DNA of 64,000 nt, taken from assembly GCF_013122565.1 (NCBI RefSeq), contig NZ_CP053258.1. The stretch is one strand, 5' to 3'. This DNA comes from Escherichia coli (GTDB taxonomy: Bacteria > Pseudomonadota > Gammaproteobacteria > Enterobacterales > Enterobacteriaceae). Shown one piece after another: positions 1 through 64,000 of this stretch. The notes below the pieces were generated by a model. The model searched no databases. It saw only the letters and a program-made list of their open reading frames with translations, and was not told the DNA's origin. Within the stretch, counting starts at the first letter, position 1. The number at the start of each line of letters is the position of its first letter. Both the position numbers and the translations under genes were made by a program.

Positions 1-73
1 TCAAGTGGTTATAAATTATCTGTCGAGATCGTGAACTACGGCACACTTTGCGCTACCATCAGGACGCGACAAA

Positions 74-922
74 ATGGGGAAAGAAGTGATGGGAAAAAAA
101 GAGAACGAGATGGCGCAGGAAAAAGAGCGTCCAGCCGGAAGCCAGAGTCTGTTTCGCGGGTTGATGCTGATTGAGATTTTGAGCAACTATCCAAACGGTT
201 GTCCGTTGGCGCATCTTTCGGAGCTGGCTGGTTTAAATAAGAGTACCGTCCATCGCTTATTGCAGGGATTACAGTCCTGCGGCTATGTGACCACCGCGCC
301 CGCCGCAGGGAGTTACCGCCTGACTACCAAATTTATTGCCGTCGGGCAGAAGGCGCTGTCTTCGCTGAATATCATTCATATCGCCGCTCCGCATCTTGAG
401 GCACTGAACATCGCCACTGGTGAAACCATTAACTTCTCCAGCCGCGAAGACGATCACGCTATTTTGATTTATAAGCTGGAGCCCACAACCGGGATGCTGC
501 GAACCCGTGCCTATATTGGCCAGCATATGCCGCTCTACTGTTCCGCAATGGGCAAGATCTACATGGCGTTTGGTCACCCGGACTACGTGAAGTCATACTG
601 GGAAAGCCATCAGCATGAGATCCAGCCGTTAACCCGCAATACCATTACCGAGCTGCCCGCGATGTTCGACGAACTGGCGCACATTCGTGAAAGCGGAGCG
701 GCGATGGACAGAGAAGAAAACGAACTCGGCGTCTCCTGTATTGCTGTTCCGGTGTTTGATATTCATGGGCGGGTGCCGTACGCCGTGTCGATTTCGCTTT
801 CGACATCACGTCTGAAACAGGTGGGGGAGAAAAATCTCCTGAAACCACTGCGTGAAACCGCGCAGGCTATTTCTAATGAACTGGGATTTACTGTCAGGGA
901 CGACCAGGGCGCGATCACATAA
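74..922 (+). CDS. yiaJ: IclR-family transcriptional repressor YiaJ
   Basis: 282-aa ORF; N-terminal HTH region and IclR-type effector domain; matches E. coli YiaJ from memory. Confidence 0.9.
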   Translation: MGKEVMGKKENEMAQEKERPAGSQSLFRGLMLIEILSNYPNGCPLAHLSELAGLNKSTVHRLLQGLQSCGYVTTAPAAGSYRLTTKFIAVGQKALSSLNIIHIAAPHLEALNIATGETINFSSREDDHAILIYKLEPTTGMLRTRAYIGQHMPLYCSAMGKIYMAFGHPDYVKSYWESHQHEIQPLTRNTITELPAMFDELAHIRESGAAMDREENELGVSCIAVPVFDIHGRVPYAVSISLSTSRLKQVGEKNLLKPLRETAQAISNELGFTVRDDQGAIT

Positions 923-1023
923 CGCTTTGGACAAGTGCCAAAACTTTAACATTTCCTTCGTTGGATCAAAGCAGTAGGGACGCGCTCTCTGGCACTCTGC
1001 TGTTTTAGTGCAAAGGAGTGATC

Positions 1024-1497
1024 ATGAACCGGTTTATTATTGCGGATGCGACGAAATGTATCGGTTGCCGTACCTGTGAAGTGGCTTGCGCAGTGTCGCA
1101 TCAGGAGAATCAGGATTGCGCTGCGTTGCTACCAGACGAGTTTATTTCCCGTATTCGTGTCATTAAAGACCACACCTGGACCACGGCAGTAGCCTGTCAT
1201 CAGTGTGAAGATGCACCGTGCGCGAATGTCTGCCCTGTTGACGCGATAAGCCGCGAACATGGGCATATTTTCGTTGAACAATCACGTTGTATTGGCTGTA
1301 AAAGCTGTATGCTGGCTTGTCCGTTTGGTGCGATGGAGGTCGTTTCTTCGCGCAAAAAGGCGAGGGCGATTAAGTGCGATCTGTGCTGGCATCGGGCGAC
1401 GGGACCGGCCTGTGTTGAAGCCTGTCCGACAAAGGCGTTGCAGTGCATGGATGTCGAGAAAGTGCAGCGGCATCGGCTACGGCAGCAGCCTGTTTGA
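1024..1497 (+). CDS. ysaA: 4Fe-4S ferredoxin-type protein YsaA
   Basis: Multiple CxxCxxCxxxCP motifs; start placed at MNRFIIADATK (third codon of track ORF 1018-1497). Confidence 0.85.
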   Translation: MNRFIIADATKCIGCRTCEVACAVSHQENQDCAALLPDEFISRIRVIKDHTWTTAVACHQCEDAPCANVCPVDAISREHGHIFVEQSRCIGCKSCMLACPFGAMEVVSSRKKARAIKCDLCWHRATGPACVEACPTKALQCMDVEKVQRHRLRQQPV

Positions 1498-1543
1498 AAC
1501 GTTTTTCCGGCGTTTCTCAACGCAGGGATAGTGCGCTTTGTTT

Positions 1544-1645
1544 ATGCCGGATGCGGCTAAAACGCCTTATCCGGCCTACAAATTCTACCAAATTCAATAT
1601 ATTGCAGAAATCATGTAGGCCTGATAAGCGTAGCGCATCAGGCAA
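1544..1645. repeat. REP/BIME-like palindromic elements between convergent ysaA and avtA
   Basis: gccggatgcggc...gccttatccggcctaca and gtaggcctgataagcgtagcgcatcaggc, typical REP consensus. Confidence 0.6.
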
Positions 1646-1648
1646 TTT

Positions 1649-2902
1649 TTAGTGACTTTCAGCCCAGGCTCTTTCTATCTCTTCTGCCAGAATCTTCACA
1701 CCCGCCTCAATTTTATCCGGCTCCGGCACGTAGTTCATGCGCATACATTGATGCGTATGCGGCCACGGTTTATCCAGTCCCGGGAAGAAGTTGTGCCCCG
1801 GCACCATCAGCACGCCGCGTGCTTTCAGGCGCTGATAGAGCTGCTCGGTCGTAATGGGCAAATCCTTAAACCATAGCCAGAGGAAAATGGCTCCTTCCGG
1901 TTTATGAATCAGGCAGCGATTTTCCGGTAAATAGCGGCGAATGATGGCGATAGTTTCCTGAACACGCTGGTAGTAAAACGGTTTGATGACTGTTTCAGAC
2001 AGGCGCAGCAGATCGTTACGCTTAATCATTTCACACATCATCGCCGGACCAATACCGCCAGGTGCCAGGCTGATAATGCCGTTCATATTGGTGATGGCGG
2101 TGATGATTTTTTCATTGGCGATGATAATGCCGCAGCGGGAGCCTGGTAGACCCAGCTTGGAAAGACTCATGCACAGTACGATATTCGGATTCCACAGCGG
2201 GCGCGCTTCGCTGAAGATGATACCCGGGAACGGGACGCCATAAGCGTTATCAATCACCAGCGGAATGCCGTGTTGATTCGCCAGCGCGTCAAGCTTCAGC
2301 AACTCTTCGTCAGTAATCACATTGCCTGTTGGATTCGTCGGCCGGGAGACGCAAATCATCCCGGTTTCTTCGCCAATATGCAGATGCTCAAAATCGACGT
2401 GATATTTAAACTGGCCTTCCGGCAGCAGTTCAATATTCGGACGCGCAGAGACAAACAGATCTTCTTCCAGTCCGGCGTCAGCGTAGCCAATGTATTCCGG
2501 TGCCAGCGGGAACAGCACTTTTTTGACCCGACCATCGGCACGGCGTCCGGCAAACAGATTAAATAAGTAGAAAAACGCGCTCTGGCTGCCGTTTGTTAGT
2601 GCAATATTCTGTGCTTCGATATCCCAACCCAACTTCTCGCGCAGCATTCCGGCAAGCAGTGTGAGTAGCTCCGTTTTCCCCTGTGGACCGTCGTAATTGC
2701 ACAGTGCATCAGTCGCTTTGCCACTTTCCAGCATGTCGGTCAGTAGCGTCTGGAAGTAGTCCTGCATTTCCGGGATCTGCGCCGGATTACCGCCGCCGAG
2801 CATAATCGCGCCAGGCGTGCGTAAACCGTCGTTCAGATCTTCCATCAGCAGCGTAATGCCGGAGTGGCGGGTAAATTTGTCACCAAAAAGGGAGAATGTC
2901 AT
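1649..2902 (-). CDS. avtA: valine-pyruvate aminotransferase
   Basis: 417-aa class I aminotransferase; start at MTFSLFGDKF (codon 36 of track ORF 1649-3007). Confidence 0.9.
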   Translation of the reverse strand: MTFSLFGDKFTRHSGITLLMEDLNDGLRTPGAIMLGGGNPAQIPEMQDYFQTLLTDMLESGKATDALCNYDGPQGKTELLTLLAGMLREKLGWDIEAQNIALTNGSQSAFFYLFNLFAGRRADGRVKKVLFPLAPEYIGYADAGLEEDLFVSARPNIELLPEGQFKYHVDFEHLHIGEETGMICVSRPTNPTGNVITDEELLKLDALANQHGIPLVIDNAYGVPFPGIIFSEARPLWNPNIVLCMSLSKLGLPGSRCGIIIANEKIITAITNMNGIISLAPGGIGPAMMCEMIKRNDLLRLSETVIKPFYYQRVQETIAIIRRYLPENRCLIHKPEGAIFLWLWFKDLPITTEQLYQRLKARGVLMVPGHNFFPGLDKPWPHTHQCMRMNYVPEPDKIEAGVKILAEEIERAWAESH

Positions 2903-3079
2903 AGCGGGATATCTGTCGAACTCTGTAGCAAGGAAGGTAACAATAACGCTACATTTGCTGGGGTGCAAATCGGTCTGTTGAAGAGTGAGCGGTGCTTTAT
3001 CCTGCAACGCTGATTAGGGCTGACATTTTATCCTGGTTGGTGGCTTCCCGAGGTCCTGACGAACGGGAAGCCGGAAAAG

Positions 3080-5110
3080 TCACTGTTGCCCAGCCCAGAT
3101 GACCAGCACTTTATCGTCGCCATGCTCACGAACAAAGCCGTAGCCCTGCTTCAGCGAAAGTGTCGTTTGTTTGCCCGCGCCAATTGCGGGATGGCGGGCG
3201 CGGAACTGGCTGATTTTCTGCCAGTGCGCGACGCTGGCGGCAGATTTACCGCTAACATCCTGCCAGTTCATATCCGAACGTGTACCTTGCAGCGGATCAG
3301 AACCGGTAGGACCGAACGGACGCGAGGATTCATCACCATAAAAGATTTGTACCGCGCCTGGCGCTAATAGTAATAACTCTGCTGCTTTGTCGCCCCCTTC
3401 ACGGAACAGGCGGGTATCATGCGACGAGAGGTAGCTCAACACGTTGAAACCCTGCAATTTCTCCGCCATTTGCTGCCAGGTCGTATCCATCTGCGCCAGA
3501 CAATCGACTGCTTTCGCCGCCTGCTCCTGATAATCGAAATTGATCATCGCATCGAAGCCGTGGCGATAGTAGTCACTTTGCATCACGCCGTGGCCCCAGG
3601 CTTCACCGGTCATCCAGAAAGGTTTGTCATCTAATGCTTTGTCGGGGTTAGCTTTTTTCCATTCGCGAAGCGCGGCGCTGGCTTCGGTTTTCAGTTGCTG
3701 CCAGGCGGGCAACTCAACATGTTTGGCGGTATCGACCCGAAAACCATCAATCCCATAGTCGCGGACCCACTGACTTAACCAGTGGGTTAAGTAATCGCGA
3801 GGTGTAAAGCCTTCGATGACTTTAGCGTGAGTATCCGTTTTGTTTTTATAGAACACCGGCAGACCAGAAGCGGTAGTTGATTCGGTTTTGATATCCGGCA
3901 AAAAGGCCAGCGACATAGTGAGATCGTCAAACCCAGGATTGTCGTAATCGCCGATATCCGTTCTGATCCAGTTTTTTCCCCACCATTTATCCCAGCCTGT
4001 TTTGTCGCTGAAATTAATGTAATCGTTAAAGCTATGCCAGGTTTGCCCGGCGGCAGGTTTCCAGTCGCTCCAGCGTTCACCCAGCGTTTTTTTCACTTCG
4101 TCACCAGAAAGATATAACGCGCCAAACTGATACTCCTGCATATCCGCCAGCGTGGCATAGCCGGTGTGGTTCATCACGACATCAAAGAGAATACGAATAC
4201 CGCGCTGATGTGCGCTATCAACCAGCGTCCGTAGATCGGCTTCGTTGCCCATATTGGCATCAAGATTCGTCCAGTCCTGTGTGTAATAACCGTGGTAGGC
4301 ATAATGCGGGAAATCACCTTTTGTACCGCCGCCGACCCAGCCGTGAATTTGCTCAAATGGGGCGCTTATCCATAAAGCATTGATGCCCAGCTGCTGGAGA
4401 TAATCCAGTTTGTTGGTCAGGCCGCGTAAATCGCCGCCGTGAAAAGTACCAATTTCTGCCATACCGTCTTTATGACGTCCGTAACTCTGGTCATTACTGG
4501 GATCGCCGTTTTCGAAACGATCTGTCAGCACAAAGTAAACCGTGGCGTTATGCCAGTCGAAAGGGGCAGGGGCGTCAGTTTCTGCCCGTTCCAGCAGGAG
4601 TAAACCGTTGCTGGTGGCAGCGGGTTGTAACGTTATTTGACCGTTCTTCACTATCGCAATTTGCTGGCTGTAATAATCCCGTACGGCGGCTCCTTCCGGA
4701 AAAGTGGCGCTGACATCCAGCGTGAGCGGTAATCCATCCCATTTCGGGCATACACGGACCTGGCTTGCTACCGGTTCGGCGGCGTTCTGGATGGAAATCA
4801 TCAATGTTGGCGTGCCGGAGCGGGTGTCTATTTGCAGCGTATATTCGCCGTCCCTGAACAATCGCCATTGCGGCGGCGTGTTGCTACAAGGTTGCAGGGA
4901 AAGCATCTGATTGAGTTTTATCGCATCCGCAGGCTGCCAGCACTGTTGGTCAAAATTTAGCGTTAGTGGACGCGTACCTTTGGGCAACTGTGCGTGGCTG
5001 ACAAATGTTCCCGTTCCCTGTTCGCTAAAGGCGGGAAAGCCCGGAGAAGTCCAGCTGGCGGCAACGGCGAAGCCAGGAAGGAGTGTCAGAAAACAGGCGG
5101 CGAGTTTCAT
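3080..5110 (-). CDS. malS: periplasmic alpha-amylase
   Basis: 676-aa ORF with signal peptide and GH13 motifs (DVVMNH, GFRVDTAKH); matches MalS. Confidence 0.9.
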   Translation of the reverse strand: MKLAACFLTLLPGFAVAASWTSPGFPAFSEQGTGTFVSHAQLPKGTRPLTLNFDQQCWQPADAIKLNQMLSLQPCSNTPPQWRLFRDGEYTLQIDTRSGTPTLMISIQNAAEPVASQVRVCPKWDGLPLTLDVSATFPEGAAVRDYYSQQIAIVKNGQITLQPAATSNGLLLLERAETDAPAPFDWHNATVYFVLTDRFENGDPSNDQSYGRHKDGMAEIGTFHGGDLRGLTNKLDYLQQLGINALWISAPFEQIHGWVGGGTKGDFPHYAYHGYYTQDWTNLDANMGNEADLRTLVDSAHQRGIRILFDVVMNHTGYATLADMQEYQFGALYLSGDEVKKTLGERWSDWKPAAGQTWHSFNDYINFSDKTGWDKWWGKNWIRTDIGDYDNPGFDDLTMSLAFLPDIKTESTTASGLPVFYKNKTDTHAKVIEGFTPRDYLTHWLSQWVRDYGIDGFRVDTAKHVELPAWQQLKTEASAALREWKKANPDKALDDKPFWMTGEAWGHGVMQSDYYRHGFDAMINFDYQEQAAKAVDCLAQMDTTWQQMAEKLQGFNVLSYLSSHDTRLFREGGDKAAELLLLAPGAVQIFYGDESSRPFGPTGSDPLQGTRSDMNWQDVSGKSAASVAHWQKISQFRARHPAIGAGKQTTLSLKQGYGFVREHGDDKVLVIWAGQQ

Positions 5111-5171
5111 GGCGGATGAGTCCTTATTGCTGCGATTTCAGACAGTTTGCCAGCGATAAGCCAGACAAAAC

Positions 5172-5201
5172 TCATCCCTGAGCGGTAAGTCCACAGGATG
5201 A
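5172..5201. promoter_or_regulatory. putative MalT boxes in malS promoter region
   Basis: Inverted tcatcc (5172-5177) and ggatga (5196-5201), matching the MalT box GGA(T/G)GA; malS is a MalT regulon member. Confidence 0.4.
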
Positions 5202-5429
5202 GAAGCAAGGGTGAGCGATCTCGCGCAAAAAACGGCTGAATTTTGCGATAAACCCCACATTTTCTGCGATTTAGCGCCAATCTGAATCGTTAACACGTGA
5301 CATAGTTTCAGATTTGGACTATTCCTTGGGGTGCTCTTGACAGCTATTTTTGATATGATTTGAGATTCAACTCTCAAATTTGTGAAAAATATAAGGTGTT
5401 GGAATGATTAAATCCGACCAGGAGACCTG

Positions 5430-6254
5430 ATGATTTTGACTCCCATACGACGATATGGGGCGATGATTCTTATGTTACTCACTCTGGTGTTTTCGAGTGA
5501 GGTGTTAGCGAAGACGCACACAACAACAGCGAGTCAAAAGTCCCACTTAACTAAAGCTAGTAATAAACAGGTAAGCAGTAAACAAGAGTATTCTCGCAAT
5601 AGTGCAAAGAGTAGTTCACTTCCTGATTTGCGAAAATACCCTTCCGGAACACCAAGGAAAAAGGCGTTTCTCCGGACCGTAATGCCTTACATTACCAGCC
5701 AAAATGCAGCCATTACTGCAGAACGTAACTGGCTGATTTCAAAACAGTATCAGGGCCAATGGTCACCTGCTGAGCGTGCGCGTCTGAAAGACATCGCCAA
5801 ACGCTACAAGGTGAAGTGGTCTGGTAATACGCGAAAAATCCCGTGGAATACCTTGCTTGAACGCGTAGACATTATCCCCACCAGTATGGTGGCGACGATG
5901 GCTGCAGCAGAAAGCGGTTGGGGAACGTCAAAGCTGGCGCGCAACAACAACAATCTTTTCGGCATGAAATGCATGAAAGGACGTTGTACCAATGCGCCGG
6001 GTAAAGTGAAAGGGTACTCACAGTTTAGTTCTGTCAAAGAATCGGTGAGCGCCTATGTCACTAACCTCAATACGCATCCGGCTTACTCTTCGTTCCGTAA
6101 ATCGCGTGCACAGCTGCGTAAAGCGGATCAGGAAGTGACTGCCACAGCGATGATTCACAAGCTGAAGGGCTACTCGACCAAAGGGAAGAGTTATAACAAC
6201 TACCTGTTCGCAATGTACCAGGATAACCAACGGTTAATCGCGGCGCATATGTAA
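5430..6254 (+). CDS. bax: Bax protein (putative glucosaminidase)
   Basis: 274-aa ORF matching E. coli Bax; located between malS and xylR as in E. coli. Confidence 0.85.
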   Translation: MILTPIRRYGAMILMLLTLVFSSEVLAKTHTTTASQKSHLTKASNKQVSSKQEYSRNSAKSSSLPDLRKYPSGTPRKKAFLRTVMPYITSQNAAITAERNWLISKQYQGQWSPAERARLKDIAKRYKVKWSGNTRKIPWNTLLERVDIIPTSMVATMAAAESGWGTSKLARNNNNLFGMKCMKGRCTNAPGKVKGYSQFSSVKESVSAYVTNLNTHPAYSSFRKSRAQLRKADQEVTATAMIHKLKGYSTKGKSYNNYLFAMYQDNQRLIAAHM

Positions 6255-6265
6255 TTGTATTTCCT

Positions 6266-6352
6266 CGAGCCTTATCCGAATTGTCGGTCGGATAAGGCTT
6301 TTGATCGCATCAGGTGGTTGTGCTGAGTTACCTGATGCGACGCCGACAATTC
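6266..6352. repeat. REP-like hairpins / terminator region between bax and xylR
   Basis: Palindromes gccttatccgaattgtcggtcggataaggc and catcaggt...acctgatg. Confidence 0.5.
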
Positions 6353-6361
6353 TCATCATCG

Positions 6362-7540
6362 CTACAACATGACCTCGCTATTTACATCGCGATACTCTTT
6401 TGGCGTCGTGTCATATGCTTTTTTAAAAACAGAGTAGAAATATTGCAGCGATGGATAACCGCACATTTGCGATATCTCATTGATCGACAAGGTGGTTGAA
6501 ATCAGCAGACTGCGCGCTTTCTCCAGCTTCTCGGCATGAATCATGGCATGGATGGTTTCACCCACCTCTTCTTTAAAACGCTTCTCAAGATTGGAGCGCG
6601 AGATCCCGACCGCATCGAGTACCTGATCCACTTTAATCCCTTTACAGGCGTGATTACGAATGTAATGCATGGCCTGAATAACGGCGGGATCGGTCAGCGA
6701 ACGGTAATCTGTTGAGCGCCGTTCAATGACGCGAACTGGAGGGACCAAAATCCGCTGTAGCGGCATTTCTTCTTTATCTAATAATCGATGCAACAGTTTT
6801 GCCGCCTGATAGCCCATTTGCCGCGCGCCCTGAGCGACCGAAGAAAGGGCGACACGCGACAGATAGCGGGTCAGTTCTTCGTTGTCGATGCCAATCACGC
6901 ATAATTTTTCCGGTACGGGAATGTGTAGATGTTCACATACTTGCAGAATATGCCGCGCCCGGGCGTCAGTAACGGCAATAATCCCGGTTTGCGGTGGCAG
7001 CGTTTGTAGCCAGTCTGCCAGCCGATTTTGCGCGTGTTGCCAGTTCTCTGGTGCGGTTTCTAACCCCTGATAAACCACTCCGCGATACTTTTCTTCGGCG
7101 ACAAGCTGACGAAATGCATATTCGCGTTCAGTGGCCCAACGTTTGCCGCTTGATTCCGGAAGACCATAAAAAGCAAAGCGGTTAACGCCTTTCTCTTTTA
7201 AATGCAAAAATGCGCTTTCAACCAGCGCATAGTTATCGGTGGCAATGTAATGAACGGGTGGGTAACTTTCTGCAAGGTGATACGAGCCGCCAACCCCAAC
7301 AATGGGGACGTCGACATCAGCCAGCGCTTGCTCGATTTGTTTGTCGTCGAAGTCGGCAATGACGCCATCTCCTAACCAGTCCTTGATTTTATCAATGCGG
7401 GCGCGGAAATCTTCTTCAATGAAAATATCCCATTCTGATTGTGATGCCTGTAAATATTCCCCTACGCCTTCTACTACCTGCCGGTCATAGGCTTTATTGG
7501 CATTGAACAGTAATGTGATGCGGTGACGTTTAGTAAACAT
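6362..7540 (-). CDS. xylR: xylose operon activator XylR (AraC family)
   Basis: 392-aa ORF; periplasmic-binding-like N domain plus C-terminal AraC HTH; adjacent to xylFGH. Confidence 0.9.
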   Translation of the reverse strand: MFTKRHRITLLFNANKAYDRQVVEGVGEYLQASQSEWDIFIEEDFRARIDKIKDWLGDGVIADFDDKQIEQALADVDVPIVGVGGSYHLAESYPPVHYIATDNYALVESAFLHLKEKGVNRFAFYGLPESSGKRWATEREYAFRQLVAEEKYRGVVYQGLETAPENWQHAQNRLADWLQTLPPQTGIIAVTDARARHILQVCEHLHIPVPEKLCVIGIDNEELTRYLSRVALSSVAQGARQMGYQAAKLLHRLLDKEEMPLQRILVPPVRVIERRSTDYRSLTDPAVIQAMHYIRNHACKGIKVDQVLDAVGISRSNLEKRFKEEVGETIHAMIHAEKLEKARSLLISTTLSINEISQMCGYPSLQYFYSVFKKAYDTTPKEYRDVNSEVML

Positions 7541-7617
7541 GGTTCTTTTCCTGCTGAATCATGCAAAAACTCAAAACCGGTAATACGTAACCGGCTTTGA
7601 GAAAATTTTTATCAAAA

Positions 7618-8799
7618 TCAAGAACGGCGTTTGGTTGCGGAGTCCATCCATACTGCCAGCAACAGAATCGCACCTTTAACGATATACTGCCAGAAGGTCG
7701 GTACATCCATCATACTCATACCGTTATCCAGTGAAGCCATGATGAATGCCCCCATTACCGCTCCAGCCACGCTCCCGACGCCGCCTGCCAGACTGGTGCC
7801 GCCAATCACGCATGCTGCAATTGCGTCCAGCTCGGCGATATTCCCCGCAGAAGGTGAACCAGCGCCAAGTCGAGAACTGAGGATTAATCCGGCGATGGCT
7901 ACCATTAATCCGTTAATAGCGAACACGGCAAGTTTGGTGCGTTCAACGTTAATGCCGGAGAGACGTGCTGCTTCCAGATTGCCGCCGATGGCATAAATGC
8001 GTCGTCCAAATGCCGTCCGCGTTGCCATAAACATTCCGCCGAGTAACAGCAACGTCAGCAGCAGAACAGGAGTGGGAACGCCACGATAATCATTCAACAG
8101 CCAGATTGCGCCTAATACGATGATAGCGGTTAAAGCCTGGCGACCGACTACTGCGGTAGAGGCCGGAGACTGCAAACCCAAAGCCTGACGGCGCATTCTT
8201 CCGCGCCATTGCCAGCCAACAAAAGCCATTAAGCCAAGCGCGCCAATGATGAAGCCGGTGCTGGCAGGTAGATAGCTTTGCCCAATTTGTGACATCGCGG
8301 CGCTGGTGGGGGAAACAGTCGTGCCGTTGGTAATGCCAATGAGTATGCCGCGAAATGCCAACATGCCCGCGAGGGTGACAATAAATGAAGGGACTTTGCG
8401 GTACGCGACCCACCATCCGTTCCAGGCACCGAGAAGCAGTCCCAGAACCAGCGTTACAATGATGGTAAGTGGCAAAGGCCAGCCTAACCAGACGTCGCAA
8501 ATCGCCGCGACGCCACCTAACAGCCCCATCATTGAGCCGACGGAAAGGTCGATTTCAGCAGAAATTATGACGAACACCATTCCTACCGCGAGGATGCCGG
8601 TAATCGCGGTCTGGCGTAACAGGTTGGAGACGTTACGGGCGCTTAAGTAGGCACCCTCGGTGGTCCAGGTAAAGAACAGCATGATTGCGATGATAGCTGC
8701 AATCATCACGAAGACCTGCAAATTTAGTGACTTCAGCCCGGAAAAGCCACCGGATGTCGGTACGGCCAATTTCACTTCAGACGGATTGCTTTTCGACAT
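7618..8799 (-). CDS. xylH: xylose ABC transporter permease
   Basis: 393-aa polytopic membrane protein; matches XylH. Confidence 0.9.
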
Positions 8800-10318
8800 G
8801 ATGTTCGCTCCTCAATGCGGCTTCCATCACCTGCTCCTGAGTCAGGTTATGATTTATCAGGTTGGCTTTTAGTTTCCCTTCATGCATCACCAGTACACGA
8901 TCGCTAAGGCCGAGCACTTCAGGTAATTCGGAAGAGATGACAATAACGGCAATACCCTGCTGGACGAGTTGGTTAATTAATTTGTAGATCTCATATTTCG
9001 CGCCAATATCAATACCCCTGGTAGGTTCATCAAGAATGAGAATGCGCGGGTTGAGTAACAGACAGCGGGCGAGGATCGCTTTTTGCTGATTGCCGCCGCT
9101 CAAACGTCCAATAGCAAGGTCGGGGGACGACGTTTTAACTTTGAGTTGCTGGATTGATTCCAGAATACATTTTTGCTCTGCCGCGTCATCAAGCTGGCTA
9201 ATGCCACCGGTAAATTTATTGAGTGCGGCGAGGGTAATATTTTTACCAACCGCCATTACCGGAACGATGCCGTCGCGCTTTCTGTCTTCGGGGACCATCG
9301 CAATCCCCTGGGCGATGGCTTGCTGACAGTTACGAATATCTACCTGTTTGCCATCAATATAAATTTTTCCTTCCCATTGTCCGGGCCACACACCAAACAG
9401 GCACTGAATGGTCTCGGTACGTCCGGCACCAACGAGTCCGGCAATACCCAGTATTTCGCCACGTTTCAGGGAAAACGAGACATCATTAACTCGTTTAATA
9501 TGACGATTAACCGGATGCCATGCCGTCAGATGTTCAATACGTAATATTTCATCTCCGGTGGTATGTGGTTCATTAGGGTAAAGCGCGGTTAACTCTCGCC
9601 CGACCATCATGGTGATAATATCGTCTTCACTCATTCCGGCAGCATCACGCGTACCAATGTGCTGTCCGTCGCGAATAACGCAAATCGTATCGGAAATCGC
9701 TTTGACTTCGTTGAGTTTGTGCGAAATATAAATACAGGCGATACCGTGCTGTTGTAGATCGCGAATAATATCCAGTAAAACCGACGTTTCCTGCTCAGTT
9801 AATGAGGCTGTCGGTTCATCGAGAATTAACAAGCGCACCTGTTTATTAAGTGCCTTGGCTATTTCAACCAGTTGTTGTTGCCCAAGCCCTAAATCTCCCA
9901 CGCGGGTATCTGGTGAAATGGATAAACTGACCTGTGCGAGCAGCTTCTGACAGCGTAGCGTCATCAGGTCATAATCCATAATACCATTGTGGGTTATTTC
10001 GTTACCCAGGAAGATATTTTCCAGTACGGTCAATTCTTTCACCAGGGCCAATTCCTGGTGAATGATGGCGATACCTTTGCGTTCGGTATCGCGGATGTGA
10101 CTCGCCTGAATCTCTTCTCCCGCAAAAATAATTTCGCCTTCGTAGGAGCCATGGGGATAAATACCACACAGCACTTTCATCAGCGTTGATTTACCAGACC
10201 CATTTTCCCCACAGAGTGAGACGATTTCGCCAGCATTCAACCGCAAGCTGACGTTATCAATCGCCTTCACACTGCCGAAGGTTTTGGTAATGTTCTTCAT
10301 TTCAAGTAGATAAGGCAT
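8777..10318 (-). CDS. xylG: xylose ABC transporter ATP-binding protein
   Basis: 513-aa, two ABC cassettes (GENGSGKST Walker A, LSGGNQQK signature); overlaps xylH start by 23 nt. Confidence 0.9.
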
Positions 10319-10395
10319 AACGACTCCACCTAAGCCAATTCATTCACGCGGCATGGAGAGAAATCACGCCCCCGCTCCTCGCCGGGGCGTAACGC

Positions 10396-11388
10396 TTACA
10401 GCTCGCTCTCTTTGTGGAATCCGTCTTTGACTACCGTATCTTTGATGTTGTTTTTATTCACATCGATCGGTGTCAGCAGGCGGGAGGGAACATCTTTCAG
10501 GCCATTATTCAGTGTGGTATCTGCTTTTGGTTCCTGACCATTGCCCAACTCAACGGCAATTTCTGCGGCAGTATTTGCCAGCAATGTAATAGGTTTATAC
10601 ACCGTCATAGTTTGCGTACCGGCAGCAATACGTTTAATACCTGCGAGATCCGCATCCTGGCCAGAAATTGCTACTTTCCCTGATAAACCTTGCGCGCTTA
10701 ATGCCTGAATTGCCCCACCTGCGGTGGCATCATTTGAGGCAACTACAGCATCAATTTTGTTATTATTGGCGGTTAGCGCGTTTTCCATAATTTTCAATGC
10801 GTTTTCCGGTAACCAGCCATCAACCCATTGGTCACCAACGACTTTAATTTTTCCGGAATCAACGTAAGGTTGTAACACTTTCATTTGTCCGGCGCGGAAC
10901 AGCTTGGCGTTGTTATCTACCGGAGAGCCGCCCATCAGGAAGTAATTACCTTGTGGAACAATATCGACCAGGGCTTTTGCCTGCAGTTCACCGACTTTTT
11001 CGTTATCGAAAGAAATATAAAAATCGATATCCGCATCGTTAATCATACGGTCGTAAGCTAATACTTTAATACCTTCTTGTTTGGCTTCTTTTACAACGTT
11101 ACTTAATACCTGACCGTTATACGGAATAATGACAAGAACATCGACACCCCGGTTAATCATGTTTTCAATCTGCGACATTTGTGTTTCTTCATTGCCATTT
11201 GCAGACTGTACAAATACTTTCGCGCCGAGAGATTCTGCCTTTTTCACAAAGATATCTCGATCTTTTTGCCAGCGTTCAAGACGGAGATCATCAATCGCCA
11301 TACCTATTTTGACTTCTTTGGCGTGTGCCGCAACGTTGGTAAGCAGAAGTGAGGTGCAAAGGGTGAGTAGAATGTTCTTTATTTTCAT
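10396..11388 (-). CDS. xylF: D-xylose-binding periplasmic protein
   Basis: Start at MKIKNILLTL signal peptide (codon 27 of track ORF 10396-11466); 330 aa. Confidence 0.9.
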   Translation of the reverse strand: MKIKNILLTLCTSLLLTNVAAHAKEVKIGMAIDDLRLERWQKDRDIFVKKAESLGAKVFVQSANGNEETQMSQIENMINRGVDVLVIIPYNGQVLSNVVKEAKQEGIKVLAYDRMINDADIDFYISFDNEKVGELQAKALVDIVPQGNYFLMGGSPVDNNAKLFRAGQMKVLQPYVDSGKIKVVGDQWVDGWLPENALKIMENALTANNNKIDAVVASNDATAGGAIQALSAQGLSGKVAISGQDADLAGIKRIAAGTQTMTVYKPITLLANTAAEIAVELGNGQEPKADTTLNNGLKDVPSRLLTPIDVNKNNIKDTVVKDGFHKESEL

Positions 11389-11753
11389 GGTGTAGGGCCT
11401 TCTGTAGTTAGAGGACAGCTTTAATAAGTAACAATCACCGCGATAAACGTAACCAATTTTTAGCAACTAAACAGGGGAAAACAATTACAGATTTTTATCT
11501 TTCGATTACGATTTTTGGTTTATTTCTTGATTTATGACCGAGATCTTACTTTTGTTGCGCAATTGTACTTATTGCATTTTTCTCTTCGAGGAATTACCCA
11601 GTTTCATCATTCCATTTTATTTTGCGAGCGAGCGCACACTTGTGAATTATCTCAATAGCAGTGTGAAATAACATAATTGAGCAACTGAAAGGGAGTGCCC
11701 AATATTACAACATCATCCATCACCCGCGGCATTACCTGATTATGGAGTTCAAT
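11389..11753. promoter_or_regulatory. divergent xylF / xylA promoter region (expected XylR and CRP sites)
   Basis: AT-rich 365-bp spacer between divergent xylF and xylA; individual operator sites not mapped. Confidence 0.55.
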
Positions 11754-13076
11754 ATGCAAGCCTATTTTGACCAGCTCGATCGCGTTCGTTATGAAGGCTC
11801 AAAATCCTCAAACCCGTTAGCATTCCGTCACTACAATCCCGACGAACTGGTGTTGGGCAAGCGTATGGAAGAGCACTTGCGTTTTGCCGCCTGCTACTGG
11901 CACACCTTCTGCTGGAACGGGGCGGATATGTTTGGTGTGGGGGCGTTTAATCGTCCGTGGCAGCAGCCTGGTGAGGCACTGGCGTTGGCGAAGCGTAAAG
12001 CAGATGTCGCATTTGAGTTTTTCCACAAGTTACATGTGCCATTTTATTGCTTCCACGATGTGGATGTTTCCCCTGAGGGCGCGTCGTTAAAAGAGTACAT
12101 CAATAATTTTGCGCAAATGGTTGATGTCCTGGCAGGCAAGCAAGAAGAGAGCGGCGTGAAGCTGCTGTGGGGAACCGCTAACTGCTTTACAAACCCTCGC
12201 TATGGCGCGGGTGCGGCGACGAACCCAGATCCTGAAGTCTTCAGTTGGGCGGCAACGCAAGTTGTTACAGCGATGGAAGCAACCCATAAATTGGGCGGTG
12301 AAAACTATGTCCTGTGGGGCGGTCGTGAAGGTTACGAAACTCTGTTAAATACCGACCTGCGTCAGGAGCGTGAACAACTGGGCCGCTTTATGCAAATGGT
12401 GGTTGAGCATAAACATAAAATCGGCTTCCAGGGCACGTTGCTTATCGAACCGAAACCGCAAGAACCGACCAAACATCAATATGATTACGATGCTGCGACA
12501 GTCTATGGCTTCCTGAAACAGTTTGGTCTGGAAAAAGAGATTAAACTGAACATTGAAGCTAACCATGCGACGCTGGCAGGTCACTCTTTCCATCATGAAA
12601 TAGCCACCGCCATTGCGCTTGGCCTGTTCGGTTCTGTCGACGCCAACCGTGGTGATGCACAACTGGGCTGGGACACCGACCAGTTCCCGAACAGTGTGGA
12701 AGAGAATGCGCTGGTGATGTATGAAATTCTCAAAGCAGGCGGTTTCACCACCGGCGGTCTGAACTTCGATGCCAAAGTACGTCGTCAAAGTACTGATAAA
12801 TATGATCTGTTTTACGGTCATATCGGCGCGATGGATACGATGGCACTGGCGCTGAAAATTGCAGCGCGCATGATTGAAGATGGCGAGCTGGATAAACGCA
12901 TCGCGCAGCGTTATTCCGGCTGGAATAGCGAATTAGGCCAGCAAATCCTGAAAGGCCAAATGTCACTGGCAGATTTAGCCAAATATGCTCAGGAACATAA
13001 TTTGTCTCCGGTGCATCAGAGTGGTCGCCAGGAACAACTGGAAAATCTGGTAAATCATTATCTGTTCGACAAATAA
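11754..13076 (+). CDS. xylA: xylose isomerase
   Basis: Start at [15 protein letters not shown]; 440 aa; matches XylA. Confidence 0.95.
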
Positions 13077-13147
13077 CGGCTAACTGTGCAGTCCGTTGGC
13101 CCGGTTATCGGTAGCGATACCGGGCATTTTTTTAAGGAACGATCGAT

Positions 13148-14602
13148 ATGTATATCGGGATAGATCTTGGCACCTCGGGCGTAAAAGTTATTTTGCTCAA
13201 CGAGCAGGGTGAGGTGGTTGCTGCGCAAACGGAAAAGCTGACCGTTTCGCGCCCGCATCCACTCTGGTCGGAACAAGACCCGGAACAGTGGTGGCAGGCA
13301 ACTGATCGCGCAATGAAAGCTCTGGGCGATCAGCATTCTCTGCAGGACGTTAAAGCATTGGGTATTGCCGGCCAGATGCACGGAGCAACCTTACTGGATG
13401 CTCAACAACGGGTATTGCGCCCTGCCATTTTGTGGAACGACGGGCGCTGTGCGCAAGAGTGCGCTTTGCTGGAAGCGCGAGTTCCGCAATCGCGGGTGAT
13501 TACCGGTAACCTGATGATGCCCGGATTTACTGCGCCTAAATTGCTATGGATTCAGCGGCATGAGCCGGAGATATTCCGTCAAATCGACAAAGTATTATTA
13601 CCGAAAGATTACTTGCGTCTGCGTATGACGGGGGAGTTTGCCAGCGATATGTCTGACGCAGCTGGCACCATGTGGCTGGATGTCGCAAAGCGTGACTGGA
13701 GTGACGTCATGCTGCAGGCTTGCAACTTATCTCGTGACCAGATGCCCGCATTATACGAAGGCAGCGAAATTACTGGTGCTTTGTTACCTGAAGTTGCGAA
13801 AGCGTGGGGTATGGCGACGGTGCCAGTTGTCGCAGGCGGTGGCGATAATGCAGCTGGTGCGGTTGGTGTGGGAATGGTTGATGCTAATCAGGCAATGTTA
13901 TCGCTGGGGACGTCGGGGGTCTATTTTGCTGTCAGCGAAGGGTTCTTAAGCAAGCCAGAAAGCGCCGTACATAGCTTTTGCCATGCGCTACCGCAACGTT
14001 GGCATTTAATGTCTGTGATGCTGAGTGCAGCGTCGTGTCTGGATTGGGCCGCGAAATTAACCGGCCTGAGCAATGTCCCAGCTTTAATCGCTGCAGCTCA
14101 ACAGGCTGATGAAAGTGCCGAGCCAGTTTGGTTTCTGCCTTATCTTTCCGGCGAGCGTACGCCACACAATAATCCCCAGGCGAAGGGGGTTTTCTTTGGT
14201 TTGACTCATCAACATGGCCCCAATGAACTGGCGCGAGCAGTGCTGGAAGGCGTGGGTTATGCGCTGGCAGATGGCATGGATGTCGTGCATGCCTGCGGTA
14301 TTAAACCGCAAAGTGTTACGTTGATTGGGGGCGGGGCGCGTAGTGAGTACTGGCGTCAGATGCTGGCGGATATCAGCGGTCAGCAGCTCGATTACCGTAC
14401 GGGGGGGGATGTGGGGCCAGCACTGGGCGCAGCAAGGCTGGCGCAGATTGCGGCGAATCCAGAGAGAGCGCTCATTGAGTTGTTGCCGCAACTACCGTTA
14501 GAACAGTCGCATCTACCAGATGCGCAGCGTTATGCCGCTTATCAGCCACGACGTGAAACGTTCCGTCGCCTCTATCAGCAACTTCTGCCATTAATGGCGT
14601 AA
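13148..14602 (+). CDS. xylB: xylulokinase
   Basis: 484-aa FGGY-family kinase immediately downstream of xylA. Confidence 0.95.
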   Translation: MYIGIDLGTSGVKVILLNEQGEVVAAQTEKLTVSRPHPLWSEQDPEQWWQATDRAMKALGDQHSLQDVKALGIAGQMHGATLLDAQQRVLRPAILWNDGRCAQECALLEARVPQSRVITGNLMMPGFTAPKLLWIQRHEPEIFRQIDKVLLPKDYLRLRMTGEFASDMSDAAGTMWLDVAKRDWSDVMLQACNLSRDQMPALYEGSEITGALLPEVAKAWGMATVPVVAGGGDNAAGAVGVGMVDANQAMLSLGTSGVYFAVSEGFLSKPESAVHSFCHALPQRWHLMSVMLSAASCLDWAAKLTGLSNVPALIAAAQQADESAEPVWFLPYLSGERTPHNNPQAKGVFFGLTHQHGPNELARAVLEGVGYALADGMDVVHACGIKPQSVTLIGGGARSEYWRQMLADISGQQLDYRTGGDVGPALGAARLAQIAANPERALIELLPQLPLEQSHLPDAQRYAAYQPRRETFRRLYQQLLPLMA

Positions 14603-14770
14603 ACGTTATCCCCTGCCTGACCGGGTGGGGGATAATTCGCATCTATATATATCGGTAATTAATTAATATTTAGTATGAATTTATTCTGAAAATCATTTGT
14701 TAATGGCATTTTTCAGTTTTGTCTTTCGTTGGTTACTCGTAATGTATCGCTGGTAGATATGGAGATCGTT

Positions 14771-15112
14771 ATGAAAACCTCAAAGACTGTGGCAAAACTA
14801 TTATTTGTTGTCGGGGCGCTGGTTTATCTGGTTGGGCTATGGATCTCATGCCCATTGTTAAGTGGAAAAGGCTATTTTCTTGGCGTGTTAATGACAGCAA
14901 CTTTTGGCAACTATGCATATCTTCGCGCAGAAAAACTTGGGCAACTGGATGATTTTTTTATCCGCGTCTGCCAGTTGCTAGCGTTAATCACTATCGGTCT
15001 CTTGTTTATCGGTGTTTTAAACGCACCTATCAATGCTTATGAAATGGTGATCTACCCCATCGCCTTTTTTGTCTGCTTGTTTGGTGAAATGCGTTTGTTT
15101 CGCTCGGCATGA
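14771..15112 (+). CDS. yiaB: inner membrane protein YiaB
   Basis: 113-aa hydrophobic protein; start at MKTSKTVAKL with ggag SD upstream. Confidence 0.75.
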   Translation: MKTSKTVAKLLFVVGALVYLVGLWISCPLLSGKGYFLGVLMTATFGNYAYLRAEKLGQLDDFFIRVCQLLALITIGLLFIGVLNAPINAYEMVIYPIAFFVCLFGEMRLFRSA

Positions 15113-15154
15113 GCAACATAAAGCTCTTACACATTCAGGAATGAAAGGAATACT

Positions 15155-15595
15155 GTGATGGACAACAAAATATCAACCTATTCTCCGGCATTCAGTATTG
15201 TGTCATGGATAGCTCTCGTTGGTGGTATCGTTACCTATCTGTTAGGGCTATGGAATGCAGAGATGCAGTTAAATGAAAAAGGGTATTATTTTGCCGTACT
15301 GGTGTTAGGACTGTTTTCTGCGGCGTCTTATCAAAAGACCGTTCGGGACAAGTATGAAGGCATACCGACCACCTCCATTTATTATATGACCTGCCTGACT
15401 GTCTTTATTATCTCTGTTGCATTACTGATGGTAGGTCTGTGGAATGCGACATTATTACTCAGCGAAAAAGGTTTTTATGGACTGGCTTTCTTCTTAAGCT
15501 TGTTTGGAGCAGTAGCGGTGCAGAAGAATATTCGTGATGCCGGAATAAACCCACCAAAAGAAACACAGGTTACCCAGGAAGAATACAGCGAATAA
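15155..15595 (+). CDS. yiaA: inner membrane protein YiaA
   Basis: 145/146-aa membrane protein paralogous to YiaB; start may be the second ATG at 15158. Confidence 0.75.
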
Positions 15596-15599
15596 TTCA

Positions 15600-15636
15600 C
15601 GTAAGCCCGGTCAGTCCAATGTGACCGGGCTTTTAC
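15600..15636. terminator. bidirectional rho-independent terminator between yiaA and wecH
   Basis: Hairpin agcccggtcagtccaatgtgaccgggct flanked by T/A runs. Confidence 0.6.
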
Positions 15637-16632
15637 TTAACTCACTAATCTGTTTCTGTCGATTCGTTGTACCAACATAGAAAGTAACAAACTCGCTGCC
15701 AACGTCGCGCAAAATATCCAAATAATATCCAGTATTGGCCAGTTTTTAAGCTCAATCCCCCGGGTGCGCAGCGCATGGATAATCAAGGCGTGGAATCCGT
15801 ATATACCCAACGAATGGCGTGAGATTAAGCCAAGTCCGCGAATGGTACACGTATCCAGCGTGTTTTTAACCAGAGTCAATAGCGCGATTGCGCAGATAAA
15901 AACCATCGGCCCACAGTAAAGATACCAGGTGTCGGCAAAATTTCCGCGCCACTGCAATTCATATAATGTCCCGCGAGAGATAATAAAAACACCCGTCGCA
16001 AACAGTGCGGCACTCACCCACGACAGTGCTTTATGCTGTGTGTCCATCATCCCTATAGCGCGGCCCAACATGCCATACAGGATGTAGTAAAAAGTATCGC
16101 CATTGATATATAAGTTAATTGGCAGCCATTCAAAACCGTCGATTTTCTGCGGCACGGTGTTTGGGTTAGCGATGATACCAATCACCACCATTAGCACCAG
16201 CAACATTTTTCCGCCGACGTTCTTCACCTGAATCAGCGGTGAAACCAGATAAATCACCGCAATCGCGAAGAAAAACCATAGGTGGTAAAACACTGGCTTT
16301 TGCAGCAGGTTTTTCAGCGCTAACTCCACATTAATGGAGGTAAACAGTGCAATGTAGAGCAGCGCGATTGCGCTATAAAAAAACAGACATAAGCCGATAC
16401 GCAAGAAATGGCGCGGCTGGGCGCTGCGTTCGCCAAAAAAGAGATAGCCGGAAATCATGAAAAATAGCGGCACGCTGACACGAGAGGCAGAGTTCAGAAT
16501 ATTGGCGATATCCCAGGTGACGGGGCTAACACTATGAGCATTGGTCACATACCAGGTAGTAGTGTGAATCATCACCACCATTAAACACGCTATCCCTCGC
16601 AGGTTATCAATCCAGTAAATTTTGGGCTGCAT
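15637..16632 (-). CDS. wecH: O-acetyltransferase WecH (acyltransferase-3 family)
   Basis: 331-aa polytopic membrane acyltransferase; matches WecH (YiaH). Confidence 0.85.
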
Positions 16633-16806
16633 CTGTGTCTCTGTATCTGGTTAAAAAAAGTCTGACCGATAAATCATTCAGTTGGCGCACTGGAATAATC
16701 TGAGTTTTATCACTACAGCTTATAGAGGCTTAAGGAAATTCGTAAGATATCAGCCACTATACCGATATAAATAATAAGACTCACCTGCAAACCAGACGGT
16801 AATTTA

Positions 16807-17106
16807 ATGATGATGAACTCTTTCTTTCCGGCAATGGCACTTATGGTGCTAGTAGGTTGTTCAACACCGCCACCCGTGCAGAAAGCACAACGGGTAAAGG
16901 TTGATCCTCTGCGTTCGTTGAATATGGAAGCGTTATGCAAGGATCAGGCGGCAAAACGTTATAACACCGGCGAACAAAAAATCGACGTCACCGCCTTCGA
17001 ACAGTTCCAGGGAAGCTATGAAATGCGCGGTTATACCTTCCGTAAAGAGCAGTTTGTCTGTTCTTTTGACGCAGATGGCCATTTTTTGCATCTTTCCATG
17101 CGTTAA
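16807..17106 (+). CDS. ysaB: lipoprotein YsaB
   Basis: 99-aa ORF with lipobox LVGCS; upstream of glyQ. Confidence 0.8.
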   Translation: MMMNSFFPAMALMVLVGCSTPPPVQKAQRVKVDPLRSLNMEALCKDQAAKRYNTGEQKIDVTAFEQFQGSYEMRGYTFRKEQFVCSFDADGHFLHLSMR

Positions 17107-17200
17107 GCCCTGCTTTTTCCCGTTTCATACTGTATATCTTCCATCCAGCGGGTATACTGATCCCTTCCTTTAAATCCACACGTATCCAGCACGAAATAAT

Positions 17201-18112
17201 ATGCAAAAGTTTGATACCAGGACCTTCCAGGGCTTGATCCTGACCTTACAGGATTACTGGGCTCGCCAGGGCTGCACCATTGTTCAACCATTGGACATGG
17301 AAGTCGGCGCGGGAACCTCTCACCCAATGACCTGTCTGCGCGCGCTGGGGCCAGAACCGATGGCGGCTGCTTATGTTCAGCCTTCTCGTCGCCCGACCGA
17401 TGGTCGCTACGGCGAAAACCCCAACCGTTTACAGCACTACTATCAGTTCCAGGTGGTCATTAAGCCATCGCCGGACAATATTCAGGAGCTGTACCTCGGT
17501 TCTCTGAAAGAGCTGGGCATGGACCCGACTATTCACGACATCCGTTTCGTGGAAGATAACTGGGAAAACCCGACGCTGGGTGCCTGGGGGCTGGGCTGGG
17601 AAGTGTGGCTGAACGGCATGGAAGTGACGCAGTTCACTTACTTCCAGCAGGTTGGTGGTCTGGAGTGTAAACCGGTTACCGGCGAGATCACCTACGGTCT
17701 GGAACGTCTGGCCATGTACATTCAGGGCGTAGACAGCGTTTACGACCTGGTCTGGAGCGACGGCCCGCTGGGTAAAACCACCTATGGCGACGTGTTCCAT
17801 CAGAACGAAGTGGAGCAGTCCACTTACAACTTTGAGTACGCGGATGTGGACTTCCTGTTCACCTGCTTTGAGCAGTACGAGAAAGAAGCGCAGCAGCTGC
17901 TGGCGCTGGAAAATCCGCTGCCGCTGCCAGCCTACGAGCGTATTCTGAAAGCCGCCCACAGCTTCAACCTGCTGGATGCGCGTAAAGCCATCTCCGTCAC
18001 CGAGCGTCAGCGCTACATTCTGCGCATTCGCACCCTGACCAAAGCAGTGGCAGAAGCATACTACGCTTCCCGTGAAGCCCTCGGCTTCCCGATGTGCAAC
18101 AAAGATAAGTAA
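17201..18112 (+). CDS. glyQ: glycine--tRNA ligase alpha subunit
   Basis: 303-aa ORF matching GlyQ. Confidence 0.95.
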
Positions 18113-18121
18113 GAGGCGGCC

Positions 18122-20191
18122 ATGTCTGAGAAAACTTTTCTGGTGGAAATCGGCACTGAAGAGCTGCCACCAAAAGCACTGCGCAGCCTGGCAGAGTCCT
18201 TTGCTGCGAACTTTACTGCGGAGCTGGATAACGCCGGCCTCGCACACGGCACCGTTCAATGGTTTGCTGCTCCGCGTCGTCTGGCGCTGAAAGTAGCTAA
18301 CCTGGCGGAAGCGCAACCGGATCGTGAAATCGAAAAACGCGGCCCGGCGATTGCCCAGGCGTTCGACGCTGAAGGCAAACCGAGCAAAGCGGCAGAAGGT
18401 TGGGCGCGTGGTTGCGGTATTACCGTTGACCAGGCTGAGCGTCTGACTACCGATAAAGGCGAATGGCTGCTGTATCGCGCCCATGTGAAGGGCGAAAGCA
18501 CTGAAGCACTGCTGCCGAATATGGTTGCGACTTCGCTGGCGAAGCTGCCGATCCCGAAACTGATGCGTTGGGGCGCAAGCGACGTGCACTTCGTGCGTCC
18601 GGTGCACACCGTGACCCTGCTGCTGGGCGACAAAGTCATTCCGGCAACCATTCTGGGCATTCAGTCCGATCGCGTGATTCGCGGCCACCGCTTTATGGGC
18701 GAGCCGGAATTCACCATCGATAACGCCGATCAGTATCCGGAAATTCTGCGTGAGCGCGGGAAAGTCATCGCCGATTACGAAGAACGTAAGGCGAAGATTA
18801 AAGCCGATGCCGAAGAAGCAGCACGGAAGATTGGCGGTAACGCTGACTTAAGCGAAAGTCTGCTGGAAGAAGTGGCTTCGCTGGTGGAGTGGCCGGTTGT
18901 GCTGACCGCAAAATTCGAAGAGAAATTCCTCGCGGTGCCGTCTGAAGCGCTGGTTTACACCATGAAAGGTGACCAGAAATACTTCCCGGTGTATGCGAAC
19001 GATGGCAAACTGCTGCCGAACTTCATCTTCGTTGCCAACATCGAATCGAAAGATCCGCAGCAAATTATCTCTGGTAACGAGAAAGTCGTTCGTCCACGTC
19101 TGGCGGATGCCGAGTTCTTCTTCAATACCGACCGTAAAAAACGTCTGGAAGATAACCTGCCGCGCCTGCAAACCGTGCTGTTCCAGCAACAGCTGGGTAC
19201 GCTGCGTGACAAAACTGACCGCATCCAGGCGCTGGCTGGCTGGATTGCTGAACAGATTGGCGCTGACGTTAACCACGCAACCCGTGCGGGCCTGCTGTCT
19301 AAGTGTGACCTGATGACCAACATGGTCTTCGAGTTCACCGACACCCAAGGCGTTATGGGGATGCACTACGCGCGTCACGATGGCGAAGCGGAAGATGTCG
19401 CGGTGGCGCTGAATGAGCAGTATCAGCCGCGCTTTGCCGGTGATGACCTGCCGTCCAACCCGGTAGCTTGTGCGCTGGCGATTGCTGATAAGATGGATAC
19501 TCTGGCGGGTATCTTCGGTATCGGTCAGCATCCGAAAGGCGACAAAGACCCGTTTGCGTTGCGTCGTGCCGCACTTGGCGTACTGCGTATTATCGTTGAG
19601 AAGAACCTCAACCTTGATCTGCAAACGCTGACCGAAGAAGCAGTGCGTCTGTATGGCGATAAGCTGACTAATGCCAACGTGGTTGATGATGTTATCGACT
19701 TTATGCTCGGTCGCTTCCGCGCCTGGTATCAGGACGAAGGTTACACCGTTGATACCATCCAGGCGGTACTGGCGCGTCGTCCGACTCGTCCGGCTGATTT
19801 CGATGCCCGTATGAAAGCGGTATCGCACTTCCGTACCCTGGAAGCAGCTGCAGCACTGGCGGCGGCGAACAAACGTGTATCTAACATCCTGGCGAAATCT
19901 GACGAAGTGCTGAGCGATCGCGTGAATGCCTCTACTCTGAAAGAGCCAGAAGAAATTAAACTGGCGATGCAGGTTGTGGTGCTACGTGACAAGCTGGAGC
20001 CGTACTTTGCGGAAGGTCGTTACCAGGATGCGCTGGTCGAACTGGCAGAGCTGCGTGAGCCGGTTGATGCTTTCTTCGATAAAGTGATGGTCATGGTTGA
20101 TGACAAAGAATTGCGAATCAACCGTCTTACCATGCTGGAGAAACTGCGCGAATTATTCCTGCGCGTTGCAGATATTTCGCTGTTGCAGTAA
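18122..20191 (+). CDS. glyS: glycine--tRNA ligase beta subunit
   Basis: 689-aa ORF matching GlyS; 9 nt after glyQ. Confidence 0.95.
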
Positions 20192-20206
20192 TCGATAAGT
20201 AATGGA

Positions 20207-20241
20207 AAAACCGACATTCATTTTGGGTGTCGGTTTTTTTT
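20207..20241 (+). terminator. glyQS rho-independent terminator
   Basis: Hairpin aaccgacattcattttgggtgtcggtt followed by an 8-T run. Confidence 0.8.
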
Positions 20242-20259
20242 AATCTTAAGGAATGAGAT

Positions 20260-20619
20260 TTGGCAAAGTTACGAAAGATAGTGGTGGCTGGTCGCACCTG
20301 GTTTTGGGTTTATCGTTACTACTATGCAGATGAGCGAGATTGTTATTTAAGGATAATAAGCGAAGATAAAAAAGCACAGTTTGTAATCTATTTCAGAACT
20401 CCTACTTACCATTACGGTTGTCACCCATTAAATGATGGCCTGCCAGCTTTATACAATAATGTAAAAATCAATATTAATTTGAATCAACCTCGCTTTGTGG
20501 CTCAGTTACTGACTTATGTGTTGGAGAATATTCTTCAAGGTACACCATCAGATGTAATCGAGTACGAGAACGGTAATGAGATGTTACAGCAGCTTGGGTA
20601 TGAGTTTGATTATAAATAA
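20260..20619 (+). CDS. hypothetical protein (orphan ORF, TTG start, no recognisable domain)
   Basis: 119-codon ORF in AT-rich DNA; taaggaa SD 6 nt before TTG at 20260; no in-frame ATG until codon 108; Tyr/Asn/Lys-rich. Confidence 0.35.
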   Translation: MAKLRKIVVAGRTWFWVYRYYYADERDCYLRIISEDKKAQFVIYFRTPTYHYGCHPLNDGLPALYNNVKININLNQPRFVAQLLTYVLENILQGTPSDVIEYENGNEMLQQLGYEFDYK

Positions 20620-20729
20620 TAAAATCCTCATGCCCCATAAATCCTGGTTAATACGATTGTGTTTAATAATCACCTGTTGAATATAATATTATTTATCTAT
20701 TCATTAAGTGAAATTTTTTTTCGGAATTT

Positions 20730-20847
20730 ATCAACAAGAGTGAAATCAGAATTTACGCTAGAATAGCTGCGGGTGCTTGAGACTGTTTGTCTCAGGTATT
20801 CACCGAAAGGCAGACAGAGAAAAGCCCCACCTGACTATAAATCAAAG
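20730..20847 (+). promoter_or_regulatory. hok-type promoter and 5' leader, truncated by IS150
   Basis: -10 tagaat at 20759-20764; leader gggtgcttgagactgtttgtctcagg resembles the 5' end of plasmid R1 hok mRNA; IS150 interrupts it at 20848. Confidence 0.45.
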
Positions 20848-20894
20848 TGTACTGCACCCATTTTGTTGGACGATGAAATGGAATAGCCCCTGAT

Positions 20895-21416
20895 ATGTCA
20901 AAGCCAAAATACCCTTTTGAAAAGCGCCTTGAAGTCGTGAATCACTACTTCACTACTGATGATGGTTACAGGATCATCTCGGCACGTTTTGGTGTCCCCC
21001 GAACCCAGGTCAGGACATGGGTTGCCCTCTATGAAAAACATGGAGAAAAAGGTTTAATTCCCAAACCTAAAGGTGTTAGTGCTGATCCAGAGTTGCGTAT
21101 TAAGGTCGTGAAAGCTGTGATCGAGCAGCACATGTCCCTTAATCAGGCTGCTGCTCACTTTATGCTTGCTGGTAGTGGTTCTGTAGCCAGGTGGCTGAAG
21201 GTTTATGAAGAGCGCGGAGAAGCTGGTTTACGCGCGCTCAAGATTGGCACCAAAAGAAACATTGCAATATCAGTTGATCCAGAAAAAGCGGCATCAGCAT
21301 TGGAGCTGTCAAAAGACCGACGCATTGAGGATCTTGAAAGGCAAGTTCGATTTCTTGAAACGCGGCTTGTGTATCTAAAAAAGCTGAAAGCCTTAGCTCA
21401 TCCCACGAAAAAGTGA
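20895..21416 (+). CDS. insJ: IS150 OrfA (InsJ), HTH transposase subunit
   Basis: 173-aa ORF matching IS150 InsJ; A AAA AAG slippery heptamer at 21377-21383 near its 3' end. Confidence 0.95.
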   Translation: MSKPKYPFEKRLEVVNHYFTTDDGYRIISARFGVPRTQVRTWVALYEKHGEKGLIPKPKGVSADPELRIKVVKAVIEQHMSLNQAAAHFMLAGSGSVARWLKVYEERGEAGLRALKIGTKRNIAISVDPEKAASALELSKDRRIEDLERQVRFLETRLVYLKKLKALAHPTKK

Positions 21417-22264
21417 AAGTACTCAACGAGCTAAGGCAGTTTTATCCTCTTGATGAGCTTCTCAGGGCTGCGGAGATACCGCGCAGTACGTTTTATTACC
21501 ATCTAAAGGCTCTCAGCAAGCCTGACAAGTATGCGGACGTTAAAAAGCGTATTGGTGAGATTTATCATGAGAATAGAGGCCGATACGGATACCGTAGGGT
21601 AACGCTGTCTCTTCATCGAGAAGGGAAACAGATTAACCATAAAGCTGTTCAGCGCCTGATGGGAACCCTCTCACTTAAGGCAGCGATTAAGGTCAAGCGA
21701 TACCGCTCTTACAGAGGAGAGGTAGGGCAAACCGCCCCCAATGTTCTCCAAAGAGATTTCAAGGCTACGCGGCCAAACGAGAAGTGGGTTACCGATGTTA
21801 CTGAATTTGCAGTCAATGGGCGCAAGCTGTATTTGTCTCCAGTAATAGATCTCTTCAACAATGAAGTTATTTCTTACAGCCTTTCGGAAAGACCTGTGAT
21901 GAACATGGTTGAGAATATGCTCGATCAGGCATTCAAAAAGCTTAATCCTCACGAGCATCCTGTTCTGCACTCTGACCAGGGATGGCAGTATCGTATGAGA
22001 AGATATCAAAATATCCTTAAAGAACATGGTATTAAACAAAGCATGTCCAGAAAAGGCAATTGTCTGGATAATGCTGTGGTGGAGTGTTTCTTTGGAACCT
22101 TAAAGTCGGAGTGTTTTTATCTTGATGAGTTCAGTAATATAAGCGAACTGAAGGATGCTGTTACGGAATATATTGAATACTACAACAGAAGAAGAATTAG
22201 CCTGAAATTAAAAGGTCTGACTCCAATTGAATATCGGAATCAGACCTATATGCCTCGTGTTTAA
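21413..22264 (+). CDS. insK: IS150 OrfB (InsK), DDE transposase catalytic domain
   Basis: 283-aa ORF in the -1 frame relative to insJ, overlapping by 4 nt; expressed as OrfAB fusion by -1 frameshifting. Confidence 0.95.
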
Positions 22265-22366
22265 CTGTCCAACTTTTTGGGGTCAGTACAAAGTGAGGCT
22301 GCCTCTATGCTTCAACAACATAAGGTTAGCCTCTTACTCGTTGGAAATCAACACAGGAGGCTGGGA

Positions 22367-22520
22367 ATGCCGCAGAAATACGGATTACTATTCGTTAATA
22401 GTGATTTGTTTCACGCTTTTATTTTTCACCTGGATGATAAGAGATTCACTGTGTGAATTGCATATTAAACAGGAGAGTTATGAGCTGGCGGCGTTTTTAG
22501 CCTGCAAATTGAAAGAGTAA
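22367..22520 (+). pseudogene. hokA: hokA toxin gene, apparently frameshifted
   Basis: ATG at 22367 behind aggagg SD gives MPQKY (HokA N-terminus), but the HokA body SLIVICFTLLFFTWMIRDSLCELHIKQESYELAAFLACKLKE lies in another frame; one extra T near 22391 relative to the sequence implied by the 50-aa HokA. Confidence 0.6.
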
Positions 22521-22526
22521 GAGTCT

Positions 22527-22555
22527 TCGGCGGGAAATTATTCCCGCCTTTCTTA
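22527..22555 (+). terminator. hok 3' stem-loop (fbi/terminator-like)
   Basis: Hairpin ggcgggaaattattcccgcc followed by tttctt, just after the hokA stop. Confidence 0.5.
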
Positions 22556-22679
22556 CGGTGTTGGGTATTCTCAATGCACCCTAATTTATTTCTTTAATGA
22601 ATGTTTTTTTTAAAAAATACGCATGGATTTGGCTATTAGATAAGTTTTTAATCGGGAACAGGAATGGTTCGGAGCCTTC

Positions 22680-23051
22680 ATGAATAAACTGCTTTTACTG
22701 TTGATAATGCTTTATCAACGACATCTTTCTCCTCGCAAAGGATACCGCTGTGCTTACAGTGTGTTGTACCAAACGCAGGGATGTTCGGGAGCAGTCAAAG
22801 AGATTATTCAACAGAAAGGTGTTATTGCAGGCTGGGGCGATATACGTCAGCGTTTTGCAGATTGCCGACTTGCGGCAAAGACAATCAGGCAGAAGCAACA
22901 CCTGAACGAGGTAATACGTAAAAAGAAGAATAATGATTGTGATTGTTCCGGGTGTGATGGTGCGGTCTGTCGTGATTGCGACATTCCGGTGCCGGATCTG
23001 GATTGTTCCTGGGACTGTTCTTCTCTACATTTAAAGCGGTTTTTCCAATAA
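22680..23051 (+). CDS. YidD-like (haemolytic-domain family) small protein with Cys-rich C-terminal region
   Basis: 123-aa ORF, ggag SD 4-9 nt upstream; YQRHLSP, GVIAGWG and DIPVPD motifs parallel YidD YQRLISP / GVIKGSW / DDPVPP; 7 Cys in the last 40 residues. Confidence 0.5.
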   Translation: MNKLLLLLIMLYQRHLSPRKGYRCAYSVLYQTQGCSGAVKEIIQQKGVIAGWGDIRQRFADCRLAAKTIRQKQHLNEVIRKKKNNDCDCSGCDGAVCRDCDIPVPDLDCSWDCSSLHLKRFFQ

Positions 23052-23080
23052 AAAAATCCCCGCCAAATGGCAGGGATCTT
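23049..23080 (-). terminator. cspA rho-independent terminator (probably bidirectional)
   Basis: Hairpin atccccgccaaatggcagggat flanked by A-run on + strand and T-run on - strand; matches the cspA terminator as I recall it. Confidence 0.7.
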
Positions 23081-23104
23081 AGATTCTGTGCTTTTAAGCA
23101 GAGA

Positions 23105-23317
23105 TTACAGGCTGGTTACGTTACCAGCTGCCGGGCCTTTAGCGCCGCTTTCGATGGTGAAGGACACTTTCTGACCTTCGTCCAGAGATTTGTAACCATC
23201 GTTCTGGATAGCAGAGAAGTGTACAAACACGTCTTTAGAGCCATCGTCAGGAGTGATGAAGCCGAAGCCTTTGTCAGCGTTGAACCATTTTACGATACCA
23301 GTCATTTTACCGGACAT
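23105..23317 (-). CDS. cspA: major cold-shock protein CspA
   Basis: 70-aa [73 protein letters not shown], exact CspA. Confidence 0.97.
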
Positions 23318-23476
23318 AGTGTATTACCTTTAATAATTAATTGTGCCTTTCGGCGATATGGCGTGCTTTACAGATTTTTGAAGCGTTAAAGGAAATGCAC
23401 TACGAGGGGTATCAACGATAACTCTTGAAGAGGACTTGCCTTACTACACTGCTTTAATGGTCTGTACGTCAAACCG
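23318..23476 (-). promoter_or_regulatory. cspA long 5' UTR (cold box / RNA thermosensor)
   Basis: Reverse complement begins acggtttgacgtacagacc..., the recalled 5' end of the ~159-nt cspA leader. Confidence 0.7.
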
Positions 23477-23545
23477 TTGATGTGCATTAAGCCACGCATT
23501 GGCGGGTGATGCAACAATTATTTTTCATATTTATGATTAATCGGT
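23477..23545 (-). promoter_or_regulatory. cspA promoter with AT-rich UP element
   Basis: On minus strand ttgcat (-35) and gcttaatg (-10 region) preceded by ataaatatgaaaaataattg. Confidence 0.55.
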
Positions 23546-23598
23546 TGGAAAACGGTCCTGTCATCAGGACCGTAAACAGCAATAAAGTGGATAAAAGT

Positions 23599-23889
23599 CT
23601 ATTCCATCAACTGCTTACTTAATGCCGGGTTGGCTTGAATCAAACGCATCAATTTTAGTTCGGCACTTGAAGGCTTCACGCGTCTGGATTCCCATTCCTT
23701 TACCATGGCGACGGATACGCCCAAAACCCGGGCGAAATCATCGATTTTTAATCCTGTCCCTTTTCGTAACTGCTCAATTTCGGTACAGGACGTTGTTCTG
23801 TGCGTCAGGGTAATTTTCTGCGTTTCATCTTTAAAAACAATCTGTTCCAGGCTGCTCAACAGCTCATGCATTGGATCTTTATATTCCAT
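23599..23889 (-). CDS. yiaG: HTH-type (Xre-like) transcriptional regulator YiaG
   Basis: 96-aa ORF with HTH segment; matches YiaG. Confidence 0.85.
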   Translation of the reverse strand: MEYKDPMHELLSSLEQIVFKDETQKITLTHRTTSCTEIEQLRKGTGLKIDDFARVLGVSVAMVKEWESRRVKPSSAELKLMRLIQANPALSKQLME

Positions 23890-24321
23890 TGAAAACTCCT
23901 CAAATCACACTGCGGGATCGTGAATTGCATCGAAGCTCATTAAGAATAGTCGGGAAAAGCAGACTCAGCGGGTGAAGTCAGGGCATGCTCTGGCTTTGAT
24001 TCGATTCAGCCTGTCATTTAGCGTGACTTATAGCCACCTAACGATCTGATAAATGCCGATATATCTCTTACCACTCCTGTTTTGTAAAGATTTCGAAAAT
24101 CTAACCTTCTGCGAAGGCGTAAATCGCTGGCTACAAAAAAGGCAACGGCAATATCATTTTTTAACAATGAAACAACAAATTAACCTTGTTTCATTTTCTC
24201 CATGATTTTACCAGGAAGATTACGTAGAAAGGGTATCCTGCAAGCCTGTCCTGGACTATCCTTGTCACGTCAGACACGCGTGTGTCGTTGTGCGCTTTTT
24301 TTGGGTGAAAGGAGTAAGAAA

Positions 24322-25032
24322 ATGGCGACAGGAAAGTCCTGCTCTCGCTGGTTTGCGCCTCTTGCGGCGTTATTAATGGTAGTTAGCCTGAGTGGGTGTT
24401 TTGATAAAGAAGGCGATCAGCGTAAAGCGTTTATCGACTTCCTGCAGAATACAGTGATGCGTAGCGGTGAACGTCTACCAACCCTGACTGCCGATCAGAA
24501 AAAACAGTTTGGTCCTTTTGTCTCTGATTACGCGATTCTGTATGGTTATTCTCAGCAGGTGAATCAGGCGATGGATTCCGGTCTGCGCCCGGTCGTAGAC
24601 AGCGTTAACGCAATTCGCGTACCGCAGGATTACGTTACGCAAAGCGGTCCGCTGCGTGAAATGAACGGTTCTCTGGGCGTACTGGCGCAACAGCTGCAAA
24701 ATGCGAAGTTGCAGGCCGATGCTGCGCACTCTGCGCTAAAACAGAGCGATGACCTGAAACCGGTCTTTGATCAGGCATTCACCAAAGTGGTGACGACGCC
24801 AGCTGATGCATTGCAACCGTTGATTCCGGCGGCACAAACTTTCACGCAACAACTGGTGATGGTTGGAGACTACATTGCTCAGCAAGGTACTCAGGTGAGC
24901 TTTGTAGCAAATGGCATCCAGTTCCCGACTTCACAGCAGGCAAGTGAATATAACAAACTGATTGCGCCATTACCGGCACAACATCAGGCGTTTAATCAGG
25001 CCTGGACTACAGCAGTTACTGCAACCCAATAA
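24322..25032 (+). CDS. yiaF: lipoprotein YiaF
   Basis: Start at MATGKSCSRW with ggag SD; signal peptide plus lipobox LSGCF; 236 aa. Confidence 0.8.
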   Translation: MATGKSCSRWFAPLAALLMVVSLSGCFDKEGDQRKAFIDFLQNTVMRSGERLPTLTADQKKQFGPFVSDYAILYGYSQQVNQAMDSGLRPVVDSVNAIRVPQDYVTQSGPLREMNGSLGVLAQQLQNAKLQADAAHSALKQSDDLKPVFDQAFTKVVTTPADALQPLIPAAQTFTQQLVMVGDYIAQQGTQVSFVANGIQFPTSQQASEYNKLIAPLPAQHQAFNQAWTTAVTATQ

Positions 25033-25033
25033 A

Positions 25034-25066
25034 GAGTAAAGCCCGAGCGATTATCGGGCTTTACTC
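25034..25066. terminator. bidirectional terminator between yiaF and ghrB
   Basis: Hairpin gagtaaagcccgagcgattatcgggctttactc. Confidence 0.6.
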
Positions 25067-25080
25067 CACGCAGTCGCGGC

Positions 25081-26055
25081 TTAGTCCGCGACGTGCGGAT
25101 TCACACAGTTCTTCTCAACCTTTCCTTGTAACGCTTCAATCAAATTATCCACGGCACAGGCGGCCATGCCATAACGCGTCTCATGGGTGGCAGATCCAAT
25201 ATGCGGTACTGCGACGACGTTGGCCATTGAGAGCAACGGCGAATCTACGGACAGTGGCTCTTGTTCGAAAACATCCAGCCCGGCGGCGTGAATTTCGCCT
25301 TTCTGCAATGCAGCAATCAGTGCATTTTCATCAACCACCGGGCCACGTCCGGCATTAATGAAAATGGCGGAGGATTTCATTTTGGCGAATTGTTCTGCGC
25401 CAAACAGATGATGCGTCTCATCCGTTAACGGCAGGATCAGGCAAACGAAATCTGACTCTTGTAACAGAGTATCCAAATCGCAGTAGCGGGCGTTGAAGCG
25501 TTCTTCGGCTTCTTTATGGTGGCGGCGCGCGTTATAGAGGATGGGCATGTTGAAGCCAAAGTGCGCACGTTGTGCCAGCGCCATACCGATCCGTCCCATC
25601 CCGACAATGCCCAGTGTTTTATGGTGAACGTCAGTGCCGTACCAGTCCGGGCCTATGCTCGCGGTCCATTCGCCTGCTTTTACCCGTTCTGCTACCTCCA
25701 CAACCCGACGAGCGGTAGACAACACCAACGCCATCAGCGTATCGGCGACGGTTTCTGTTAATATAGTTGGCGTGTGCATCAGCAGAATTTTTCGGGCGGT
25801 AAGCGCATCGACATCAAAATTGTCATAGCCGACGGAGATCGTTGATGTGGCACGCAGTTTAGGCATTTTTTCCAGCAATGCGGCATCAACATTCTCGTTT
25901 GAACCCAGTAAACCTTCAGCTTCTGCAAAAATTGCTGCATTTTGTTCGACGGTGTGTGGGCTGAGGTTTGCCACCTGGTGAACGGTGAAATGCTCTTGCA
26001 GGCGTTGCAGTAAATCATCAGGTAAGGCTTTGTAGAGGATAACGGACGGCTTCAT
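25081..26055 (-). CDS. ghrB: glyoxylate/hydroxypyruvate reductase B (2-ketoaldonate reductase)
   Basis: Start at [15 protein letters not shown]-isomer 2-hydroxyacid dehydrogenase with GxGxxG NAD site; 324 aa. Confidence 0.9.
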
Positions 26056-26158
26056 GCTTCTCTCCATTCACAGATAAGGCGATCACCTTAGCCTGAAATA
26101 TGATGAAGGAAAACTGAAGAATGCCAGGTGATTTCTGCATCACCTGGCATGAAAGGAA

Positions 26159-26818
26159 TTACAGCGGGCTTAAGGTAATTTCTACACGGCGGTTTTGCGC
26201 CTTACCTTCTGCGGTGCTGTTGCTGGCGATTGGGTTAGCCGGGCCAAGGCCCTGAGTACGGATGCGGCTGGCGTCCACGCCCTGGGTGATCAACGCGCTG
26301 GCAACGGAATCCGCACGTTGCTGGGAGAGACGCATGTTCAGGTCGTGACCACCCGTGCTGTCGGTATAACCAATCACGTTAACCGCCGTTTTCGGATACT
26401 CTTTCAGTACCATTGCCACGCCGGTCAGGGTGTTAGCGCCCGCCGGTTTCAGGGTCGCGCTGCTGCTGTCGAAGGTCACATTGTTCGGCATATTGAGGAT
26501 AATGTTATCCCCGCTGCGGGTTACGCTAACACCAGTGCCGCGCATTTTGTCACGCAGCTTCGCTTCCTGCACATCCATGTAATAACCCACGCCGCCGCCC
26601 AGAGCTGCACCTGCTGCTGCGCCAATCAGCGCGCCTTTACCGCGATCTTTCTTCGAAGAAGAGAGCGCACCAATACCCGCGCCCACGAGAGAGCCCAGAC
26701 CTGCGCCAATAGCAGATTTACCTGCTTCGCGTTCACCGGTGTAAGGGTTAGTTGTGCAGCCAGATACCGCCAGAGCGCCACTCACTACGGCGGCAATAAG
26801 ATAAACACGTTTCTTCAT
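26159..26818 (-). CDS. yiaD: OmpA-domain outer membrane lipoprotein YiaD
   Basis: 219-aa ORF with lipobox VSGCT, Gly-rich linker and C-terminal OmpA-like domain. Confidence 0.85.
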   Translation of the reverse strand: MKKRVYLIAAVVSGALAVSGCTTNPYTGEREAGKSAIGAGLGSLVGAGIGALSSSKKDRGKGALIGAAAGAALGGGVGYYMDVQEAKLRDKMRGTGVSVTRSGDNIILNMPNNVTFDSSSATLKPAGANTLTGVAMVLKEYPKTAVNVIGYTDSTGGHDLNMRLSQQRADSVASALITQGVDASRIRTQGLGPANPIASNSTAEGKAQNRRVEITLSPL

Positions 26819-26970
26819 TGTTAATCCTTAATAACCTTTTTATTCTTTGCCACGGGTTCCGTGGCGGCAGATTATGCCGCGTGAACATGAAGATTATTCC
26901 TGGGAATACTCGGAAATTTGTAAGTAATATTTAACTGCTCAATACATCTAACCTTTCAGGAGTCTTCGGT

Positions 26971-29304
26971 TTGGCCAACTCATCCTCACGATATTCCGTT
27001 CTGACTGCCGCCCACTGGGGGCCCATGCTGGTTGAAACCGACGGCGAAACCGTGTTTAGCTCACGTGGCGCGTTAGCCACAGGAATGGAAAATTCCTTGC
27101 AGAGCGCGGTTCGCGACCAGGTTCACAGCAATACGCGGGTACGATTTCCAATGGTGCGCAAAGGCTTTCTCGCGTCACCGGAAAACCCGCAAGGCATTCC
27201 TGGGCAGGATGAATTTGTTCGCGTGAGTTGGGATGAGGCGCTGGATCTTATTCACCAACAACATAAACGCATTCGTGAGGCTTATGGTCCGGCATCGATT
27301 TTTGCTGGTTCCTACGGCTGGCGTTCAAACGGCGTGCTGCATAAGGCCTCGACATTATTACAACGCTATATGGCGCTGGCAGGCGGTTATACCGGGCATC
27401 TGGGGGATTATTCGACCGGTGCGGCACAGGCGATCATGCCGTATGTCGTGGGTGGCAGCGAAGTTTATCAACAGCAAACCAGTTGGCCGCTGGTGCTGGA
27501 ACATAGCGATGTCGTGGTGTTGTGGAGTGCTAACCCACTCAATACGCTGAAAATTGCGTGGAATGCATCTGATGAGCAGGGGCTTTCTTACTTTTCCGCA
27601 CTGCGTGACAGCGGGAAAAAGCTGATCTGCATTGATCCAATGCGATCGGAAACCGTCGATTTCTTTGGCGATAAAATGGAGTGGGTGGCACCGCACATGG
27701 GCACCGATGTTGCGCTGATGCTGGGGATCGCCCATACGCTGGTGGAAAATGGTTGGCACGACGAAGCGTTTCTGGCGCGTTGCACCACGGGTTATGCCGT
27801 CTTCGCCTCTTATTTGCTGGGCGAGTGTGATGGAATAGCGAAAAACGCCGAATGGGCGGCAGGGATTTGTGGGGTTAACGCAGAGAAAATCCGCGAGCTG
27901 GCGGCTCTTTTCCACCAAAACACGACCATGCTGATGGCTGGCTGGGGAATGCAGCGCCAACAGTTTGGTGAGCAAAAACACTGGATGATCGTCACGCTGG
28001 CGGCAATGTTGGGGCAAATCGGCACACCCGGCGGCGGTTTTGGTCTTTCTTATCATTTTGCCAATGGTGGTAACCCCACGCGGCGTTCTGCAGTGCTCTC
28101 TTCCATGCAGGGCAGCTTGCCTGGCGGCACCGATGCGGTAGATAAAATCCCTGTTGCCCGCATTGTTGAAGCACTGGAAAACCCTGGTGGCGCATATCAA
28201 CACAACGGTATGAACCGACATTTCCCGGATATTCGTTTTATCTGGTGGGCGGGCGGTGCCAACTTTACTCATCATCAGGATACCAATCGCCTGATCCGTG
28301 CCTGGCAAAAACCGGAACTGGTGGTTATCTCCGAATGCTTCTGGACGGCGGCGGCAAAACACGCGGATATCGTTCTGCCTGCGACCACCTCGTTTGAGCG
28401 TAATGATCTCACCATGACCGGTGATTACAGTAATCAGCATCTGGTGCCGATGAAGCAAGTGGTGCCGCCACGCTATGAAGCGCGTAATGATTTTGATGTT
28501 TTTGCCGAGTTAAGTGAACGCTGGGAGAAGGGCGGTTATGCACGTTTTACGGAAGGAAAAAGTGAGCTGCAATGGCTGGAAACGTTTTATAACGTTGCCC
28601 GGCAGCGCGGGGCAAGCCTGCAGATTGAATTGCCGCCATTTACGGAGTTCTGGCAAGCCAACCAGTTAATTGAGATGCCGGAAAACCCGGACAGCGAGCG
28701 GTTTATTCGCTTCGCTGATTTTTGCCGGGATCCGCAGGCGCATCCATTAAAAACTGCCAGCGGTAAGATTGAAATCTTCTCGCAGCGTATTGCCGATTAC
28801 GCTTATCCGGATTGCCCGGGGCATCCAATGTGGCTGGAGCCGGACGAATGGCAGGGCAATGCCGAACCGGAACAGTTGCAGGTACTTTCTGCTCATCCGG
28901 CGCATCGTCTGCACAGCCAGCTGAATTACAGTTCTCTGCGCGAATTGTACGCGGTGGCAAATCGTGAGCCTGTCACCATTCATCCTGACGATGCCCAGGC
29001 GCGCGGCATACAAGATGGCGATACTGTTCGGCTGTGGAACTCACGCGGGCAAATTCTTGCCGGAGCGGTCATTAGTGAGGGAATTAAACCTGGCGTGATT
29101 TGCATTCACGAAGGGGCATGGCCGGATCTGGATTTAACCGCTGACGGTATTTGTAAAAACGGCGCAGTGAACGTGCTGACCAAAGATCTCCCCAGCTCGC
29201 GGCTGGGGAATGGCTGTGCGGGTAATACGGCGCTGGCATGGCTGGAAAAATACAACGGTCCGGAACTGACACTTACAGCGTTTGAACCACCGGCCAGCTC
29301 ATAA
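26971..29304 (+). CDS. bisC: biotin sulfoxide reductase (molybdopterin oxidoreductase)
   Basis: 777-aa ORF matching BisC; 3' end overlaps convergent yiaC by 32 nt. Confidence 0.9.
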
Positions 29305-29713
29305 TCCAGGTGGGTAGTTGGGTTTCATCCTGCCATGCACAATCGACAATGTGAAAACCCTGCGCCTGGTAAAAATCTATCGCCGGTTGATTTTTTTGAT
29401 AAACCTCCAGCATCAGATGGGGATGGCGCTGCTGCACATACTGCATCAGCGCCTTACCAATACCGCGCCTGACGGCCTTCGGTGCGACAAACATCGCTGC
29501 CAGAAATCGGCCTTCCATAATGCTGACAAAACCGAGAAGCTTACCGTCTTCTTCCCAGACCCAGTTTTGCGCGTTGGCAAGATAGGCATCCCGCACCAGT
29601 GGAATGCAATCGCGCCAGTAATGCGCTTTTATAAAGGGATGCCCCCAGGTTGTACTTTCCAGCCACAGTTCGAGGATCGCGGGGAGTTCTGAACGTTGCG
29701 CTTCCCGAATCAT
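29273..29713 (-). CDS. yiaC: GNAT-family N-acetyltransferase YiaC
   Basis: 146-aa ORF with GNAT core ([11 protein letters not shown]); overlaps tag stop by 4 nt. Confidence 0.85.
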
Positions 29714-30273
29714 GGTTTATTTCCCGGATAGCAACAGCAGCCAACCACATGATCATTCACCAGCCCACATGCCTGCATAAAGGAGTAACAGATTGTGGTA
29801 CCGACAAACTTAAAACCACGTTTTTTCAGTGCCTTAGATAGGGCGTCGGAGGCGGGCGTAGATGTGGGGATTTCGCTCAATGTTGTGGCTTGTGTCACCT
29901 GTGGCTGATGATTTACGAACGACCAGACAAAGTCGGCAAATGGTTCGCCGTTCCGTTCCATTTGCAGGTACGCCCGCGCATTACCAATAATTGCCTGAAT
30001 TTTCCCTCGATGGCGGATAATCCCGGCGTCCTGTACCAGTCTTTCGACATCCTCTTCCTGCATTGCTGCGACCTTCACCGGATCGAACTGATGAAAGCTG
30101 GCGCGATAGTTTTCGCGTTTTTTGAGAACGGTGATCCACGATAACCCAGCCTGCTGCCCTTCAAGGCAGATCATTTCGAACAGTTTTTTACTGTCAGTTT
30201 CAGGCACGCCCCATTCATTATCATGGTAGGCAATATAAAGCGGGTCCTGACTCACCCAGCCGCAACGTTCCAT
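29710..30273 (-). CDS. tag: DNA-3-methyladenine glycosylase I
   Basis: Start at MERCGWVSQDPLYIAYHDNEWGVP (codon 37 of track ORF 29710-30381); 187 aa. Confidence 0.9.
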   Translation of the reverse strand: MERCGWVSQDPLYIAYHDNEWGVPETDSKKLFEMICLEGQQAGLSWITVLKKRENYRASFHQFDPVKVAAMQEEDVERLVQDAGIIRHRGKIQAIIGNARAYLQMERNGEPFADFVWSFVNHQPQVTQATTLSEIPTSTPASDALSKALKKRGFKFVGTTICYSFMQACGLVNDHVVGCCCYPGNKP

Positions 30274-30429
30274 ACTTTCCCTCGCTATGTACCCGATCGT
30301 AAAAATTTCAGCCGCTTTTCTTGACGCATCGGTGAAAAAGTCAATATTTAATACAGGGCTACTATGCCCGATATCCTTCATACAATGACAATAATATTGC
30401 CGAATTCGGCTCTCCCTGGAGTCGTGTTA

Positions 30430-31128
30430 ATGATCATAAAAAAAAGCGGTGGTCGCTGGCAGCTAAGCCTGCTGGCGAGTGTGGTAATCAGTGCCTTTTT
30501 TCTCAACACAGCTTACGCCTGGCAACAAGAATATATCGTTGATACGCAACCCGGACATTCCACAGAGCGTTACACCTGGGATAGTGATCATCAACCTGAT
30601 TACAACGATATTTTGTCGCAACGTATTCAAAGTAGCCAAAGGGCGCTGGGACTGGAAGTCAATCTGGCGGAAGAAACCCCTGTGGATGTGACCAGCAGTA
30701 TGAGTATGGGCTGGAATTTTCCTTTATATGAGCAGGTTACAACCGGCCCGGTCGCGGCATTACATTACGATGGCACAACCACCTCGATGTATAACGAGTT
30801 TGGAGACAGTACTACCACGCTGACCGATCCGTTATGGCATGCCAGCGTGAGTACCTTAGGCTGGCGTGTTGACTCCCGGCTTGGCGATCTCCGTCCCTGG
30901 GCGCAAATTAGCTATAACCAGCAATTTGGCGAGAATATCTGGAAGGCGCAATCAGGCCTGAGCCGGATGACGGCGACAAACCAGAACGGCAACTGGCTGG
31001 ATGTCACCGTCGGCGCTGATATGTTGCTCAATCAAAATATTGCCGCCTATGCCGCGCTAACTCAGGCAGAAAATACCACTAACAATAGCGACTATCTGTA
31101 TACGATGGGGGTTAGTGCCAGATTTTAA
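30430..31128 (+). CDS. yhjY: uncharacterised outer-membrane-type protein YhjY
   Basis: Start at MIIKKSGGRWQLSLLASVV signal peptide; 232 aa; terminal F, consistent with beta-barrel. Confidence 0.75.
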   Translation: MIIKKSGGRWQLSLLASVVISAFFLNTAYAWQQEYIVDTQPGHSTERYTWDSDHQPDYNDILSQRIQSSQRALGLEVNLAEETPVDVTSSMSMGWNFPLYEQVTTGPVAALHYDGTTTSMYNEFGDSTTTLTDPLWHASVSTLGWRVDSRLGDLRPWAQISYNQQFGENIWKAQSGLSRMTATNQNGNWLDVTVGADMLLNQNIAAYAALTQAENTTNNSDYLYTMGVSARF

Positions 31129-31356
31129 CGTAACAATCACAATTGAAACCATTGAATAACAATAGTTATGGCGATAGTGGGTGCTAACTTACCAAATAAT
31201 AAATTTGGTGAATAATTGTCGCGTCATTCATTCCTGAACTAAGGCATTTCATTCCGTTCTGATGGCATTTCATGCCGTTTTTCCCCAGGCATAAAGTGCA
31301 CTTCGTTATGGTTGTCGGCAGAGATTTTTCCTTTTTATTACTGCAGGAATACTGCC

Positions 31357-32559
31357 ATGACACCTTCAAATTATCAGCGTACCCGCTGGCTGACACTCAT
31401 CGGTACTATCATTACCCAGTTTGCGCTGGGGTCGGTTTATACCTGGAGCCTGTTTAATGGCGCGCTTTCCGCCAAGCTGGATGCGCCGGTAAGCCAGGTC
31501 GCTTTCTCTTTCGGCTTGTTAAGTCTGGGGCTGGCAATTTCATCTTCTGTTGCGGGCAAATTACAGGAGCGTTTTGGCGTTAAACGCGTCACCATGGCTT
31601 CCGGCATTTTGCTGGGATTAGGCTTCTTCCTGACCGCGCATTCTGACAACCTGATGATGCTGTGGTTAAGCGCCGGTGTACTGGTCGGTCTGGCAGATGG
31701 CGCGGGTTACCTGCTGACGCTCTCTAACTGCGTGAAGTGGTTCCCGGAGCGTAAAGGTCTGATCTCCGCGTTCGCTATCGGTTCTTATGGTCTGGGTAGC
31801 CTGGGTTTCAAATTTATCGACACGCAGCTGCTGGAAACGGTCGGTCTGGAAAAAACCTTTGTGATTTGGGGAGCGATTGCGCTGGTGATGATTGTTTTCG
31901 GCGCAACGTTAATGAAAGACGCACCAAAACAGGAAGTGAAAACCAGCAATGGTGTGGTGGAGAAAGATTACACGCTGGCAGAGTCGATGCGTAAACCGCA
32001 GTATTGGATGTTAGCGGTAATGTTCCTGACCGCCTGCATGAGCGGCCTGTATGTGATTGGGGTAGCGAAAGATATCGCCCAAAGTCTGGCACACCTTGAT
32101 GTGGTTTCCGCAGCCAATGCAGTAACGGTTATTTCCATCGCTAACCTTTCAGGTCGTCTGGTGCTGGGCATTCTGTCTGACAAAATCGCCCGTATCCGTG
32201 TTATCACCATTGGTCAGGTGATTTCGCTGGTGGGTATGGCGGCCCTGCTGTTTGCACCATTAAATGCCGTGACGTTCTTTGCAGCGATTGCCTGCGTGGC
32301 ATTTAACTTTGGCGGCACTATTACCGTCTTTCCGTCACTGGTCAGTGAGTTCTTCGGCCTCAATAACCTGGCGAAAAACTACGGTGTGATTTACCTCGGT
32401 TTCGGTATCGGTAGCATTTGTGGTTCGATTATCGCCTCACTGTTTGGCGGCTTCTATGTGACCTTCTACGTGATTTTCGCCCTGCTGATTCTGTCATTGG
32501 CGCTTTCTACGACGATTCGTCAGCCAGAACAGAAAATGTTGCGTGAGGCGCATATTTAG
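31357..32559 (+). CDS. yhjX: MFS transporter YhjX (pyruvate-inducible)
   Basis: Start at MTPSNYQRTRW (codon 16 of track ORF 31312-32559); 12-TM MFS protein. Confidence 0.85.
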   Translation: MTPSNYQRTRWLTLIGTIITQFALGSVYTWSLFNGALSAKLDAPVSQVAFSFGLLSLGLAISSSVAGKLQERFGVKRVTMASGILLGLGFFLTAHSDNLMMLWLSAGVLVGLADGAGYLLTLSNCVKWFPERKGLISAFAIGSYGLGSLGFKFIDTQLLETVGLEKTFVIWGAIALVMIVFGATLMKDAPKQEVKTSNGVVEKDYTLAESMRKPQYWMLAVMFLTACMSGLYVIGVAKDIAQSLAHLDVVSAANAVTVISIANLSGRLVLGILSDKIARIRVITIGQVISLVGMAALLFAPLNAVTFFAAIACVAFNFGGTITVFPSLVSEFFGLNNLAKNYGVIYLGFGIGSICGSIIASLFGGFYVTFYVIFALLILSLALSTTIRQPEQKMLREAHI

Positions 32560-32589
32560 AAATATGGCGCTACTAAAATAAATGCGATG

Positions 32590-32617
32590 AGGGAGACTTC
32601 AAAGTCTCCTTTTTTAT
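32590..32617 (+). terminator. yhjX rho-independent terminator
   Basis: Hairpin ggagacttcaaagtctcc followed by a T-run. Confidence 0.7.
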
Positions 32618-32880
32618 GGACACATATTAAAAGAATAATATTATTCACGCATCAAATATATTTCATTTATTCATATATTACATAAATATAAATATATTCC
32701 TAAAAAAATGATCTCAGGAAGCGTTTCTATGTGCAATTAATTGAAGTTGAAGTACATTTTCACTTATTGCAAAAATTAATATTCAGTAAAAACAATTTTC
32801 TTTTATAGCACCATTTGTATAATCTGCGCCCTGTTGTATGAACAACATCAAGCATATTTATCTATATAAATGGAGTTTTA

Positions 32881-33408
32881 ATGAAAAAGGTTTTCTTTGC
32901 CTTATCTGCGCTTGCGCTGACCTCTACTTCCGTATTCGCAGCTGATGCGGGCGACGGTACTATCAAATTTACCGGTGAGATTGTTGATGCCGCTTGTGTT
33001 GTCTCTCCGGACTCTCAAAAACAAGAAGTTGTTCTGGGCCAGGTGAACAAGTCTGTGTTTACTGCTACCGGTGATAAATCCCCAGCAACGCCGTTCAAAA
33101 TCAAACTGGAAAACTGCGATATCTCCTCCACTGCCAAAAACGTGGAGATCAGCTTTAGCGGCGTTGGTGCTGCAGGCAACGAGGCACTGGTTTCTGTAAG
33201 CACAGAACCAGGTGCTGCAACTGGCGTTGGTATCGGTATTTATGATAACACCAATACGCTGGTTGACCTGAATACCGGTAAATCGGCTACCCTTCTGAAA
33301 GACGGCCAGACCGTTCTGTATTTCACCGCTAACTATGTCTCTATCAGCGATGTAGTAACCACGGGTTACGGTAACGCTGAAGTCGACTTCAACCTGACTT
33401 ACAACTAA
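32881..33408 (+). CDS. lpfA: long polar fimbriae major subunit
   Basis: 175-aa ORF with signal peptide and fimbrial-subunit C-terminus; closely resembles LpfA as I recall it. Confidence 0.85.
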   Translation: MKKVFFALSALALTSTSVFAADAGDGTIKFTGEIVDAACVVSPDSQKQEVVLGQVNKSVFTATGDKSPATPFKIKLENCDISSTAKNVEISFSGVGAAGNEALVSVSTEPGAATGVGIGIYDNTNTLVDLNTGKSATLLKDGQTVLYFTANYVSISDVVTTGYGNAEVDFNLTYN

Positions 33409-33491
33409 TCGATCCTGACGGGGCGATCATCTCTCAATGGCAACAGATTATCTGTTGCCATTATTCACACCAATGACTCAGGGACCGAATC

Positions 33492-34178
33492 ATGAAACGT
33501 ATTAGCCTTACCGTTCTGGCGCTTTTAATGACTGCACAACAGTGTCTTGCTGGTGGCGTAGCCCTAAGCACGACGCGTGTTATTTATGACGGCGGCAAGA
33601 AAGAAGCGTCGCTGACCGTTGAGAATCATAATAAAAATGAAGAATTTTTGATCCAGTCATGGATTGATGATGTGAATGGAAATAAAAAAACACCGTTTAT
33701 TATTACACCACCATTATTCAAACTTGATCCTGATAAAAATAACGTATTACGTATCGTCAATATTGAAGATACCTTACCTCAAGATCGTGAATCCGTTTAC
33801 TGGATTAATGTAAAAGCCATTCCTGCGAAAAGTGCTGAAAATGAAAATAAAAATGTCTTACAGATAGCCGTTCGCACCCGTCTGAAGTTGTTCTATCGTC
33901 CAAAAGGTTTGCCGGGAAGCAACCTCGAGGCCATGAAGCAGTTACGTTTCCAGCGTCAAAATAACCAAATTGTGGTTAATAACGACTCCGCTTATAACCT
34001 GACCTTTAATCAGTTTTCCATTAATGGACAAAAGATTGAACGGGCGGGAATGGTTCTCGCGAAAGGAAAGTTAAATATTAACCTTCCAGCCGGTACAGGC
34101 AACGCGCACGAAGTGAAATACAGCATTATTAATGATTTCGGTGTTGCTGGCGAAATGCTGACGAAGCCGATTAACTGA
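33492..34178 (+). CDS. lpfB: fimbrial periplasmic chaperone
   Basis: 228-aa PapD-like chaperone with signal peptide. Confidence 0.85.
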   Translation: MKRISLTVLALLMTAQQCLAGGVALSTTRVIYDGGKKEASLTVENHNKNEEFLIQSWIDDVNGNKKTPFIITPPLFKLDPDKNNVLRIVNIEDTLPQDRESVYWINVKAIPAKSAENENKNVLQIAVRTRLKLFYRPKGLPGSNLEAMKQLRFQRQNNQIVVNNDSAYNLTFNQFSINGQKIERAGMVLAKGKLNINLPAGTGNAHEVKYSIINDFGVAGEMLTKPIN

Positions 34179-34201
34179 TCCTTTTACAAGGCGCTTTTAC
34201 T

Positions 34202-36733
34202 ATGCATTGGATGCATTTACCTCTCTATCACTACAGAGCGCATTTTTCCTTCTCTCTGCTGGCATTAACGATTGCCAGCGCGTTACCTGCGTATGGCGGA
34301 AAATTTAACCCAAAATTTCTCGAAAACGTTCAGGGTATCGATCAACACGTCGACTTGTCGGTATACGACTCACCTGTCGGCCAGCAAATACCCGGTAAAT
34401 ACCGGGTTTCGGTGTTTGTAAACGAAGAAAAAATGGCTTCCCAGACGCTGGATTTTAGTACCGCCAGCGAAGCGAAACGCAAAGCCAGCGGTGAGTCGCT
34501 TATGCCTTGCCTTAGCCGGGTGCAACTGGAAGAAATGGGCGTACGCGTTGACAGCTTTCCGGCGCTGAAGATGTCGCCACCGGAAGCCTGCGTGGCATTT
34601 GATGAAATCATTCCTCAGGCTACCAGCCGCTTTGATTTTAATACTCAGACGCTGCATCTTTCCTTCCCTCAGGCGGCAATGATGATGACCGCGCGTGGCA
34701 CGGTTGATCCTTCTCGCTGGGACGAAGGAATACCGGCGCTGTTGCTTGATTACAGCTTTAGTGGCAGCAATGGACGCAATGAAGGTACAGGTTCATCTTC
34801 AGATTCGACCAGTGACAGTTATTACCTGAACCTGCGCAGCGGTTTGAACCTGGGGCCGTGGCGTTTACGGAATAACAGTATCTGGAACCGTACCGATGGC
34901 AAAAACCAATGGGATAACGTTGGTACATCATTAAACCGGGCGATTATCCCACTCAAGTCACAGATAACACTGGGTGATACCGCCACGCCTGGCGAGATTT
35001 TTGACAGCGTACAAATGCGTGGGGCATTACTGGCATCCGATGATGAAATGTTGCCGGATAGTCAGCGTGGCTTTGCTCCGGTGGTGCGGGGCATCGCCAA
35101 AAGCAACGCTGAAGTGAGTATCGAACAGAACGGATATGTTATTTATCGTACCTTTGTTCAGCCGGGCGCATTTGAGATTAACGATCTCTACGCAACCTCC
35201 GGCAGCGGCGACCTGACGGTGATCATTAAAGAAGCTGACGGAAGTGAGCAACGTTTTATCCAGCCGTTTTCGGCGGTGGCGATTTTCCAGCGTGAAGGGT
35301 ATCTGAAATACAGCCTGGCTGCCGGTGAGTATCGTGCGGGTAATTACGACAGCGATAAACCACGTTTCGGGCAGTTTACCGCCATGTACGGTTTACCGTG
35401 GGGGATGACCGCCTACGGTGGCGCATTGTTGTCGGCAGACTACAACGCTTTAGCTCTGGGGCTGGGGAAAAACTTCGGCACCATTGGCGCGGTGTCGGTG
35501 GATGTCACTCAGGCGAAAAGTCAGTTACGCAACAATGAAAAAGAGGAAGGCCAGTCTTATCGTTTCCTCTATTCGAAAAGTTTTGACGGCGGCACTGATC
35601 TGCGTCTGTTGGGCTACAAGTACTCAACCAGCGGCTACTACACTTTCCAGGAAGCGACCGATGTTCGCAGTGACGCCGACAGTGATTACCGTCGTTATCA
35701 CAAGCGTAGCCAGATACAGGGCAACATTACCCAGCAACTGGGAGACTACGGCTCTGTTTATTTCAATATGACGCAGCAGGATTACTGGAACGTTGGCGGT
35801 AAGGAAAATTCCTTAAGCGCCGGTTATCGCGGTCATATTGGTCGGGTGAATTACAGTGTTGCCTATACCTGGACGAGAAGCCCGGAATGGGAAGAGGACG
35901 ATCGCCTGTGGTCATTCAGTGTCTCGATCCCTCTGGGGAGTGCGTGGAGCAGTTATCGCATGACCACCGACCAGAATGGCAAGACGTCGCAACAGGCCTC
36001 TGTCAGCGGTACGTTACTGGAAGATCATAACCTGAACTATAACGTTCAGCAGGGTTACACCAGTAATGGTGTTGGCTACAGTGGTAGCGCCAGCATGGGG
36101 TATATGGGTGGTTCTGGCAACATTGACGTGGGCTATAACTATTCCAAAGATAACCAACAGGTTAACTATGGCGTGCGCGGCGGTGTCATCGTTCACAGTG
36201 AAGGTATAACGCTTTCGCAGCCTTTAGGCGAAAGTCTGGCGATTGTTTCTGCACCGGGCGCGCGTGGCGGACATGTGGTTAATAGCAGCGGCGTAGAAGT
36301 TGACTGGATGGGCAACGCCGTGGTGCCGTATCTCACGCCATATCGTGAAACCATTGTGGAATTGCGCAGCGATACGCTGGGGCAAAACGTTGAACTACAG
36401 GAAGCGTATCAGAAAGTCGTACCCACGCGTGGCGCGGTTGTGCGTTCCCGCTTTGATACTCGCGTCGGTTATCGTGTGCTGATGAGCTTAAAACAGGCGA
36501 ATGGCAACGCAGTACCGTTTGGTGCCACCGCAACTTTAATTGATGAGAGCAAACCTGCCAGCAGCATTGTGGGTGAAGAGGGGCAGCTTTATATCAGCGG
36601 GATGCCAGAAGAGGGCGAATTGCAGGTGAGCTGGGGGAACGAGCAGGCGCAACGTTGCCGTGTGCCATTCCGCTTGCCAGAGAACAAGGACAATGCGGCT
36701 ATCGTGATGGTTAATGCGGTATGCGAGAAATAA
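34202..36733 (+). CDS. lpfC: fimbrial outer-membrane usher
   Basis: 843-aa usher as one uninterrupted reading frame. Confidence 0.85.
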   Translation: MHWMHLPLYHYRAHFSFSLLALTIASALPAYGGKFNPKFLENVQGIDQHVDLSVYDSPVGQQIPGKYRVSVFVNEEKMASQTLDFSTASEAKRKASGESLMPCLSRVQLEEMGVRVDSFPALKMSPPEACVAFDEIIPQATSRFDFNTQTLHLSFPQAAMMMTARGTVDPSRWDEGIPALLLDYSFSGSNGRNEGTGSSSDSTSDSYYLNLRSGLNLGPWRLRNNSIWNRTDGKNQWDNVGTSLNRAIIPLKSQITLGDTATPGEIFDSVQMRGALLASDDEMLPDSQRGFAPVVRGIAKSNAEVSIEQNGYVIYRTFVQPGAFEINDLYATSGSGDLTVIIKEADGSEQRFIQPFSAVAIFQREGYLKYSLAAGEYRAGNYDSDKPRFGQFTAMYGLPWGMTAYGGALLSADYNALALGLGKNFGTIGAVSVDVTQAKSQLRNNEKEEGQSYRFLYSKSFDGGTDLRLLGYKYSTSGYYTFQEATDVRSDADSDYRRYHKRSQIQGNITQQLGDYGSVYFNMTQQDYWNVGGKENSLSAGYRGHIGRVNYSVAYTWTRSPEWEEDDRLWSFSVSIPLGSAWSSYRMTTDQNGKTSQQASVSGTLLEDHNLNYNVQQGYTSNGVGYSGSASMGYMGGSGNIDVGYNYSKDNQQVNYGVRGGVIVHSEGITLSQPLGESLAIVSAPGARGGHVVNSSGVEVDWMGNAVVPYLTPYRETIVELRSDTLGQNVELQEAYQKVVPTRGAVVRSRFDTRVGYRVLMSLKQANGNAVPFGATATLIDESKPASSIVGEEGQLYISGMPEEGELQVSWGNEQAQRCRVPFRLPENKDNAAIVMVNAVCEK

Positions 36734-36743
36734 GGATATTCAG

Positions 36744-37796
36744 ATGAAAATTAAAAATTTGTTGGCAGGTATGGTGCTGTTTGGGACGAGCACCTTTGCC
36801 GGGAATATATGGGCGGCGGATTGGGGGCCGTGCAGGACGGCAAGTGGTGATCCTTTTATTTTTACTACATCATTCACCAAAAATATTCAAAACCCGACGG
36901 ATAACGTTGCCGGGCAGACCTATACTGATTTTTACCAATGGGCGCTAGGTGATAAATATTCTGGTGTTTGTGAATGCCCATCACCGACACCGACAGAATC
37001 CCGACCAACGCTATATAAAGCTGAGTCAACACTACCTGCAGGGCATGACTCAACCTATTTTAAAATTACCAATAATCTTGAGGTTTCAAGCAAAGTATAT
37101 ATTGCCAACGTGGGCTATGTACAAGTTCCATTCGTTAATAGATCCAATGTACAGCCTGGGAAAGAGTGCGATCAACCCACTTCGGGGTGGACGACAGGAA
37201 GTAAGGGGCGGCTCTCACTTTATATCGCTAAACCGTTCGTTGGGGAACAAGACATTCCGCAAACCACGATAGTTTCTGTGTATGGTACAAAAGCAGCGAA
37301 TGTGTATGGTTCAGTTCCAATGTCTGAGGTGCTTCTTTCAGGAAAAGTAACCGTAACGCAAGGTTGTGAACTCGCCGCAGGTACTGCGCTGGATATTGAT
37401 TTCGGTGAATATCAGGCGCACGACTTTAAAGATCGCGTTGGCCAACCGCCGCAAAATGTTCGGAAGATACAAAAGGAGCTGACATTTAATTGCAACAATA
37501 TCTCTGATGGTGTCCATATTTACCTTAGCCTTGAAGGTTCATCAAATACGGCTTATCCCAGCGCAATTAACCTGGGTAATGCCGATGTCGGAGCCATTAT
37601 TGAAGATGGGAAAGGCAATATTCTGAAACCTAATGATGACAACTGCTTATTAGAAATGGATTCAGGAACACTGTATGAGGATGTTAAACGCACGGCGAAA
37701 ATCACGATAACGGCTTATCCCGTTAGCACGACAGGAAAATTGCCTACGGCCGGTGACTATGATGGCGTGGCAACAATGCATGTTGAACTGGAGTGA
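36744..37796 (+). CDS. lpfD: fimbrial tip adhesin-like subunit
   Basis: Start at MKIKNLLAGMVLFGTSTFAG (codon 11 of track ORF 36714-37796); ~350 aa. Confidence 0.75.
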   Translation: MKIKNLLAGMVLFGTSTFAGNIWAADWGPCRTASGDPFIFTTSFTKNIQNPTDNVAGQTYTDFYQWALGDKYSGVCECPSPTPTESRPTLYKAESTLPAGHDSTYFKITNNLEVSSKVYIANVGYVQVPFVNRSNVQPGKECDQPTSGWTTGSKGRLSLYIAKPFVGEQDIPQTTIVSVYGTKAANVYGSVPMSEVLLSGKVTVTQGCELAAGTALDIDFGEYQAHDFKDRVGQPPQNVRKIQKELTFNCNNISDGVHIYLSLEGSSNTAYPSAINLGNADVGAIIEDGKGNILKPNDDNCLLEMDSGTLYEDVKRTAKITITAYPVSTTGKLPTAGDYDGVATMHVELE

Positions 37797-37801
37797 CGGT
37801 C

Positions 37802-38326
37802 ATGAAACAAATCGTGATTATGTTGTGCTTACTATCTTGTGCCTTTTCGCCACTGGCGGCAATTACGGATTTAGGGCCGAAAGGAACATTGAAATTCACC
37901 CTTAAAATCAGTCAGGGGGCCTGCGAACTGGTAAAAGACAGTGTTGAAGTTGACATGGGCACCGCAGTTCTCAAGAAGCCGGTAAGAATCGGAACGGAAC
38001 TGAACCCTACCGCTTTTTCAATTGGATTAAAAAACTGTAGTGAAGTGGTCAGAGTCTACGTCACTATGGATGGTACGCCAAATGCGGATGACCCCAATTT
38101 GTTTGCGTTAGATGCGGGTGGCGCTACAGGCGTTGGGCTGAAAATCAAAACCGCCGCGGGCGTACAACAGCTCCCCGAAAATACAACGCCGACACCGATT
38201 GAGTTCGCGATTAATGGTGATGGCGCGCATCAACTAAACTATATCGCCAGCTACGTGCCACTTCGCGCCGATGCAACCATTGGTCGCGCGGATGCAACGG
38301 TCGATTTTACTGTACAGTACGAATAA
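37802..38326 (+). CDS. lpfE: fimbrial minor subunit
   Basis: Start at MKQIVIMLCLL (track ORF begins at GTG 37793); fimbrial subunit fold. Confidence 0.75.
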   Translation: MKQIVIMLCLLSCAFSPLAAITDLGPKGTLKFTLKISQGACELVKDSVEVDMGTAVLKKPVRIGTELNPTAFSIGLKNCSEVVRVYVTMDGTPNADDPNLFALDAGGATGVGLKIKTAAGVQQLPENTTPTPIEFAINGDGAHQLNYIASYVPLRADATIGRADATVDFTVQYE

Positions 38327-38334
38327 TTTCACAT

Positions 38335-38362
38335 CTTAGGGGCCAGTTAACTGGCCCTTTTT
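38335..38362 (+). terminator. lpf operon rho-independent terminator
   Basis: Hairpin ggggccagttaactggccc followed by tttttact. Confidence 0.7.
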
Positions 38363-38577
38363 ACTGCTTTTTGTAACGCCAAGTCTCTTTTCAAACTTGC
38401 ATTTTTGTAAATTTGTGCTTCATGCACACTCTTTCCCCACACTTTTTCCCTTTGCTGTGGTCTACTTATTCGCGCGTGTAGATTTTACTTATCTGACTAC
38501 CTCCGCACTTTTCCCCTGCCGGGCCTGAAAAGCCGCTTAGCAGGGTGTTATCACCTGTTTGTCCAGGGTTTGTTTGC

Positions 38578-40269
38578 ATGAGATACATCAAATCGATTAC
38601 ACAGCAGAAGCTGAGCTTTTTGCTTGCAATCTATATTGGCCTTTTTATGAATGGCGCGGTTTTTTACCGCCGCTTCGGCAGCTATGCGCACGATTTTACC
38701 GTCTGGAAAGGCATTTCTGCTGTTGTTGAACTGGTCGCCACCGTACTGGTGACCTTCTTTCTACTGCGTCTTCTTTCGCTGTTTGGCCGCCGCAGCTGGC
38801 GTATTCTGGCATCATTGGTGGTGCTCTTTTCCGCCGGTGCCAGCTATTACATGACCTTCCTTAATGTGGTTATTGGTTATGGCATCATCGCTTCCGTCAT
38901 GACCACCGATATCGACCTGTCAAAAGAAGTTGTTGGTCTGAACTTTATTCTCTGGTTAATCGCCGTTAGCGCATTGCCTCTTATCCTTATCTGGAATAAC
39001 CGCTGTCGCTATACCTTGCTCCGACAACTGCGAACCCCAGGGCAGCGTATTCGCAGCCTGGCAGTCGTCGTACTGGCGGGTATTATGGTTTGGGCACCGA
39101 TTCGTTTTCTGGATATCCAGCAGAAGAAAGTGGAGAGGGCGACCGGCGTTGATTTGCCGAGTTATGGCGGCGTCGTAGCGAACTCTTATCTGCCATCAAA
39201 CTGGCTTTCGGCATTGGGGCTGTACGCCTGGGCGCGGGTCGATGAATCTTCCGATAATAATTCATTGCTTAATCCGGCGAAGAAATTCACTTATCAGGCA
39301 CCGCAAAATGTTGATGACACTTATGTCGTGTTTATCATCGGTGAAACCACGCGTTGGGACCATATGGGCATTTTCGGCTATGAACGTAACACCACGCCGA
39401 AGCTGGCCCAGGAGAAAAATCTGGCGGCGTTCCGTGGTTACTCCTGTGATACCGCAACCAAACTCTCACTGCGTTGCATGTTTGTACGTCAGGGGGGCGC
39501 GGAAGATAATCCGCAGCGCACATTAAAAGAACAGAATATTTTCGCGGTGCTGAAGCAGTTAGGATTCAGTTCTGACCTCTACGCTATGCAAAGCGAAATG
39601 TGGTTCTACAGCAATACGATGGCGGACAACATTGCTTATCGTGAGCAGATTGGTGCGGAGCCACGTAACCGTGGCAAGCCGGTAGATGATATGCTGCTGG
39701 TAGACGAAATGCAGCAATCGCTGGGGCGCAACCCGGATGGTAAGCATCTGATCATTCTGCATACCAAAGGTTCGCACTTTAACTACACCCAGCGTTACCC
39801 GCGCAGCTTCGCGCAGTGGAAGCCGGAATGTATTGGTGTTGATAGCGGCTGTACCAAAGCGCAGATGATCAACTCCTACGACAACTCGGTGACCTATGTG
39901 GATCATTTTATTTCCAGCGTGATTGATCAGGTTCGCGATAAGAAAGCGATTGTGTTCTATGCAGCTGACCACGGTGAGTCAATTAACGAACGCGAGCACC
40001 TGCACGGCACGCCGCGTGAACTGGCACCGCCGGAGCAGTTCCGCGTGCCGATGATGGTCTGGATGTCAGATAAATATCTGGAAAATCCGGCCAATGCGCA
40101 GGCATTTGCGCAGCTGAAAAAAGAAGCCGACATGAAAGTGCCACGCCGTCACGTAGAGCTGTACGACACCATCATGGGTTGTCTTGGCTATACTTCACCG
40201 GATGGTGGAATTAACGAAAACAACAACTGGTGTCACATCCCGCAGGCAAAAGAGGCAGCGGCTAACTAA
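38578..40269 (+). CDS. eptB: Kdo2-lipid A phosphoethanolamine transferase
   Basis: Start at [21 protein letters not shown] (codon 12 of track ORF); 563 aa; N-terminal TM region plus sulfatase-like domain. Confidence 0.85.
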
Positions 40270-40319
40270 GAGGCCTGCTGACTTTCTCGCCGATCAAAAG
40301 GCATTTTGCTATTAAGGGA

Positions 40320-40348
40320 TTGACGAGGGCGTATCTGCGCAGTAAGAT
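40320..40348 (+). promoter_or_regulatory. proK promoter
   Basis: -35 ttgacg (40320-40325), 17-bp spacer, -10 taagat (40343-40348), GC-rich discriminator gcgccccgc. Confidence 0.55.
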
Positions 40349-40360
40349 GCGCCCCGCATT

Positions 40361-40437
<77 letters not shown>

Positions 40438-40442
40438 ATTTA

Positions 40443-40470
40443 GAAAAACCAGCCTACGGGCTGGTTTTTT
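40443..40470 (+). terminator. proK rho-independent terminator
   Basis: Hairpin ccagcctacgggctgg followed by ttttttgc. Confidence 0.7.
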
Positions 40471-40524
40471 GCTTTCTGCGGCCTGAAGAGGATGAGAACC
40501 TCCGGGGGCTGGGAGGTTCGACTC

Positions 40525-40612
40525 GACGTAGGCCTGATAAGACGCGCCAGCGTCGCATCAGGCAAATGTGCCGGCCCATTGTCGGATGCAGCGTACCCGT
40601 CTTATCCGACCT
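40525..40612. repeat. REP elements between proK and dppA
   Basis: gtaggcctgataagacgcgccagcgtcgcatcaggc and gtcggatgcagcgtacccgtcttatccgacc. Confidence 0.6.
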
Positions 40613-41049
40613 AAACGGCAGCACACCACACATTTCCCTGCCAAATTTGCGCCCCATATCTCACTATCCATTAACGGATTTGTGACAGAAACCATTGTCT
40701 TTTTTTATATTTGCTTAAATCTTTTTTTGCGTTACTTATGGCTGGCGCTGGCATTTTCCGCTGTGCGTTTTAGCGTTCATGGTATTAATCGCTCAGATAT
40801 CCACCTTTTCCTCAGATTTTTTTCATTAAATGCATAAAACTTAATCACCAAATGTTGCTAAATATTAAGCTGATTGTTCTGGTCATGTTGGAGTAGCACA
40901 AATTTCTCTGCTGCAAATAGCTGTTTGAAGTTTTTTTAATCTTTGTTTGTGGATTCTCACCGTTGGTGTAAATCCTGGTTGGCTGTATTGACGTTTTCAC
41001 ATTCTGTTGACAGATTGTAGGTCACGAGGGGCATTTTATGGAGGATCCG

Positions 41050-41188
41050 CACTGTTACACTGATGTTAATTAGTACGGCATCCCCACCTCATAACGTTGA
41101 CCCGACCGGGCAAAAAACAAAAAAGGTCAGGCAGCGACAACCCACTGCAAAGGGTTAAAACAACAAACATCACAATTGGAGCAGAATA
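41050..41188 (+). promoter_or_regulatory. dppA 5' leader with CA-rich stretch (likely GcvB sRNA target region)
   Basis: caaaaaacaaaaaagg...aaaacaacaaacatcacaa just upstream of the RBS. Confidence 0.4.
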
Positions 41189-42796
41189 ATGCGTATTTCC
41201 TTGAAAAAGTCAGGGATGCTGAAGCTTGGTCTCAGCCTGGTGGCTATGACCGTCGCAGCAAGTGTTCAGGCTAAAACTCTGGTTTATTGCTCAGAAGGAT
41301 CTCCGGAAGGGTTTAACCCGCAGCTGTTTACCTCCGGTACCACCTATGACGCCTCTTCCGTACCGCTTTATAACCGCCTGGTTGAATTTAAAATCGGCAC
41401 CACCGAAGTGATCCCGGGCCTCGCTGAAAAGTGGGAAGTCAGCGAAGACGGTAAAACCTATACCTTCCATCTGCGTAAAGGTGTGAAGTGGCACGACAAT
41501 AAAGAATTCAAACCGACGCGCGAAATGAATGCCGATGACGTGGTGTTCTCGTTCGATCGTCAGAAAAACGCGCAAAACCCGTACCATAAAGTTTCTGGCG
41601 GCAGCTACGAATACTTCGAAGGCATGGGCTTGCCGGAGCTGATCAGCGAAGTGAAAAAGGTGGACGACAACACAGTTCAGTTTGTGCTGACTCGCCCAGA
41701 AGCGCCGTTCCTCGCTGACCTGGCAATGGACTTCGCCTCTATTCTGTCAAAAGAATATGCTGACGCGATGATGAAAGCCGGTACACCGGAAAAACTGGAC
41801 CTCAACCCAATCGGCACCGGTCCGTTCCAGTTACAGCAGTACCAAAAAGATTCCCGTATCCGCTACAAAGCGTTTGATGGCTACTGGGGCACCAAACCGC
41901 AGATCGATACGCTGGTCTTCTCTATTACCCCTGACGCTTCCGTGCGTTACGCTAAATTGCAGAAAAATGAATGCCAGGTGATGCCGTACCCGAACCCGGC
42001 AGATATCGCTCGCATGAAGCAGGATAAATCCATCAATCTGATGGAAATGCCGGGGCTGAACGTCGGTTATCTCTCGTATAACGTGCAGAAAAAACCACTC
42101 GATGACGTGAAAGTTCGCCAGGCTCTGACCTACGCGGTGAACAAAGACGCGATCATCAAAGCGGTTTATCAGGGCGCGGGTGTATCAGCGAAAAACCTGA
42201 TCCCGCCAACCATGTGGGGCTATAACGACGACGTTCAGGACTACACCTACGATCCTGAAAAAGCGAAAGCCTTGCTGAAAGAAGCGGGTCTGGAAAAAGG
42301 TTTCTCCATCGACCTGTGGGCGATGCCGGTACAACGTCCGTATAACCCGAACGCTCGCCGCATGGCGGAGATGATTCAGGCTGACTGGGCGAAAGTCGGC
42401 GTGCAGGCCAAAATTGTCACCTACGAATGGGGTGAGTACCTCAAGCGTGCGAAAGATGGCGAGCACCAGACGGTAATGATGGGCTGGACTGGCGATAACG
42501 GGGATCCGGATAACTTCTTCGCCACCCTGTTCAGCTGCGCCGCCTCTGAACAAGGCTCCAACTACTCAAAATGGTGCTACAAACCGTTTGAAGATCTGAT
42601 TCAACCGGCGCGTGCTACCGACGACCACAACAAACGCGTTGAACTGTACAAGCAAGCGCAGGTGGTGATGCACGATCAGGCTCCGGCACTGATCATCGCT
42701 CACTCCACCGTGTTTGAGCCTGTACGCAAAGAAGTTAAAGGCTATGTGGTTGATCCATTAGGCAAACATCACTTCGAAAACGTCTCTATCGAATAA
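41189..42796 (+). CDS. dppA: dipeptide ABC transporter periplasmic binding protein
   Basis: 535-aa ORF with signal peptide; matches DppA. Confidence 0.95.
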   Translation: MRISLKKSGMLKLGLSLVAMTVAASVQAKTLVYCSEGSPEGFNPQLFTSGTTYDASSVPLYNRLVEFKIGTTEVIPGLAEKWEVSEDGKTYTFHLRKGVKWHDNKEFKPTREMNADDVVFSFDRQKNAQNPYHKVSGGSYEYFEGMGLPELISEVKKVDDNTVQFVLTRPEAPFLADLAMDFASILSKEYADAMMKAGTPEKLDLNPIGTGPFQLQQYQKDSRIRYKAFDGYWGTKPQIDTLVFSITPDASVRYAKLQKNECQVMPYPNPADIARMKQDKSINLMEMPGLNVGYLSYNVQKKPLDDVKVRQALTYAVNKDAIIKAVYQGAGVSAKNLIPPTMWGYNDDVQDYTYDPEKAKALLKEAGLEKGFSIDLWAMPVQRPYNPNARRMAEMIQADWAKVGVQAKIVTYEWGEYLKRAKDGEHQTVMMGWTGDNGDPDNFFATLFSCAASEQGSNYSKWCYKPFEDLIQPARATDDHNKRVELYKQAQVVMHDQAPALIIAHSTVFEPVRKEVKGYVVDPLGKHHFENVSIE

Positions 42797-42946
42797 TTAA
42801 AAGCCATACCCGGTGGCGCTGTGCCTCTGCGTGCAGCGCCATCCGGCAGCAATACTTCATTCCCTGCCCGACCTGGGCGGGAATTGATTTGTGAGCAATA
42901 CAGACACGCAGTTCCAGGCTGCGGGTCACTACAGAGAATCCGGGTT

Positions 42947-43966
42947 ATGTTGCAGTTTATTCTCCGACGTTTGGGACTCGTCATCCCCACGTTTATCGGT
43001 ATTACCCTTCTCACATTTGCCTTTGTCCACATGATCCCGGGCGATCCGGTGATGATCATGGCGGGCGAACGTGGGATCTCCCCAGAGCGTCACGCGCAGC
43101 TGCTGGCTGAACTCGGCTTAGATAAACCGATGTGGCAGCAGTATCTCCATTACATTTGGGGCGTTATGCATGGCGATCTAGGCATTTCAATGAAAAGCCG
43201 CATCCCTGTTTGGGAAGAGTTCGTGCCGCGCTTCCAGGCCACGCTGGAACTTGGTGTCTGCGCGATGATTTTTGCTACGGCAGTCGGTATTCCGGTTGGT
43301 GTGCTGGCTGCGGTTAAACGCGGTTCCATTTTCGATCACACGGCGGTTGGTCTGGCACTGACCGGCTACTCGATGCCGATCTTCTGGTGGGGCATGATGC
43401 TGATCATGCTGGTTTCAGTACACTGGAACCTGACGCCCGTCTCCGGTCGCGTGAGCGACATGGTGTTCCTCGATGACTCCAATCCGTTAACCGGTTTTAT
43501 GCTGATCGACACCGCCATCTGGGGTGAAGATGGCAACTTTATCGATGCCGTTGCCCATATGATCCTGCCCGCCATTGTGCTGGGTACTATTCCGCTGGCG
43601 GTCATTGTGCGTATGACACGCTCCTCGATGCTGGAAGTGCTGGGTGAAGATTACATCCGCACCGCGCGCGCCAAAGGGCTAACCCGCATGCGGGTGATTA
43701 TCGTCCATGCGCTGCGTAACGCGATGCTGCCGGTAGTGACCGTTATCGGCCTCCAGGTGGGAACATTGCTGGCGGGGGCGATTCTGACCGAAACCATCTT
43801 CTCGTGGCCCGGTCTGGGGCGCTGGTTGATTGACGCACTGCAACGCCGCGACTATCCGGTAGTGCAGGGCGGCGTATTGCTGGTGGCGACGATGATTATC
43901 CTCGTCAACTTGCTGGTCGATCTGCTGTACGGCGTGGTGAACCCGCGTATTCGTCATAAGAAGTAA
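42947..43966 (+). CDS. dppB: dipeptide ABC transporter permease
   Basis: Start at MLQFILRRLGLVIPTFIG (codon 43 of track ORF); 339 aa. Confidence 0.9.
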   Translation: MLQFILRRLGLVIPTFIGITLLTFAFVHMIPGDPVMIMAGERGISPERHAQLLAELGLDKPMWQQYLHYIWGVMHGDLGISMKSRIPVWEEFVPRFQATLELGVCAMIFATAVGIPVGVLAAVKRGSIFDHTAVGLALTGYSMPIFWWGMMLIMLVSVHWNLTPVSGRVSDMVFLDDSNPLTGFMLIDTAIWGEDGNFIDAVAHMILPAIVLGTIPLAVIVRMTRSSMLEVLGEDYIRTARAKGLTRMRVIIVHALRNAMLPVVTVIGLQVGTLLAGAILTETIFSWPGLGRWLIDALQRRDYPVVQGGVLLVATMIILVNLLVDLLYGVVNPRIRHKK

Positions 43967-43975
43967 GGGGACATC

Positions 43976-44878
43976 ATGTCACAGGTTACTGAAAATAAAG
44001 TGATTAGCGCACCGGTGCCGATGACCCCGTTACAGGAGTTCTGGCACTATTTTAAACGCAACAAAGGCGCGGTCGTCGGGCTGGTTTACGTCGTCATCGT
44101 GCTGTTTATCGCGATCTTTGCCAACTGGATTGCACCCTATAACCCGGCGGAACAGTTCCGCGATGCACTGCTCGCCCCGCCAGCCTGGCAGGAAGGCGGC
44201 AGCATGGCGCACTTGCTGGGCACCGATGACGTCGGTCGTGATGTGCTGTCGCGCCTGATGTACGGTGCGCGATTGTCACTGCTGGTTGGCTGTCTGGTGG
44301 TGGTGTTATCGCTGATTATGGGCGTTATTCTCGGCCTGATCGCCGGTTACTTCGGCGGCCTGGTCGATAACATCATCATGCGCGTGGTCGATATCATGCT
44401 GGCGCTGCCAAGTCTGCTGTTGGCACTGGTGCTGGTGGCGATTTTCGGCCCGTCGATTGGTAACGCCGCGCTGGCGCTGACCTTCGTTGCCTTGCCGCAC
44501 TATGTGCGCTTAACACGCGCCGCCGTGCTGGTGGAGGTGAATCGCGATTACGTTACCGCGTCTCGCGTGGCAGGTGCCGGGGCGATGCGTCAGATGTTTA
44601 TTAACATCTTCCCGAACTGCCTTGCGCCTCTGATTGTTCAGGCGTCGCTCGGTTTCTCTAACGCCATTCTCGATATGGCTGCTCTTGGTTTCCTCGGCAT
44701 GGGGGCACAGCCGCCAACGCCTGAGTGGGGCACCATGCTCTCCGACGTGTTGCAGTTCGCGCAAAGCGCCTGGTGGGTCGTGACCTTCCCTGGTCTGGCG
44801 ATCCTGCTGACGGTGCTGGCATTTAACCTGATGGGTGACGGTCTGCGTGACGCGCTCGATCCCAAACTGAAGCAGTAA
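43976..44878 (+). CDS. dppC: dipeptide ABC transporter permease
   Basis: 300-aa permease matching DppC. Confidence 0.9.
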
Positions 44879-44888
44879 GAGGTTCGAG

Positions 44889-45872
44889 ATGGCGTTATTA
44901 AATGTAGATAAATTATCGGTGCATTTCGGCGACGAAAGCGCACCGTTCCGCGCCGTAGACCGCATCAGCTACAGCGTAAAACAGGGCGAAGTGGTCGGAA
45001 TTGTGGGTGAGTCTGGCTCCGGTAAGTCGGTCAGTTCACTGGCTATTATGGGGCTGATTGATTATCCGGGCCGCGTAATGGCGGAAAAGCTGGAGTTTAA
45101 CGGTCAGGATTTACAGCGTATCTCAGAAAAAGAGCGCCGCAACCTGGTGGGTGCCGAAGTGGCGATGATCTTCCAGGACCCGATGACCAGCCTTAACCCG
45201 TGCTACACAGTGGGTTTCCAGATTATGGAAGCGATTAAGGTGCATCAGGGCGGTAATAAGAGCACTCGTCGTCAGCGGGCGATTGACCTGCTGAATCAGG
45301 TCGGTATTCCCGATCCGGCATCGCGTCTGGATGTTTACCCGCATCAGCTTTCCGGCGGCATGAGCCAGCGCGTGATGATCGCCATGGCGATTGCCTGTCG
45401 GCCAAAACTGCTGATTGCCGATGAACCAACCACTGCGCTGGACGTGACCATTCAGGCGCAAATCATTGAACTACTGCTGGAGCTACAGCAGAAAGAGAAC
45501 ATGGCGCTGGTGTTAATTACCCATGACCTGGCGCTGGTGGCGGAAGCGGCGCATAAAATTATCGTGATGTATGCCGGCCAGGTGGTGGAAACGGGCGATG
45601 CGCACGCCATCTTCCATGCGCCGCGTCACCCGTATACCCAGGCATTGCTGCGTGCGCTGCCGGAATTTGCTCAGGATAAAGAACGTCTGGCGTCGTTGCC
45701 AGGTGTTGTTCCCGGCAAGTATGACCGTCCGAACGGCTGCCTGCTTAACCCGCGCTGCCCCTATGCCACTGACAGATGCCGCGCTGAAGAACCGGCGTTG
45801 AATATGCTCGCTGACGGGCGTCAGTCCAAATGCCATTACCCACTTGATGATGCCGGGAGGCCGACACTATGA
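44889..45872 (+). CDS. dppD: dipeptide ABC transporter ATP-binding protein
   Basis: 327-aa ORF; Walker A GESGSGKS, signature LSGGMSQR. Confidence 0.9.
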
Positions 45873-46873
45873 GTACGCATGAGGCCACCTCGCAACAACC
45901 GCTGTTGCAGGCTATCGACCTGAAAAAACATTATCCGGTGAAGAAAGGTTTGTTCGCACCGGAACGTCTGGTGAAGGCGCTGGATGGCGTTTCGTTTAAC
46001 CTTGAACGTGGCAAAACGCTGGCGGTAGTAGGTGAATCTGGCTGCGGTAAATCGACCCTCGGTCGGTTGCTGACGATGATTGAAACGCCCACCGGCGGCG
46101 AGCTGTATTACCAGGGGCAGGATCTGCTCAAGCACGATCCGCAGGCGCAGAAGTTGCGTCGGCAGAAAATCCAGATTGTCTTCCAGAACCCTTACGGTTC
46201 GCTGAATCCACGTAAAAAAGTCGGGCAAATTCTTGAGGAGCCGCTGCTGATTAATACCAGCTTAAGCAAAGAACAGCGTAGGGAAAAAGCCCTGTCGATG
46301 ATGGCGAAAGTCGGCCTGAAAACCGAGCACTATGACCGCTATCCGCATATGTTCTCCGGCGGTCAGCGTCAGCGTATCGCCATCGCCCGTGGTCTGATGC
46401 TCGACCCGGATGTGGTGATTGCCGATGAGCCGGTTTCCGCGCTGGACGTCTCAGTGCGTGCGCAGGTGCTCAACCTGATGATGGATTTGCAGCAGGAACT
46501 GGGGCTTTCTTATGTCTTTATCTCGCACGACCTGTCGGTTGTGGAGCACATTGCTGATGAAGTGATGGTGATGTACCTGGGCCGCTGCGTGGAGAAAGGG
46601 ACGAAGGACCAAATCTTCAATAACCCGCGCCACCCGTACACTCAGGCGCTGCTCTCCGCCACACCACGCCTGAACCCGGACGATCGTCGCGAACGCATCA
46701 AACTCACCGGTGAACTGCCAAGCCCGCTCAATCCACCGCCGGGTTGCGCCTTCAACGCCCGCTGTCGTCGGCGCTTCGGCCCCTGCACTCAGTTACAGCC
46801 ACCGCTGAAAGATTACGGCGGTCAACTGGTGGCCTGCTTTGCCGTTGATCAGGATGAAAATCCGCAGCGTTAA
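45869..46873 (+). CDS. dppF: dipeptide ABC transporter ATP-binding protein
   Basis: 334-aa ORF; Walker A GESGCGKS; overlaps dppD stop by 4 nt. Confidence 0.9.
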
Positions 46874-46902
46874 CTCACAAAACCGGGGCCATGCGCTCCG
46901 GT

Positions 46903-48174
46903 TTACTCAATCAGCTTCAACAGTGGCGACAAGCATAGCAAAATGCCGTACAGCAGAATTAGCCAGGCTTTAAACCCGCGAAGTTTTTCCAGTTGTGCGA
47001 CTTTATAGATCAGGAAAAACGGAATGAGGCACGACACAATGCCATATAACGGGCTTCCCAACTGAAAGAACACCAGCACCGATACACGAAACGAAACCCA
47101 AATCGTCAACGTAATGACGATAAAAGCGCAGATCGCCAGAGTCAGTACGCGTGAGTTAATTTTCTTGGTATCAATAATTCGGCTTAACAGATTGAGAATA
47201 ATGCCTTTAATGGCCTCGTGGAAACCGAGATAAATGCCAAAGAATGCGGTGAGTACGGCAAAGATATTCAGCACCGTAGAGGTGATATGAATGATATGCC
47301 CAGGGATCACCTGCGCGGCCAGCGCCAGTGCCGAGATATTTTGTTCAAAGGCAGAAACGGCTTCTTCGTGGCTAATTGAGAAGGTAAACGAAAAAGCAAA
47401 AAACAGGATCACCGCGATGAGCGTGACATAACTAATTCGGTGGGTACGCAGCGCGAGCCGGGTTGCCAGTACTTTATCCGCTTCCCGTTTACGATAGGCA
47501 ATATTCATTGGGTTAAGTACCTGAATAAATACTGCAGAAAAGAAGCAAAATGGAATGGTAAGCAGGACATCGCGGAAAAAGACGGAGGCTTGTGGGAAGG
47601 CGGTTATATTGGCGAAATTCCAGTGCGGGATCATCGCAAAACCGAACACGACAATAATCCCTACTTTGACCACCACCATTGGCCCAGAAATCTTAAACAG
47701 TAATCGTTCACCACCAGACGCAATCGCCACCAGTACGGCGAAAATGGCGACTTTATAAAGTAGAGATTGTGAAAGATCGGCATCGGTTAAACCGAAGGTT
47801 TTCAGGTACGAGGCGCTGTCGAAAACCACGGAGAGAGAGTAGATAAAAATCCCGTGGATAATCATCAAAAAGTAGATAACTCCGAGGAAAATTCCCCAGT
47901 TCTTCCCCAGGTAATGACTGATAATATCGGTGTAGTCATTACAGGAATCGCTTTCAGAAAGGGTTTTTAAATAAATGTCCTGTACTACCCAGGTGGCAGG
48001 ATAAGCAATGATCGCTGCGGTAATAAATACCCAAATTCCCTTCAAGCCAATTTGTACTGGCATCAGCACGGTTCCGGCACCAATCGCCATGCCTATGCAT
48101 AATAAAACCCAGCCGAAGTCGTAGCGTGTAAACGGCAATTTCTGATCGTGTTTCGGTAGTGTGTTGTGCTGCAT
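46903..48174 (-). CDS. yhjV: amino acid transporter family membrane protein YhjV
   Basis: Start at [20 protein letters not shown] (codon 22 of track ORF 46903-48237); 423 aa. Confidence 0.85.
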
Positions 48175-48534
48175 AAAGTCCTGTCCAGAAAGAAGTCGGC
48201 CTCGCAAAAATGAATAAACCCAGTTTCTCTTGCGCAACAGGTGGAGAAGTCGAATACGCAGTATGTAAAAAATGAGGCAACAGATTCACTGGGGAGGTCG
48301 CGAGGAGGCGCAATTCTACAAAATTGCGCATTTCACTACCAGTCTGGAGTCAGCCCGGATATGAACTGCAACTATTGCAAATAAAGAAATTAAGCTGGAA
48401 GGCATCACGCAATGAGGAAGATTGTCGGGTGCTGAGGGTAAAAAGCAATCGTAAAATCAGCGGCAAGCCGGAAGGGTTCCGGTGAGGCGCAATGTTGCGG
48501 GGGCTTTATCCCTGGTGGCATTGGTTGCTGGAGA

Positions 48535-48601
48535 GAGAAAACCCCCGCACGTTGCAGGTATGCACCTGACAACACCACGGGGGCTAATCTTGACTCTAGA
48601 C
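48535..48601 (-). ncRNA. rdlD: Rdl antisense RNA, copy 1
   Basis: Minus strand reads gtctagagtcaagattagcccccgtggtgttgtcaggtgcatacctgcaacgtgcgggggttttctc, matching Rdl as recalled (terminal hairpin plus U tail). Confidence 0.55.
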
Positions 48602-48649
48602 CACTCAAGAATAGCCGCGAAACGTTGTCATTACAACACAGGCGGCTAT

Positions 48650-48757
48650 ATGACGCTCGCAGAGCTGGGCATGGCCTTCTGGCATGATTTAGCGGCTCCG
48701 GTCATTGCTGGCATTCTTGCCAGTATGATCGTGAACTGGCTGAATAAGCGGAAGTAA
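48650..48757 (+). CDS. ldrD: LdrD type I toxin peptide, copy 1
   Basis: 35-aa MTLAELGMAFWHDLAAPVIAGILASMIVNWLNKRK. Confidence 0.85.
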   Translation: MTLAELGMAFWHDLAAPVIAGILASMIVNWLNKRK

Positions 48758-48807
48758 CGTGTCATGCGGGCGTCAGGCTGCCGTAATGGCAATTTGCGCC
48801 CGGACCA

Positions 48808-48838
48808 GGCCGCAGGGGTGAAACTCTGCGGCCTTTTT
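48808..48838 (+). terminator. ldr terminator, copy 1
   Basis: Hairpin ggccgcaggggtgaaactctgcggcc followed by tttttc. Confidence 0.65.
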
Positions 48839-49017
48839 CGTAAGAAAAATGCAACGGTTGCAAGCGGATAATATTCTGCGGAATGCGCAGCACAGAGTGA
48901 AGACGTGACGGATTTCGGAACAGAAAAACAGTCGTAGAATCAGCGGCAAGCCGGAAAGGTTCCGGTGAGGCGCAATGTTGCGGGGGCTTTATCCCTGGTG
49001 GCATTGGTTGCTGGAGA

Positions 49018-49084
49018 GAGAAAACCCCCGCACGTTGCAGGTATGCACCTGACAACATTACGGGGGCTAATCTTGAACCCAAAC
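49018..49084 (-). ncRNA. rdlD: Rdl antisense RNA, copy 2
   Basis: Same position within unit 2; 3' hairpin conserved, 5' portion differs from copy 1. Confidence 0.5.
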
Positions 49085-49132
49085 AACTCAAGAATAGCCG
49101 CGAAACGTTGTCATTACAACACAGGCGGCTAT

Positions 49133-49240
49133 ATGACGCTCGCAGAACTGGGCATGGCCTTCTGGCATGATTTAGCGGCTCCGGTCATTGCTGGCATTCT
49201 TGCCAGTATGATCGTGAACTGGCTGAACAAGCGGAAGTAA
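49133..49240 (+). CDS. ldrD: LdrD type I toxin peptide, copy 2
   Basis: Identical 35-aa peptide; synonymous differences only. Confidence 0.85.
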   Translation: MTLAELGMAFWHDLAAPVIAGILASMIVNWLNKRK

Positions 49241-49290
49241 CGTGTCATGCGGGCGTCAGGCTGCCGTAATGGCAATTTGCGCCCGGACCA

Positions 49291-49321
49291 GGCCGCAGGG
49301 GTGAAACTCTGCGGCCTTTTT
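49291..49321 (+). terminator. ldr terminator, copy 2
   Basis: Same hairpin as copy 1. Confidence 0.65.
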
Positions 49322-49500
49322 CGTAAGAAAAATGCAACGATTGCAAGCGGATAATATTCTGCGGAATGCGCAGCACAGAGTGAAGACGTGACGGATTCCG
49401 GAGCAGAAAAACAGTCGTAGAATCAGCGGCAAGCCGGAAAGGTTCCGGTGAGGCGCAATGTTGCGGGGGCTTAATCCCTGGTGGCATTGGTTGCTGGAGA

Positions 49501-49567
49501 GAGAAAACCCCCGCACGTTGCAGGTATGCACCTGACAACATCACGGGGGCCATTCTTGAACCTGAAC
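49501..49567 (-). ncRNA. rdlD: Rdl antisense RNA, copy 3
   Basis: Same position within unit 3; 5' portion differs from copies 1 and 2. Confidence 0.5.
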
Positions 49568-49615
49568 AACTCAAGAATAGCCGCGAAACGTTGTCATTAC
49601 AACACAGGCGGCTAT

Positions 49616-49723
49616 ATGACGCTCGCAGAACTGGGCATGGCCTTCTGGCACGATTTAGCGGCTCCGGTCATTGCTGGCATTCTTGCCAGTATGATTGTGA
49701 ACTGGCTGAATAAGCGGAAGTAA
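49616..49723 (+). CDS. ldrD: LdrD type I toxin peptide, copy 3
   Basis: Identical 35-aa peptide; synonymous differences only. Confidence 0.85.
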   Translation: MTLAELGMAFWHDLAAPVIAGILASMIVNWLNKRK

Positions 49724-49773
49724 CGTGTCATGCGGGCGTCAGGCTGCCGTAATGGCAATTTGCGCCCGGATCA

Positions 49774-49804
49774 GGCCGCAGGGGGTAAACTCTGCGGCCT
49801 TTTT
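49774..49804. terminator. ldr terminator, copy 3 (also convergent bcsG terminator)
   Basis: Hairpin ggccgcagggggtaaactctgcggcc followed by tttttcg; 5 nt from the bcsG stop. Confidence 0.65.
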
Positions 49805-49809
49805 CGTTC

Positions 49810-51489
49810 TTACTGCGGGTAAGGCACCCAGTCGCCGCCGTTCAGGCGAACGTACGGTTTATCCTGGTATTGAATAACTACTGCATTTGAGTTCTCGGAG
49901 ACCGGTGCTGTTTGTGGCAACCCACTGGTGAGTTTTTTCCAGTCAACATTGTCTTCGGTGAAAATCTTGCCATCAAGAACGCGAACCACCAGATCGGAGA
50001 TAGCCAGGAAGCTGCTCGGTTGGTCGATAACAATCGGTGCCCCCTGATGTGGTGCCTTCATGCCGAAGAATTTCACCCCAACGGGGACGTCGGTGATAGA
50101 CGGGCTAGGGATATCACGTAGGCCAGATACCTGCATTCTGTCGCCCTTCAGCGCGCCGCCGTGTTCCGGCACCACGACCACCATCACTTTACGACCCGAT
50201 TTCTCCAGTTCAGTAAAGAAGGCGTCCAGTTCATCAAAGAATTTCTGCGCCCGCGCTTTGTAATCCGCTGTTTTGCTGACGCCCGGATAATGGTTGCCGT
50301 CATGCAGTGGAAGTGTGTTGTAGAACGTGGCACTACGGCTGTTTTTATCTTTTTCGGTAACGTCCAGCCAGCGGTTAAGCACGGCGGTATCGTCATAAAC
50401 CGGCGAACCATCAAAGCCCAGCAAAATAATCGGCAGATTTGTTTGATCCATCAATTCAGTCTGCATGCCGCCATTTTCGCGAACTTCTTTCAAAAAACCG
50501 CCGAACTGGCCGTTATGTCCCATCATCAGGTGCTGGGTAAAGCCCAGTTTCGACAGGTTATCAAATAGATAGCAGTCGTTATTTGCCGGTTGATACAGAT
50601 TAGTGTGCGAAGTCTGCCCGCAGCTGGCGCGCAGTAAACGGATCGCCGCCGGGCCACTGTAGGAGGTGGCGGAGTTAAAGTTCTTGAACTCAATATCGAA
50701 ATGCGACCACAGCGGATGCGACATCAACCCGGCGGCTTCTATATCCGACCAGGAAAGCGAACAGATATTAATCACCAGTAGTTCAAATGGCTGAGCATCA
50801 GCGGGCAGCGAAGACGGGAAGGTCGATTTACGTTTCGCCTCCGCGTTATAGAAATTATTCAGCCAGGCGTTAAGGTTCGCCGTTGTTGGCGGTGCAGTTT
50901 GTGCGGGCATATCACCCACTACCGGTGCGCCACCCGTCGCCGCAACGGTTGCCGCTGCGTTACCACCCGTCGTTGTTACAGTGGTCGTCGGTTGTCCGGC
51001 TGGCCACAAGGAGAAACTTGGTCCCGCCAGGGTAAGTACGTTCAGCCATAGCAGTATGGCAACCACAAAAACGGTAATGCGAATCCATTGTGACAGGAAT
51101 AACCAGGCCACTAATAAAACAAAAATGGCCCCAATCATCTGCCAGTTAATAAAGCGTGTGACAAGGTCGATTAAATAATCGGTACTGAACCCCGCCACCT
51201 GCGAACCCTGGCTCATTATGCTTTCCGGGCCAGGCAACCAGGTGTCATGCCAGAACAAAGCAAAGCCGATCGGCAGGGCAATCCAGTGGCGCAAGCGATG
51301 CAGGCTGTAACGCGGAATGGGCATCAGCAGAAACGCGGCAAACACCAAATTGAGGAGCGGATGGAAGTTAAGATATCCCGCCCACAACAGGCCGAACTTA
51401 ACCAGAAAATAGAAGTTCCAGCCGGAAAGGCCGCGCCAGTATTGCCAGAGGGAAGAAGGCATGGCGGTATTATGCGTAAATTGAGTCAT
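49810..51489 (-). CDS. bcsG: cellulose biosynthesis protein BcsG
   Basis: 559-aa membrane protein matching BcsG (YhjU). Confidence 0.9.
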
Positions 51490-51677
51490 TTTTTGGTTGC
51501 CCTGGCTTTTTCCGTGCGGCGTAACGTCCCGGCCGGTTTAACATAACGAGGTTTAGCAAAGAACAAACGTAAGGTGTCGCGAATGCGTCGCAAAGAGTGC
51601 CGCGCCAGATAGCCCAGCGGGAAAAATATCAGTGCGCAAACGACAATAATTTCAATGATATCGCTGATGGTCATCAT
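51486..51677 (-). CDS. bcsF: cellulose biosynthesis protein BcsF
   Basis: 63-aa single-TM protein; overlaps bcsG and bcsE by 4 nt each. Confidence 0.8.
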
Positions 51678-53245
51678 GATGAGCGCTCCACAGCATCATC
51701 TAACAGTCGCATGGGTTCTGGTATTCGTCGCCAGTGGCGACCATCGTGCTCGGCATTGATGACCGGTTTAGAACTTTGCGTTAAAGGCAGCGGCATGCCC
51801 CATTGTTCTGGGGCAAGCAGGCGCATCTGCACCAGCTCGGCACTGATTTGATCATCTTCAAACCAGACCATACGGTTTGAGAAAATGTCGCCAGTAGGCA
51901 ATGGGAAAATATGATTCAACGCGGTATCCAGATCGTTAATCCGACAGAATGAGAGAAACAGCACCAGCCGATTACCGCCAATGGTCATGATATCGCCGGT
52001 ACGGTTAGGGCGACATAGCGTCAGGGCTTGCTCAACGCGGATACCCGGTACCGGACGTAGGGCAACCAGAACGCCTTTACCGTGGGCTGGCAGGAGAGGG
52101 TTATTCATCATGTTGTTGACGGCATTACAGAACACATCCCACTTCTGGAAACCACGCAGTTTGAGCGGCTGGGTCATTGACAGCAAGGTAGTGATATCTT
52201 CCGGCACATAGCGACTAAACTTCTGCCCTTGCACGCTTTCGATCATCGTCAGACAGCGGGAGAGTGGCGCATTCCACGGGATAACCATATTTGCACCGCA
52301 GGCTAATAACAAACGTTCATCGGTGGCGCGCAGGCTAGCGGTATTTTCCCGTACGAGGATTTTCATCGCACTACCGCGCTGGCGACGCAGAGTATGAATG
52401 CTGCGGGCCAGTGGCTCGATTTGTGCATTTTGCTGTAAAGAAAAGACTACCGTCGCCGCCTGAGCGGTACGGGCTTCATTGAACAGGACTTCGTTATTGT
52501 TGAACAGTTGCCAGTGTTCCGATAGCGGCGGCGCACCTTCCAGTACAGCAACATTACTCAGAATGCGTTTTTCGTCGCTGCGTGGTTGGATCTCCGCCTC
52601 TTCGCTTTGAACTAATGTCCAGATACCATTTTGTTGCTGAACGCTAAGCTGCTGACGGGCGCTGACCCCTTTTTCGTTGCACCAGAAGGCAATATCCAGC
52701 AAATGTTGGTCGCCCTGAAAACGCAAACTGGCAAGACCAAAAAGTGAACGGTATTCCTCAAGCAACAATGAAAATTGTTTATCGTTATTATTTCCGGGAT
52801 TAATTACCAAAAGCGAACAATGGTTTAACCTGCTCCATTTATTCAATTTATCCAACCATGAGCGAAGCCGCTCGGCAGGAATGTTTTGCCATGCGTTATT
52901 TGCGCAAACAAGAATAAAAAGGTAATTATGGGGATCAATAGAACACTGCAAATCACGGGCCAAATAGTATAGACCTTTTTCATGATTTAGCATCGAAAAT
53001 AATTTAATTTTTTCCGGCCCTTGAGAATCATCTAATTGAAAGATTTTCTCCGGATCGCTGTCCATGCTAATGACCGCGACGTGTGCGGTTTCAGCCTGGG
53101 ATGCAATTGTTTGATTCGCCAGACTGATAGCATCTTCATGGCGATCGACGTTAAACCACCAGACGCCGCCTGCTGGCATATGTCGCAGCTCATCCCATAA
53201 TGATGAGATACCGATAGAGAATACAGGGTCCACAATGTCCCTCAT
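51674..53245 (-). CDS. bcsE: cellulose biosynthesis protein BcsE (c-di-GMP binding)
   Basis: 523-aa ORF matching BcsE (YhjS). Confidence 0.9.
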
Positions 53246-53517
53246 GTCACCATTTTGTCTGATTATCAGTTTACTAGCGAAAGCTAAGAAATAAACCTAC
53301 CATTGAAATTAAAACTTATCAGATTTAGCATGTGAATCAATTTAGCAGGTCATAAGACGTGTGATTTTAGTCTTTTCGTTTTTAACTTTTTCTGTTGCGT
53401 AACGGAAAGTCAAAAAGTGAGCAAATTCCCGTCTCGCCGTAAACAATAAACCGGCGAAATGCTCACGGTTAGAATTGTCTTATGAATGGTGCAGTTATTT
53501 CATAGGGATCAAGCAAA
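53246..53517. promoter_or_regulatory. divergent bcsEFG / bcsRQABZC promoter region
   Basis: 272-bp AT-rich spacer between divergent operons; sites not mapped. Confidence 0.45.
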
Positions 53518-53706
53518 ATGAATAACAATGAACCAGATAATCTGCCTGATCCCGCGATAGGCTATATCTTCCAGAATGATATTTTGGCGTTAAAGCAGGC
53601 ATTTTCACTGCCTGATATTGATTATGCCGATATTTCCCAACGCGAACAGTTGGCCGCGGCATTAAAACGCTGGCCGTTGCTGGCAGAGTTTGCGCAACAA
53701 AAGTAG
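53518..53706 (+). CDS. bcsR: cellulose biosynthesis protein BcsR
   Basis: 62-aa ORF matching BcsR (YhjR). Confidence 0.8.
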   Translation: MNNNEPDNLPDPAIGYIFQNDILALKQAFSLPDIDYADISQREQLAAALKRWPLLAEFAQQK

Positions 53707-53717
53707 GGGATTGGTGA

Positions 53718-54470
53718 ATGGCCGTACTGGGATTGCAGGGGGTGCGGGGAGGCGTGGGGACAACAACCATCACCGCCGCATTAGCCTGGTCATTACAAAT
53801 GTTGGGAGAAAATGTCCTGGTGGTCGATGCCTGCCCGGACAATTTGTTGCGCCTGTCATTTAATGTTGATTTTATCCACCGTCAGGGCTGGGCCAGAGCT
53901 ATGCTGGATGGTCAGGACTGGCGTGACGCTGGGTTGCGCTACACCTCGCAGCTCGATTTGCTGCCTTTTGGTCAGTTATCCATTGAAGAACAAGAAAATC
54001 CACATCACTGGCAAACCCGGTTGAGCGATATTTGCTCCGGCTTACAGCAACTAAAATCCAGCGGGCGTTACCAGTGGATTTTAATCGACTTACCGCGTGA
54101 TGCCTCGCAGATAACCCACCAGCTGCTGAGTTTGTGCGATCACTCGCTGGCAATCGTCAATGTGGATGCCAACTGCCATATCCGACTGCATCAGCAAGCA
54201 CTGCCGGATGGCGCACATATTTTGATTAATGACTTCTGTATTGGCAGTCAGGTTCAGGACGATATTTACCAGCTTTGGTTGCAAAGCCAGCGCCGATTAC
54301 TGCCGATGCTCATTCATCGTGATGAAGCGATGGCTGAATGCCTGGCGGCTAAGCAACCAGTCGGTGAATACCGCAGTGATTCGCTGGCGGCTGAAGAGAT
54401 ACTGACGCTGGCGAACTGGTGCCTGTTGAACTATTCCGGGCTGAAAACGCCAGTCGGGAGTAAATCATGA
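53718..54470 (+). CDS. bcsQ: cellulose biosynthesis protein BcsQ (MinD/ParA-like ATPase), intact
   Basis: 250-aa ORF with deviant Walker A GVRGGVGTT; codon 6 is TTG (53733-53735). Confidence 0.9.
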   Translation: MAVLGLQGVRGGVGTTTITAALAWSLQMLGENVLVVDACPDNLLRLSFNVDFIHRQGWARAMLDGQDWRDAGLRYTSQLDLLPFGQLSIEEQENPHHWQTRLSDICSGLQQLKSSGRYQWILIDLPRDASQITHQLLSLCDHSLAIVNVDANCHIRLHQQALPDGAHILINDFCIGSQVQDDIYQLWLQSQRRLLPMLIHRDEAMAECLAAKQPVGEYRSDSLAAEEILTLANWCLLNYSGLKTPVGSKS

Positions 54471-57085
54471 GTATCCTGACCCGGTGGTTGCTTATCCCGC
54501 CGGTCAACGCGCGGCTTATCGGGCGTTATCGCGATTATCGTCGTCACGGTGCGTCGGCTTTCAGCGCGACGCTCGGCTGTTTCTGGATGATCCTGGCCTG
54601 GATTTTTATTCCGCTGGAGCACCCGCGCTGGCAGCGTATTCGCGCAGAACATAAAAACCTGTATCCGCATATCAACGCCTCGCGTCCGCGTCCGCTGGAC
54701 CCGGTCCGTTATCTCATTCAAACATGCTGGTTACTGATCGGTGCATCGCGCAAAGAAACGCCGAAACCGCGCAGGCGGGCATTTTCAGGTCTGCAGAATA
54801 TTCGTGGACGTTACCATCAATGGATGAACGAGCTGCCTGAGCGCGTTAGCCATAAAACACAGCATCTTGATGAGAAAAAAGAGCTCGGCCATTTGAGTGC
54901 CGGGGCGCGGCGGTTGATCCTCGGTATCATCGTCACCTTCTCGCTGATTCTGGCGTTAATCTGCGTTACTCAGCCGTTTAACCCGCTGGCGCAGTTTATC
55001 TTCCTGATGCTGCTGTGGGGGGTAGCGCTGATCGTACGGCGGATGCCGGGGCGCTTCTCGGCGCTAATGTTGATTGTGCTGTCGCTGACCGTTTCTTGCC
55101 GTTATATCTGGTGGCGCTACACCTCTACGCTGAACTGGGATGATCCGGTTAGCCTGGTGTGCGGGCTTATTCTGCTCTTCGCCGAAACGTACGCGTGGAT
55201 TGTGCTGGTGCTCGGCTACTTCCAGGTAGTATGGCCGCTGAATCGTCAGCCGGTGCCATTGCCGAAAGATATGTCGCTGTGGCCGTCGGTGGATATCTTT
55301 GTCCCGACTTACAACGAAGATCTCAACGTGGTGAAAAATACCATTTACGCCTCGCTGGGTATCGACTGGCCGAAAGACAAGCTGAACATCTGGATCCTTG
55401 ATGACGGCGGCAGGGAAGAGTTTCGCCAGTTTGCGCAAAACGTGGGGGTGAAATATATCGCCCGTACTACTCATGAACATGCGAAAGCGGGCAACATCAA
55501 CAATGCGCTGAAATATGCCAAAGGCGAGTTCGTGTCGATTTTCGACTGCGACCACGTACCAACGCGATCGTTCCTGCAAATGACCATGGGCTGGTTCCTG
55601 AAAGAAAAACAACTGGCGATGATGCAGACGCCGCACCACTTCTTCTCGCCGGACCCGTTTGAACGCAACCTGGGGCGTTTTCGTAAAACACCGAACGAAG
55701 GCACGCTGTTCTATGGTTTGGTGCAGGATGGCAACGATATGTGGGACGCCACTTTCTTCTGCGGTTCCTGTGCGGTGATTCGCCGTAAGCCGCTGGATGA
55801 AATTGGCGGCATTGCTGTCGAAACCGTGACTGAAGATGCGCATACTTCTTTGCGTTTGCACCGTCGTGGCTATACCTCCGCGTATATGCGTATTCCGCAG
55901 GCGGCGGGGCTGGCGACCGAAAGTCTGTCGGCGCATATCGGTCAGCGTATTCGCTGGGCGCGCGGGATGGTACAAATCTTCCGTCTCGATAACCCGCTTA
56001 CCGGTAAAGGGCTGAAGTTTGCTCAGCGGCTATGTTACGTCAACGCCATGTTCCACTTCTTGTCGGGCATTCCACGGCTGATCTTCCTGACTGCGCCGCT
56101 GGCGTTCCTGCTGCTTCATGCCTACATCATCTACGCGCCTGCATTGATGATCGCCCTGTTTGTGCTGCCGCATATGATTCATGCCAGCCTGACTAACTCG
56201 AAGATCCAGGGCAAATATCGCCACTCGTTCTGGAGTGAAATCTACGAAACGGTTCTGGCGTGGTATATCGCACCACCGACGCTGGTGGCGCTGATTAACC
56301 CGCACAAAGGCAAATTTAACGTCACCGCCAAAGGTGGACTGGTGGAAGAAGAGTACGTCGACTGGGTGATCTCGCGGCCCTACATCTTCCTTGTTCTGCT
56401 CAACCTGGTGGGCGTTGCGGTAGGCATCTGGCGCTACTTCTATGGCCCGCCAACCGAGATGCTCACCGTGGTCGTCAGTATGGTGTGGGTATTCTACAAC
56501 CTGATTGTTCTTGGCGGCGCAGTTGCGGTATCGGTAGAAAGCAAACAGGTACGCCGATCGCACCGCGTGGAGATGACGATGCCCGCGGCAATTGCCCGCG
56601 AAGATGGTCACCTCTTCTCGTGTACCGTTCAGGATTTCTCCGACGGTGGTTTGGGGATCAAGATCAACGGTCAGGCGCAGATTCTGGAAGGGCAGAAAGT
56701 GAATCTGTTGCTTAAACGTGGTCAGCAGGAATACGTCTTCCCGACCCAGGTGGCGCGCGTGATGGGTAATGAAGTTGGGCTGAAATTAATGCCGCTCACC
56801 ACCCAGCAACATATCGATTTTGTGCAGTGTACGTTTGCCCGTGCGGATACATGGGCGCTCTGGCAGGACAGCTATCCGGAAGATAAGCCGCTGGAAAGTC
56901 TGCTGGATATTCTGAAGCTCGGCTTCCGTGGCTACCGCCATCTGGCGGAGTTTGCGCCTTCTTCGGTGAAGGGCATATTCCGTGTGCTGACTTCTCTGGT
57001 TTCCTGGGTTGTATCGTTTATTCCGCGCCGCCCGGAGCGGAGCGAAACGGCACAACCATCGGATCAGGCTTTGGCTCAACAATGA
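54467..57085 (+). CDS. bcsA: cellulose synthase catalytic subunit (c-di-GMP activated)
   Basis: 872-aa GT-2 protein with QxxRW (QRIRWARG) and C-terminal PilZ region; overlaps bcsQ stop by 4 nt. Confidence 0.95.
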   Translation: MSILTRWLLIPPVNARLIGRYRDYRRHGASAFSATLGCFWMILAWIFIPLEHPRWQRIRAEHKNLYPHINASRPRPLDPVRYLIQTCWLLIGASRKETPKPRRRAFSGLQNIRGRYHQWMNELPERVSHKTQHLDEKKELGHLSAGARRLILGIIVTFSLILALICVTQPFNPLAQFIFLMLLWGVALIVRRMPGRFSALMLIVLSLTVSCRYIWWRYTSTLNWDDPVSLVCGLILLFAETYAWIVLVLGYFQVVWPLNRQPVPLPKDMSLWPSVDIFVPTYNEDLNVVKNTIYASLGIDWPKDKLNIWILDDGGREEFRQFAQNVGVKYIARTTHEHAKAGNINNALKYAKGEFVSIFDCDHVPTRSFLQMTMGWFLKEKQLAMMQTPHHFFSPDPFERNLGRFRKTPNEGTLFYGLVQDGNDMWDATFFCGSCAVIRRKPLDEIGGIAVETVTEDAHTSLRLHRRGYTSAYMRIPQAAGLATESLSAHIGQRIRWARGMVQIFRLDNPLTGKGLKFAQRLCYVNAMFHFLSGIPRLIFLTAPLAFLLLHAYIIYAPALMIALFVLPHMIHASLTNSKIQGKYRHSFWSEIYETVLAWYIAPPTLVALINPHKGKFNVTAKGGLVEEEYVDWVISRPYIFLVLLNLVGVAVGIWRYFYGPPTEMLTVVVSMVWVFYNLIVLGGAVAVSVESKQVRRSHRVEMTMPAAIAREDGHLFSCTVQDFSDGGLGIKINGQAQILEGQKVNLLLKRGQQEYVFPTQVARVMGNEVGLKLMPLTTQQHIDFVQCTFARADTWALWQDSYPEDKPLESLLDILKLGFRGYRHLAEFAPSSVKGIFRVLTSLVSWVVSFIPRRPERSETAQPSDQALAQQ

Positions 57086-57095
57086 TGATAACGCG

Positions 57096-59435
57096 ATGAA
57101 AAGAAAACTATTCTGGATTTGTGCAGTGGCTATGGGGATGAGTGCGTTCCCCTCTTTCATGACGCAGGCGACGCCAGCAACGCAACCACTGATCAATGCT
57201 GAGCCAGCTGTAGCCGCCCAGACGGAACAGAATCCGCAGGTTGGGCAAGTGATGCCGGGCGTGCAGGGCGCTGATGCGCCAGTCGTGGCGCAGAACGGTC
57301 CTTCGCGTGATGTGAAGCTGACCTTTGCGCAAATTGCGCCGCCGCCGGGAAGCATGGTGCTACGTGGCATTAACCCGAACGGCAGCATTGAGTTTGGTAT
57401 GCGCAGCGATGAAGTGGTGACGAAGGCGATGCTCAACCTCGAATACACGCCATCGCCATCGTTACTGCCTGTCCAGTCGCAGTTAAAGGTTTATCTCAAT
57501 GATGAACTGATGGGCGTGTTGCCAGTGACCAAAGAACAGTTGGGTAAAAAAACGCTGGCGCAAATGCCCATTAACCCACTGTTTATTACCGACTTCAACC
57601 GTGTGCGGCTGGAGTTTGTCGGCCATTATCAGGACGTGTGCGAAAACCCGGCCAGCACCACGCTTTGGCTGGATGTTGGGCGGAGCAGTGGACTGGATTT
57701 GACCTATCAGACCCTGAATGTGAAGAATGACCTGTCACACTTCCCGGTACCATTCTTTGATCCGCGTGATAACCGTACTAACACCTTGCCGATGGTCTTT
57801 GCGGGTGCGCCGGATGTCGGGCTGCAACAAGCATCTGCCATTGTCGCCTCGTGGTTTGGTTCGCGTTCTGGCTGGCGTGGGCAGAACTTCCCGGTGCTCT
57901 ATAACCAGCTGCCGGATCGCAATGCCATTGTTTTTGCCACTAATGACAAACGCCCGGACTTCCTGCGCGATCATCCGGCGGTAAAAGCCCCGGTGATTGA
58001 GATGATCAACCATCCGCAGAATCCTTATGTCAAACTGCTGGTGGTGTTTGGTCGTGACGACAAAGACCTGTTGCAGGCAGCGAAAGGTATCGCTCAGGGT
58101 AACATTCTGTTCCGTGGTGAAAGCGTGGTAGTGAATGAAGTGAAACCGCTGCTACCGCGTAAGCCGTACGATGCGCCGAACTGGGTGCGTACCGATCGTC
58201 CGGTCACCTTTGGTGAACTGAAAACCTATGAAGAACAGTTACAATCCAGCGGTCTTGAGCCGGCAGCGATTAACGTTTCGCTAAACCTGCCACCGGATCT
58301 CTACCTGATGCGCAGTACCGGCATTGATATGGATATCAACTATCGCTACACCATGCCGCCGGTGAAAGACAGTTCGCGGATGGATATCAGCCTGAATAAC
58401 CAGTTCCTGCAATCTTTCAACCTGAGCAGCAAACAGGAGGCGAACCGCCTGCTGCTGCGGATTCCGGTATTACAAGGTTTGCTGGATGGCAAAACGGATG
58501 TCTCTATTCCGGCGCTGAAACTGGGCGCGACCAACCAGCTGCGCTTCGACTTTGAGTATATGAACCCGATGCCGGGCGGTTCGGTGGATAACTGTATTAC
58601 CTTCCAGCCGGTGCAGAATCATGTGGTGATTGGTGACGATTCCACCATCGACTTCTCGAAGTATTACCACTTCATCCCGATGCCGGATCTACGCGCCTTT
58701 GCTAACGCGGGCTTCCCGTTCAGCCGGATGGCGGATCTGTCGCAAACCATCACCGTGATGCCGAAAACGCCTAACGAAGCACAGATGGAAACGTTGCTGA
58801 ATACTGTTGGTTTTATCGGCGCACAGACGGGCTTCCCGGCGATTAATCTGACGGTGACCGATGATGGCAGCACCATTCAGGGCAAAGATGCCGACATCAT
58901 GATCATCGGTGGTATTCCGGACAAATTAAAAGACGATAAGCAAATCGACCTGTTGGTGCAGGCGACCGAAAGCTGGGTGAAAACACCGATGCGCCAGACC
59001 CCGTTCCCCGGCATTGTGCCGGACGAGAGCGATCGCGCGGCAGAAACCCAGTCAACGCTGACCTCTTCCGGTGCGATGGCGGCGGTGATTGGCTTCCAGT
59101 CGCCGTATAACGACCAGCGCAGCGTGATTGCGCTGCTGGCAGATAGCCCACGCGGTTATGAAATGCTTAACGATGCGGTGAACGATAGCGGCAAACGCGC
59201 CACCATGTTCGGTTCGGTCGCGGTGATCCGCGAGTCCGGTATCAACAGCCTACGTGTTGGCGACGTTTATTACGTAGGTCATCTGCCGTGGTTCGAGCGC
59301 TTGTGGTATGCGCTGGCAAACCATCCGATTCTGCTGGCGGTGCTGGCGGCTATCAGTGTGATATTGCTGGCATGGGTACTGTGGCGTCTGCTGCGTATTA
59401 TTAGTCGTCGTCGTCTTAACCCGGATAACGAGTAA
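57096..59435 (+). CDS. bcsB: cellulose synthase periplasmic subunit BcsB
   Basis: Start at MKRKLFWICAVAMGMSAF signal peptide (codon 30 of track ORF); 779 aa. Confidence 0.9.
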   Translation: MKRKLFWICAVAMGMSAFPSFMTQATPATQPLINAEPAVAAQTEQNPQVGQVMPGVQGADAPVVAQNGPSRDVKLTFAQIAPPPGSMVLRGINPNGSIEFGMRSDEVVTKAMLNLEYTPSPSLLPVQSQLKVYLNDELMGVLPVTKEQLGKKTLAQMPINPLFITDFNRVRLEFVGHYQDVCENPASTTLWLDVGRSSGLDLTYQTLNVKNDLSHFPVPFFDPRDNRTNTLPMVFAGAPDVGLQQASAIVASWFGSRSGWRGQNFPVLYNQLPDRNAIVFATNDKRPDFLRDHPAVKAPVIEMINHPQNPYVKLLVVFGRDDKDLLQAAKGIAQGNILFRGESVVVNEVKPLLPRKPYDAPNWVRTDRPVTFGELKTYEEQLQSSGLEPAAINVSLNLPPDLYLMRSTGIDMDINYRYTMPPVKDSSRMDISLNNQFLQSFNLSSKQEANRLLLRIPVLQGLLDGKTDVSIPALKLGATNQLRFDFEYMNPMPGGSVDNCITFQPVQNHVVIGDDSTIDFSKYYHFIPMPDLRAFANAGFPFSRMADLSQTITVMPKTPNEAQMETLLNTVGFIGAQTGFPAINLTVTDDGSTIQGKDADIMIIGGIPDKLKDDKQIDLLVQATESWVKTPMRQTPFPGIVPDESDRAAETQSTLTSSGAMAAVIGFQSPYNDQRSVIALLADSPRGYEMLNDAVNDSGKRATMFGSVAVIRESGINSLRVGDVYYVGHLPWFERLWYALANHPILLAVLAAISVILLAWVLWRLLRIISRRRLNPDNE

Positions 59436-60548
59436 TTGAAGATGAATGTGTTGCGTAGTGGACTCGTGACGATGCTGCTGCTGGCTGCCTTTAGTGTTCA
59501 GGCAGCCTGTACCTGGCCTGCCTGGGAGCAGTTTAAAAAGGATTACATCAGTCAGGAAGGGCGCGTCATCGACCCCAGCGACGCGCGCAAAATCACCACC
59601 TCCGAAGGGCAAAGTTACGGTATGTTCTTTGCCCTGGCGGCTAACGACCGTGCAGCTTTCGATAATATTCTCGACTGGACGCAGAACAATCTCGCTCAGG
59701 GTTCTTTAAAAGAACGTTTGCCCGCCTGGCTGTGGGGCAAGAAAGAGAACAGTAAGTGGGAAGTGCTGGACAGCAATTCGGCCTCCGATGGTGATGTCTG
59801 GATGGCCTGGTCGTTGCTGGAGGCGGGGCGTTTGTGGAAAGAGCAGCGTTATACCGACATCGGCAGCGCGTTGCTAAAACGTATTGCGCGGGAGGAAGTG
59901 GTGACGGTGCCTGGGCTGGGTTCCATGTTGTTACCGGGCAAAGTGGGTTTTGCTGAGGATAACAGCTGGCGTTTTAACCCCAGCTACCTGCCGCCGACGC
60001 TGGCGCAGTATTTCACCCGCTTTGGCGCGCCGTGGACTACGCTGCGCGAAACCAATCAACGTTTATTGCTGGAAACCGCCCCGAAAGGCTTTTCGCCAGA
60101 CTGGGTGCGCTATGAGAAAGACAAAGGCTGGCAGCTAAAAGCCGAAAAAACATTGATCAGCAGCTACGACGCTATCCGCGTTTACATGTGGGTAGGCATG
60201 ATGCCTGACAGCGATCCGCAGAAAGCGCGGATGCTCAACCGGTTTAAACCGATGGCGACATTCACTGAGAAAAACGGTTATCCGCCGGAAAAAGTGGATG
60301 TGGCTACGGGGAAAGCGCAGGGTAAAGGACCGGTCGGTTTTTCTGCCGCCATGCTGCCCTTTTTACAAAACCGCGATGCGCAGGCCGTTCAGCGCCAGCG
60401 CGTGGCCGATAACTTTCCCGGCAGCGATGCCTATTACAACTATGTGCTGACCCTGTTTGGACAAGGCTGGGATCAACACCGTTTCCGCTTCTCGACAAAA
60501 GGTGAGTTATTACCTGACTGGGGCCAGGAATGCGCAAATTCACACTAA
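59436..60548 (+). CDS. bcsZ: endo-1,4-beta-glucanase (GH8)
   Basis: 370-aa ORF with signal peptide; matches BcsZ; true start may be the ATG at 59442. Confidence 0.9.
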
Positions 60549-63500
60549 ACATATTCACGCTTTCCCTCGGTCTGGCCGTCATGCCGATGGTCGAGGCAGC
60601 ACCAACCGCTCAGCAACAGTTGCTGGAGCAAGTTCGGTTAGGCGAAGCGACCCATCGTGAAGATCTGGTGCAACAGTCGTTATATCGGCTGGAACTTATT
60701 GATCCGAATAACCCGGACGTCGTTGCCGCCCGTTTCCGTTCTTTGTTACGTCAGGGCGATATTGATGGCGCGCAAAAACAGCTCGATCGGCTGTCGCAGT
60801 TAGCGCCGAGTTCAAATGCGTATAAATCGTCGCGGACTACGATGCTGCTTTCCACGCCAGATGGTCGTCAGGCACTGCAACAGGCAAGATTGCAGGCGAC
60901 GACTGGTCATGCAGAAGAAGCTGTGGCGAGTTACAACAAACTGTTCAACGGTGCGCCGCCGGAAGGTGACATTGCCGTCGAGTACTGGAGTACGGTGGCG
61001 AAAATTCCGGCTCGCCGTGGCGAAGCGATTAATCAGCTAAAACGCATTAATGCGGATACGCCGGGCAATACGGGCTTGCAAAACAATCTGGCGCTATTGC
61101 TGTTTAGTAGCGATCGCCGTGACGAAGGTTTTGCCGTCCTGGAACAGATGGCGAAATCGAACGCCGGGCGCGAAGGGGCCTCTAAAATCTGGTACGGGCA
61201 GATTAAAGACATGCCCGTCAGTGATGCCAGTGTGTCGGCGCTGAAAAAATATCTTTCGATCTTTAGTGATGGCGATAGCGTGGCGGCTGCGCAATCGCAA
61301 CTGGCAGAACAGCAAAAACAGCTGGCCGATCCTGCTTTCCGCGCTCGTGCGCAAGGTTTAGCGGCGGTGGACTCTGGTATGGCGGGTAAAGCCATTCCCG
61401 AACTACAACAGGCGGTGCGGGCGAACCCGAAAGACAGTGAGGCTCTGGGGGCGCTGGGCCAGGCGTATTCTCAGAAAGGCGATCGCGCCAATGCAGTGGC
61501 GAATCTGGAAAAAGCCCTCGCACTGGATCCGCACAGCAGCAACAACGACAAATGGAACAGTCTGCTGAAAGTAAACCGCTACTGGCTGGCGATCCAGCAG
61601 GGCGATGCTGCGCTGAAAGCCAATAATCCTGACCGGGCAGAACGCCTGTTCCAGCAGGCGCGTAATGTCGATAACACCGACAGTTATGCAGTGCTGGGGC
61701 TGGGCGATGTGGCGATGGCGCGAAAAGATTATCCCGCCGCCGAACGTTATTATCAGCAGACCTTGCGTATGGACAGCGGCAACACTAACGCCGTGCGCGG
61801 GCTGGCAAATATTTACCGCCAGCAATCGCCAGAAAAAGCTGCAGCGTTTATCGCCTCGCTCTCTGCCAGTCAGCGGCGTAGCATTGATGATATCGAACGC
61901 AGCCTGCAAAACGACCGTCTGGCACAGCAGGCAGAGGCACTGGAAAACCAGGGCAAATGGGCGCAGGCGGCAGCACTTCAGCGGCAACGACTGGCGCTGG
62001 ACCCCGGCAGTGTATGGATTACTTACCGACTTTCGCAGGATCTCTGGCAGGCCGGACAACGCAGCCAGGCTGATACGTTAATGCGCAATCTGGCGCAGCA
62101 GAAGCCGAACGACCCGGAGCAGGTTTACGCTTACGGGCTGTACCTCTCTGGTCATGACCAGGACAGAGCGGCGCTGGCGCATATCAACAGCCTGCCGCGT
62201 GCGCAGTGGAGCAGCAATATTCAGGAGCTGGTTAATCGACTGCAAAGCGATCAGGTGCTGGAAACCGCTAATCGCCTGCGAGAAAGCGGCAAAGCAGCTG
62301 AAGCGGAAGCGATGCTGCGTCAGCAACCACCTTCCACGCGTATTGACCTCACGCTGGCTGACTGGGCGCAGCAGCGACGTGATTACACCGCCGCCCGCGC
62401 TGCATATCAGAATGTCCTGACGCGGGAGCCAACTAACGCCGATGCCATTCTGGGGCTGACGGAAGTGGATATTGCTGCCGGTGACACAGCGGCGGCACGT
62501 AGCCAGCTGGCGAAACTGCCCGCTACCGATAACGCCTCGCTGAACACACAGCGGCGCGTGGCGCTGGCGCAGGCGCAGCTTGGCGATACCGCAGCGGCGC
62601 AGCAGACGTTTAATAAGTTGATCCCGCAGGCAAAATCTCAGCCACCGTCGATGGAAAGCGCGATGGTGCTGCGCGACGGTGCGAAGTTTGAAGCGCAGGC
62701 GGGCGATCCAAAGCAGGCGCTGGAAACCTACAAAGACGCCATGGTCGCATCCGGTGTGACTACGACGCGTCCGCAGGATAACGACACCTTTACCCGACTG
62801 ACCCGTAACGACGAGAAAGATGACTGGCTGAAACGCGGCGTGCGCAGCGATGCGGCGGACCTCTATCGCCAGCAGGATCTTAACGTCACCCTTGAGCATG
62901 ATTACTGGGGTTCGAGCGGCACCGGTGGTTACTCCGATCTGAAAGCCCACACTACCATGTTGCAGGTGGATGCGCCGTATTCTGACGGGCGGATGTTCTT
63001 TCGCAGTGATTTCGTCAATATGAATGTCGGCAGTTTCTCCACTAATGCCGATGGCAAATGGAATGACAACTGGGGCACCTGTACATTACAGGATTGTAGC
63101 GGCAACCGCAGCCAGTCGGATTCCGGTGCCAGCGTGGCGGTTGGCTGGCGCAACGACACCTGGAGCTGGGATATCGGCACCACGCCGATGGGCTTCAACG
63201 TGGTGGATGTGGTCGGCGGCATCAGTTACAGCGATGATATCGGGCCGCTGGGTTACACCGTTAACGCCCACCGTCGGCCCATCTCCAGTTCTTTGCTGGC
63301 CTTTGGCGGGCAAAAAGACTCCCCGAGCAATACCGGGAAAAAATGGGGCGGCGTGCGTGCCGACGGCGTGGGGCTAAGCCTGAGCTACGATAAAGGTGAA
63401 GCAAACGGCGTCTGGGCATCGCTTAGTGGCGACCAGTTAACCGGTAAAAATGTCGAAGATAACTGGCGTGTGCGCTGGATGACGGGCTATTACTATAAGG

Positions 63501-64000
63501 TCATCAACCAGAACAATCGCCGCGTCACAATCGGCCTGAACAACATGATCTGGCATTACGACAAAGACCTGAGTGGCTACTCACTAGGTCAGGGCGGTTA
63601 CTACAGCCCGCAGGAATACCTGTCGTTTGCCATACCGGTGATGTGGCGGGAGCGCACGGAAAACTGGTCGTGGGAGCTTGGGGCGTCTGGCTCGTGGTCG
63701 CATTCACGCACCAAAACCATGCCGCGTTATCCGCTGATGAATCTGATCCCGACCGACTGGCAGGAAGAAGCTGCGCGGCAATCCAACGATGGCGGCAGCA
63801 GTCAGGGCTTCGGCTACACGGCGCGGGCATTACTTGAACGACGTGTTACTTCCAACTGGTTTGTCGGCACGGCAATTGATATCCAGCAGGCGAAAGATTA
63901 CGCACCCAGCCATTTCCTGCTCTACGTACGTTATTCCGCCGCCGGATGGCAGGGTGACATGGATTTACCGCCGCAGCCGCTGATACCTTACGCCGACTGG
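60530..64000 (+). CDS. bcsC: cellulose synthase outer-membrane/TPR subunit BcsC, stop codon beyond window end
   Basis: Frame open from ATG 60530 ([23 protein letters not shown]) to the last base; final codons LIPYADW match the BcsC C-terminus; overlaps bcsZ by 19 nt. Confidence 0.9.

Follow-up and report, generated by a model that had tools for sequence, protein, structure and literature searches.

The spacer between glyS and cspA in the 64,000-nucleotide stretch of Escherichia coli DNA analysed here (contig NZ_CP053258.1, hereafter the window) is 2.9 kb long, from the glyS stop at 20191 to the cspA stop at 23105 in the ORF list, and it raises the question of whether its contents came as one unit or accumulated separately. 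From glyS towards cspA we find a terminator, an ORF of 119 aa, the promoter and leader of hokA, IS150, the mokA/hokA region and a YidD-like ORF, so that all five elements that the initial annotation had listed, as a composite accessory islet built around a hok locus, are present and in the order given. Our comparisons nevertheless make it quite probable that the spacer is a recombining, indel-prone region with four independent layers and not a single mobile or functional unit, the window strain being one that would happen to retain or carry each optional piece. The single-islet reading is only partly right, since its parts have separate histories: the adjacency and the strain variability stand, whereas the single entity does not, the blocks varying independently. 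Likewise, the word accessory suits the 119-aa ORF block, which looks acquired, but not the YidD-like gene and hok, which appear ancestral from their synteny. The direction of every gain and loss in what follows is one that we infer.

Alignment with K-12 (NC_000913.3) and E. coli B (REL606) showed that the K-12 interval is not identical to that of the window, and the strain-variable interpretation is thereby retained. The K-12 interval measures 2066 bp, that is IS150 plus 623 bp instead of the roughly 0.4 kb first proposed, and its IS150 does lie in the opposite orientation, as had been proposed; REL606 is arranged as K-12. Two blocks of the window have no K-12 counterpart, one at 20193..20661 (469 bp) and one at 22591..23046 (456 bp), at whose positions K-12 has ~64 bp and ~58 bp, respectively, and both small ORFs are missing from K-12 and E. 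coli B. The net difference of +847 bp agrees with the earlier estimate that about 1 kb, essentially the two small ORFs, is strain-variable. On the right, the interval is bounded by the cspA transcript (23050..23478, minus strand; Rfam RF01766, 481 bits), which includes the 5′UTR thermoregulator, with a bidirectional terminator at 23053-23080 in the terminator scan and the CDS at 23105-23317 (minus strand, ORF list). The interval does not have the make-up of a genomic island: IS150 explains just its own 1443 bp, the blocks occur separately, and neither the ORF list nor the repeat scan showed an integrase gene, att-like repeats or repeats flanking the interval. A small spacer beside essential genes would thus have gathered independent deletions, an acquired cassette and an IS insertion.

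Could the 119-aa ORF, the hok locus, IS150 and the YidD-like gene have arrived jointly as one accessory element? The four pieces are adjacent and of relatively low GC, and E. fergusonii carries the 119-aa ORF, hokA and the YidD-like gene together, the intact trio being found in several of its genomes. In E. fergusonii L007 (CP079884.1) the order is that of the window, with the terminator, the 119-aa ORF, hokA, a ysaE-like ORF, a 123-aa YidD-like gene and cspA; its 119-aa ORF protein is 92% identical to ours and 5 differences in 123 residues separate the two YidD-like proteins, whereas it has no IS150, an intact hokA and the flanking genes of another species. Moreover, the E. coli and E. fergusonii alleles of the 119-aa ORF and the YidD-like gene (dS 0.04-0.09) are closer than much of the flanking DNA, which hints at exchange between the species. 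Every partial combination of the blocks occurs, however, and joint arrival is largely refuted thereby. There are 112 E. coli genomes that have the YidD-like block but lack the 119-aa ORF; strains GF60 and LHM10-1 have IS150 and the YidD-like block but not the 119-aa ORF, PKF11 has IS150 only and strain 7/2 the YidD-like block only. E. fergusonii is itself polymorphic, since L007 lacks the IS but combines the 119-aa ORF with hokA and the YidD-like gene, L008 has the 119-aa ORF without the YidD-like gene, and the GTDB representative lacks the 119-aa ORF. In addition, other genera show synteny for hok and the YidD-like gene, the YidD-like block was seen on chromosomes only, the 119-aa ORF had no copies on plasmids or phages in a tblastn search, and no integrase, att site or flanking repeat accompanies the interval. 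Joint arrival is, for these reasons, very improbable. Under independent layering, recombination would shuffle spacer alleles within and between Escherichia species, and the interval as a whole would matter little and be largely ordinary.

The oldest layer would comprise hokA/sokA and a long, Cys-rich YidD paralog, resident from the ancestor, the latter convergent with cspA and sharing a terminator with it. In the window the YidD-like ORF (22680..23051, plus strand; 123 aa) has a GGAG Shine-Dalgarno 6 nt upstream of its start and matches the family models TIGR00278 (75.4 bits, cutoff 40) and PF01809 (25.2 bits, E=1.4e-5). The YidD domain spans residues 3-69; behind it come a basic linker and a tail rich in Cys and Asp. 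Canonical YidD is ~85 aa long and encoded in the rnpA-yidD-yidC operon, whereas the paralogs have 123-140 aa and the window copy lies between hokA and cspA; the family HMMs match the N-terminal 65 residues of the paralog, which keeps the pattern YQRxxSP...C...CS...C with its three conserved Cys but with 7 residues inserted between the first two. Homologues of 124-140 aa occur in Klebsiella, Pluralibacter and Superficieibacter, those in other genera being 50-60% identical, and the dN/dS of 0.09-0.21 between Escherichia and Klebsiella indicates that the long paralog is under purifying selection. In Klebsiella aerogenes, K. spallanzanii and Superficieibacter the gene lies downstream of glyS and converges with cspA; in K. 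spallanzanii a hok gene follows glyS and the long YidD is in the same interval, while K. aerogenes and Superficieibacter have the long YidD without a called hok gene. Based on this synteny, which for YidD is in few genera, hokA and the long paralog would be ancestral residents and not accessory imports. If the long YidD is ancestral to the interval, most E. coli carry a deletion allele, which would be old: of the 5426 complete E. coli genomes, 112 have the block, in each case as a single chromosomal copy. The AF2 model of the paralog was poor (pLDDT 61.6, tail <50) and was left out of the fold search. YidD is reported to aid membrane-protein insertion according to the passage of PMC8082313 that cites Yu et al. 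(2011), and our best guess is that the paralog could be a membrane-associated helper with a metal-binding tail. A literature search on YidD paralogs yielded nothing specific and no paper describing a long cspA-adjacent subfamily; the long paralogs with Cys/Asp-rich tails form a distinct subfamily, conserved next to cspA in several enterobacterial genera.

Within the interval, only the 119-aa ORF block seems to be acquired, as its GC is low (32-37% versus 55% for glyS) and the ancestral terminator appears to be replaced. As delimited by alignments and blastn, this block (20193..20661) contains the terminator that follows glyS, which we call type A (20206..20243, plus strand; AAAAACCGACA...TGTCGGTTTTT followed by a T run), an 11-nt inverted repeat (I2) with 100% complementarity. 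Comparison with loci L004, L014 and L017 shows that it is unlike the terminator GCCTGCC..GGCAGGC, which Klebsiella shares with most E. coli, and since the Klebsiella terminator is of the E. coli majority type, the block would be the derived state. In some Escherichia lineage the original terminator of glyS would have given way to a low-GC cassette with its own terminator and the 119-aa ORF, which would since have moved by homologous recombination. With blastn in distant mode the block was found in none of the 5426 complete E. coli genomes, and it is missing from K-12 and REL606, but it occupies the same place in many genomes of E. fergusonii and in a few of divergent Escherichia (loci L007-L013, L019 and L020). 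Peptide patterns and an exact 38-mer gave no match to the ORF in GTDB genomes, that of E. fergusonii included, a null result that covers species representatives only. When the recombination tract was sought, no single breakpoint was found, the identity to LHM10-1 and to L019, the other E. coli locus bearing this ORF in the comparison, being mosaic across glyS.

The ORF itself (20260..20619, plus strand) starts with TTG, where the L013 version has ATG, and has an AAGGA Shine-Dalgarno 7 nt upstream; the start codon is just 17 nt past the terminator T-run, which leaves no room for a promoter of its own. Its frame is preserved across 4 clusters despite a 6-nt indel, and phmmer recovered ~50 distant full-length relatives with conserved motifs, both of which indicate that it codes for a genuine protein; it belongs to an uncharacterised family of ~120-aa proteins. 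The phmmer matches P0064 and P0072, both large cadherin-repeat proteins, were rejected. Among close alleles dN/dS was 0.7-1.0, with few changes, and it fell to ~0.3 only in the most divergent comparison. No match was obtained in Pfam, NCBIfam or PADLOC, and PHROGs gave non-significant matches only (E >= 0.018). The distant relatives have small miscellaneous neighbour genes and no hok neighbours, and in six of them, on short metagenome contigs, the neighbourhoods gave no functional clue and no toxin domains. The AF2 model was confident (pLDDT 90.6), and Foldseek gave a TM of 0.76-0.77 to one Imm50 and one DUF4313 protein among many unnamed matches, with no convincing match in the PDB. The predicted Imm50/DUF4313 immunity proteins are similar to the 119-aa protein in size and perhaps, with a weak resemblance, in predicted fold, but their sequence profile is not found in it or its 37 family members (no Pfam match among the relatives at E <= 0.001). 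No cognate polymorphic toxin is adjacent, since at every Escherichia locus the ORF is flanked by glyS and hokA. A fusion to DUF2262 occurs in one family member. Our best guess is that the protein is cytoplasmic and that its fold is loosely like that of immunity proteins; it could be the product of an orphan immunity gene. The family is of interest because it is small, its fold is predicted with confidence and no homologue has a solved structure.

The third layer would be the insertion of IS150 1-2 nt upstream of the mokA Shine-Dalgarno, with duplication of AAG. The element, of the IS3 family, is complete (20848..22290, 1443 bp, plus strand), reads in the direction of glyS and hokA, is 99.1% identical to the K-12 IS150 and is bounded by the terminal inverted repeats TGTACTG...CAGTACA; with a single IRL match it is the only copy in the window. 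Its overlapping ORFs insJ (20895-21416, 173 aa) and insK (21413-22264, 283 aa), both on the plus strand, are intact and of K-12 length, as in an element whose two frames are joined by a programmed -1 frameshift, and PGAP annotates a programmed frameshift for the same insertion in other genomes. The AAG copies are at 20845..20847 and 22291..22293, the right one immediately 5′ of the mokA Shine-Dalgarno, while the empty sites in L004, L006 and L007 have one AAG.

The insertion cuts mok/hok off from the promoter and 5′ leader of hokA and splits the antisense sokA, so that the toxin-antitoxin module would no longer be a regulated unit. The leader (20759..20847, plus strand), with a putative -10 box TAGAAT at 20759-20764, is conserved in all compared loci. 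Rfam RF01794 (sok) matches in two halves, 20771-20850 (model positions 1 to ~88, 86 bits, E=5e-19) and ~22290-22369 (model positions ~85-157, 38 bits), which are separated by 1443 bp, so that the leader and Sok antisense region are not contiguous. The sokA 3′ remnant (20813..20847, minus strand) corresponds by alignment to the K-12 sokA pseudogene (L001 3078-3112). On the other side of IS150, the mokA translation-initiation region (22294..22366, plus strand), which doubles as the Sok target and the 5′ region of sokA, is intact, with a GAGG Shine-Dalgarno at 22295-22298 and, at 22307, an ATG that shares the frame of the hokA ATG; in K-12 and REL606 the alignment shows it to be deleted. The tac/fbi 5′-3′ pairing of full-length hok mRNA is moot in the window, the IS separating the 5′ from the 3′ end.

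Hok is a small membrane protein whose known antidote is Sok RNA and not a protein. In a fourth layer, a +1 frameshift at about codon 8 would have destroyed the toxin: hokA (22367..22520, plus strand) measures 154 nt against the normal 153, an additional A lying near 22390, and reads from its ATG as 29 aa (MPQKYGLLFVNSDLFH...) and not as an intact Hok/Gef ORF of ~50 aa, so that its function is presumably lost in the window. Strain LHM10-1 has an identical allele, called frameshifted by PGAP. The K-12 hokA is intact, by contrast, and 96% identical to that of the window at the DNA level, while mokA and sokA are annotated as pseudogenes in NC_000913.3. In strains with an intact hokA, read-through from IS150 could still allow mok/hok transcription. 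A stem-loop/terminator (GGCGGGAAATTATTCCCGCC and a T-rich tail; 22529..22554, plus strand) was detected 3′ of hokA in the terminator scan, and a small antisense ysaE-like ORF (22497..22568, minus strand) overlaps the hokA 3′ end, with ATT where K-12 YsaE has ATG.

We attach very little probability to the alternative that the three genes form a module, in which the long YidD and/or the 119-aa protein work with HokA in a decaying toxin-control system, for instance with the long YidD controlling membrane insertion of the toxin and the 119-aa protein as a protein-level immunity factor. The intact trio in E. fergusonii, the interval shared by hok and the long YidD in K. spallanzanii, the part attributed to YidD in membrane-protein insertion, Hok being a small membrane protein, and the weak likeness of the 119-aa protein to Imm50/DUF4313 are in its favour. 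Yet each gene is also found without the others, the long YidD of K. aerogenes and Superficieibacter lacking a called hok partner, the known antidote of Hok is an RNA, and the 119-aa ORF has neither a PADLOC match nor relatives with hok neighbours. It is equally doubtful that the E. fergusonii-type arrangement is an ancestral membrane-toxin control module dismantled stepwise in E. coli by deletions, IS150 and the frameshift; if true, the YidD paralog would gate Hok membrane insertion and the 119-aa protein would be a protein-level safeguard. That both small ORFs are chance open frames in AT-rich intergenic DNA is just as hard to credit, for although the 119-aa ORF has no Pfam or NCBIfam match or evident promoter and a dN/dS near 1 among close alleles, and the Pfam score of the YidD-like ORF is modest (25 bits), the former has its distant full-length homologues, conserved motifs and confident model, and the latter far exceeds the NCBIfam equivalog cutoff (75 versus 40 bits) and has its homologues in other genera and low dN/dS.

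K-12 and B have their hokA-sokA locus in the same place between glyS and cspA, interrupted by IS150 as in the window, and Pedersen and Gerdes reportedly described this locus in Molecular Microbiology in 1999 (32:1090). The insertion point in the window is at most 2 nt from that of K-12, in the Sok-target/mok Shine-Dalgarno region, but in K-12 and B the element is in the opposite orientation, there is no target duplication and 39-41 bp of the mok region are gone, whereas the window has a clean AAG and an intact mok Shine-Dalgarno and start. In reverse complement, the TT of the K-12 junction equals the AA that comes after IS150 in the window, and we considered that the K-12 arrangement could be either an in-situ inversion of the window type or an independent reverse insertion with an adjacent deletion. 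The window orientation is not unusual: among the 5426 complete E. coli genomes, the window-type junction was found in 1131 (~21%), the K-12 type in 1643 (~30%) and the empty site in 2801 (~52%), classes that overlap slightly since they sum to 5575. Our literature search on hokA/IS150 and hokB/IS150 found nothing specific; long-term-evolution work has reportedly seen IS150 insertions in hokB/sokB. The insertions in hokA, in about half of the complete E. coli genomes, together with those in hokB, point to a natural IS150 hot spot just upstream of the mok Shine-Dalgarno, through which chromosomal hok toxins would be repeatedly disarmed. At the homologous position in hokB, IS150 was found in 605 genomes.

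The spacer between glyS (+ strand, stop at 20191) and cspA (- strand, end at 23105) is 2913 bp long in the window, and ORF, Rfam and family-model matches recovered every element that the initial annotation had listed for it. A terminator with a perfect 11-bp stem and a T run (20206-20243) follows glyS and precedes a 119-aa ORF (20260-20619) that begins with TTG, 7 nt after an AAGGA Shine-Dalgarno. The first half of Rfam RF01794 matches in the hokA promoter and leader region (20771-20850, 86 bits, E=5e-19), and the second half (about 22290-22369), which includes the mokA Shine-Dalgarno (22295-22298) and ATG (22307), lies beyond a complete IS150 (20848-22290). This 1443-bp element, of which the window holds no second copy, is 99.1% identical to the K-12 copy, has ORFs of the K-12 lengths (173 and 283 aa) and shows an AAG duplication on both sides. 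Then come hokA (22367-22520) with its 3' hairpin (22529-22548), a 123-aa YidD-like ORF (22680-23051; TIGR00278 75 bits for a cutoff of 40, PF01809 E=1.4e-5) and the cspA transcript (23050-23478; Rfam RF01766, 481 bits), which has a bidirectional terminator, shared with the YidD-like ORF, at its interval-side edge.

The suspected strain variability of this interval was borne out, since those of K-12 and E. coli B differ from it. In K-12 (NC_000913.3) the interval is 2066 bp, that is, IS150 (1443 bp) plus 623 bp rather than the roughly 0.4 kb given in the initial annotation, and RefSeq annotates mokA and sokA as pseudogenes; the opposite orientation of IS150 relative to the flanks, also given there, was confirmed by alignment. 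Two window blocks, 20193-20661 (469 bp, with the 119-aa ORF) and 22591-23046 (456 bp, with the YidD-like ORF), align to no K-12 counterpart, their places being taken by about 64 bp and 58 bp, for a net length difference of 847 bp. Unlike in the window, the K-12 junctions, ATCAAAGTT before the reverse-complemented IS150 and TACTCG after it, lack a duplication, and a gap of 39-41 bp takes out the mok Shine-Dalgarno and start codon. REL606 (E. coli B) shares every one of these K-12 features.

In order to place these blocks in the species, we counted them over 5426 complete RefSeq E. coli genomes. The ORFan block was found in none of the 5426, even with sensitive blastn, and the YidD-like block in 112, always as a single, chromosomal copy annotated yidD. 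The window-type IS150 junction occurs in 1131 genomes, the K-12 type in 1643 and an empty, uninterrupted hokA site in 2801; these classes total 5575, so that a few genomes were counted twice and the derived percentages (IS150 occupancy at hokA of ~51%) are approximate. Roughly one E. coli genome in five thus shows the window orientation of IS150. The hokA/IS150 part of the interval is already known biology, and the YidD-like gene is an annotated yet unstudied paralog kept in ~2% of genomes; the sole rare piece is the 119-aa ORF. The blocks combine freely across genomes: among five that lack the ORFan, GF60 has IS150, an intact hokA and the YidD-like gene, LHM10-1 has the same set with the window's hokA frameshift, PKF11 has IS150 and an intact hokA without the YidD-like gene, E. 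coli 7/2 has an intact hokA and the YidD-like gene without IS150, and FDAARGOS_1256 has only the intact hokA. Over 25 kb (window 6000-30999) the closest of the complete genomes reaches 98.2%, and the window strain is a member of a poorly sampled E. coli lineage. Private SNPs are numerous in the 3' half of glyS, where identity is mosaic.

Close protein clusters of the ORFan number four among 5.8 billion proteins, all in Escherichia, and in every locus recovered the gene directly follows glyS. This is the case in six E. fergusonii loci, in a divergent Escherichia, in an E. coli draft whose contig ends exactly at the IS150 edge, and in three metagenome contigs (L020-L022). Five of the E. fergusonii loci (L007, L009-L012) have an intact ORFan-hokA-YidD-like arrangement without an insertion sequence, and the sixth, L008, has the ORFan without the YidD-like block. 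The ORFan is absent from all GTDB species-representative genomes, that of E. fergusonii included, and is therefore variable within E. fergusonii. Klebsiella aerogenes and K. spallanzanii have a GCCTGCC..GGCAGGC terminator after glyS, like the E. coli majority, whereas the ORFan block has another type and a GC content of 37% (55% in glyS); from these two features we read the block as derived, probably an acquisition that replaced the ancestral state. Scanning all 1.84 billion representatives with HMMER gave about 50 full-length relatives of ~120 aa, which share the motifs RKIxV..Y.W.Y, PLNxG, INLNQPxFxAE and G..L..LGY.F, and a fusion to DUF2262 occurs in one family member. The AF2 model built on that family alignment (pLDDT 90.6, pTM 0.84) has AFDB relatives in Firmicutes, Bacteroidota, Acinetobacter and Streptomyces, all of them unnamed proteins except a DUF4313 protein and an 'Immunity protein 50' (TM 0.76-0.77). 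Comparison with defence systems, phages and plasmids gave no matches. Our best guess, held with low confidence, is that the product is an orphan protein of predicted immunity type. Only 17 nt separate the T run of the glyS-side terminator from the start codon (20243-20260), which leaves no room for a promoter of its own, and expression would require read-through of that terminator or a promoter within glyS.

In regards to hokA, IS150 lies just 1-2 nt before the mok Shine-Dalgarno, where it severs the promoter and 5' leader from mok/hok and also divides the antisense sokA gene, the 3' remnant of which maps from the K-12 annotation to 20813-20847, with the 5' part to the right of the element. 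An extra A near 22390 makes hokA 154 nt long instead of 153, so that the frame from the ATG stops after 29 aa. Given the split and the frameshift, hokA is a pseudogene, as PGAP also calls the identical allele in LHM10-1, and its function is probably lost in the window strain. In E. fergusonii L008 (PTSU01000001.1, 5360-6004) an A is likewise added at the window's place, a 4-nt ACAC insertion lies upstream of the hokA start and no Hok gene is called, so that hokA appears to have decayed there independently. The window counterpart (22497-22568, - strand) of YsaE, in K-12 a 23-aa small protein encoded on the strand opposite the hokA 3' end, has ATT in place of the K-12 ATG start, the sole possible start being a TTG two codons upstream.

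A third hokA junction was found in the metagenome lineage L020-L022, which also bears a 121-aa ORFan variant: here a forward IS150 follows ATCAAAGTT, 2 nt beyond the window site. The L021 contig runs into hokB on the far side of IS150 and is therefore probably a chimeric assembly through the element. At hokB itself, 605 of the 5426 complete genomes have an IS150 in hok orientation with an AAC duplication, again only 1-2 nt ahead of the mok Shine-Dalgarno (for example E. coli H6, NZ_CP010170.1, 1118-2560; compare window 20845-22298). The hokA context, with AATCAAAG before and AAGTGAGGCT after IS150, is the exact homologue of the hokB one, with CTATCAAC and AACCGAGGCC; IS150 has therefore repeatedly struck the same few nucleotides at two paralogous loci, which, with the ~51% occupancy at hokA, indicates a hot spot in hok leaders. 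Parallel IS150 insertions in hokB/sokB reportedly arose in the long-term evolution experiment.

The YidD-like protein has homologues of 124-140 aa and 50-60% identity in Klebsiella, Pluralibacter and Superficieibacter. In K. aerogenes, K. spallanzanii and Superficieibacter the gene lies beyond glyS and faces cspA in convergent orientation, hok directly follows glyS in one K. spallanzanii contig, and dN/dS of the YidD-like gene between genera is 0.09-0.21; from this synteny and dN/dS, the YidD-like gene and hokA are long-standing residents of this spacer. At the YidD-like gene most E. coli apparently carry a deletion allele, whose remaining 58 bp align loosely to sequence upstream of the gene. 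This 'absent' haplotype, with its linked SNPs, also occurs in E. fergusonii L008, and the stretch upstream of the hok promoter has two alleles of only about 60-65% similarity; these observations point to old alleles that would have been exchanged by recombination. A single import tract could not be defined, identity being mosaic across glyS. The N-terminal 65 residues of this long paralog retain the YQRxxSP...C...CS...C pattern and are helical in the AF2 model; a basic linker leads to a Cys/Asp-rich tail (CDCSGCDG..C..C...DC..DC), conserved in kind across the subfamily and without a confident fold. YidD is reported to aid membrane-protein insertion (Yu et al. 2011, as cited in PMC8082313), and by analogy the long paralog may, as a guess, be a membrane-associated helper whose tail binds metal.

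The initial annotation's composite accessory islet thus holds for its strain variability and fails as a single islet. That the ORFan, hokA and the long YidD paralog are functionally linked, for which their adjacency is the argument, we consider highly improbable. The single-island reading is rejected by the independent variation of the blocks and by the synteny of hok and the long paralog in other genera; an integrase, att site or flanking repeat for the whole interval was not found in the window, and IS150 explains its own 1443 bp and no more. The glyS-cspA interval is a small-insertion hot spot across genera. In Klebsiella (L014-L017) a 539-aa ABC-F-type ATPase with two ABC_tran domains is encoded between glyS and the YidD-like gene, and the K. 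spallanzanii interval L016 adds a TacA/GNAT toxin-antitoxin pair and an IS4-family transposase. Another indel in the neighbourhood is a gene for an MFS sugar transporter that lies between yiaG and yiaF, absent from the window (about 23950-24200) and from E. coli and present in E. fergusonii L007 (7430-8800) and Klebsiella L014 (5473-6831).

What the first reader, a model, noticed from the sequence alone, without database searches (positions are those of the whole stretch)
20260..20619. AT-rich orphan ORF immediately after the glyS terminator
A 119-codon reading frame starts 19 nt after the glyS terminator with a good SD (taaggaa) 6 nt before a TTG, and has no in-frame ATG until codon 108. Composition is markedly AT-rich against GC-rich flanking genes, and the product (WFWVYRYYYADERDCYLRIISEDKK...) has no motif I can assign. 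It could be a horizontally acquired small gene read through from glyS, a decayed remnant, or non-coding.
Basis: seen in the sequence. Interest (0 to 1): 0.5.

Follow-up and report, generated by a model that had tools for sequence, protein, structure and literature searches.

The report
Real small gene lost from E. coli
The AT-rich reading frame after glyS is a genuine protein-coding gene from an unnamed, uncharacterised family of ~120-residue proteins; other Escherichia species keep it at this exact spot, mainstream E. coli has deleted it, and its function is still unknown.

Summary
A 119-codon TTG-initiated frame (20260-20619) lies 18 nt after a strong terminator hairpin and has 36.9% GC against 55% for glyS. 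It is not an orphan. Intact syntenic orthologs (glyS, ORF, hokA) exist in E. fergusonii, E. albertii, cryptic-clade Escherichia and a few E. coli. Three of these lineages have ATG at the same codon, one indel is in frame, and omega is about 0.3 (significant) at the deeper divergences. About 50 clusters at 50% identity, mostly from Firmicutes, align end to end and share motifs (R5, W16, PLNxGLPA, INLNQPxF, LGY). AlphaFold gives a confident compact alpha/beta fold (pLDDT 87). None of 5,426 complete RefSeq E. coli genomes carries the DNA; in E. coli, homology stops at the glyS stop codon. No Pfam, NCBIfam, PHROG, PADLOC or PDB match was found. The only functional lead is Foldseek similarity (TM about 0.76) to proteins labelled Imm50 and DUF4313. 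Gene neighbourhoods do not support an immunity role: no toxin neighbours, no arrays, variable contexts. NCBI already lists the protein as "hypothetical protein" (WP_171460170.1). Verdict: a real, old, weakly constrained accessory gene, probably expressed at a low level by terminator read-through, and probably a non-enzymatic binding protein. Interest is modest.

The parts
18122..20191 (+). glyS (context); homology with E. coli ends exactly at its stop codon
   Evidence: 98% identity to E. coli glyS; the match ends at query 2071 = window 20192
20204..20241 (+). Intrinsic terminator hairpin (A-run, GC core ACCGACA/TGTCGGT, U8) immediately upstream of the ORF. It belongs to the same lineage-specific segment as the ORF.
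   Evidence: dG -24.3, z -5.2; conserved with the ORF in E. fergusonii and L007; E. coli has a different terminator
20248..20252 (+). Shine-Dalgarno AAGGA, 7 nt before the start codon
   Evidence: identical in all six Escherichia haplotypes
20260..20619 (+). 119-aa protein-coding gene (TTG start), identical to WP_171460170.1; member of an unnamed family of ~120-aa alpha/beta proteins
20620..20847 (+). AT-rich spacer carrying the hokA promoter and the 5' part of the hokA leader (context). No terminator follows the ORF.
   Evidence: Rfam sok/hok model match starts at 20771
20848..22290 (+). IS150 (1443 bp, insJ/insK) inserted in the hokA leader with a 3-bp AAG target duplication (context)
22368..22520 (+). 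hokA toxin ORF (context), cut off from its promoter by IS150

Best explanation
This is a genuine protein-coding gene. It encodes a 119-residue soluble cytoplasmic alpha/beta protein from an unnamed, uncharacterised family that is scattered mainly through Firmicutes, with sporadic Proteobacteria. An ancestor of the genus Escherichia acquired it (AT-rich, foreign composition) between glyS and the hokA toxin-antitoxin locus. E. albertii, E. fergusonii, cryptic clades and a few E. coli keep it intact and under weak purifying selection. Mainstream E. coli has replaced the terminator-plus-ORF segment with a short terminator. Inferred, not shown: the gene has no promoter of its own and sits behind a strong terminator with a TTG start, so it is probably expressed at a low level from glyQS transcripts that read through the terminator. 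Inferred, weakly: the conserved residues are structural (G, P, W, F, Y, L) plus R5, K6, N73 and N75, with no catalytic-type set, and the fold resembles proteins labelled Imm50 and DUF4313. The product therefore most likely works by binding another macromolecule stoichiometrically, for example as a stand-alone immunity-like protein against a delivered toxin, rather than as an enzyme.
For: Coding status: full-length homologs in about 50 clusters at 50% identity, 11 of them at E<=1e-10, aligned from residue 1-4 to the end. The 38-sequence alignment has invariant R5 and W16 and near-invariant F45, G60, N73, N75, P77, G105, L109, G113 and Y114. AF2 gives pLDDT 87 and pTM 0.82. Syntenic intact orthologs exist in E. 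fergusonii, L007, L008, E. albertii and E. sp. E4742. Three lineages have ATG at the same codon, the SD is conserved, and the only indel is 6 nt and in frame. Omega is 0.24-0.34 with p from 2e-4 to 0.03 in the deeper pairs. Chance ORF probability is 0.5%. Loss in E. coli: no blastn match in 5,426 genomes; homology breaks at the glyS stop and resumes about 460 nt downstream, just upstream of the hokA promoter (~20650-20660). Foreign composition. Expression inference: strong hairpin and no promoter-like site upstream on the + strand. Function inference: Foldseek TM 0.77 (E 8e-7) to a DUF4313 protein and TM 0.76 (E 3e-6) to an 'Immunity protein 50'. Imm50 is a small, mostly-beta immunity protein of Tox-HHH and Ntox24 toxins (PMC3482391). 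There is no TM segment or catalytic motif. One member is fused to a second small domain, DUF2262.
Confidence: 0.55

Rival explanations
1. It is a real gene family, but in this strain and in the TTG-start lineages the copy is an effectively silent passenger drifting toward decay. It sits behind a strong terminator, has a weak start codon, and may be H-NS-silenced as AT-rich DNA.
For: Strong terminator 18 nt upstream and no promoter. TTG replaces ATG in the window, E. fergusonii and L008. Omega is 0.7-1.0 on short branches involving the window. The window has lineage-specific replacements in the otherwise conserved GxCPFN segment. The gene has been lost from essentially all E. coli, and homologs in Listeria and Isobaculum look frameshifted.
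Against: The frame is intact in every Escherichia lineage that has the segment, including E. albertii at glyS dS 0.45. Purifying selection is significant in the deeper comparisons. The SD is perfectly conserved.
Confidence: 0.25
2. It is a functional small protein whose role has nothing to do with toxin immunity, for example a basic adaptor or regulator that binds nucleic acid or a nucleic-acid enzyme.
For: Neutral to basic pI, with invariant R5 and conserved K6 at the N-terminus. Some neighbours are nucleases: an RNase_T-family exonuclease directly upstream of the DUF2262 fusion, and a 5'-3' exonuclease and RNase H flanking the Listeria copy. There is no toxin context anywhere.
Against: The nuclease neighbours occur in only 2 of about 15 distinct contexts. 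Other contexts have kinases, acetyltransferases or housekeeping genes. No known nucleic-acid-binding fold was matched.
Confidence: 0.15
3. It is non-coding: a chance open frame in AT-rich intergenic DNA, or DNA whose real function lies on the opposite strand or belongs to hokA regulation.
For: ORF identity between species is no higher than that of the flanking intergenic DNA, and the codon-position bias of variable sites is weak. A weak promoter-like site on the minus strand at 20712-20683 faces the bidirectional terminator.
Against: There are about 50 remote protein homolog clusters with conserved motifs and matching length in unrelated genomes that lack hok. The predicted fold is confident. 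Start-codon interchange is ATG/TTG and the indel is in frame. No Rfam hit lies inside the ORF. The promoter-like count is at the shuffle expectation.
Confidence: 0.03

Closest known systems
Imm50 (Pfam PF15594), predicted immunity protein of polymorphic toxin systems (Zhang et al. 2012, PMC3482391)
   Same: Similar size (about 120-140 aa), cytoplasmic, beta-rich with C-terminal helices, conservation mostly of hydrophobic and structural residues, patchy cross-phylum distribution. Foldseek gives TM 0.76 and E 3e-6 to an AFDB protein with this label.
   Different: No member matches the Imm50 HMM. The gene is never found next to a Tox-HHH, EHHH, Ntox24, Rhs, CDI or LXG toxin, nor in polyimmunity arrays. 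The upstream gene here is glyS.
DUF4313 (Pfam PF14190), uncharacterised bacterial domain
   Same: Foldseek gives TM 0.77, E 8e-7 and 29% identity over about 120 columns to a Myroides DUF4313 protein. The length is similar.
   Different: No HMM match for any of the 38 members. DUF4313 itself has no known function, so the link explains nothing about mechanism.
AT-rich, horizontally acquired accessory genes in enterobacterial intergenic spots (xenogeneic DNA, often H-NS silenced; from general knowledge)
   Same: The GC is 18 points below the flanks, the gene sits at a tRNA-synthetase/TA-locus junction, presence varies across the genus, and it lacks a promoter of its own.
   Different: It is not strain-specific. 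It is syntenic and intact across Escherichia species. H-NS binding was not tested.

Membership tests
Unnamed family of WP_171460170.1 / A0A7W3EG23-like ~120-aa proteins | Full-length sequence homology to other members | tested here: met
   phmmer finds 50 clusters at E<=1e-3 and 11 at E<=1e-10, covering residues 1-4 to 114-119. A family HMM scores the window copy at 142 bits.
Unnamed family of WP_171460170.1 / A0A7W3EG23-like ~120-aa proteins | Conserved motifs: R5, W16, PLNxGLPA, INLNQPxF(V/I)A, GxxxLxxLGY | tested here: met
   All are present in the window protein. The window has CHPLNDGLPA where most members have GxCPFN or GSPLN.
Imm50 (PF15594) | Significant match to the Pfam Imm50 profile | tested here: not met
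   No Pfam hit for the window protein even at E<=10. None of the 38 members hits Imm50 at E<=0.1.
Imm50 (PF15594) | Fold shared with Imm50-annotated proteins | tested here: inconclusive
Imm50 (PF15594) | Gene immediately downstream of a polymorphic toxin (Tox-HHH/EHHH, Ntox24) or inside a polyimmunity locus | tested here: not met
   Upstream is glyS in all Escherichia. About 15 other contexts and 66 neighbour proteins show no toxin or Imm domains. There is one copy per locus.
Imm50 (PF15594) | Neutralises a cognate toxin by direct binding | not testable with these tools
   Needs co-expression or binding experiments.
DUF4313 (PF14190) | Significant match to the Pfam profile | tested here: not met
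   The only link is fold-level similarity.
hok/sok type I toxin-antitoxin locus (as a possible extra component) | Co-occurrence with hokA and presence in complete hokA loci | tested here: not met
   E. coli hokA loci are complete without the ORF. Family members outside Escherichia have no hok neighbour. The Rfam hok/sok model match starts at 20771, downstream of the ORF.
Phage or plasmid cargo gene | Presence on phage, plasmid or viral contigs | tested here: not met
   tblastn found nothing in 72,556 plasmids or 50,697 phages. No relative was found in IMG/VR. No meaningful PHROG match.
Anti-phage defence system component (PADLOC) | Match to a PADLOC model | tested here: not met
   No hit for 10 family members at E<=0.1.

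The most novel reading that the evidence does not exclude
The ORF represents an undescribed, Pfam-less family of small binding proteins, widespread in gut and soil Firmicutes and retained at one fixed site across Escherichia. The family could be a new stand-alone (toxin-unlinked) branch of the Imm50/DUF4313 fold that gives pre-emptive immunity to delivered nuclease toxins. Its loss would then have changed mainstream E. coli's susceptibility in inter-bacterial competition.
Probability: 0.25. Interest if true: 0.45.

Novelty: new member of a known kind. Interest (0 to 1): 0.3.

Why it matters
The result settles the annotation question. This is a true gene, not debris, so it should be kept in annotations even though K-12-type genomes lack it. 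It also marks a clean presence/absence difference between mainstream E. coli and the rest of the genus, next to a toxin-antitoxin locus that IS150 hits repeatedly. It adds one more sizeable protein family with a confident predicted fold and no Pfam model or known function. If the immunity-like reading is right, the family would be an example of toxin-unlinked, vertically retained immunity genes. Otherwise it remains an ordinary hypothetical accessory protein.

Tried and rejected
- Profile libraries gave nothing for the window protein or for family members: Pfam, NCBIfam, PHROGs, PADLOC and PDB sequence profiles.
- A profile search of the 5.8-billion-protein index with the family alignment, and a search with the divergent member P0049, returned only Pfam-less relatives. 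No sequence bridge to Imm50 or DUF4313 emerged.
- P0053 (998 aa) proved to be a spurious match to a repeat protein.
- A batch Pfam scan of 66 neighbour proteins showed no toxin or immunity enrichment.
- An HMM search for tandem paralogs found none.
- tblastn against plasmids and phages and an IMG/VR scan found nothing.
- Literature searches for DUF2262, PF10020, PF14190, PF15594 and hokA+IS150 gave nothing useful beyond Zhang et al. 2012. The supplement of that paper holds no Imm50 alignment, so no hhalign test against Imm50 could be run.
- The first attempt at the genome-wide locus scan failed because the alignment was too divergent.
- I considered and rejected the ORF being part of the hokA system, a recent import from E. 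fergusonii (the window haplotype differs from all sampled ones by at least 4.4% nt), and a minus-strand RNA gene.

Full report
**Observation**

The window around the finding is the Escherichia ysaB-glyQ-glyS region. glyS ends at 20191. The reported frame runs from 20260 to 20619 on the + strand, starts with TTG, has 119 codons, and ends in two tandem TAA codons. Its only in-frame ATG is codon 108. Between the glyS stop and the ORF lies a hairpin at 20204-20240 with a U8 run at 20234-20241. As RNA it folds at -24.3 kcal/mol, z = -5.2 against dinucleotide shuffles. The simple terminator scan missed it. The ORF starts 18 nt after the U run, and an AAGGA Shine-Dalgarno core lies 7 nt upstream of TTG. 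GC content is 36.9% (GC3 35.8%) against 55-56% (GC3 60-69%) for glyS and glyQ. A stop-free run this long appeared in only 0.5% of shuffles of the AT-rich segment.

**Whose genome, and what is at this locus elsewhere**

glyS is 98% identical to E. coli glyS in 5,425 of 5,426 complete RefSeq genomes, but every match stops at the glyS stop codon. The terminator and ORF DNA have no blastn match in any of those genomes, even at low stringency. Homology resumes about 460 nt downstream, just upstream of the hokA promoter (~20650-20660), at about 84% identity. In ordinary E. coli the order is glyS, a different short terminator, hokA, cspA. A sliding comparison shows the window is E. coli-like (97-100%) up to the stop codon. 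The exact protein is in NCBI as WP_171460170.1 / QJU26431.1, "hypothetical protein [Escherichia coli]".

**The ORF is not an orphan**

Close homologs of 87-99% amino-acid identity and 119-121 aa occur in several groups:
- E. fergusonii (many assemblies)
- E. albertii
- Escherichia sp. E3659 and E4742
- a handful of assemblies labelled E. coli
- metagenomes

In every case examined the gene lies in the same place and orientation, directly after glyS and its hairpin and before hokA. The SD is identical in all six haplotypes. The start codon is ATG in E. albertii, L007 and E4742, and TTG in the window, E. fergusonii and L008. The only length difference is an in-frame 6-nt insertion.

Nei-Gojobori estimates give omega of 0.24-0.34 in pairs involving the more divergent E. 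albertii and L008 lineages. The excess of synonymous changes there is significant (binomial p from 2e-4 to 0.03). In the closer pairs involving the window, omega is 0.7-1.0 and cannot be told apart from neutrality. Amino-acid replacements cluster in residues about 11-66. The motif-bearing C-terminal half is nearly invariant. Constraint is therefore real but weak, and ORF nucleotide identity is no higher than that of the neighbouring hokA-promoter DNA.

**A wider family**

An exhaustive phmmer search of 1.84 billion representative proteins found 50 clusters at E<=1e-3 (11 at E<=1e-10). Almost all are 110-135 aa and align from residue 1-4 to the C-terminus. One long hit (P0053) is a spurious repeat protein. 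A 38-sequence alignment has these features:
- invariant R5 and W16
- at least 90% conservation of F45, G60, N73, N75, P77, G105, L109, G113 and Y114
- motifs RKIxV..W, PLNxGLPA, INLNQPxF(V/I)A and G...L..LGY

The agreement on the N-terminus supports the TTG start. Named hosts include four Paenibacillus species, Listeria goaensis, Isobaculum melis, Clostridiales, Lachnospiraceae and Lonepinella. A second Escherichia paralog (49% identity, ATG start) lies next to an IS fragment. One subfamily is abundant in gut Lachnospiraceae, Ruminococcus and Oscillospiraceae MAGs. None is on a plasmid, phage or viral contig.

**Structure and family assignment**

AlphaFold2 with the family alignment gives a confident model (pLDDT 87.1, pTM 0.82). 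It has a four-stranded N-terminal beta-meander, a beta-hairpin, a long helix at 77-91, and a short beta-alpha-beta C-terminus. There is no hydrophobic segment (maximum 19-residue hydropathy 0.69). The family is neutral to basic (median pI 8.35). The conserved residues are structural plus R5, K6, N73 and N75, with no catalytic-type set.

**Testing the immunity idea**

The defining contextual feature of such immunity proteins is a toxin gene immediately upstream or membership of a polyimmunity array. That feature is not met:
- In Escherichia the upstream gene is glyS.
- In about 15 other contexts the neighbours are unrelated: YoaP-type acetyltransferase, TauE, PrmA, a CPT-like kinase in an island with HicAB and Phd, malate:quinone oxidoreductase, an ECF sigma factor, a 5'-3' exonuclease and RNase H.
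- A batch Pfam scan of 66 neighbour proteins showed no toxin or immunity domain enrichment.
- A family HMM found exactly one copy per locus.
- One member is fused to DUF2262, itself uncharacterised, and follows an RNase_T-family gene.

The Imm50/DUF4313 relationship is therefore a fold-level lead only. I do not file the protein as an Imm50 member.

**How it most likely works**

Shown: it is a conserved protein-coding gene of foreign composition, fixed at one locus across the genus and deleted from mainstream E. coli.

Inferred: no sigma-70-like site lies on the + strand between glyS and the ORF, and a strong terminator precedes the SD. Transcription must therefore come from glyQS read-through. 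With a TTG start, that predicts low expression in this strain. No terminator follows the ORF, so such transcripts would run on into the hokA leader, and here into IS150.

Inferred, weakly: the residue conservation pattern and the fold resemblance suggest a stoichiometric binding protein, possibly a stand-alone immunity-like factor. The main rivals are a silent passenger in this lineage, or a binding protein with an unrelated (perhaps nucleic-acid-linked) role. A non-coding reading is effectively excluded by the family evidence.

**Novelty and score**

The gene is already deposited as a hypothetical protein. What is added here:
- It is real.
- It belongs to a sizeable Pfam-less family with a confident fold.
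- It is an old syntenic Escherichia gene lost from E. coli.
- Its only functional lead is a weak Imm50/DUF4313-like fold similarity, contradicted by context.

This is of modest interest (0.3).

Noticed in passing
window 20845-20850 and 22288-22296; L035 (K-12), L036, L009: IS150 (20848-22290, 1443 bp, AAG target duplication) sits in the hokA mRNA leader. E. coli 19AR1321 has the same junction and orientation on a different upstream haplotype. K-12 MG1655 has IS150 inverted and offset by 2 bp. Metagenome contig L009 has it in direct orientation but offset by 2 bp. That makes at least three independent insertions within 2 bp, which suggests an insertion hot spot or selection to inactivate hokA.
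   Followed up: partly
window 22680-23051 (+): A 123-aa YidD-like ORF (weak PF01809 hit on its E. fergusonii ortholog) with a Cys-rich C-terminal tail lies between hokA and cspA. It is present in E. fergusonii and L007, absent from E. coli (L001, K-12), replaced by an unrelated 228-242-aa ORF in E. albertii, and reduced to 51 aa in E. sp. E4742.
   Followed up: no
window 20771-20924 and 22213-22369: Rfam's sok model (RF01794) scores 86 bits across the hokA-leader/IS150 left-end junction and only 38 bits (below its gathering score of 59) at 22213-22369, which spans the IS150 right end and the hokA leader just upstream of hokA. The curated model may have been built on sequence that includes the IS150 end.
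   Followed up: no
window 20260-20619 compared with 18122-20191: Synonymous divergence of the ORF is about three-fold lower than that of the adjacent glyS in most inter-species pairs (for example 0.15 against 0.45 to E. albertii); pairs involving the metagenomic L008 haplotype are the exception. The window and L011 share a nearly identical ORF but differ at glyS (dS 0.10, mosaic identity profile). This suggests recombinational exchange of the segment or unusual constraint on its DNA.
   Followed up: partly
L027 4980-5367 (Listeria goaensis); L020 4874-5279 (Isobaculum melis): The family copy is split over two reading frames in both genomes. These are apparent pseudogenes or sequencing errors.
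   Followed up: no
L019 1085-1471 (Escherichia sp. MOD1-EC7003): A second, 49%-identical paralog (128 aa, ATG start) lies on a short high-coverage contig, downstream of a 194-aa apparently secreted protein and next to a transposase fragment. This indicates an independent acquisition of the family in Escherichia.
   Followed up: no
L039 4361-7718 (E. albertii CP117628.1): In one E. albertii genome an IS21-family element (IstA/IstB) lies between the ORF and hokA, another IS hit in the same short interval.
   Followed up: no

Follow-up and report, generated by a model that had tools for sequence, protein, structure and literature searches.

A complete IS150 element in the hokA/sokA type I toxin-antitoxin locus of an Escherichia coli-like genome

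The window analysed here (a single stretch of 64 kb from an E. coli-like genome) contains a complete IS150 element that divides the leader of hokA and the antisense gene sokA. The element very probably represents an ordinary, old and vertically inherited insertion in the chromosomal hokA/sokA type I toxin-antitoxin locus, which lies between glyS (ending at 20191) and the cspA thermoregulator (23050-23478), in the same order as in annotated genomes. The insertion is ordinary in that about half of sequenced E. coli have IS150 at this spot of a few bases, and hokA::IS150 as such is already known. In the window, a dead toxin-antitoxin locus houses an insertion sequence that appears intact; hundreds of RefSeq genomes have the same allele in their annotation.

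The element is full length (1443 bp; 20848-22290, forward strand) and is the only IS150 copy in the window. Both of its imperfect terminal inverted repeats are intact (IRL at 20848-20871, TGTACTGCACCC...GTTGGAC; IRR at 22267-22290, TGTACTGACCCC...GTTGGAC), with the TGTACTG start and GTTGGAC end of the IS150 type. Comparison with IS150 of K-12 MG1655 revealed an equal length, 13 substitutions and no indels, with identity over the terminal 44 nt on the left and 101 nt on the right; membership of the IS150 group is supported by length, ends, frameshift signals, protein domains and a short target duplication (3-4 bp in this group). The duplication is AAG, with a left copy at 20845-20847 and a right copy at 22291-22293, the latter followed directly by TGAGGCT. 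A 3-nt repeat alone has a chance expectation of 1/64; the reconstructed empty site (ATCAAAGTGAGGC, with one AAG) aligns without interruption in strain LF82 and in 2803 of 5426 complete E. coli genomes, and since AAG occurs just once where the element is missing, the repeat is a real duplication. The insertion is simple: 3 bp were duplicated, and nothing next to the element was deleted. A preliminary description made from the DNA letters had read the locus as a simple transposition and proposed comparison with empty-site alleles; that comparison bears the reading out, the inverted repeats are untruncated, and all coordinates given there for the element and its flanks hold.

In the leader of the hokA mRNA, IS150 follows nucleotide 77 and leaves mokA and hokA on its right side. 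The Rfam hok-sense leader model (RF01794) is accordingly matched in two pieces, the boundaries of which agree with the empty-site alignment. The 5' part (20771-20847, forward strand; 86.1 bits, E 6e-19) comprises 77 nt with the first long hairpin (the tac region) and hairpin 2, and ends exactly at the left AAG. The 3' half (22291-22369) scores 38.3 bits, which is below the gathering score because it covers half of the model only; the uninterrupted LF82 leader scores 120.2 bits. The 3' part of the leader (22294-22366, forward strand) retains the mokA Shine-Dalgarno sequence GAGG (22295-22298) and the mokA ATG (22307), in frame with hokA. A predicted hokA promoter has its -10 element, TAGAAT, at 20759-20764 on the forward strand, 6 nt upstream of the mRNA 5' end (GGGTGCTTGAG, from 20771, placed by the start of RF01794); this -10 element is conserved in all aligned hokA alleles. 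The promoter and 5' hairpin are now 1.4 kb from mokA and hokA. The split Rfam match and the allele alignment thus agree with the earlier statement that the insertion lies in the hok leader and parts the promoter from mok/hok.

The hokA gene itself is a pseudogene (22367-22520, forward strand). Alignment with the intact hokA of LF82, K-12, FAM21845 and THO-015 places a 1-nt insertion near 22390 (CTATTCG vs CT-TTCT), which shifts the frame after codon 8 and leads to a new stop at 22454-22456 and a 29-aa product, the original stop being at 22518-22520. The frameshifted reading frame is still recognizable, and an intact Hok ORF of ~50 aa is absent; in VE-T9, the same hokA allele is annotated by RefSeq as a "frameshifted" pseudogene. 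The frameshift, the non-K-12 nature of the allele and the heavy reuse of the site by IS150 did not appear in the preliminary description. A 3' terminator hairpin (GGCGGGAAATTATTCCCGCC, then TTTCTT; 22529-22548, forward strand), detected by a terminator scan, is conserved in all alleles. An ORF of 97 aa is also present at 22227-22520. Since the leader is split and the hokA ORF independently carries the 1-nt insertion, no Hok toxin can be made.

The antisense gene is likewise interrupted. Alignment with the annotated sokB, sokC and sokE of MG1655 indicates that sokA spans the insertion point, with 26 nt to its right and 34 nt to its left, and that the split falls 26 nt from the predicted start, within the 5' arm of the terminator stem of sokA. 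The 5' part (22291-22316, reverse strand; GTTGAAGCATAGAGGCAGCCTCACTT), identified by homology to the sokB, sokC and sokE 5' ends, is complementary to the ribosome-binding site and start codon of mokA. The 3' remnant (20814-20847, reverse strand; CTTTGATTTATAGTCAGGTGGGGCTTTTCTCTGT) consists of 34 nt, including one AAG copy, and holds the 3' arm of the terminator stem and the U tract; its placement rests on the same homology and on folding, and fits the annotation of K-12, in which a sokA remnant of 35 nt is recorded. There is no contiguous sok gene, the promoter and first 26 nt being on the right of the element and the terminator part on the left; a disruption of sok had previously been called probable, and homology supports it. 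A Sok terminator antisense to leader hairpin 3 would leave sokA intact just to the right of IS150; this model was rejected on the same alignment, which puts the Sok 3' end ~34 nt left of the junction.

A predicted sokA promoter (22323-22351, reverse strand) consists of a -35 element TTGATT (22351-22346), a 17-nt spacer and a -10 element TAACCT (22328-22323). The pattern TTGnnn-17-TAnnnT precedes annotated sokB and sokE at the corresponding position; sokC has a poor -10 element. The hokA and sokA promoters and the sokA boundaries were assigned from homology and consensus spacing; a generic promoter scan reported neither promoter, the sokA promoter being below threshold. A 15-bp stem with a T-rich tail inside the right end of IS150 (22213-22247, reverse strand), found by the terminator scan and by folding of a predicted SokA'-IS150 chimera, could end transcripts entering from the sokA promoter; the terminator scan, with two sites found against 1.9 expected and no enrichment over shuffles, is weak alone.

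IS150 moves by a copy-out/paste-in route through a circular intermediate, the chemistry of the IS3 family. In this locus, a cut at AAG with a 3-bp stagger would have let it integrate directly 5' of TGAGGCT, in keeping with the target pattern of IS150 elsewhere (described below). In the resulting arrangement, the hokA promoter would read in the sense direction into insJ, and the intact sokA promoter would read antisense into the right end of the element. The 3' end of IS150 has an outward promoter (PMC11101190), which would read into the dead mokA-hokA.

The age of the insertion is indicated by strain VE-T9, in which an IS150 copy at the same site and in the same orientation shares with the window copy eight positions that vary from K-12-type IS150. 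The two copies differ at seven positions, and the left duplication copy in VE-T9 is mutated to AAA; since the orthologous copy has diverged and its duplication has mutated, the insertion is old. It is possible, although we consider it rather doubtful, that the element was not transposed into this lineage but was brought in with its flanks, through homologous recombination, from a different E. coli lineage already carrying it. VE-T9, LHM10-1 and others share the insertion, the right-flank allele and the hokA frameshift, and no complete E. coli genome has a relative of the adjoining upstream sequence (20192-20662), which makes the region mosaic. However, the window and VE-T9 elements have diverged (7/1443) about as much as the flanks (98.4% over 2.4 kb), compatible with joint inheritance of element and flanks by either route, and recombination concerns the way the allele entered this genome rather than what the allele is.

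IS150 at hokA is common. The site and orientation of the window copy, with the same right junction, occur in 875 of 5426 complete E. coli genomes; the reverse orientation occurs in ~1650 and the empty site in 2803, so that IS150-bearing hokA alleles make up ~48%. A K-12-type junction is present in about 1560-1654 complete genomes, the figure of 1654 possibly including 94 reverse-orientation genomes with an intact flank, as separate pieces get joined. At least four independent IS150 events have occurred within the same 2-5 bp of hokA. Because these independently created configurations share one spot of a few bases in about half of E. coli, the hokA IS150 site makes a poor marker for phylogeny if its orientation and junctions are ignored.

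Other hok/sok loci are hit in the same way. IS150 hot spots are known at trg/mokB (sokB), hokC/nhaA, hokE and plasmid hok/sok, and sokE::IS150 is found in XL1-Blue and in more than 400 isolates (PMC5289635; PMC5419217; PMC11551753; bioRxiv 10.1101/527788). These hot spots at trg/mokB, hokC/nhaA, hokE and plasmid hok are in paralogous loci, and several of them appeared during a few thousand generations of laboratory growth. In hokB, hokE and plasmid hok, IS150 lies at the equivalent leader position, with the duplication directly 5' of YGAGGC; the junctions (marked here by a slash) are AAC/CGAGGC in hokB, ACCC/GAGGC in an allele of the hokE locus, and CCA/CGAGGC and ACC/CGAGGC in plasmids. ACC/CGAGGC is also present in a sok-like leader of Buttiauxella.

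The right end of IS150 is usually followed by NNN and then YGAGGC(T), at non-hok sites as well. Among distinct IS150 right flanks, YGRGGC is found 3-5 nt from the tip of the element in 19/20 Hok-adjacent and 10/20 non-hok cases (binomial P ~1e-21 for the non-hok set). This pattern at both kinds of site suggests sequence-directed targeting. We think it somewhat probable that the right end of IS150 is directed to land 3-5 nt 5' of YGAGGC(T), with hok/sok leaders as preferred landing pads; they would be so because the leaders, chromosomal and plasmid-borne, conserve the YGAGGC hexamer, which serves as the ribosome-binding site of mok and forms the base of the Sok terminator stem. A likeness of the motif to the subterminal IS150 sequence CACGAGGCAT was set aside as possibly due to chance, ~3 such hexamers being expected per element. 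When species-representative genomes were scanned with the 24-mer of the IS150 right end, the matches were mostly elements of Streptococcus, Alistipes and Clostridia that share this end, with two enteric loci only, and the scan is useless as a census of E. coli targets. No description of an IS150 target motif was found in the literature searched, which excludes the older key IS150 papers, and the motif may be known.

The recurrent insertions have also been seen in another light: hok/sok insertions have been read as adaptive inactivation in evolution experiments and population surveys (PMC5419217; bioRxiv 10.1101/527788), and the frequency of IS150-bearing hokA alleles would suit an explanation by selection for hok/sok knockout in place of target choice by the transposase. 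We regard this explanation as unlikely. Loss-of-function insertions should scatter over the ~400-bp locus, whereas the hokA events are confined to 2-5 bp; hokB, hokE and plasmid hok are hit at the homologous position; YGRGGC flanks IS150 outside hok loci; and the trg-mokB hot spot was hit ten times in mutation-accumulation lines, under minimal selection (PMC5289635). Selection and target choice are not mutually exclusive, and selection may help such alleles to spread. If targeting is driven by the motif, recurrent hok/sok hits by IS150 should not count as evidence for selection in evolution experiments, and the "parallel" hits in hokA, hokB, hokC and hokE, in natural isolates and in experiments, would largely represent a mutational hot spot. 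IS150 copies in paralogous hok loci are also substrates for large rearrangements.

The coding capacity of the window element appears complete. The insJ gene (orfA; 20895-21416, forward strand; ORF list) encodes a 173-aa helix-turn-helix DNA-binding protein (Pfam HTH_28, E 4e-23), and insK (orfB; 21413-22264, forward strand) encodes 283 aa with a DDE integrase-type catalytic domain (rve, E 3e-29; rve_2; HTH_21). A predicted programmed -1 frameshift signal (21377-21437, forward strand) consists of the slippery heptamer AAAAAAG (21377-21383), a 6-nt spacer and a perfect 10-bp stem (21390-21399 with 21428-21437); folding of 21377-21445 yields this stem, at -20.4 kcal/mol. The heptamer had been placed in the insJ frame as A AAA AAG just before the insJ/insK overlap, and its phase (cuA AAA AAG) proved correct. 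The reconstructed OrfAB fusion (20895-22264) is 456 aa long with no stop codon, contains HTH_28 (4e-23), rve (3e-29), rve_2 (4e-22) and HTH_21, and has candidate DDE residues. InsJ differs from that of K-12 at one residue (V159 in the window, M159 in K-12) and OrfAB at three (V159, G221 and R432 in the window). Every feature of the sequence needed for transposition is intact, which suggests that the element is competent.

That the copy is a decayed, immobile relic despite its intact look seems improbable. A relic could be argued from the age of the element (orthologous copies have diverged, and the duplication is mutated in VE-T9), from its being the single IS150 copy in 64 kb, from the lineage-specific R432 (S in all other compared copies) and from the G that replaces A at IS position 45, 3 nt before the insJ start codon. 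Yet the element is free of stops and indels, its ends match active IS150 across 44 and 101 nt, it has a perfect frameshift signal and retains the candidate DDE residues, and just 3/12 coding differences from K-12 IS150 alter an amino acid.

The best-known relative of the window allele is hokA/sokA::IS150 of K-12 MG1655 (insJ b3557, insK b3558), credited to Pedersen and Gerdes (1999) in the account given by PMC11551753. It is the same element in the same glyS-cspA locus, with sokA interrupted and the glyS-side junction within 2 nt. In K-12, however, the orientation of IS150 relative to hokA is opposite, there is no target duplication, the hokA ORF is intact, and ~40 bp of leader are deleted, including the mokA start and the 5' part of sokA. 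That the window holds this very allele read on the other strand, as the shared glyS, hokA and cspA neighbourhood and the near-identical left junction might invite one to believe, is refuted by the orientation and junction sequences (the hokA-side junction is ~40 bp nearer hokA in K-12), by the 13 differences between the copies and by the lack of a 100% match to the window among complete E. coli genomes, and can be dismissed with near certainty.

Further counterparts are found, for example, in ST131 strain 4993, 50579417, VE-T9, LHM10-1 and 23S01245-7, which have the insertion point, orientation and AAG duplication of the window. VE-T9 and LHM10-1 also have its flank allele and hokA frameshift; the ST131 strain and 50579417 have an intact hokA and a K-12-type IS150 (13 differences from the window copy), and their insertions are probably events separate from that in the window, the alternative being gene conversion. 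An "IS150-del" class, in which insertion is accompanied by deletion and produces no duplication, has been described (bioRxiv 10.1101/2024.06.02.596822; PMC11708052). It describes the K-12/B-type hokA allele well; the window copy represents the contrasting, canonical class, with a 3-bp duplication and nothing deleted.

The IS150 copy of the window occupies 20848-22290 (1443 bp), beginning with TGTACTGCACCC and ending with GGGGTCAGTACA; the MG1655 copy is of equal length, and the two differ by 13 substitutions and no indel. Because these differences are confined to element positions 45 (first) to 1342 (last), both inverted repeats are untouched. The element encodes insJ (20895-21416; 173 aa, HTH domains) and insK (21413-22264; 283 aa, with rve, rve_2, and HTH_21 domains). 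The slippery heptamer AAAAAAG (21377-21383), phased cuA AAA AAG in the insJ frame, is followed after a 6-nt spacer by a perfect 10-bp stem (21390-21399 with 21428-21437). A -1 slip in silico yields an uninterrupted insJ/insK fusion of 456 aa, the length of the RefSeq-annotated [quoted passage not shown]; three residues differ from K-12 (V159, G221, and R432 in the window). The fused OrfAB is the transposase, and IS3-family transposition proceeds by copy-out/paste-in via a circle.

AAG is found at 20845-20847 and again at 22291-22293, flanking the element. An empty site, rebuilt by joining the two flanks through a single AAG, was searched against the 5426 complete RefSeq genomes of E. coli and aligns unbroken in 2803 of them; the alignment to strain LF82 reads ATCAAAGTGAGGC, with one AAG. 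The single AAG of the uninterrupted sites indicates that the insertion was simple, duplicating 3 bp and removing none of the flanking sequence. These results bear out the preliminary description, which had recognized a complete element with both ends intact, an A AAA AAG heptamer in the insJ frame, and simple transposition between AAG repeats with no adjacent deletion.

The interrupted hokA locus is preceded by glyS, which ends at 20191, and followed by a YidD-like ORF and then cspA, which is on the opposite strand. Rfam family RF01794 is named "sok" but models the hok-sense leader, starting at the 5' end of the mRNA and stopping at the hok AUG. It is matched twice in the window, by its 5' part (20771 up to the junction) and by its 3' part (22291-22369); the uninterrupted LF82 allele gives a single match (120 bits). 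IS150 breaks the model after position ~82, immediately 5' of a conserved GaGGC. Left of the element are the predicted hokA promoter -10 (TAGAAT, 20759-20764) and the leader's first 77 nt, counted from an mRNA start near 20771; right of it are the mokA Shine-Dalgarno (22295-22298) and the ATG codons of mokA (22307) and hokA (22367), which share one reading frame.

The antisense gene sokA was placed by a four-leader alignment. The annotated sokC, sokB, and sokE RNAs of MG1655 are 57-60 nt long, with 5' ends 44-49 nt upstream of the respective hok AUG, and by homology sokA runs from ~22316 (5' end, minus strand) through the insertion point to ~20814, leaving 26 nt and a predicted promoter right of IS150 and 34 nt and the terminator left of it. 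When the 57-nt SokA is reconstructed and folded, it forms a stem-loop with UUUUCUCUGU after it, and IS150 falls within the 5' arm of the stem. K-12 agrees with this placement: its IS150 has a sokA remnant of 35 nt annotated on the side facing glyS. Escape of sokA from the insertion is contradicted by the same homology. The putative promoter (TTGATT-17 nt-TAACCT, 22351-22323, minus strand) was predicted from a TTGnnn-17-TAnnnT arrangement shared upstream of sokB and sokE; a generic promoter scan did not call it. Separation of the hok promoter from mok/hok and probable disruption of sok had both been proposed earlier; observation and interpretation alike were right, and the configuration is common, already annotated, and of a known type.

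Junctions read in other genomes reveal at least four IS150 configurations at hokA, none derivable from another: the window orientation with an AAG duplication (VE-T9, ST131 strain 4993, 50579417, and 23S01245-7), the window orientation with a 5-bp AAGTG duplication (FAM21845 and AW1.7), the reverse orientation with an AAG duplication (THO-015), and the reverse orientation with a deletion, the K-12 type (K-12 and E. coli B). Besides the genomes with an empty site, junction-spanning queries against the 5426 complete genomes assigned the window's right junction, at the same site and orientation, to 875, the reverse orientation with intact flank to 94, and the K-12-type junction to 1654, a count that may include those 94. 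The window and VE-T9 elements have eight variant positions in common relative to the K-12-type sequence and differ at seven; in VE-T9 the left duplication copy is AAA (L001, 2683-2685) and the right one AAG, one copy having been point-mutated after IS150 inserted; and flank identity is 98.4% over 2.4 kb. Together these fit an old single insertion inherited by both lineages, with no recent hop. Arrival of the interrupted allele by recombination is a less likely alternative. Across 20 kb the window is 98.5-98.7% identical to E. coli, and no complete E. coli genome matches it at ≥99%.

The hokA junction search also recovered IS150 copies whose right flanks resemble the hokA leader, inserted in the window orientation ~100 bp upstream of other hok genes, namely hokB, two hokE-locus alleles, and two on plasmids. 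YGAGGC follows the duplication immediately in every case (AAC/CGAGGC, ACCC/GAGGC, CCA/CGAGGC, and ACC/CGAGGC; the slash marks the duplication boundary), and one non-hok site reads GAA/TGAGGCT. A scan of public metagenome contigs with the last 38 nt of E. coli-type IS150 gave 69 matches representing 43 distinct right flanks, 20 of them with a Hok-family ORF downstream (hmmsearch E 3e-31 to 5e-7). YGRGGC occurs 3-5 nt from the IS tip in 19 of these 20 and, at the same offset and usually followed by T, in 10 of 20 clearly non-hok sites, against a background in the same flanks of 0.0008 per position (binomial P ~1e-21, non-hok set). The motif's presence in 32 of the 43 right-end flanks means that insertion is seemingly biased to the window orientation, and the window itself (AAG/TGAGGCT) fits exactly. 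The most interesting aspect is that IS150 targeting appears to be sequence-directed, toward YGAGGC(T); the literature searched, which did not cover the original IS150 papers, contains no statement of such a motif. If real, such targeting would explain the hok/sok hot spots by mutational bias and not by selection; that selection alone lies behind the insertions, recurrent as they are at hok loci, seems unlikely beside the motif's frequency at non-hok sites.

Several further IS150 sites were noted. In the R1-type plasmid hok leader (metagenome contigs L145, L159, and L183, and L010), IS150 is found at three points, CCA/CGAGGC, TTC/ATTAACC, and CGCT/TGAGGCT, the last at the extreme 5' end of the hok mRNA. 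A right flank in Buttiauxella agrestis (L093, 5613-5761) reads ACC/CGAGGC within a sok-like leader (RF01794, 49 bits), so the association with hok-sok extends outside Escherichia. On metagenome contig L202, the left flank of IS150 is of hokB/hokE type (atttctatcaac) and the right flank of hokA type (AAGTGAGGCCCC), and the duplication triplets do not match, as if IS150 copies resident in two different hok loci had recombined. The exact 24-nt right end also occurs in many Streptococcus, Alistipes/Rikenellaceae, and Clostridia assemblies (species-representative genomes, L020-L099), mostly at contig ends, which points to multi-copy elements sharing that terminus; flanks there are T-rich at +10 to +16, often resembling intrinsic terminators.

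The hokA of the window is dead. Against five intact alleles it carries one extra base near 22390 (CTATTCG versus CT-TTCT), which the preliminary description had missed; the frame is shifted after codon 8 to a new stop at 22454-22456, and the identical VE-T9 allele is labelled "frameshifted" in RefSeq. A 97-aa ORF (22227-22520) has a TTG start inside the IS150 right end and, because of the frameshift, runs in frame into HokA residues 9-50 (membrane and C-terminal parts); lacking an ATG or obvious ribosome-binding site, it is probably silent. That the element is a decayed relic is improbable in view of the open transposase fusion and unchanged inverted repeats. The weak hokA promoter would now transcribe into insJ, and the sokA promoter would transcribe antisense into the IS150 right end. 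There, a 15-bp stem and the T-rich tail after it (22247-22213, minus strand) could terminate the transcripts as a chimeric RNA of ~110 nt retaining the Sok recognition region. An outward IS150 promoter may give a 5'-truncated mokA-hokA message unable to yield toxin.

An AT-rich stretch of ~470 bp (20192-20662) separates the glyS stop from the hokA promoter region and matches none of the 5426 complete E. coli genomes. It contains a 119-aa ORF (20260-20619) with no Pfam match, its exact protein present on only one public contig. Between hokA and cspA, a 123-aa YidD-like ORF (22680-23051; Pfam YidD E 7.6e-6, just under cut-off) is present in VE-T9, 50579417, and others, annotated yidD, and absent from K-12 and LF82. 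The cspA thermoregulator leader and gene, expected beside hokA, are full-length (23050-23478, minus strand; RF01766, 481 bits).

Comparable insertions are well documented. The finding that IS150 interrupts sokA in K-12 is credited to Pedersen and Gerdes 1999, and sokE::IS150 is reported in XL1-Blue and >400 natural isolates (PMC11551753). The trg-mokB interval is described as an IS150 hot spot, with ten insertions in mutation-accumulation lines among 50 IS150-mediated mutations overall (PMC5289635); an evolution experiment yielded recurrent insertions beside hokC, hokE, and mokB (PMC5419217), in E. coli and Klebsiella, hok homologues are found close to hot spots for mobile elements (bioRxiv 10.1101/527788), and the IS150 3' end has an outward-facing promoter (PMC11101190). 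Identity with the K-12 hokA::IS150 allele is the sole alternative excluded outright: in MG1655 the element has the opposite orientation relative to hokA, its glyS-side junction (ATCAAAGTT/) is 2 nt further along, the hokA side lacks ~40 bp of leader, and the target is not duplicated. The K-12-type allele instead fits the IS150 class "insertion plus deletion without duplication" (bioRxiv 10.1101/2024.06.02.596822).

Follow-up and report, generated by a model that had tools for sequence, protein, structure and literature searches.

Organisation of the glyS–cspA interval

In Escherichia the hokA locus is set between glyS and cspA, and this is where it lies in the sequence analysed here (the window), a 64,000-nt stretch of E. 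coli contig NZ_CP053258.1. The end of glyS is at nt 20191, and cspA is encoded on the minus strand (nt 23105–23317). Between them, all on the plus strand, are found a 119-aa ORF (nt 20260–20619), which separates glyS from the hokA promoter; a -10-like hexamer, TAGAAT (nt 20759–20764, 6 nt 5' of the first leader base), which probably marks that promoter; the first 77 nt of the hokA mRNA leader (nt 20771–20847), beginning with the 5' tac element (nt 20771–20782); a copy of IS150 (1443 bp, nt 20848–22290); the 3' part of the leader (nt 22291–22369); hokA itself; and a paralogue of yidD (nt 22680–23051). The 3' UTR of hokA contains a GC-rich hairpin followed by TTTCTT (nt 22529–22548) and, further downstream, a 3' fold-back (fbi) element (nt 22569–22581) that minimum-energy folding predicts to pair with the mRNA 5' end. 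A small ORF of the ysaE type (nt 22497–22568, minus strand) overlaps the 3' end of hokA in antiparallel orientation. The ysaE product, of 23 aa, is annotated in K-12 and PT62, and the annotation of the closest relatives has it as a hypothetical protein; the ORF is left unaffected by the hokA frameshift described below.

The 119-aa ORF has no match in Pfam or NCBIfam, and the segment carrying it is absent from this position in all of the 5,426 complete E. coli genomes that made up our comparison set. It is present in some strains of E. fergusonii (locus L012, and interrupted by IS1 in L013), and exactly the same protein was found on one public contig only, a short one (Logan SRR11451224). The yidD paralogue is a second yidD-like gene, specifying a protein of 123 aa (TIGR00278, 75 bits) with a Cys-rich C-terminal tail; a gene of this kind is absent from between hokA and cspA in K-12 and ATCC 11775 and present there in E. 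fergusonii. The whole segment from IS150 through hokA to the yidD paralogue is matched in about 50 of the complete E. coli genomes. Across the glyQS (nt 17000–20700) and dpp (nt 40000–46000) regions, the best identity found in the comparison set is only about 98.4–98.5%, which, together with an E. coli-like gene order, indicates that the window comes from a lineage unrepresented among those genomes.

The hokA reading frame

Translation from the ATG at nt 22367, which follows a Shine-Dalgarno sequence (AGGAGG, nt 22355–22360), gives MPQKYGLLFVNSDLFHAFIFHLDDKRFTV, a product of 29 codons that ends at a TGA (nt 22454–22456), so that the truncated frame occupies nt 22367–22456. The conserved Hok body, from Ser9 to Glu50, reads SLIVICFTLLFFTWMIRDSLCELHIKQESYELAAFLACKLKE and is followed by a TAA stop; it is encoded in the +1 frame (nt 22392–22520), where it matches the Pfam family HOK_GEF (PF01848) with an E-value of 3.9e-20 and 71.6 bits (cutoff 22). 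The frameshift product has no match to any Pfam or NCBIfam family, and the 29 codons include neither Cys nor a hydrophobic stretch of 17 residues such as HokA has. A second ATG, at nt 22307, is in frame with the one at nt 22367, and its product also ends early, at 49 aa. In all these points, namely a short frame behind AGGAGG, a Hok body without a usable start in another frame, and a candidate mok start that shares the truncated frame, the sequence bears out the original prediction.

When A22390 (see below) is removed in silico, the resulting protein reaches 127.7 bits with NF007290, the HokA equivalog model (cutoff 89). The gene matches the profile of the Hok/Gef family and does not have the uninterrupted ORF of about 50 codons behind a Shine-Dalgarno sequence. 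Judged by its sequence, the hokA of the window is a pseudogene of the Hok/Gef type I toxins rather than a functional member.

The extra base and the allelic background

Ten intact hokA alleles were aligned with the window: those of K-12 (XL1-Blue), ATCC 11775, PT62, GF60 and 50579417, and five from E. fergusonii. Relative to every one of them the window has one extra base, an A at nt 22390 within hokA codon 8 (CTTTC changed to CTATTC), which shifts the frame by +1. Just such an alignment had been proposed as a check on the original prediction, which placed an additional T near nt 22391. A one-base insertion is indeed present, and no intact allele carries it, but its identity and position need correction, as the alignment to the reference alleles has one mismatch more when T22391 is taken out than when A22390 is.

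The surrounding sequence is of the E. fergusonii type. Within the ORF this shows in TAC at nt 22379–22381, GGA (Gly6) at nt 22382–22384 and TCG at nt 22392–22394, and in the leader (nt 22300–22318) several changes and one extra base relative to K-12 are all common to E. fergusonii. Gly6 had been put forward as an R6G change accompanying the insertion. The residue is as described, but it is not damage: the intact Gly6 protein, MPQKYGLLSLIV...KLKE, is common in E. fergusonii and occurs on 57 public contigs, where it is named E. fergusonii HokA. R6G was thus discarded as a second lesion and belongs to the allelic background.

Intact Gly6 alleles of E. fergusonii (e.g. GCA_036949985.1, GCA_003944565.2) have a leader and ORF equal to those of the window minus A22390, and when IS150 is left out of nt 20768–22536, this base is the sole difference from the E. 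fergusonii locus L012. Gene order is also shared (glyS, the 119-aa ORF in some strains, hokA, the yidD paralogue, cspA). E. fergusonii differs from the window in having neither IS150 nor the frameshift, in flanks that diverge by 3–8%, and in an MFS transporter gene after yiaG. The near-perfect agreement covers a segment of some 330 bp corresponding to the hokA mRNA (nt 20771–20847 plus nt 22294–22536), with flanking DNA that differs by about 3–4% or more on either side. This pattern suggests that the hokA mRNA segment alone may have been exchanged recently between E. fergusonii and a lineage of E. coli.

IS150 in the hokA leader

The inserted element has the features of IS150: a length of 1443 bp, terminal inverted repeats, the overlapping ORFs insJ (nt 20895–21416) and insK (ending at nt 22264), and a 3-bp target duplication, AAG, of which the left copy is at nt 20845–20847 and the right at nt 22291–22293. 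It is 99.1% identical to the K-12 copy (13 mismatches), and in relatives PGAP names its product 'IS3-like element IS150 family transposase'. The transposase genes are transcribed toward hokA.

The position of the element within the leader was determined with the Rfam model RF01794, which is named "sok" and which, in the orientation used here, covers the leader of the hok mRNA, the stretch between the 5' end of the transcript and the hok AUG. At an IS-free E. fergusonii locus the model matches from end to end (120.6 bits). In the window no contiguous leader of about 155 nt exists; the match is split, with model positions 1 to ~83 before IS150 and ~84–157 after it. This places the insertion between leader nt 77 and 78, 4 nt upstream of the mokA Shine-Dalgarno sequence. 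The promoter, tac and the upstream leader structures are now 1.45 kb away from mokA and hokA. On the downstream side mokA has its GAGG (nt 22295–22298), its ATG (nt 22307) and a frame that stays open to the hokA ATG, in agreement with the K-12 annotation of mokA; translational coupling of the two is putative.

The antisense gene is also interrupted. The 35-nt sokA pseudogene remnant of MG1655 maps, as its reverse complement, to nt 20814–20847 on the minus strand, so that IS150 splits sokA as well. Instead of an intact sokA, the window has the 3' 34 nt of the gene (its terminator region) on this side of the element, and the rest would lie beyond IS150, from nt 22291 on the minus strand, where the promoter-proximal part probably occupies about nt 22291–22350.

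For an IS-less reconstruction, IS150 and one copy of AAG were deleted in silico and a minimum-energy fold was computed. In this model nt 20771–20782 pair with nt 22569–22581, giving 12 base pairs with one bulged base, which is the tac/fbi interaction expected of a hok mRNA. The predicted pairing concerns the reconstructed molecule; in the genome as it stands, about 1.8 kb separates tac from fbi.

A generic sigma-70 scan flagged neither the hokA nor the sokA promoter, and both are predicted from sequence context. There is no T-tailed terminator on the plus strand at the right end of IS150, so that being cut off from its promoter, as hokA had been described, need not mean that the gene is untranscribed. 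The earlier view of a toxin doubly inactivated, by IS150 in the leader and by a frameshift, agrees with the broken frame and the split RF01794 leader seen here, inactivation itself being what the sequence predicts.

Comparison with K-12 and plasmid R1

A close counterpart is the hokA/mokA/sokA locus of K-12 MG1655 (b4455, b4647 and b4614), which has the same glyS–cspA position, an IS150 in the mRNA leader, a mokA in frame with hokA and, beyond the IS, what remains of sokA. The insertions themselves differ. In K-12 the element points the other way, stops 32 nt short of the hokA ATG and has no target duplication; a 44-bp deletion has removed the mokA start, and hokA has an intact ORF of the Arg6 type. 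In the window IS150 ends 76 nt before the hokA ATG and is flanked by the AAG duplication, mokA is complete, and it is hokA that is frameshifted. As the K-12 element is inverted, uses another junction and is accompanied by the 44-bp deletion, K-12 is the wrong comparison for this locus, and in comparisons between strains the window hokA should be set against the E. fergusonii-type allele instead. The K-12 IS150 (within MG1655 nt 3720600–3722111) is identical in sequence to the copy in strain 50579417, which occupies the same site as that of the window. The K-12 arrangement suggests either an insertion 1 nt away and a subsequent adjacent deletion, or a rearranged form of the common insertion.

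The hok/mok/sok system of plasmid R1 has the same architecture, with tac/fbi pairing and an antisense Sok RNA that covers the region of the mok start, and there the upstream mok start is required for translation of hok (PMC9841398). In R1 the mok and hok frames differ and post-segregational killing is functional, whereas in the window mokA is in the frame of hokA and the locus is broken.

Occurrence of the frameshift and of the IS150/hokA junction

A 296-bp segment of hokA from the window is 100% identical to that of E. coli LHM10-1, and identities of at least 99% were found in just seven of the 5,426 complete genomes: LHM10-1, VE-T9, UTME-7, CP52E, wlxctx60, XJ5.2 and 6EVA. Their sources, spread over several countries, are pig, beef, human, bear and cattle, and they were sequenced in separate projects. 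All seven are identical to the window across nt 22190–22603, and share with it the hokA sequence including A22390, the site and orientation of IS150, and the yidD paralogue downstream. They differ from the window upstream, where their sequence is of the E. coli type, without the 119-aa ORF and highly divergent over nt 20672–20769; the left copy of their target duplication is AAA, and their IS150 differs from the window copy at 7–8 positions. PGAP annotates hokA as a 154-nt "frameshifted" pseudogene in the three of these genomes that were inspected. The case is therefore already known in kind, the identical allele being labelled "frameshifted" in RefSeq, and the window hokA should likewise be called a pseudogene. 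No description of the frameshift allele was found in the literature on hokA with IS150.

Outside the complete genomes, the 49-aa product that starts at the mokA ATG is encoded on at least 46 public contigs (NCBI, ENA, Logan), and the frameshift allele is present in Logan run assemblies and on an ENA metagenome contig. A 44-mer spanning the frameshift has no match among the GTDB species representatives. No version of the window allele without the A exists among the 5,426 complete E. coli genomes, in which the best matches to the allele are the seven frameshifted genomes (98.8%) and the next best reaches 96.3%.

The junction is far more widespread than the frameshift. A 281-nt query covering the right end of IS150 and the adjoining part of hokA (nt 22150–22430), with at least 80% coverage counted as a match, finds the junction in the same orientation in up to 875 of the 5,426 complete genomes; the best 60 of these 875 matches are all full-length and in a single piece, and include E. 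coli W. As only seven of the up to 875 carry the frameshift, it is a rare additional lesion. Strains GF60, 50579417 and PT62 have IS150 next to an intact 50-codon hokA of other allele types. At least three different hokA alleles adjoin IS150 at this site, and the copies of the element differ by 7–14 SNPs. These observations point to a junction that is either a long-standing polymorphism disseminated through recombination or the product of a very specific insertion hotspot.

Probable decay of the locus and alternative explanations

Our main interpretation, to which we assign a probability of about 0.9, is that the window carries a hokA/mokA/sokA type I toxin-antitoxin locus that has decayed in the ordinary way through two independent lesions. 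One is the insertion of IS150 between leader nt 77 and 78, parting the promoter, tac and the leader structures from mokA and hokA and cutting sokA. The other is the single A inserted into codon 8 of a hokA of the E. fergusonii type that is intact in all other respects. From the hokA ATG only the 29-aa peptide, and from the mokA ATG only the 49-aa peptide, could then be made; neither includes the transmembrane helix or the cysteines, and the Hok body is left without its own start. Production of the toxin has probably been lost, and the frameshift would represent neutral decay in a locus already silent or dispensable. A hok gene with a premature stop is no longer toxic (PMC9841398). Overexpression of the K-12 HokA coding sequence is toxic, and chromosomal hokA, even when intact, is reported unable to bring about post-segregational killing (bioRxiv 10.1101/2025.08.07.668861), so that the two lesions may carry no functional cost.

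Whether toxin might be produced after all turns on the reality of the extra base and on the ways around it. Single-base indels are the commonest type of assembly error, and the genome of the window is not itself among the 5,426 that could corroborate it (best identity about 98.4–98.5%, see above); were A22390 such an error, hokA would truly be intact. The same A recurs in seven independently sequenced complete genomes identical over more than 400 nt around it, as well as in the Logan assemblies and the ENA metagenome contig, it breaks up a run of TTT and lengthens no homopolymer, and no complete E. coli genome has the allele without it. This recurrence makes an error very unlikely, and A22390 is to all appearances a real, inherited allele. 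The original prediction had named an assembly error, or reference alleles with the same base, as what would overturn the frameshift; neither holds. Still less credible is synthesis of the toxin from the broken gene by ribosomal frameshifting or from an internal start. The frame of the Hok body is open all the way from nt 22227 to 22520, as such a route would need, but there is no slippery heptamer between nt 22367 and 22392, and within that frame no ATG, GTG, TTG, CTG or ATN codon has a correctly spaced Shine-Dalgarno sequence, the first ATG (nt 22434) coming only after the transmembrane segment.

Two further alternatives accept both lesions and concern their relationship. The frameshift could be a selected suppressor: read-through from IS150, combined with loss of the inhibitory leader and of sokA, would have made HokA expression leaky and favoured a null mutation, such that only a null hokA allowed the combination of IS150 with the E. 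fergusonii-type allele to persist. The direction of IS150 transcription toward hokA with no plus-strand T-tailed terminator at the right end of the element, the intact ribosome-binding sites of mokA and hokA downstream of it, the split sokA and the toxicity of overexpressed HokA all fit such a scheme. It is nonetheless improbable, since almost all genomes with the junction are without the frameshift allele and the three inspected keep an intact 50-codon hokA, which indicates that the insertion is tolerated without a second hit, and since the frameshift is also found without IS150. The latter situation is seen on an ENA metagenome contig, L014, and seven similar contigs; the flanks of L014 are 100% and 99.94% identical to those of LHM10-1. 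Given this contig, the order in which IS150 came first, to which the intact hokA of IS150-bearing relatives had seemed to point, was no longer taken as established. A reversed order is plausible, though we hold it only tentatively and at somewhat less than even odds: the frameshift would have arisen in an IS-free allele of the E. fergusonii type that had entered E. coli, IS150 would have been acquired afterwards, either by inserting afresh into a hotspot or through recombination with a neighbour carrying it, and the lesions would be causally unrelated. The IS-free frameshifted contigs with their near-identical flanks, the association of IS150 copies 7–14 SNPs apart with at least three hokA alleles, and the report that hok/sok genes adjoin hotspots of mobile element insertion in E. 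coli (bioRxiv 10.1101/527788) favour this order. Against it, L014 lacks the 4 nt AATC precisely where IS150 is inserted in the other genomes (window nt 20840–20843), and could equally be the product of an imprecise excision. The IS150-bearing genomes retain AATC, so that L014 cannot be their direct ancestor; judging from these sequences it would either have arisen by imprecise excision or represent an IS-free branch of its own. The loss of AATC in the IS-free frameshifted contigs may be the footprint of such an excision. A frameshift that preceded IS150 concerns the order of events alone and is compatible with ordinary decay by two lesions.

With regard to the biology of hok loci in E. coli, the population counts suggest that an IS150-split hokA has been tolerated for long periods without further inactivation. 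Inactivation by IS elements, point mutations or rearrangements has been described for the five hok loci of K-12 (Pedersen & Gerdes 1999, as cited in PMC7232551), and the locus in the window would be one further example of chromosomal hok loci decaying by IS insertions and point mutations.

Follow-up and report, generated by a model that had tools for sequence, protein, structure and literature searches.

The reading frame at positions 22680..23051 (+ strand) of the window, by which we mean the whole stretch of 64,000 nucleotides of Escherichia coli DNA that was analysed, is best explained as a genuine accessory gene for a divergent YidD paralog that has the architecture of a distinct subfamily. 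We give this overall explanation a probability of roughly 60%, and the part of it that concerns the identity and the evolutionary history of the paralog is held with high confidence. By computation, the protein joins a conserved domain of the YidD fold, which has three invariant cysteines, to a basic linker and a tail that is acidic, rich in thiols and of low complexity; its gene is separate from the YidC operon. That the protein is automatically named YidD was already known; what is new is a distinct subfamily with an altered cysteine geometry and a thiol-rich tail.

The gene opens with an ATG codon, specifies 123 amino acids and a stop, and is under purifying selection. A GGAG Shine-Dalgarno sequence can be read off at 22671..22674 (+), 5 nt before the start, and the ORF is exactly as the initial annotation had described it. 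The same protein is RefSeq entry WP_171460172.1, named “membrane protein insertion efficiency factor YidD”. The initial annotation did not recognise it as a characterised gene, and this holds insofar as the gene is uncharacterised in the searchable literature, in which no paper dealing with a second YidD, or with a Cys-rich one, came up. However, the ORF has already been recognised by RefSeq/PGAP and UniProt: PGAP labels the gene yidD in carrier genomes, and the UniProt name is likewise YidD.

Four segments with net charges of +7, +6, -7 and +2 follow one another along the protein. Residues 1-65 (22680..22874, +) form the YidD-like helical domain (+7), and residues 66-85 (22875..22934, +) a basic linker (+6) that is modelled as continuing the long helix 48-84, so that domain and linker together reach +13. 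Residues 86-115 (22935..23024, +) are acidic (-7), rich in Cys and Asp, predicted to be disordered and fast-evolving. The cysteines of the protein are residues 24, 35, 62, 87, 89, 92, 97, 100, 109 and 113, and the positions from 87 to 113 bear out the seven cysteines that had been counted in the C-terminal 40 residues. As had also been noted, MNKLLLLLIMLY at the N-terminus is hydrophobic, though not transmembrane: its best 19-residue Kyte-Doolittle mean is 0.43, and a hydropathy scan found no transmembrane segment in the 123-aa protein. A signal peptide or transmembrane N-terminus was thus ruled out, the segment being helix 1 of the conserved domain. This helix is hydrophobic but not clearly amphipathic, with a muH of 0.33 versus 0.70 in canonical YidD.

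The likeness to YidD that had been read from motifs was upheld by profile searches. The NCBIfam equivalog model for YidD, TIGR00278.2, matches residues 3-69 with 75.4 bits, where the cutoff is 40 and canonical E. coli YidD reaches 91.4 bits. Pfam PF01809 matches residues 3-64 with 25.2 bits (E=1.4e-5), and of its 67 model positions only 2-58 are covered. By BLASTP the paralog and canonical E. coli YidD are 33% identical over 57 aa (E=5e-7). BLASTP and the HMM alignment both pair YQRHLSP with YQRLISP, and GVIAG-W with GVIKGSW, as the initial annotation had done by eye, and the HMM alignment agrees with it that the CRFTPTCS core is replaced by CAYSVLYQTQGCS, which places a 5-residue insertion between Cys1 and Cys2. 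Its further pairing of DIPVPD with canonical DDPVPP was not confirmed. Though the two resemble each other, no tool aligns them, the Pfam match ends at position 58 of 67, and DIPVPD lies 40 residues further on than DDPVPP. Moreover, the motif is not conserved in the subfamily, a version of it being kept only in Enterobacteriaceae (IP[VLF]PD) and Actinobacteria (IPIPF).

Canonical YidD (in E. coli the P0A8C8-type protein of 85 aa) and the paralog share a helix 1 of the form YQR-x-[LI]-SP, three cysteines and a G-[VI]-x-x-G hairpin region, and both are small, basic and without a transmembrane segment. Residues C24, C35 and C62 of the paralog align with canonical C31, C37 and C64, and are invariant across 134 subfamily members. 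The differences are nevertheless considerable. Where canonical YidD has SPLLGPHCRF, the paralog has SPxKG[YF]xCA; the canonical core C-[RK]-[FY]-x-P-[ST]-C-S, with 5 residues between Cys1 and Cys2, gives way to CAYSVLYQTQGCS, with 10. The His after Cys3 is replaced by Arg, and the canonical C-terminal segment (C-H-P...GG-x-D-P-V-P) is not matched, nor are Pfam positions 59-67. The paralog is further extended by a basic linker of 20 aa and by some 38 aa of Cys/Asp-rich tail (residues 86-123). B. subtilis YtjA belongs to the same Pfam family, PF01809, but is of the canonical short type, unlike the long-tailed paralog. Canonical YidD is also a core gene near rnpA and yidC, whereas the paralog is accessory and lies near cspA, between hokA and cspA and outside the rpmH-rnpA-yidD-yidC context; in the loci inspected, no subfamily member had rnpA or yidC beside it. 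Strain LHM10-1 matches the window at 99.2% identity over this locus and carries a normal canonical operon, rpmH-rnpA-yidD(85 aa)-yidC-mnmE, as well, and the second gene is therefore a paralog and not the canonical yidD.

According to Yu et al. 2011, cited in PMC8082313 and PMC3573977, canonical YidD assists YidC/Sec-dependent insertion. It could be hypothesized that the paralog is a functionally equivalent, redundant or condition-specific isoform that aids the insertion of inner-membrane proteins in the same way, with a tail that is dispensable or regulatory. A score above the equivalog cutoff, the name YidD in all databases, and the retention of YQR..SP, the three cysteines and the G..G helix-hairpin region agree with such a role. 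However, the identity is only 33%, the Cys1-Cys2 core is altered, the last 9 positions of the Pfam model are unmatched, and the subfamily splits cleanly from canonical YidD by score; in addition, none of the loci examined has the gene next to rnpA/yidC, and the canonical copy is also intact. We consider a redundant isoform unlikely.

The separation from canonical YidD became clear at large scale. An exhaustive profile search of 1.84 billion representative proteins (clusters at 50% identity) returned 2,543 representatives of the subfamily at E<=1e-3 and 1,831 at E<=1e-10, and a word-indexed search of 5.8 billion proteins returned 29 clusters. The subfamily HMM scores the window protein at 147 bits and canonical E. 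coli YidD at 37.6 bits; since the latter would be non-significant in so large a library, the profile matches are not canonical YidD. Among the best 150 of the 2,543, all 144 new proteins have the SPxKG-type core (142 exactly, two off by one residue), and the Cys1-Cys2 spacer is 10-11 residues long in 143 of these 144. Subfamily tails have a median of 75 aa and 7 Cys, their commonest residues are Asp (10.6%) and Cys (9.7%), and a basic stretch precedes the Cys-rich part. The signature is YQRxxSPxKG[YFW]xCA[YH]-x8-[GS]CS, to which a basic linker and then a Cys-rich tail are joined; in the domain, Y12, Q13, S17, P18, K20, G21, C24, A25, C35, S36 and C62 are invariant in the subfamily alignment. 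The window protein has every invariant residue and, with seven, the median number of tail cysteines, and it deviates by a Trp at position 111. We found no database entry for this SPxKG/Cys-tail subfamily, and the database names of its members are only “YidD” or “hemolytic domain protein”.

When one genome per species was taken from 100,044 species, the motif YQRx[LI]SPRKG was present in 130 loci, belonging to Rhodobacterales, Burkholderiales, Neisseriaceae, other Gammaproteobacteria, Deinococcus, Abditibacteriota, Actinobacteria and cyanobacteria, and Foldseek matches add members from Vibrio and Pseudomonas. Actinobacterial members have the short tail GVCCCG[PG]IPIPFRF and cyanobacterial members the tail CIVIPCCIPI. 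One subfamily member lies on a phage-like contig. Judged by these searches, the subfamily is large (~1,800-2,500 clusters at 50% identity), distinct, widespread but sparse, and unstudied.

Gene neighbourhoods were compared by clustering the ORFs within ±4 kb in 82 loci and by viewing ten further loci by eye. No gene partner conserved across orders was found in these loci, and synteny is seen at the level of the order only. In Enterobacteriaceae the context is glyS...cspA, and Kocuria has its own set of neighbours. In Rhodobacterales the gene lies in an acyl-CoA dehydrogenase-GST-gene-thiolase-FadB cluster (13-15 loci) with 4-bp overlaps or short gaps, and in Klebsiella an ABC-F “ribosomal protection-like” ATPase is encoded 87-119 bp upstream on the same strand. 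Since no partner is universal across orders, the context gives no functional handle, and guilt by association was dropped. A RiPP precursor was also considered and rejected, the neighbours being hokA, cspA, ABC-F, GST, thiolase and the like, with no conserved maturase.

The Klebsiella neighbour does bear on one further reading, in which the paralog is a small basic protein associated with the ribosome or with RNA, its domain and linker binding rRNA or the ribosome. The net charge of +13 over these two segments would suit that role, as would the ABC-F gene just upstream, and a coevolution study reports coupling of PF01809 to the ribosomal proteins L36, L34 and L32, which its authors regard as probably spurious (PMC6822775). 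However, the ABC-F neighbour is limited to Klebsiella, being absent in E. coli and at the homologous position in Superficieibacter, and the coupling concerns canonical YidD, whose gene is in the rpmH operon. An RNA-associated function is therefore very unlikely in our judgement.

Canonical YidD is reported to be peripheral, on the cytoplasmic side of the inner membrane. In rare subfamily members (P0159, P0160, L018 and P0124) a transmembrane helix follows the Cys tail, with a cluster of Arg and Lys before it, and by the positive-inside rule this cluster would make the YidD-like domain cytoplasmic, along with the tail. In the extra C-terminal region of long members such as P0159, a Pfam search gave PF01809 as the only match. 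From canonical YidD and from these transmembrane-bearing relatives we infer a cytoplasmic, membrane-peripheral location for the paralog, a placement to which we give about even odds.

Structure prediction gave a divided answer. With 25 sequences, AF2 reached a pLDDT of 58, and with 134 sequences 68.7; the latter model has helices at 2-15, 25-30, 35-46 and 48-84, with pLDDT at 80-91 over residues 21-80 but under 50 over 88-123. The initial annotation had looked to such a model for a metal-binding geometry in the tail. The domain was modelled well, but the tail was predicted to be disordered, and with pLDDT below 50 the geometry of a metal site is unreadable from it. No solved relative was found in the PDB by sequence, the Foldseek search against the PDB was empty, and the Foldseek search against AFDB50 returned only other proteins automatically named YidD. 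To our knowledge YidD itself is poorly understood, with one functional paper and no structure.

The tail resembles metallothionein-like and other Cys-rich metal-buffering peptides (SmtA/BmtA, MymT) in being short and disordered-looking, with ~23% Cys and CxC/CxxC-like spacing, and it would lie, as they do, in the reducing cytoplasm. It differs from metallothioneins in that it has no sequence or profile similarity to them, is rich in Asp, is fused to a YidD domain, and has Cys positions that are not strictly conserved. A search of Pfam gave no metal-binding or metallothionein family for the paralog tail or in the 134 members, PF01809 being the sole family for the paralog at E<=10 and the sole family in the 134. 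On these comparisons the likeness to metallothioneins is a resemblance only and not a membership. The suggestion in the initial annotation of a metal- or redox-dependent protein associated with the membrane gains nothing from the disordered model of the tail, the Pfam result or the missing transmembrane segment, and loses nothing by them, a pLDDT below 50 being as compatible with metal-dependent folding as with its absence.

At the locus itself, the position of the gene between a hokA remnant and cspA is as the initial annotation had it. Upstream lies a frameshifted hokA (22367..22520, +), which follows an IS150 copy and has a terminator hairpin of its own at 22529-22548; PGAP marks hokA as “frameshifted” in the near-identical strain LHM10-1 as well. 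Downstream and convergent lies cspA (23105..23317, - strand, 70 aa), for which the Rfam cspA mRNA model spans 23050-23478. The cspA intrinsic terminator, a hairpin with a U7 tract at 23053..23080 (-), abuts the stop codon of the paralog (23049-23051), starting two bases past the stop, with the Rfam cspA model ending at 23050. On the cspA strand the hairpin has 12 bp, -21.7 kcal/mol and a z of -3.2 and is followed by U7, whereas the + strand gives a weaker fold (-15.2 kcal/mol, z -1.2) that leads into CUUAGAUU and lacks a U tract. Of the proposal that both transcripts share one terminator, it stands that both genes abut a single hairpin, which is strong for cspA; on the ORF strand the hairpin is weaker and only weakly terminator-like. 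As far as the predicted folds indicate, a canonical intrinsic terminator at this site serves cspA only. Because the two genes are tail-to-tail, read-through from the paralog could run antisense into the 3' end of cspA, and such antisense read-through is possible. No consensus sigma-70 promoter was found in 22250-23450.

PF01809 was first named a “haemolytic domain” after B. subtilis YtjA, which lysed cells on expression according to PMC3573977. This finding and the position directly downstream of hokA might suggest a small lytic or toxic protein that is part of the hokA toxin locus. However, hokA has its own terminator and nearly all E. coli have hokA without this gene; K. aerogenes, on the other hand, carries the gene with no hok called at the locus. 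The protein lacks a transmembrane segment, and neither PHROGs nor PADLOC gave a match for it, on which ground a phage or defence role was also rejected. We regard a lytic function as highly improbable.

Within E. coli the gene is rare. Pairwise alignment with a non-carrier delimits a carrier-specific segment of 455 bp (22591..23045) that comprises the gene and its upstream region, and of 5426 complete E. coli genomes 112 (~2%) carry this segment, always on the chromosome and in single copy. In the remaining ~98% the same flanks enclose an unrelated spacer of ~59 bp; these genomes include K-12, from which the gene had been said, correctly, to be absent. The stop codon of the paralog falls within the right flank that carriers and non-carriers have in common (AATAAAAAAATCCCC). 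The carriers include strains whose label, 405, suggests ST405, as well as some livestock isolates. In a spread sample of 40 carrier genomes all were annotated with a yidD CDS under the match, and the commonest allele is found on >300 contigs.

Outside E. coli, orthologs of 49-61% identity occupy the same position in Klebsiella (three species) and Superficieibacter (two species). The order in Klebsiella is glyQ-glyS-(hok)-ABC-F-gene-><-cspA-yiaG-...-yiaF-ghrB, and the synteny glyQS-(hok)-...-gene-><-cspA-yiaG is common to both genera. The protein cluster at 90% identity includes alleles from E. fergusonii and cryptic Escherichia lineages. From synteny in Klebsiella and Superficieibacter and the protein in E. 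fergusonii it follows that the gene is old at its locus and mostly lost in E. coli. As reconstructed from these genomes, it is ancestral at the glyS-hokA-cspA locus of Enterobacteriaceae and has been lost from ~98% of E. coli, repeatedly. A recent insertion was rejected by the same synteny. The G+C content of the gene is ordinary for its neighbourhood. A search for a deletion scar or an ABC-F remnant in the E. coli upstream region showed nothing detectably homologous to the intergenic region of Klebsiella or to the spacer of non-carriers.

The pattern of substitution differs along the protein. All six Escherichia alleles examined keep the ORF whole at 123 codons. Comparisons among Escherichia, Klebsiella and Superficieibacter show saturation at synonymous sites (pS 0.65-0.9), but in the first 65 codons dN is 0.13-0.21 and dN/dS ~0.05-0.09; within Escherichia the N-domain dN/dS is 0.09-0.21, and overall it is about 0.05-0.2. 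The N-terminal domain is under purifying selection. Saturated synonymous sites together with an N-domain dN/dS of 0.05-0.2 make the ORF a real gene, and a chance ORF in an intergenic insertion has in its favor its short length and the missing consensus promoter, and nothing more. The initial annotation had held that a chance ORF would be indicated if there were neither a PF01809 match nor a conserved intact ORF. Instead, TIGR00278 and PF01809 both match, syntenic orthologs are under purifying selection, and there are thousands of relatives, which refutes a chance ORF and leaves it with practically no probability.

The tail behaves differently in Escherichia. Within Klebsiella and within Superficieibacter domain and tail both have a dN/dS of 0.05-0.09; for the tail this value is ~0.3-0.4 between E. 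coli and Klebsiella and ~0.5-1 within E. coli, the last figure being based on very few substitutions. Across 15 protein variants from Escherichia, substitutions are seen at 7 of the 65 domain positions versus 20 of the 58 tail positions. Tail changes in Escherichia include C109Y and the Trp at 111 where every other enterobacterial ortholog has Cys (CxCDC motif), and LHM10-1 has R19H within the signature motif. In the Escherichia alleles that survive, constraint on the tail is relaxed, in keeping with how widely the gene has been lost. As tail cysteines can be replaced and tail dN/dS is ~0.5-1, E. coli copies may be drifting.

Taken further, these observations could mean that the gene is a decaying relic, an intact ORF with no current function that is heading for the loss already completed in 98% of strains. 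Such a view would agree with its rarity (112 of 5426 genomes), the failure to find a consensus promoter, the within-species dN/dS and the variable positions of the tail, the substitutions at ortholog-conserved Cys (Trp at 111, C109Y) and at R19, and the frameshifted or truncated variants in public data, three from Escherichia and two from Klebsiella. However, all carriers in the spread sample of 40 genomes are annotated with a yidD CDS, the six alleles retain the 123-codon frame with an N-domain dN/dS of 0.09-0.21, and the commonest allele is on more than 300 contigs. A functionless relic is in our view rather unlikely, though not negligible.

We therefore return to the divergent accessory paralog as the preferred reading, and the following mechanism can be proposed for it. 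The basic helical N-domain, with its three invariant YidD-fold cysteines, would probably lie at the periphery of the inner membrane on its cytoplasmic side, a position that has been reported for the canonical protein. The acidic, thiol-rich tail, reduced in the cytoplasm, would most plausibly either coordinate metal ions or be an appendage reactive through thiol, redox or acyl chemistry. Either role would give the paralog a function distinct from that of the housekeeping copy in rnpA-yidD-yidC. A metal- or thiol-dependent role of the tail is speculative, and we hold it with considerable reserve.

A bolder and distinctly doubtful extension is that the SPxKG/Cys-tail proteins as a whole are not “YidD” in function. 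They would then form an unrecognised membrane-peripheral cytoplasmic family, with about 2,000 clusters in many phyla, whose acidic poly-cysteine tail binds metal, as a buffer or chaperone, or is reversibly oxidised or S-acylated and so tunes membrane attachment. If that reading holds, candidate clues to a thiol or acyl chemistry would be the recurring CxC-type C-termini, the actinobacterial GVCCCGPIPIPFRF ending and the Rhodobacterales GST/beta-oxidation operon.

For E. coli the stakes are small, since this is an accessory gene in ~2% of complete genomes and perhaps drifting to loss. For the family they are somewhat larger. What distinguishes these proteins is a changed cysteine geometry and a thiol-rich tail, in thousands of clusters that are all automatically labelled “YidD”; the TIGR00278 equivalog model captures paralogs that are not equivalent. 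If the subfamily is indeed not YidD in function, the blanket label “insertion efficiency factor” would be wrong for all of it. A separable paralog family would offer a second entry point into what the YidD fold does.

The paralog's upstream neighbourhood in the window resembles that of K-12 in that an IS150 transposase ORF (InsK-like, 283 aa, 21413-22264) lies directly upstream of hokA (22367-22520), the same IS150-hokA adjacency being found there. The hokA reading frame in the window is broken after MPQKYGLL, and hokA is likewise labelled 'frameshifted' by PGAP in LHM10-1, another strain carrying the YidD paralog. Carriers 50579417 and ST2747 possess an intact hokA together with the same IS150, and IS150 is absent in 19KM1831. 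Just 5' of the hokA start, on the plus strand at 22213-22369, we found a full-length match to the Rfam sok antitoxin model RF01794, which remains sub-threshold (38.3 bits versus a gathering score of 59, E=1.3e-6). PGAP also annotates a 23-aa 'hypothetical protein', WP_212738860.1, at 4198-4269 of locus L001 (corresponding to about 22497-22568 on the minus strand of the window); its ORF is antisense to the hokA 3' end and the hokA terminator, and its K-12 name is ysaE.

Elsewhere the subfamily gene has other neighbours. In Klebsiella, a 539-aa ABC-F ATPase (L004 3263-4882, L005 3295-4914, also in L012) is flanked by hok/glyS on one side and the YidD paralog on the other. Its top NCBIfam match is 'ribosomal protection-like ABC-F' with 341.5 bits, under the cutoff of 380, and the ATPase is missing in E. 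coli and at the corresponding position in Superficieibacter. Among Rhodobacterales (L007 5331-7776, L009 1385-3599 and 13 further loci within L015-L061), genes for a glutathione S-transferase and a thiolase flank the subfamily gene, often with 4-bp overlaps. This unit belongs to a beta-oxidation cluster (acyl-CoA dehydrogenase ... FadB), upstream of which are genes for MerR-type regulators. The contig encoding the 197-aa member P0021 (L008 4261-4854) carries many small, unannotated same-strand ORFs as well as a Hydrolase_2 cell-wall hydrolase, and from this layout and hydrolase it looks like a phage or prophage.

The tails themselves vary. A few members (P0159, P0160, P0124 and the one at L018 2084-2869) have a transmembrane helix after the Cys-rich tail, and three of these carry an additional conserved domain of about 110 aa without a Pfam match, with the pattern ...LRVL..VDGK.Y.S.I...DARV..G..L.V.G.V.DEF...GQRF.Y..KRRWH. 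Short-tailed members end in near-invariant C-termini, in which cysteine strings stand beside hydrophobic and proline residues: GVCCCG[PG]IPIPFRF in Actinobacteria (L041-L090) and Deinococcus (L025/L040), and CIVIPCCIPI in cyanobacteria (L080/L083).

The NCBIfam model TIGR00278.2 is of the 'equivalog' type with a cutoff of 40 bits, and the subfamily paralogs score well over it, at 64-75 bits. Consequently, PGAP calls two different genes yidD within one genome.
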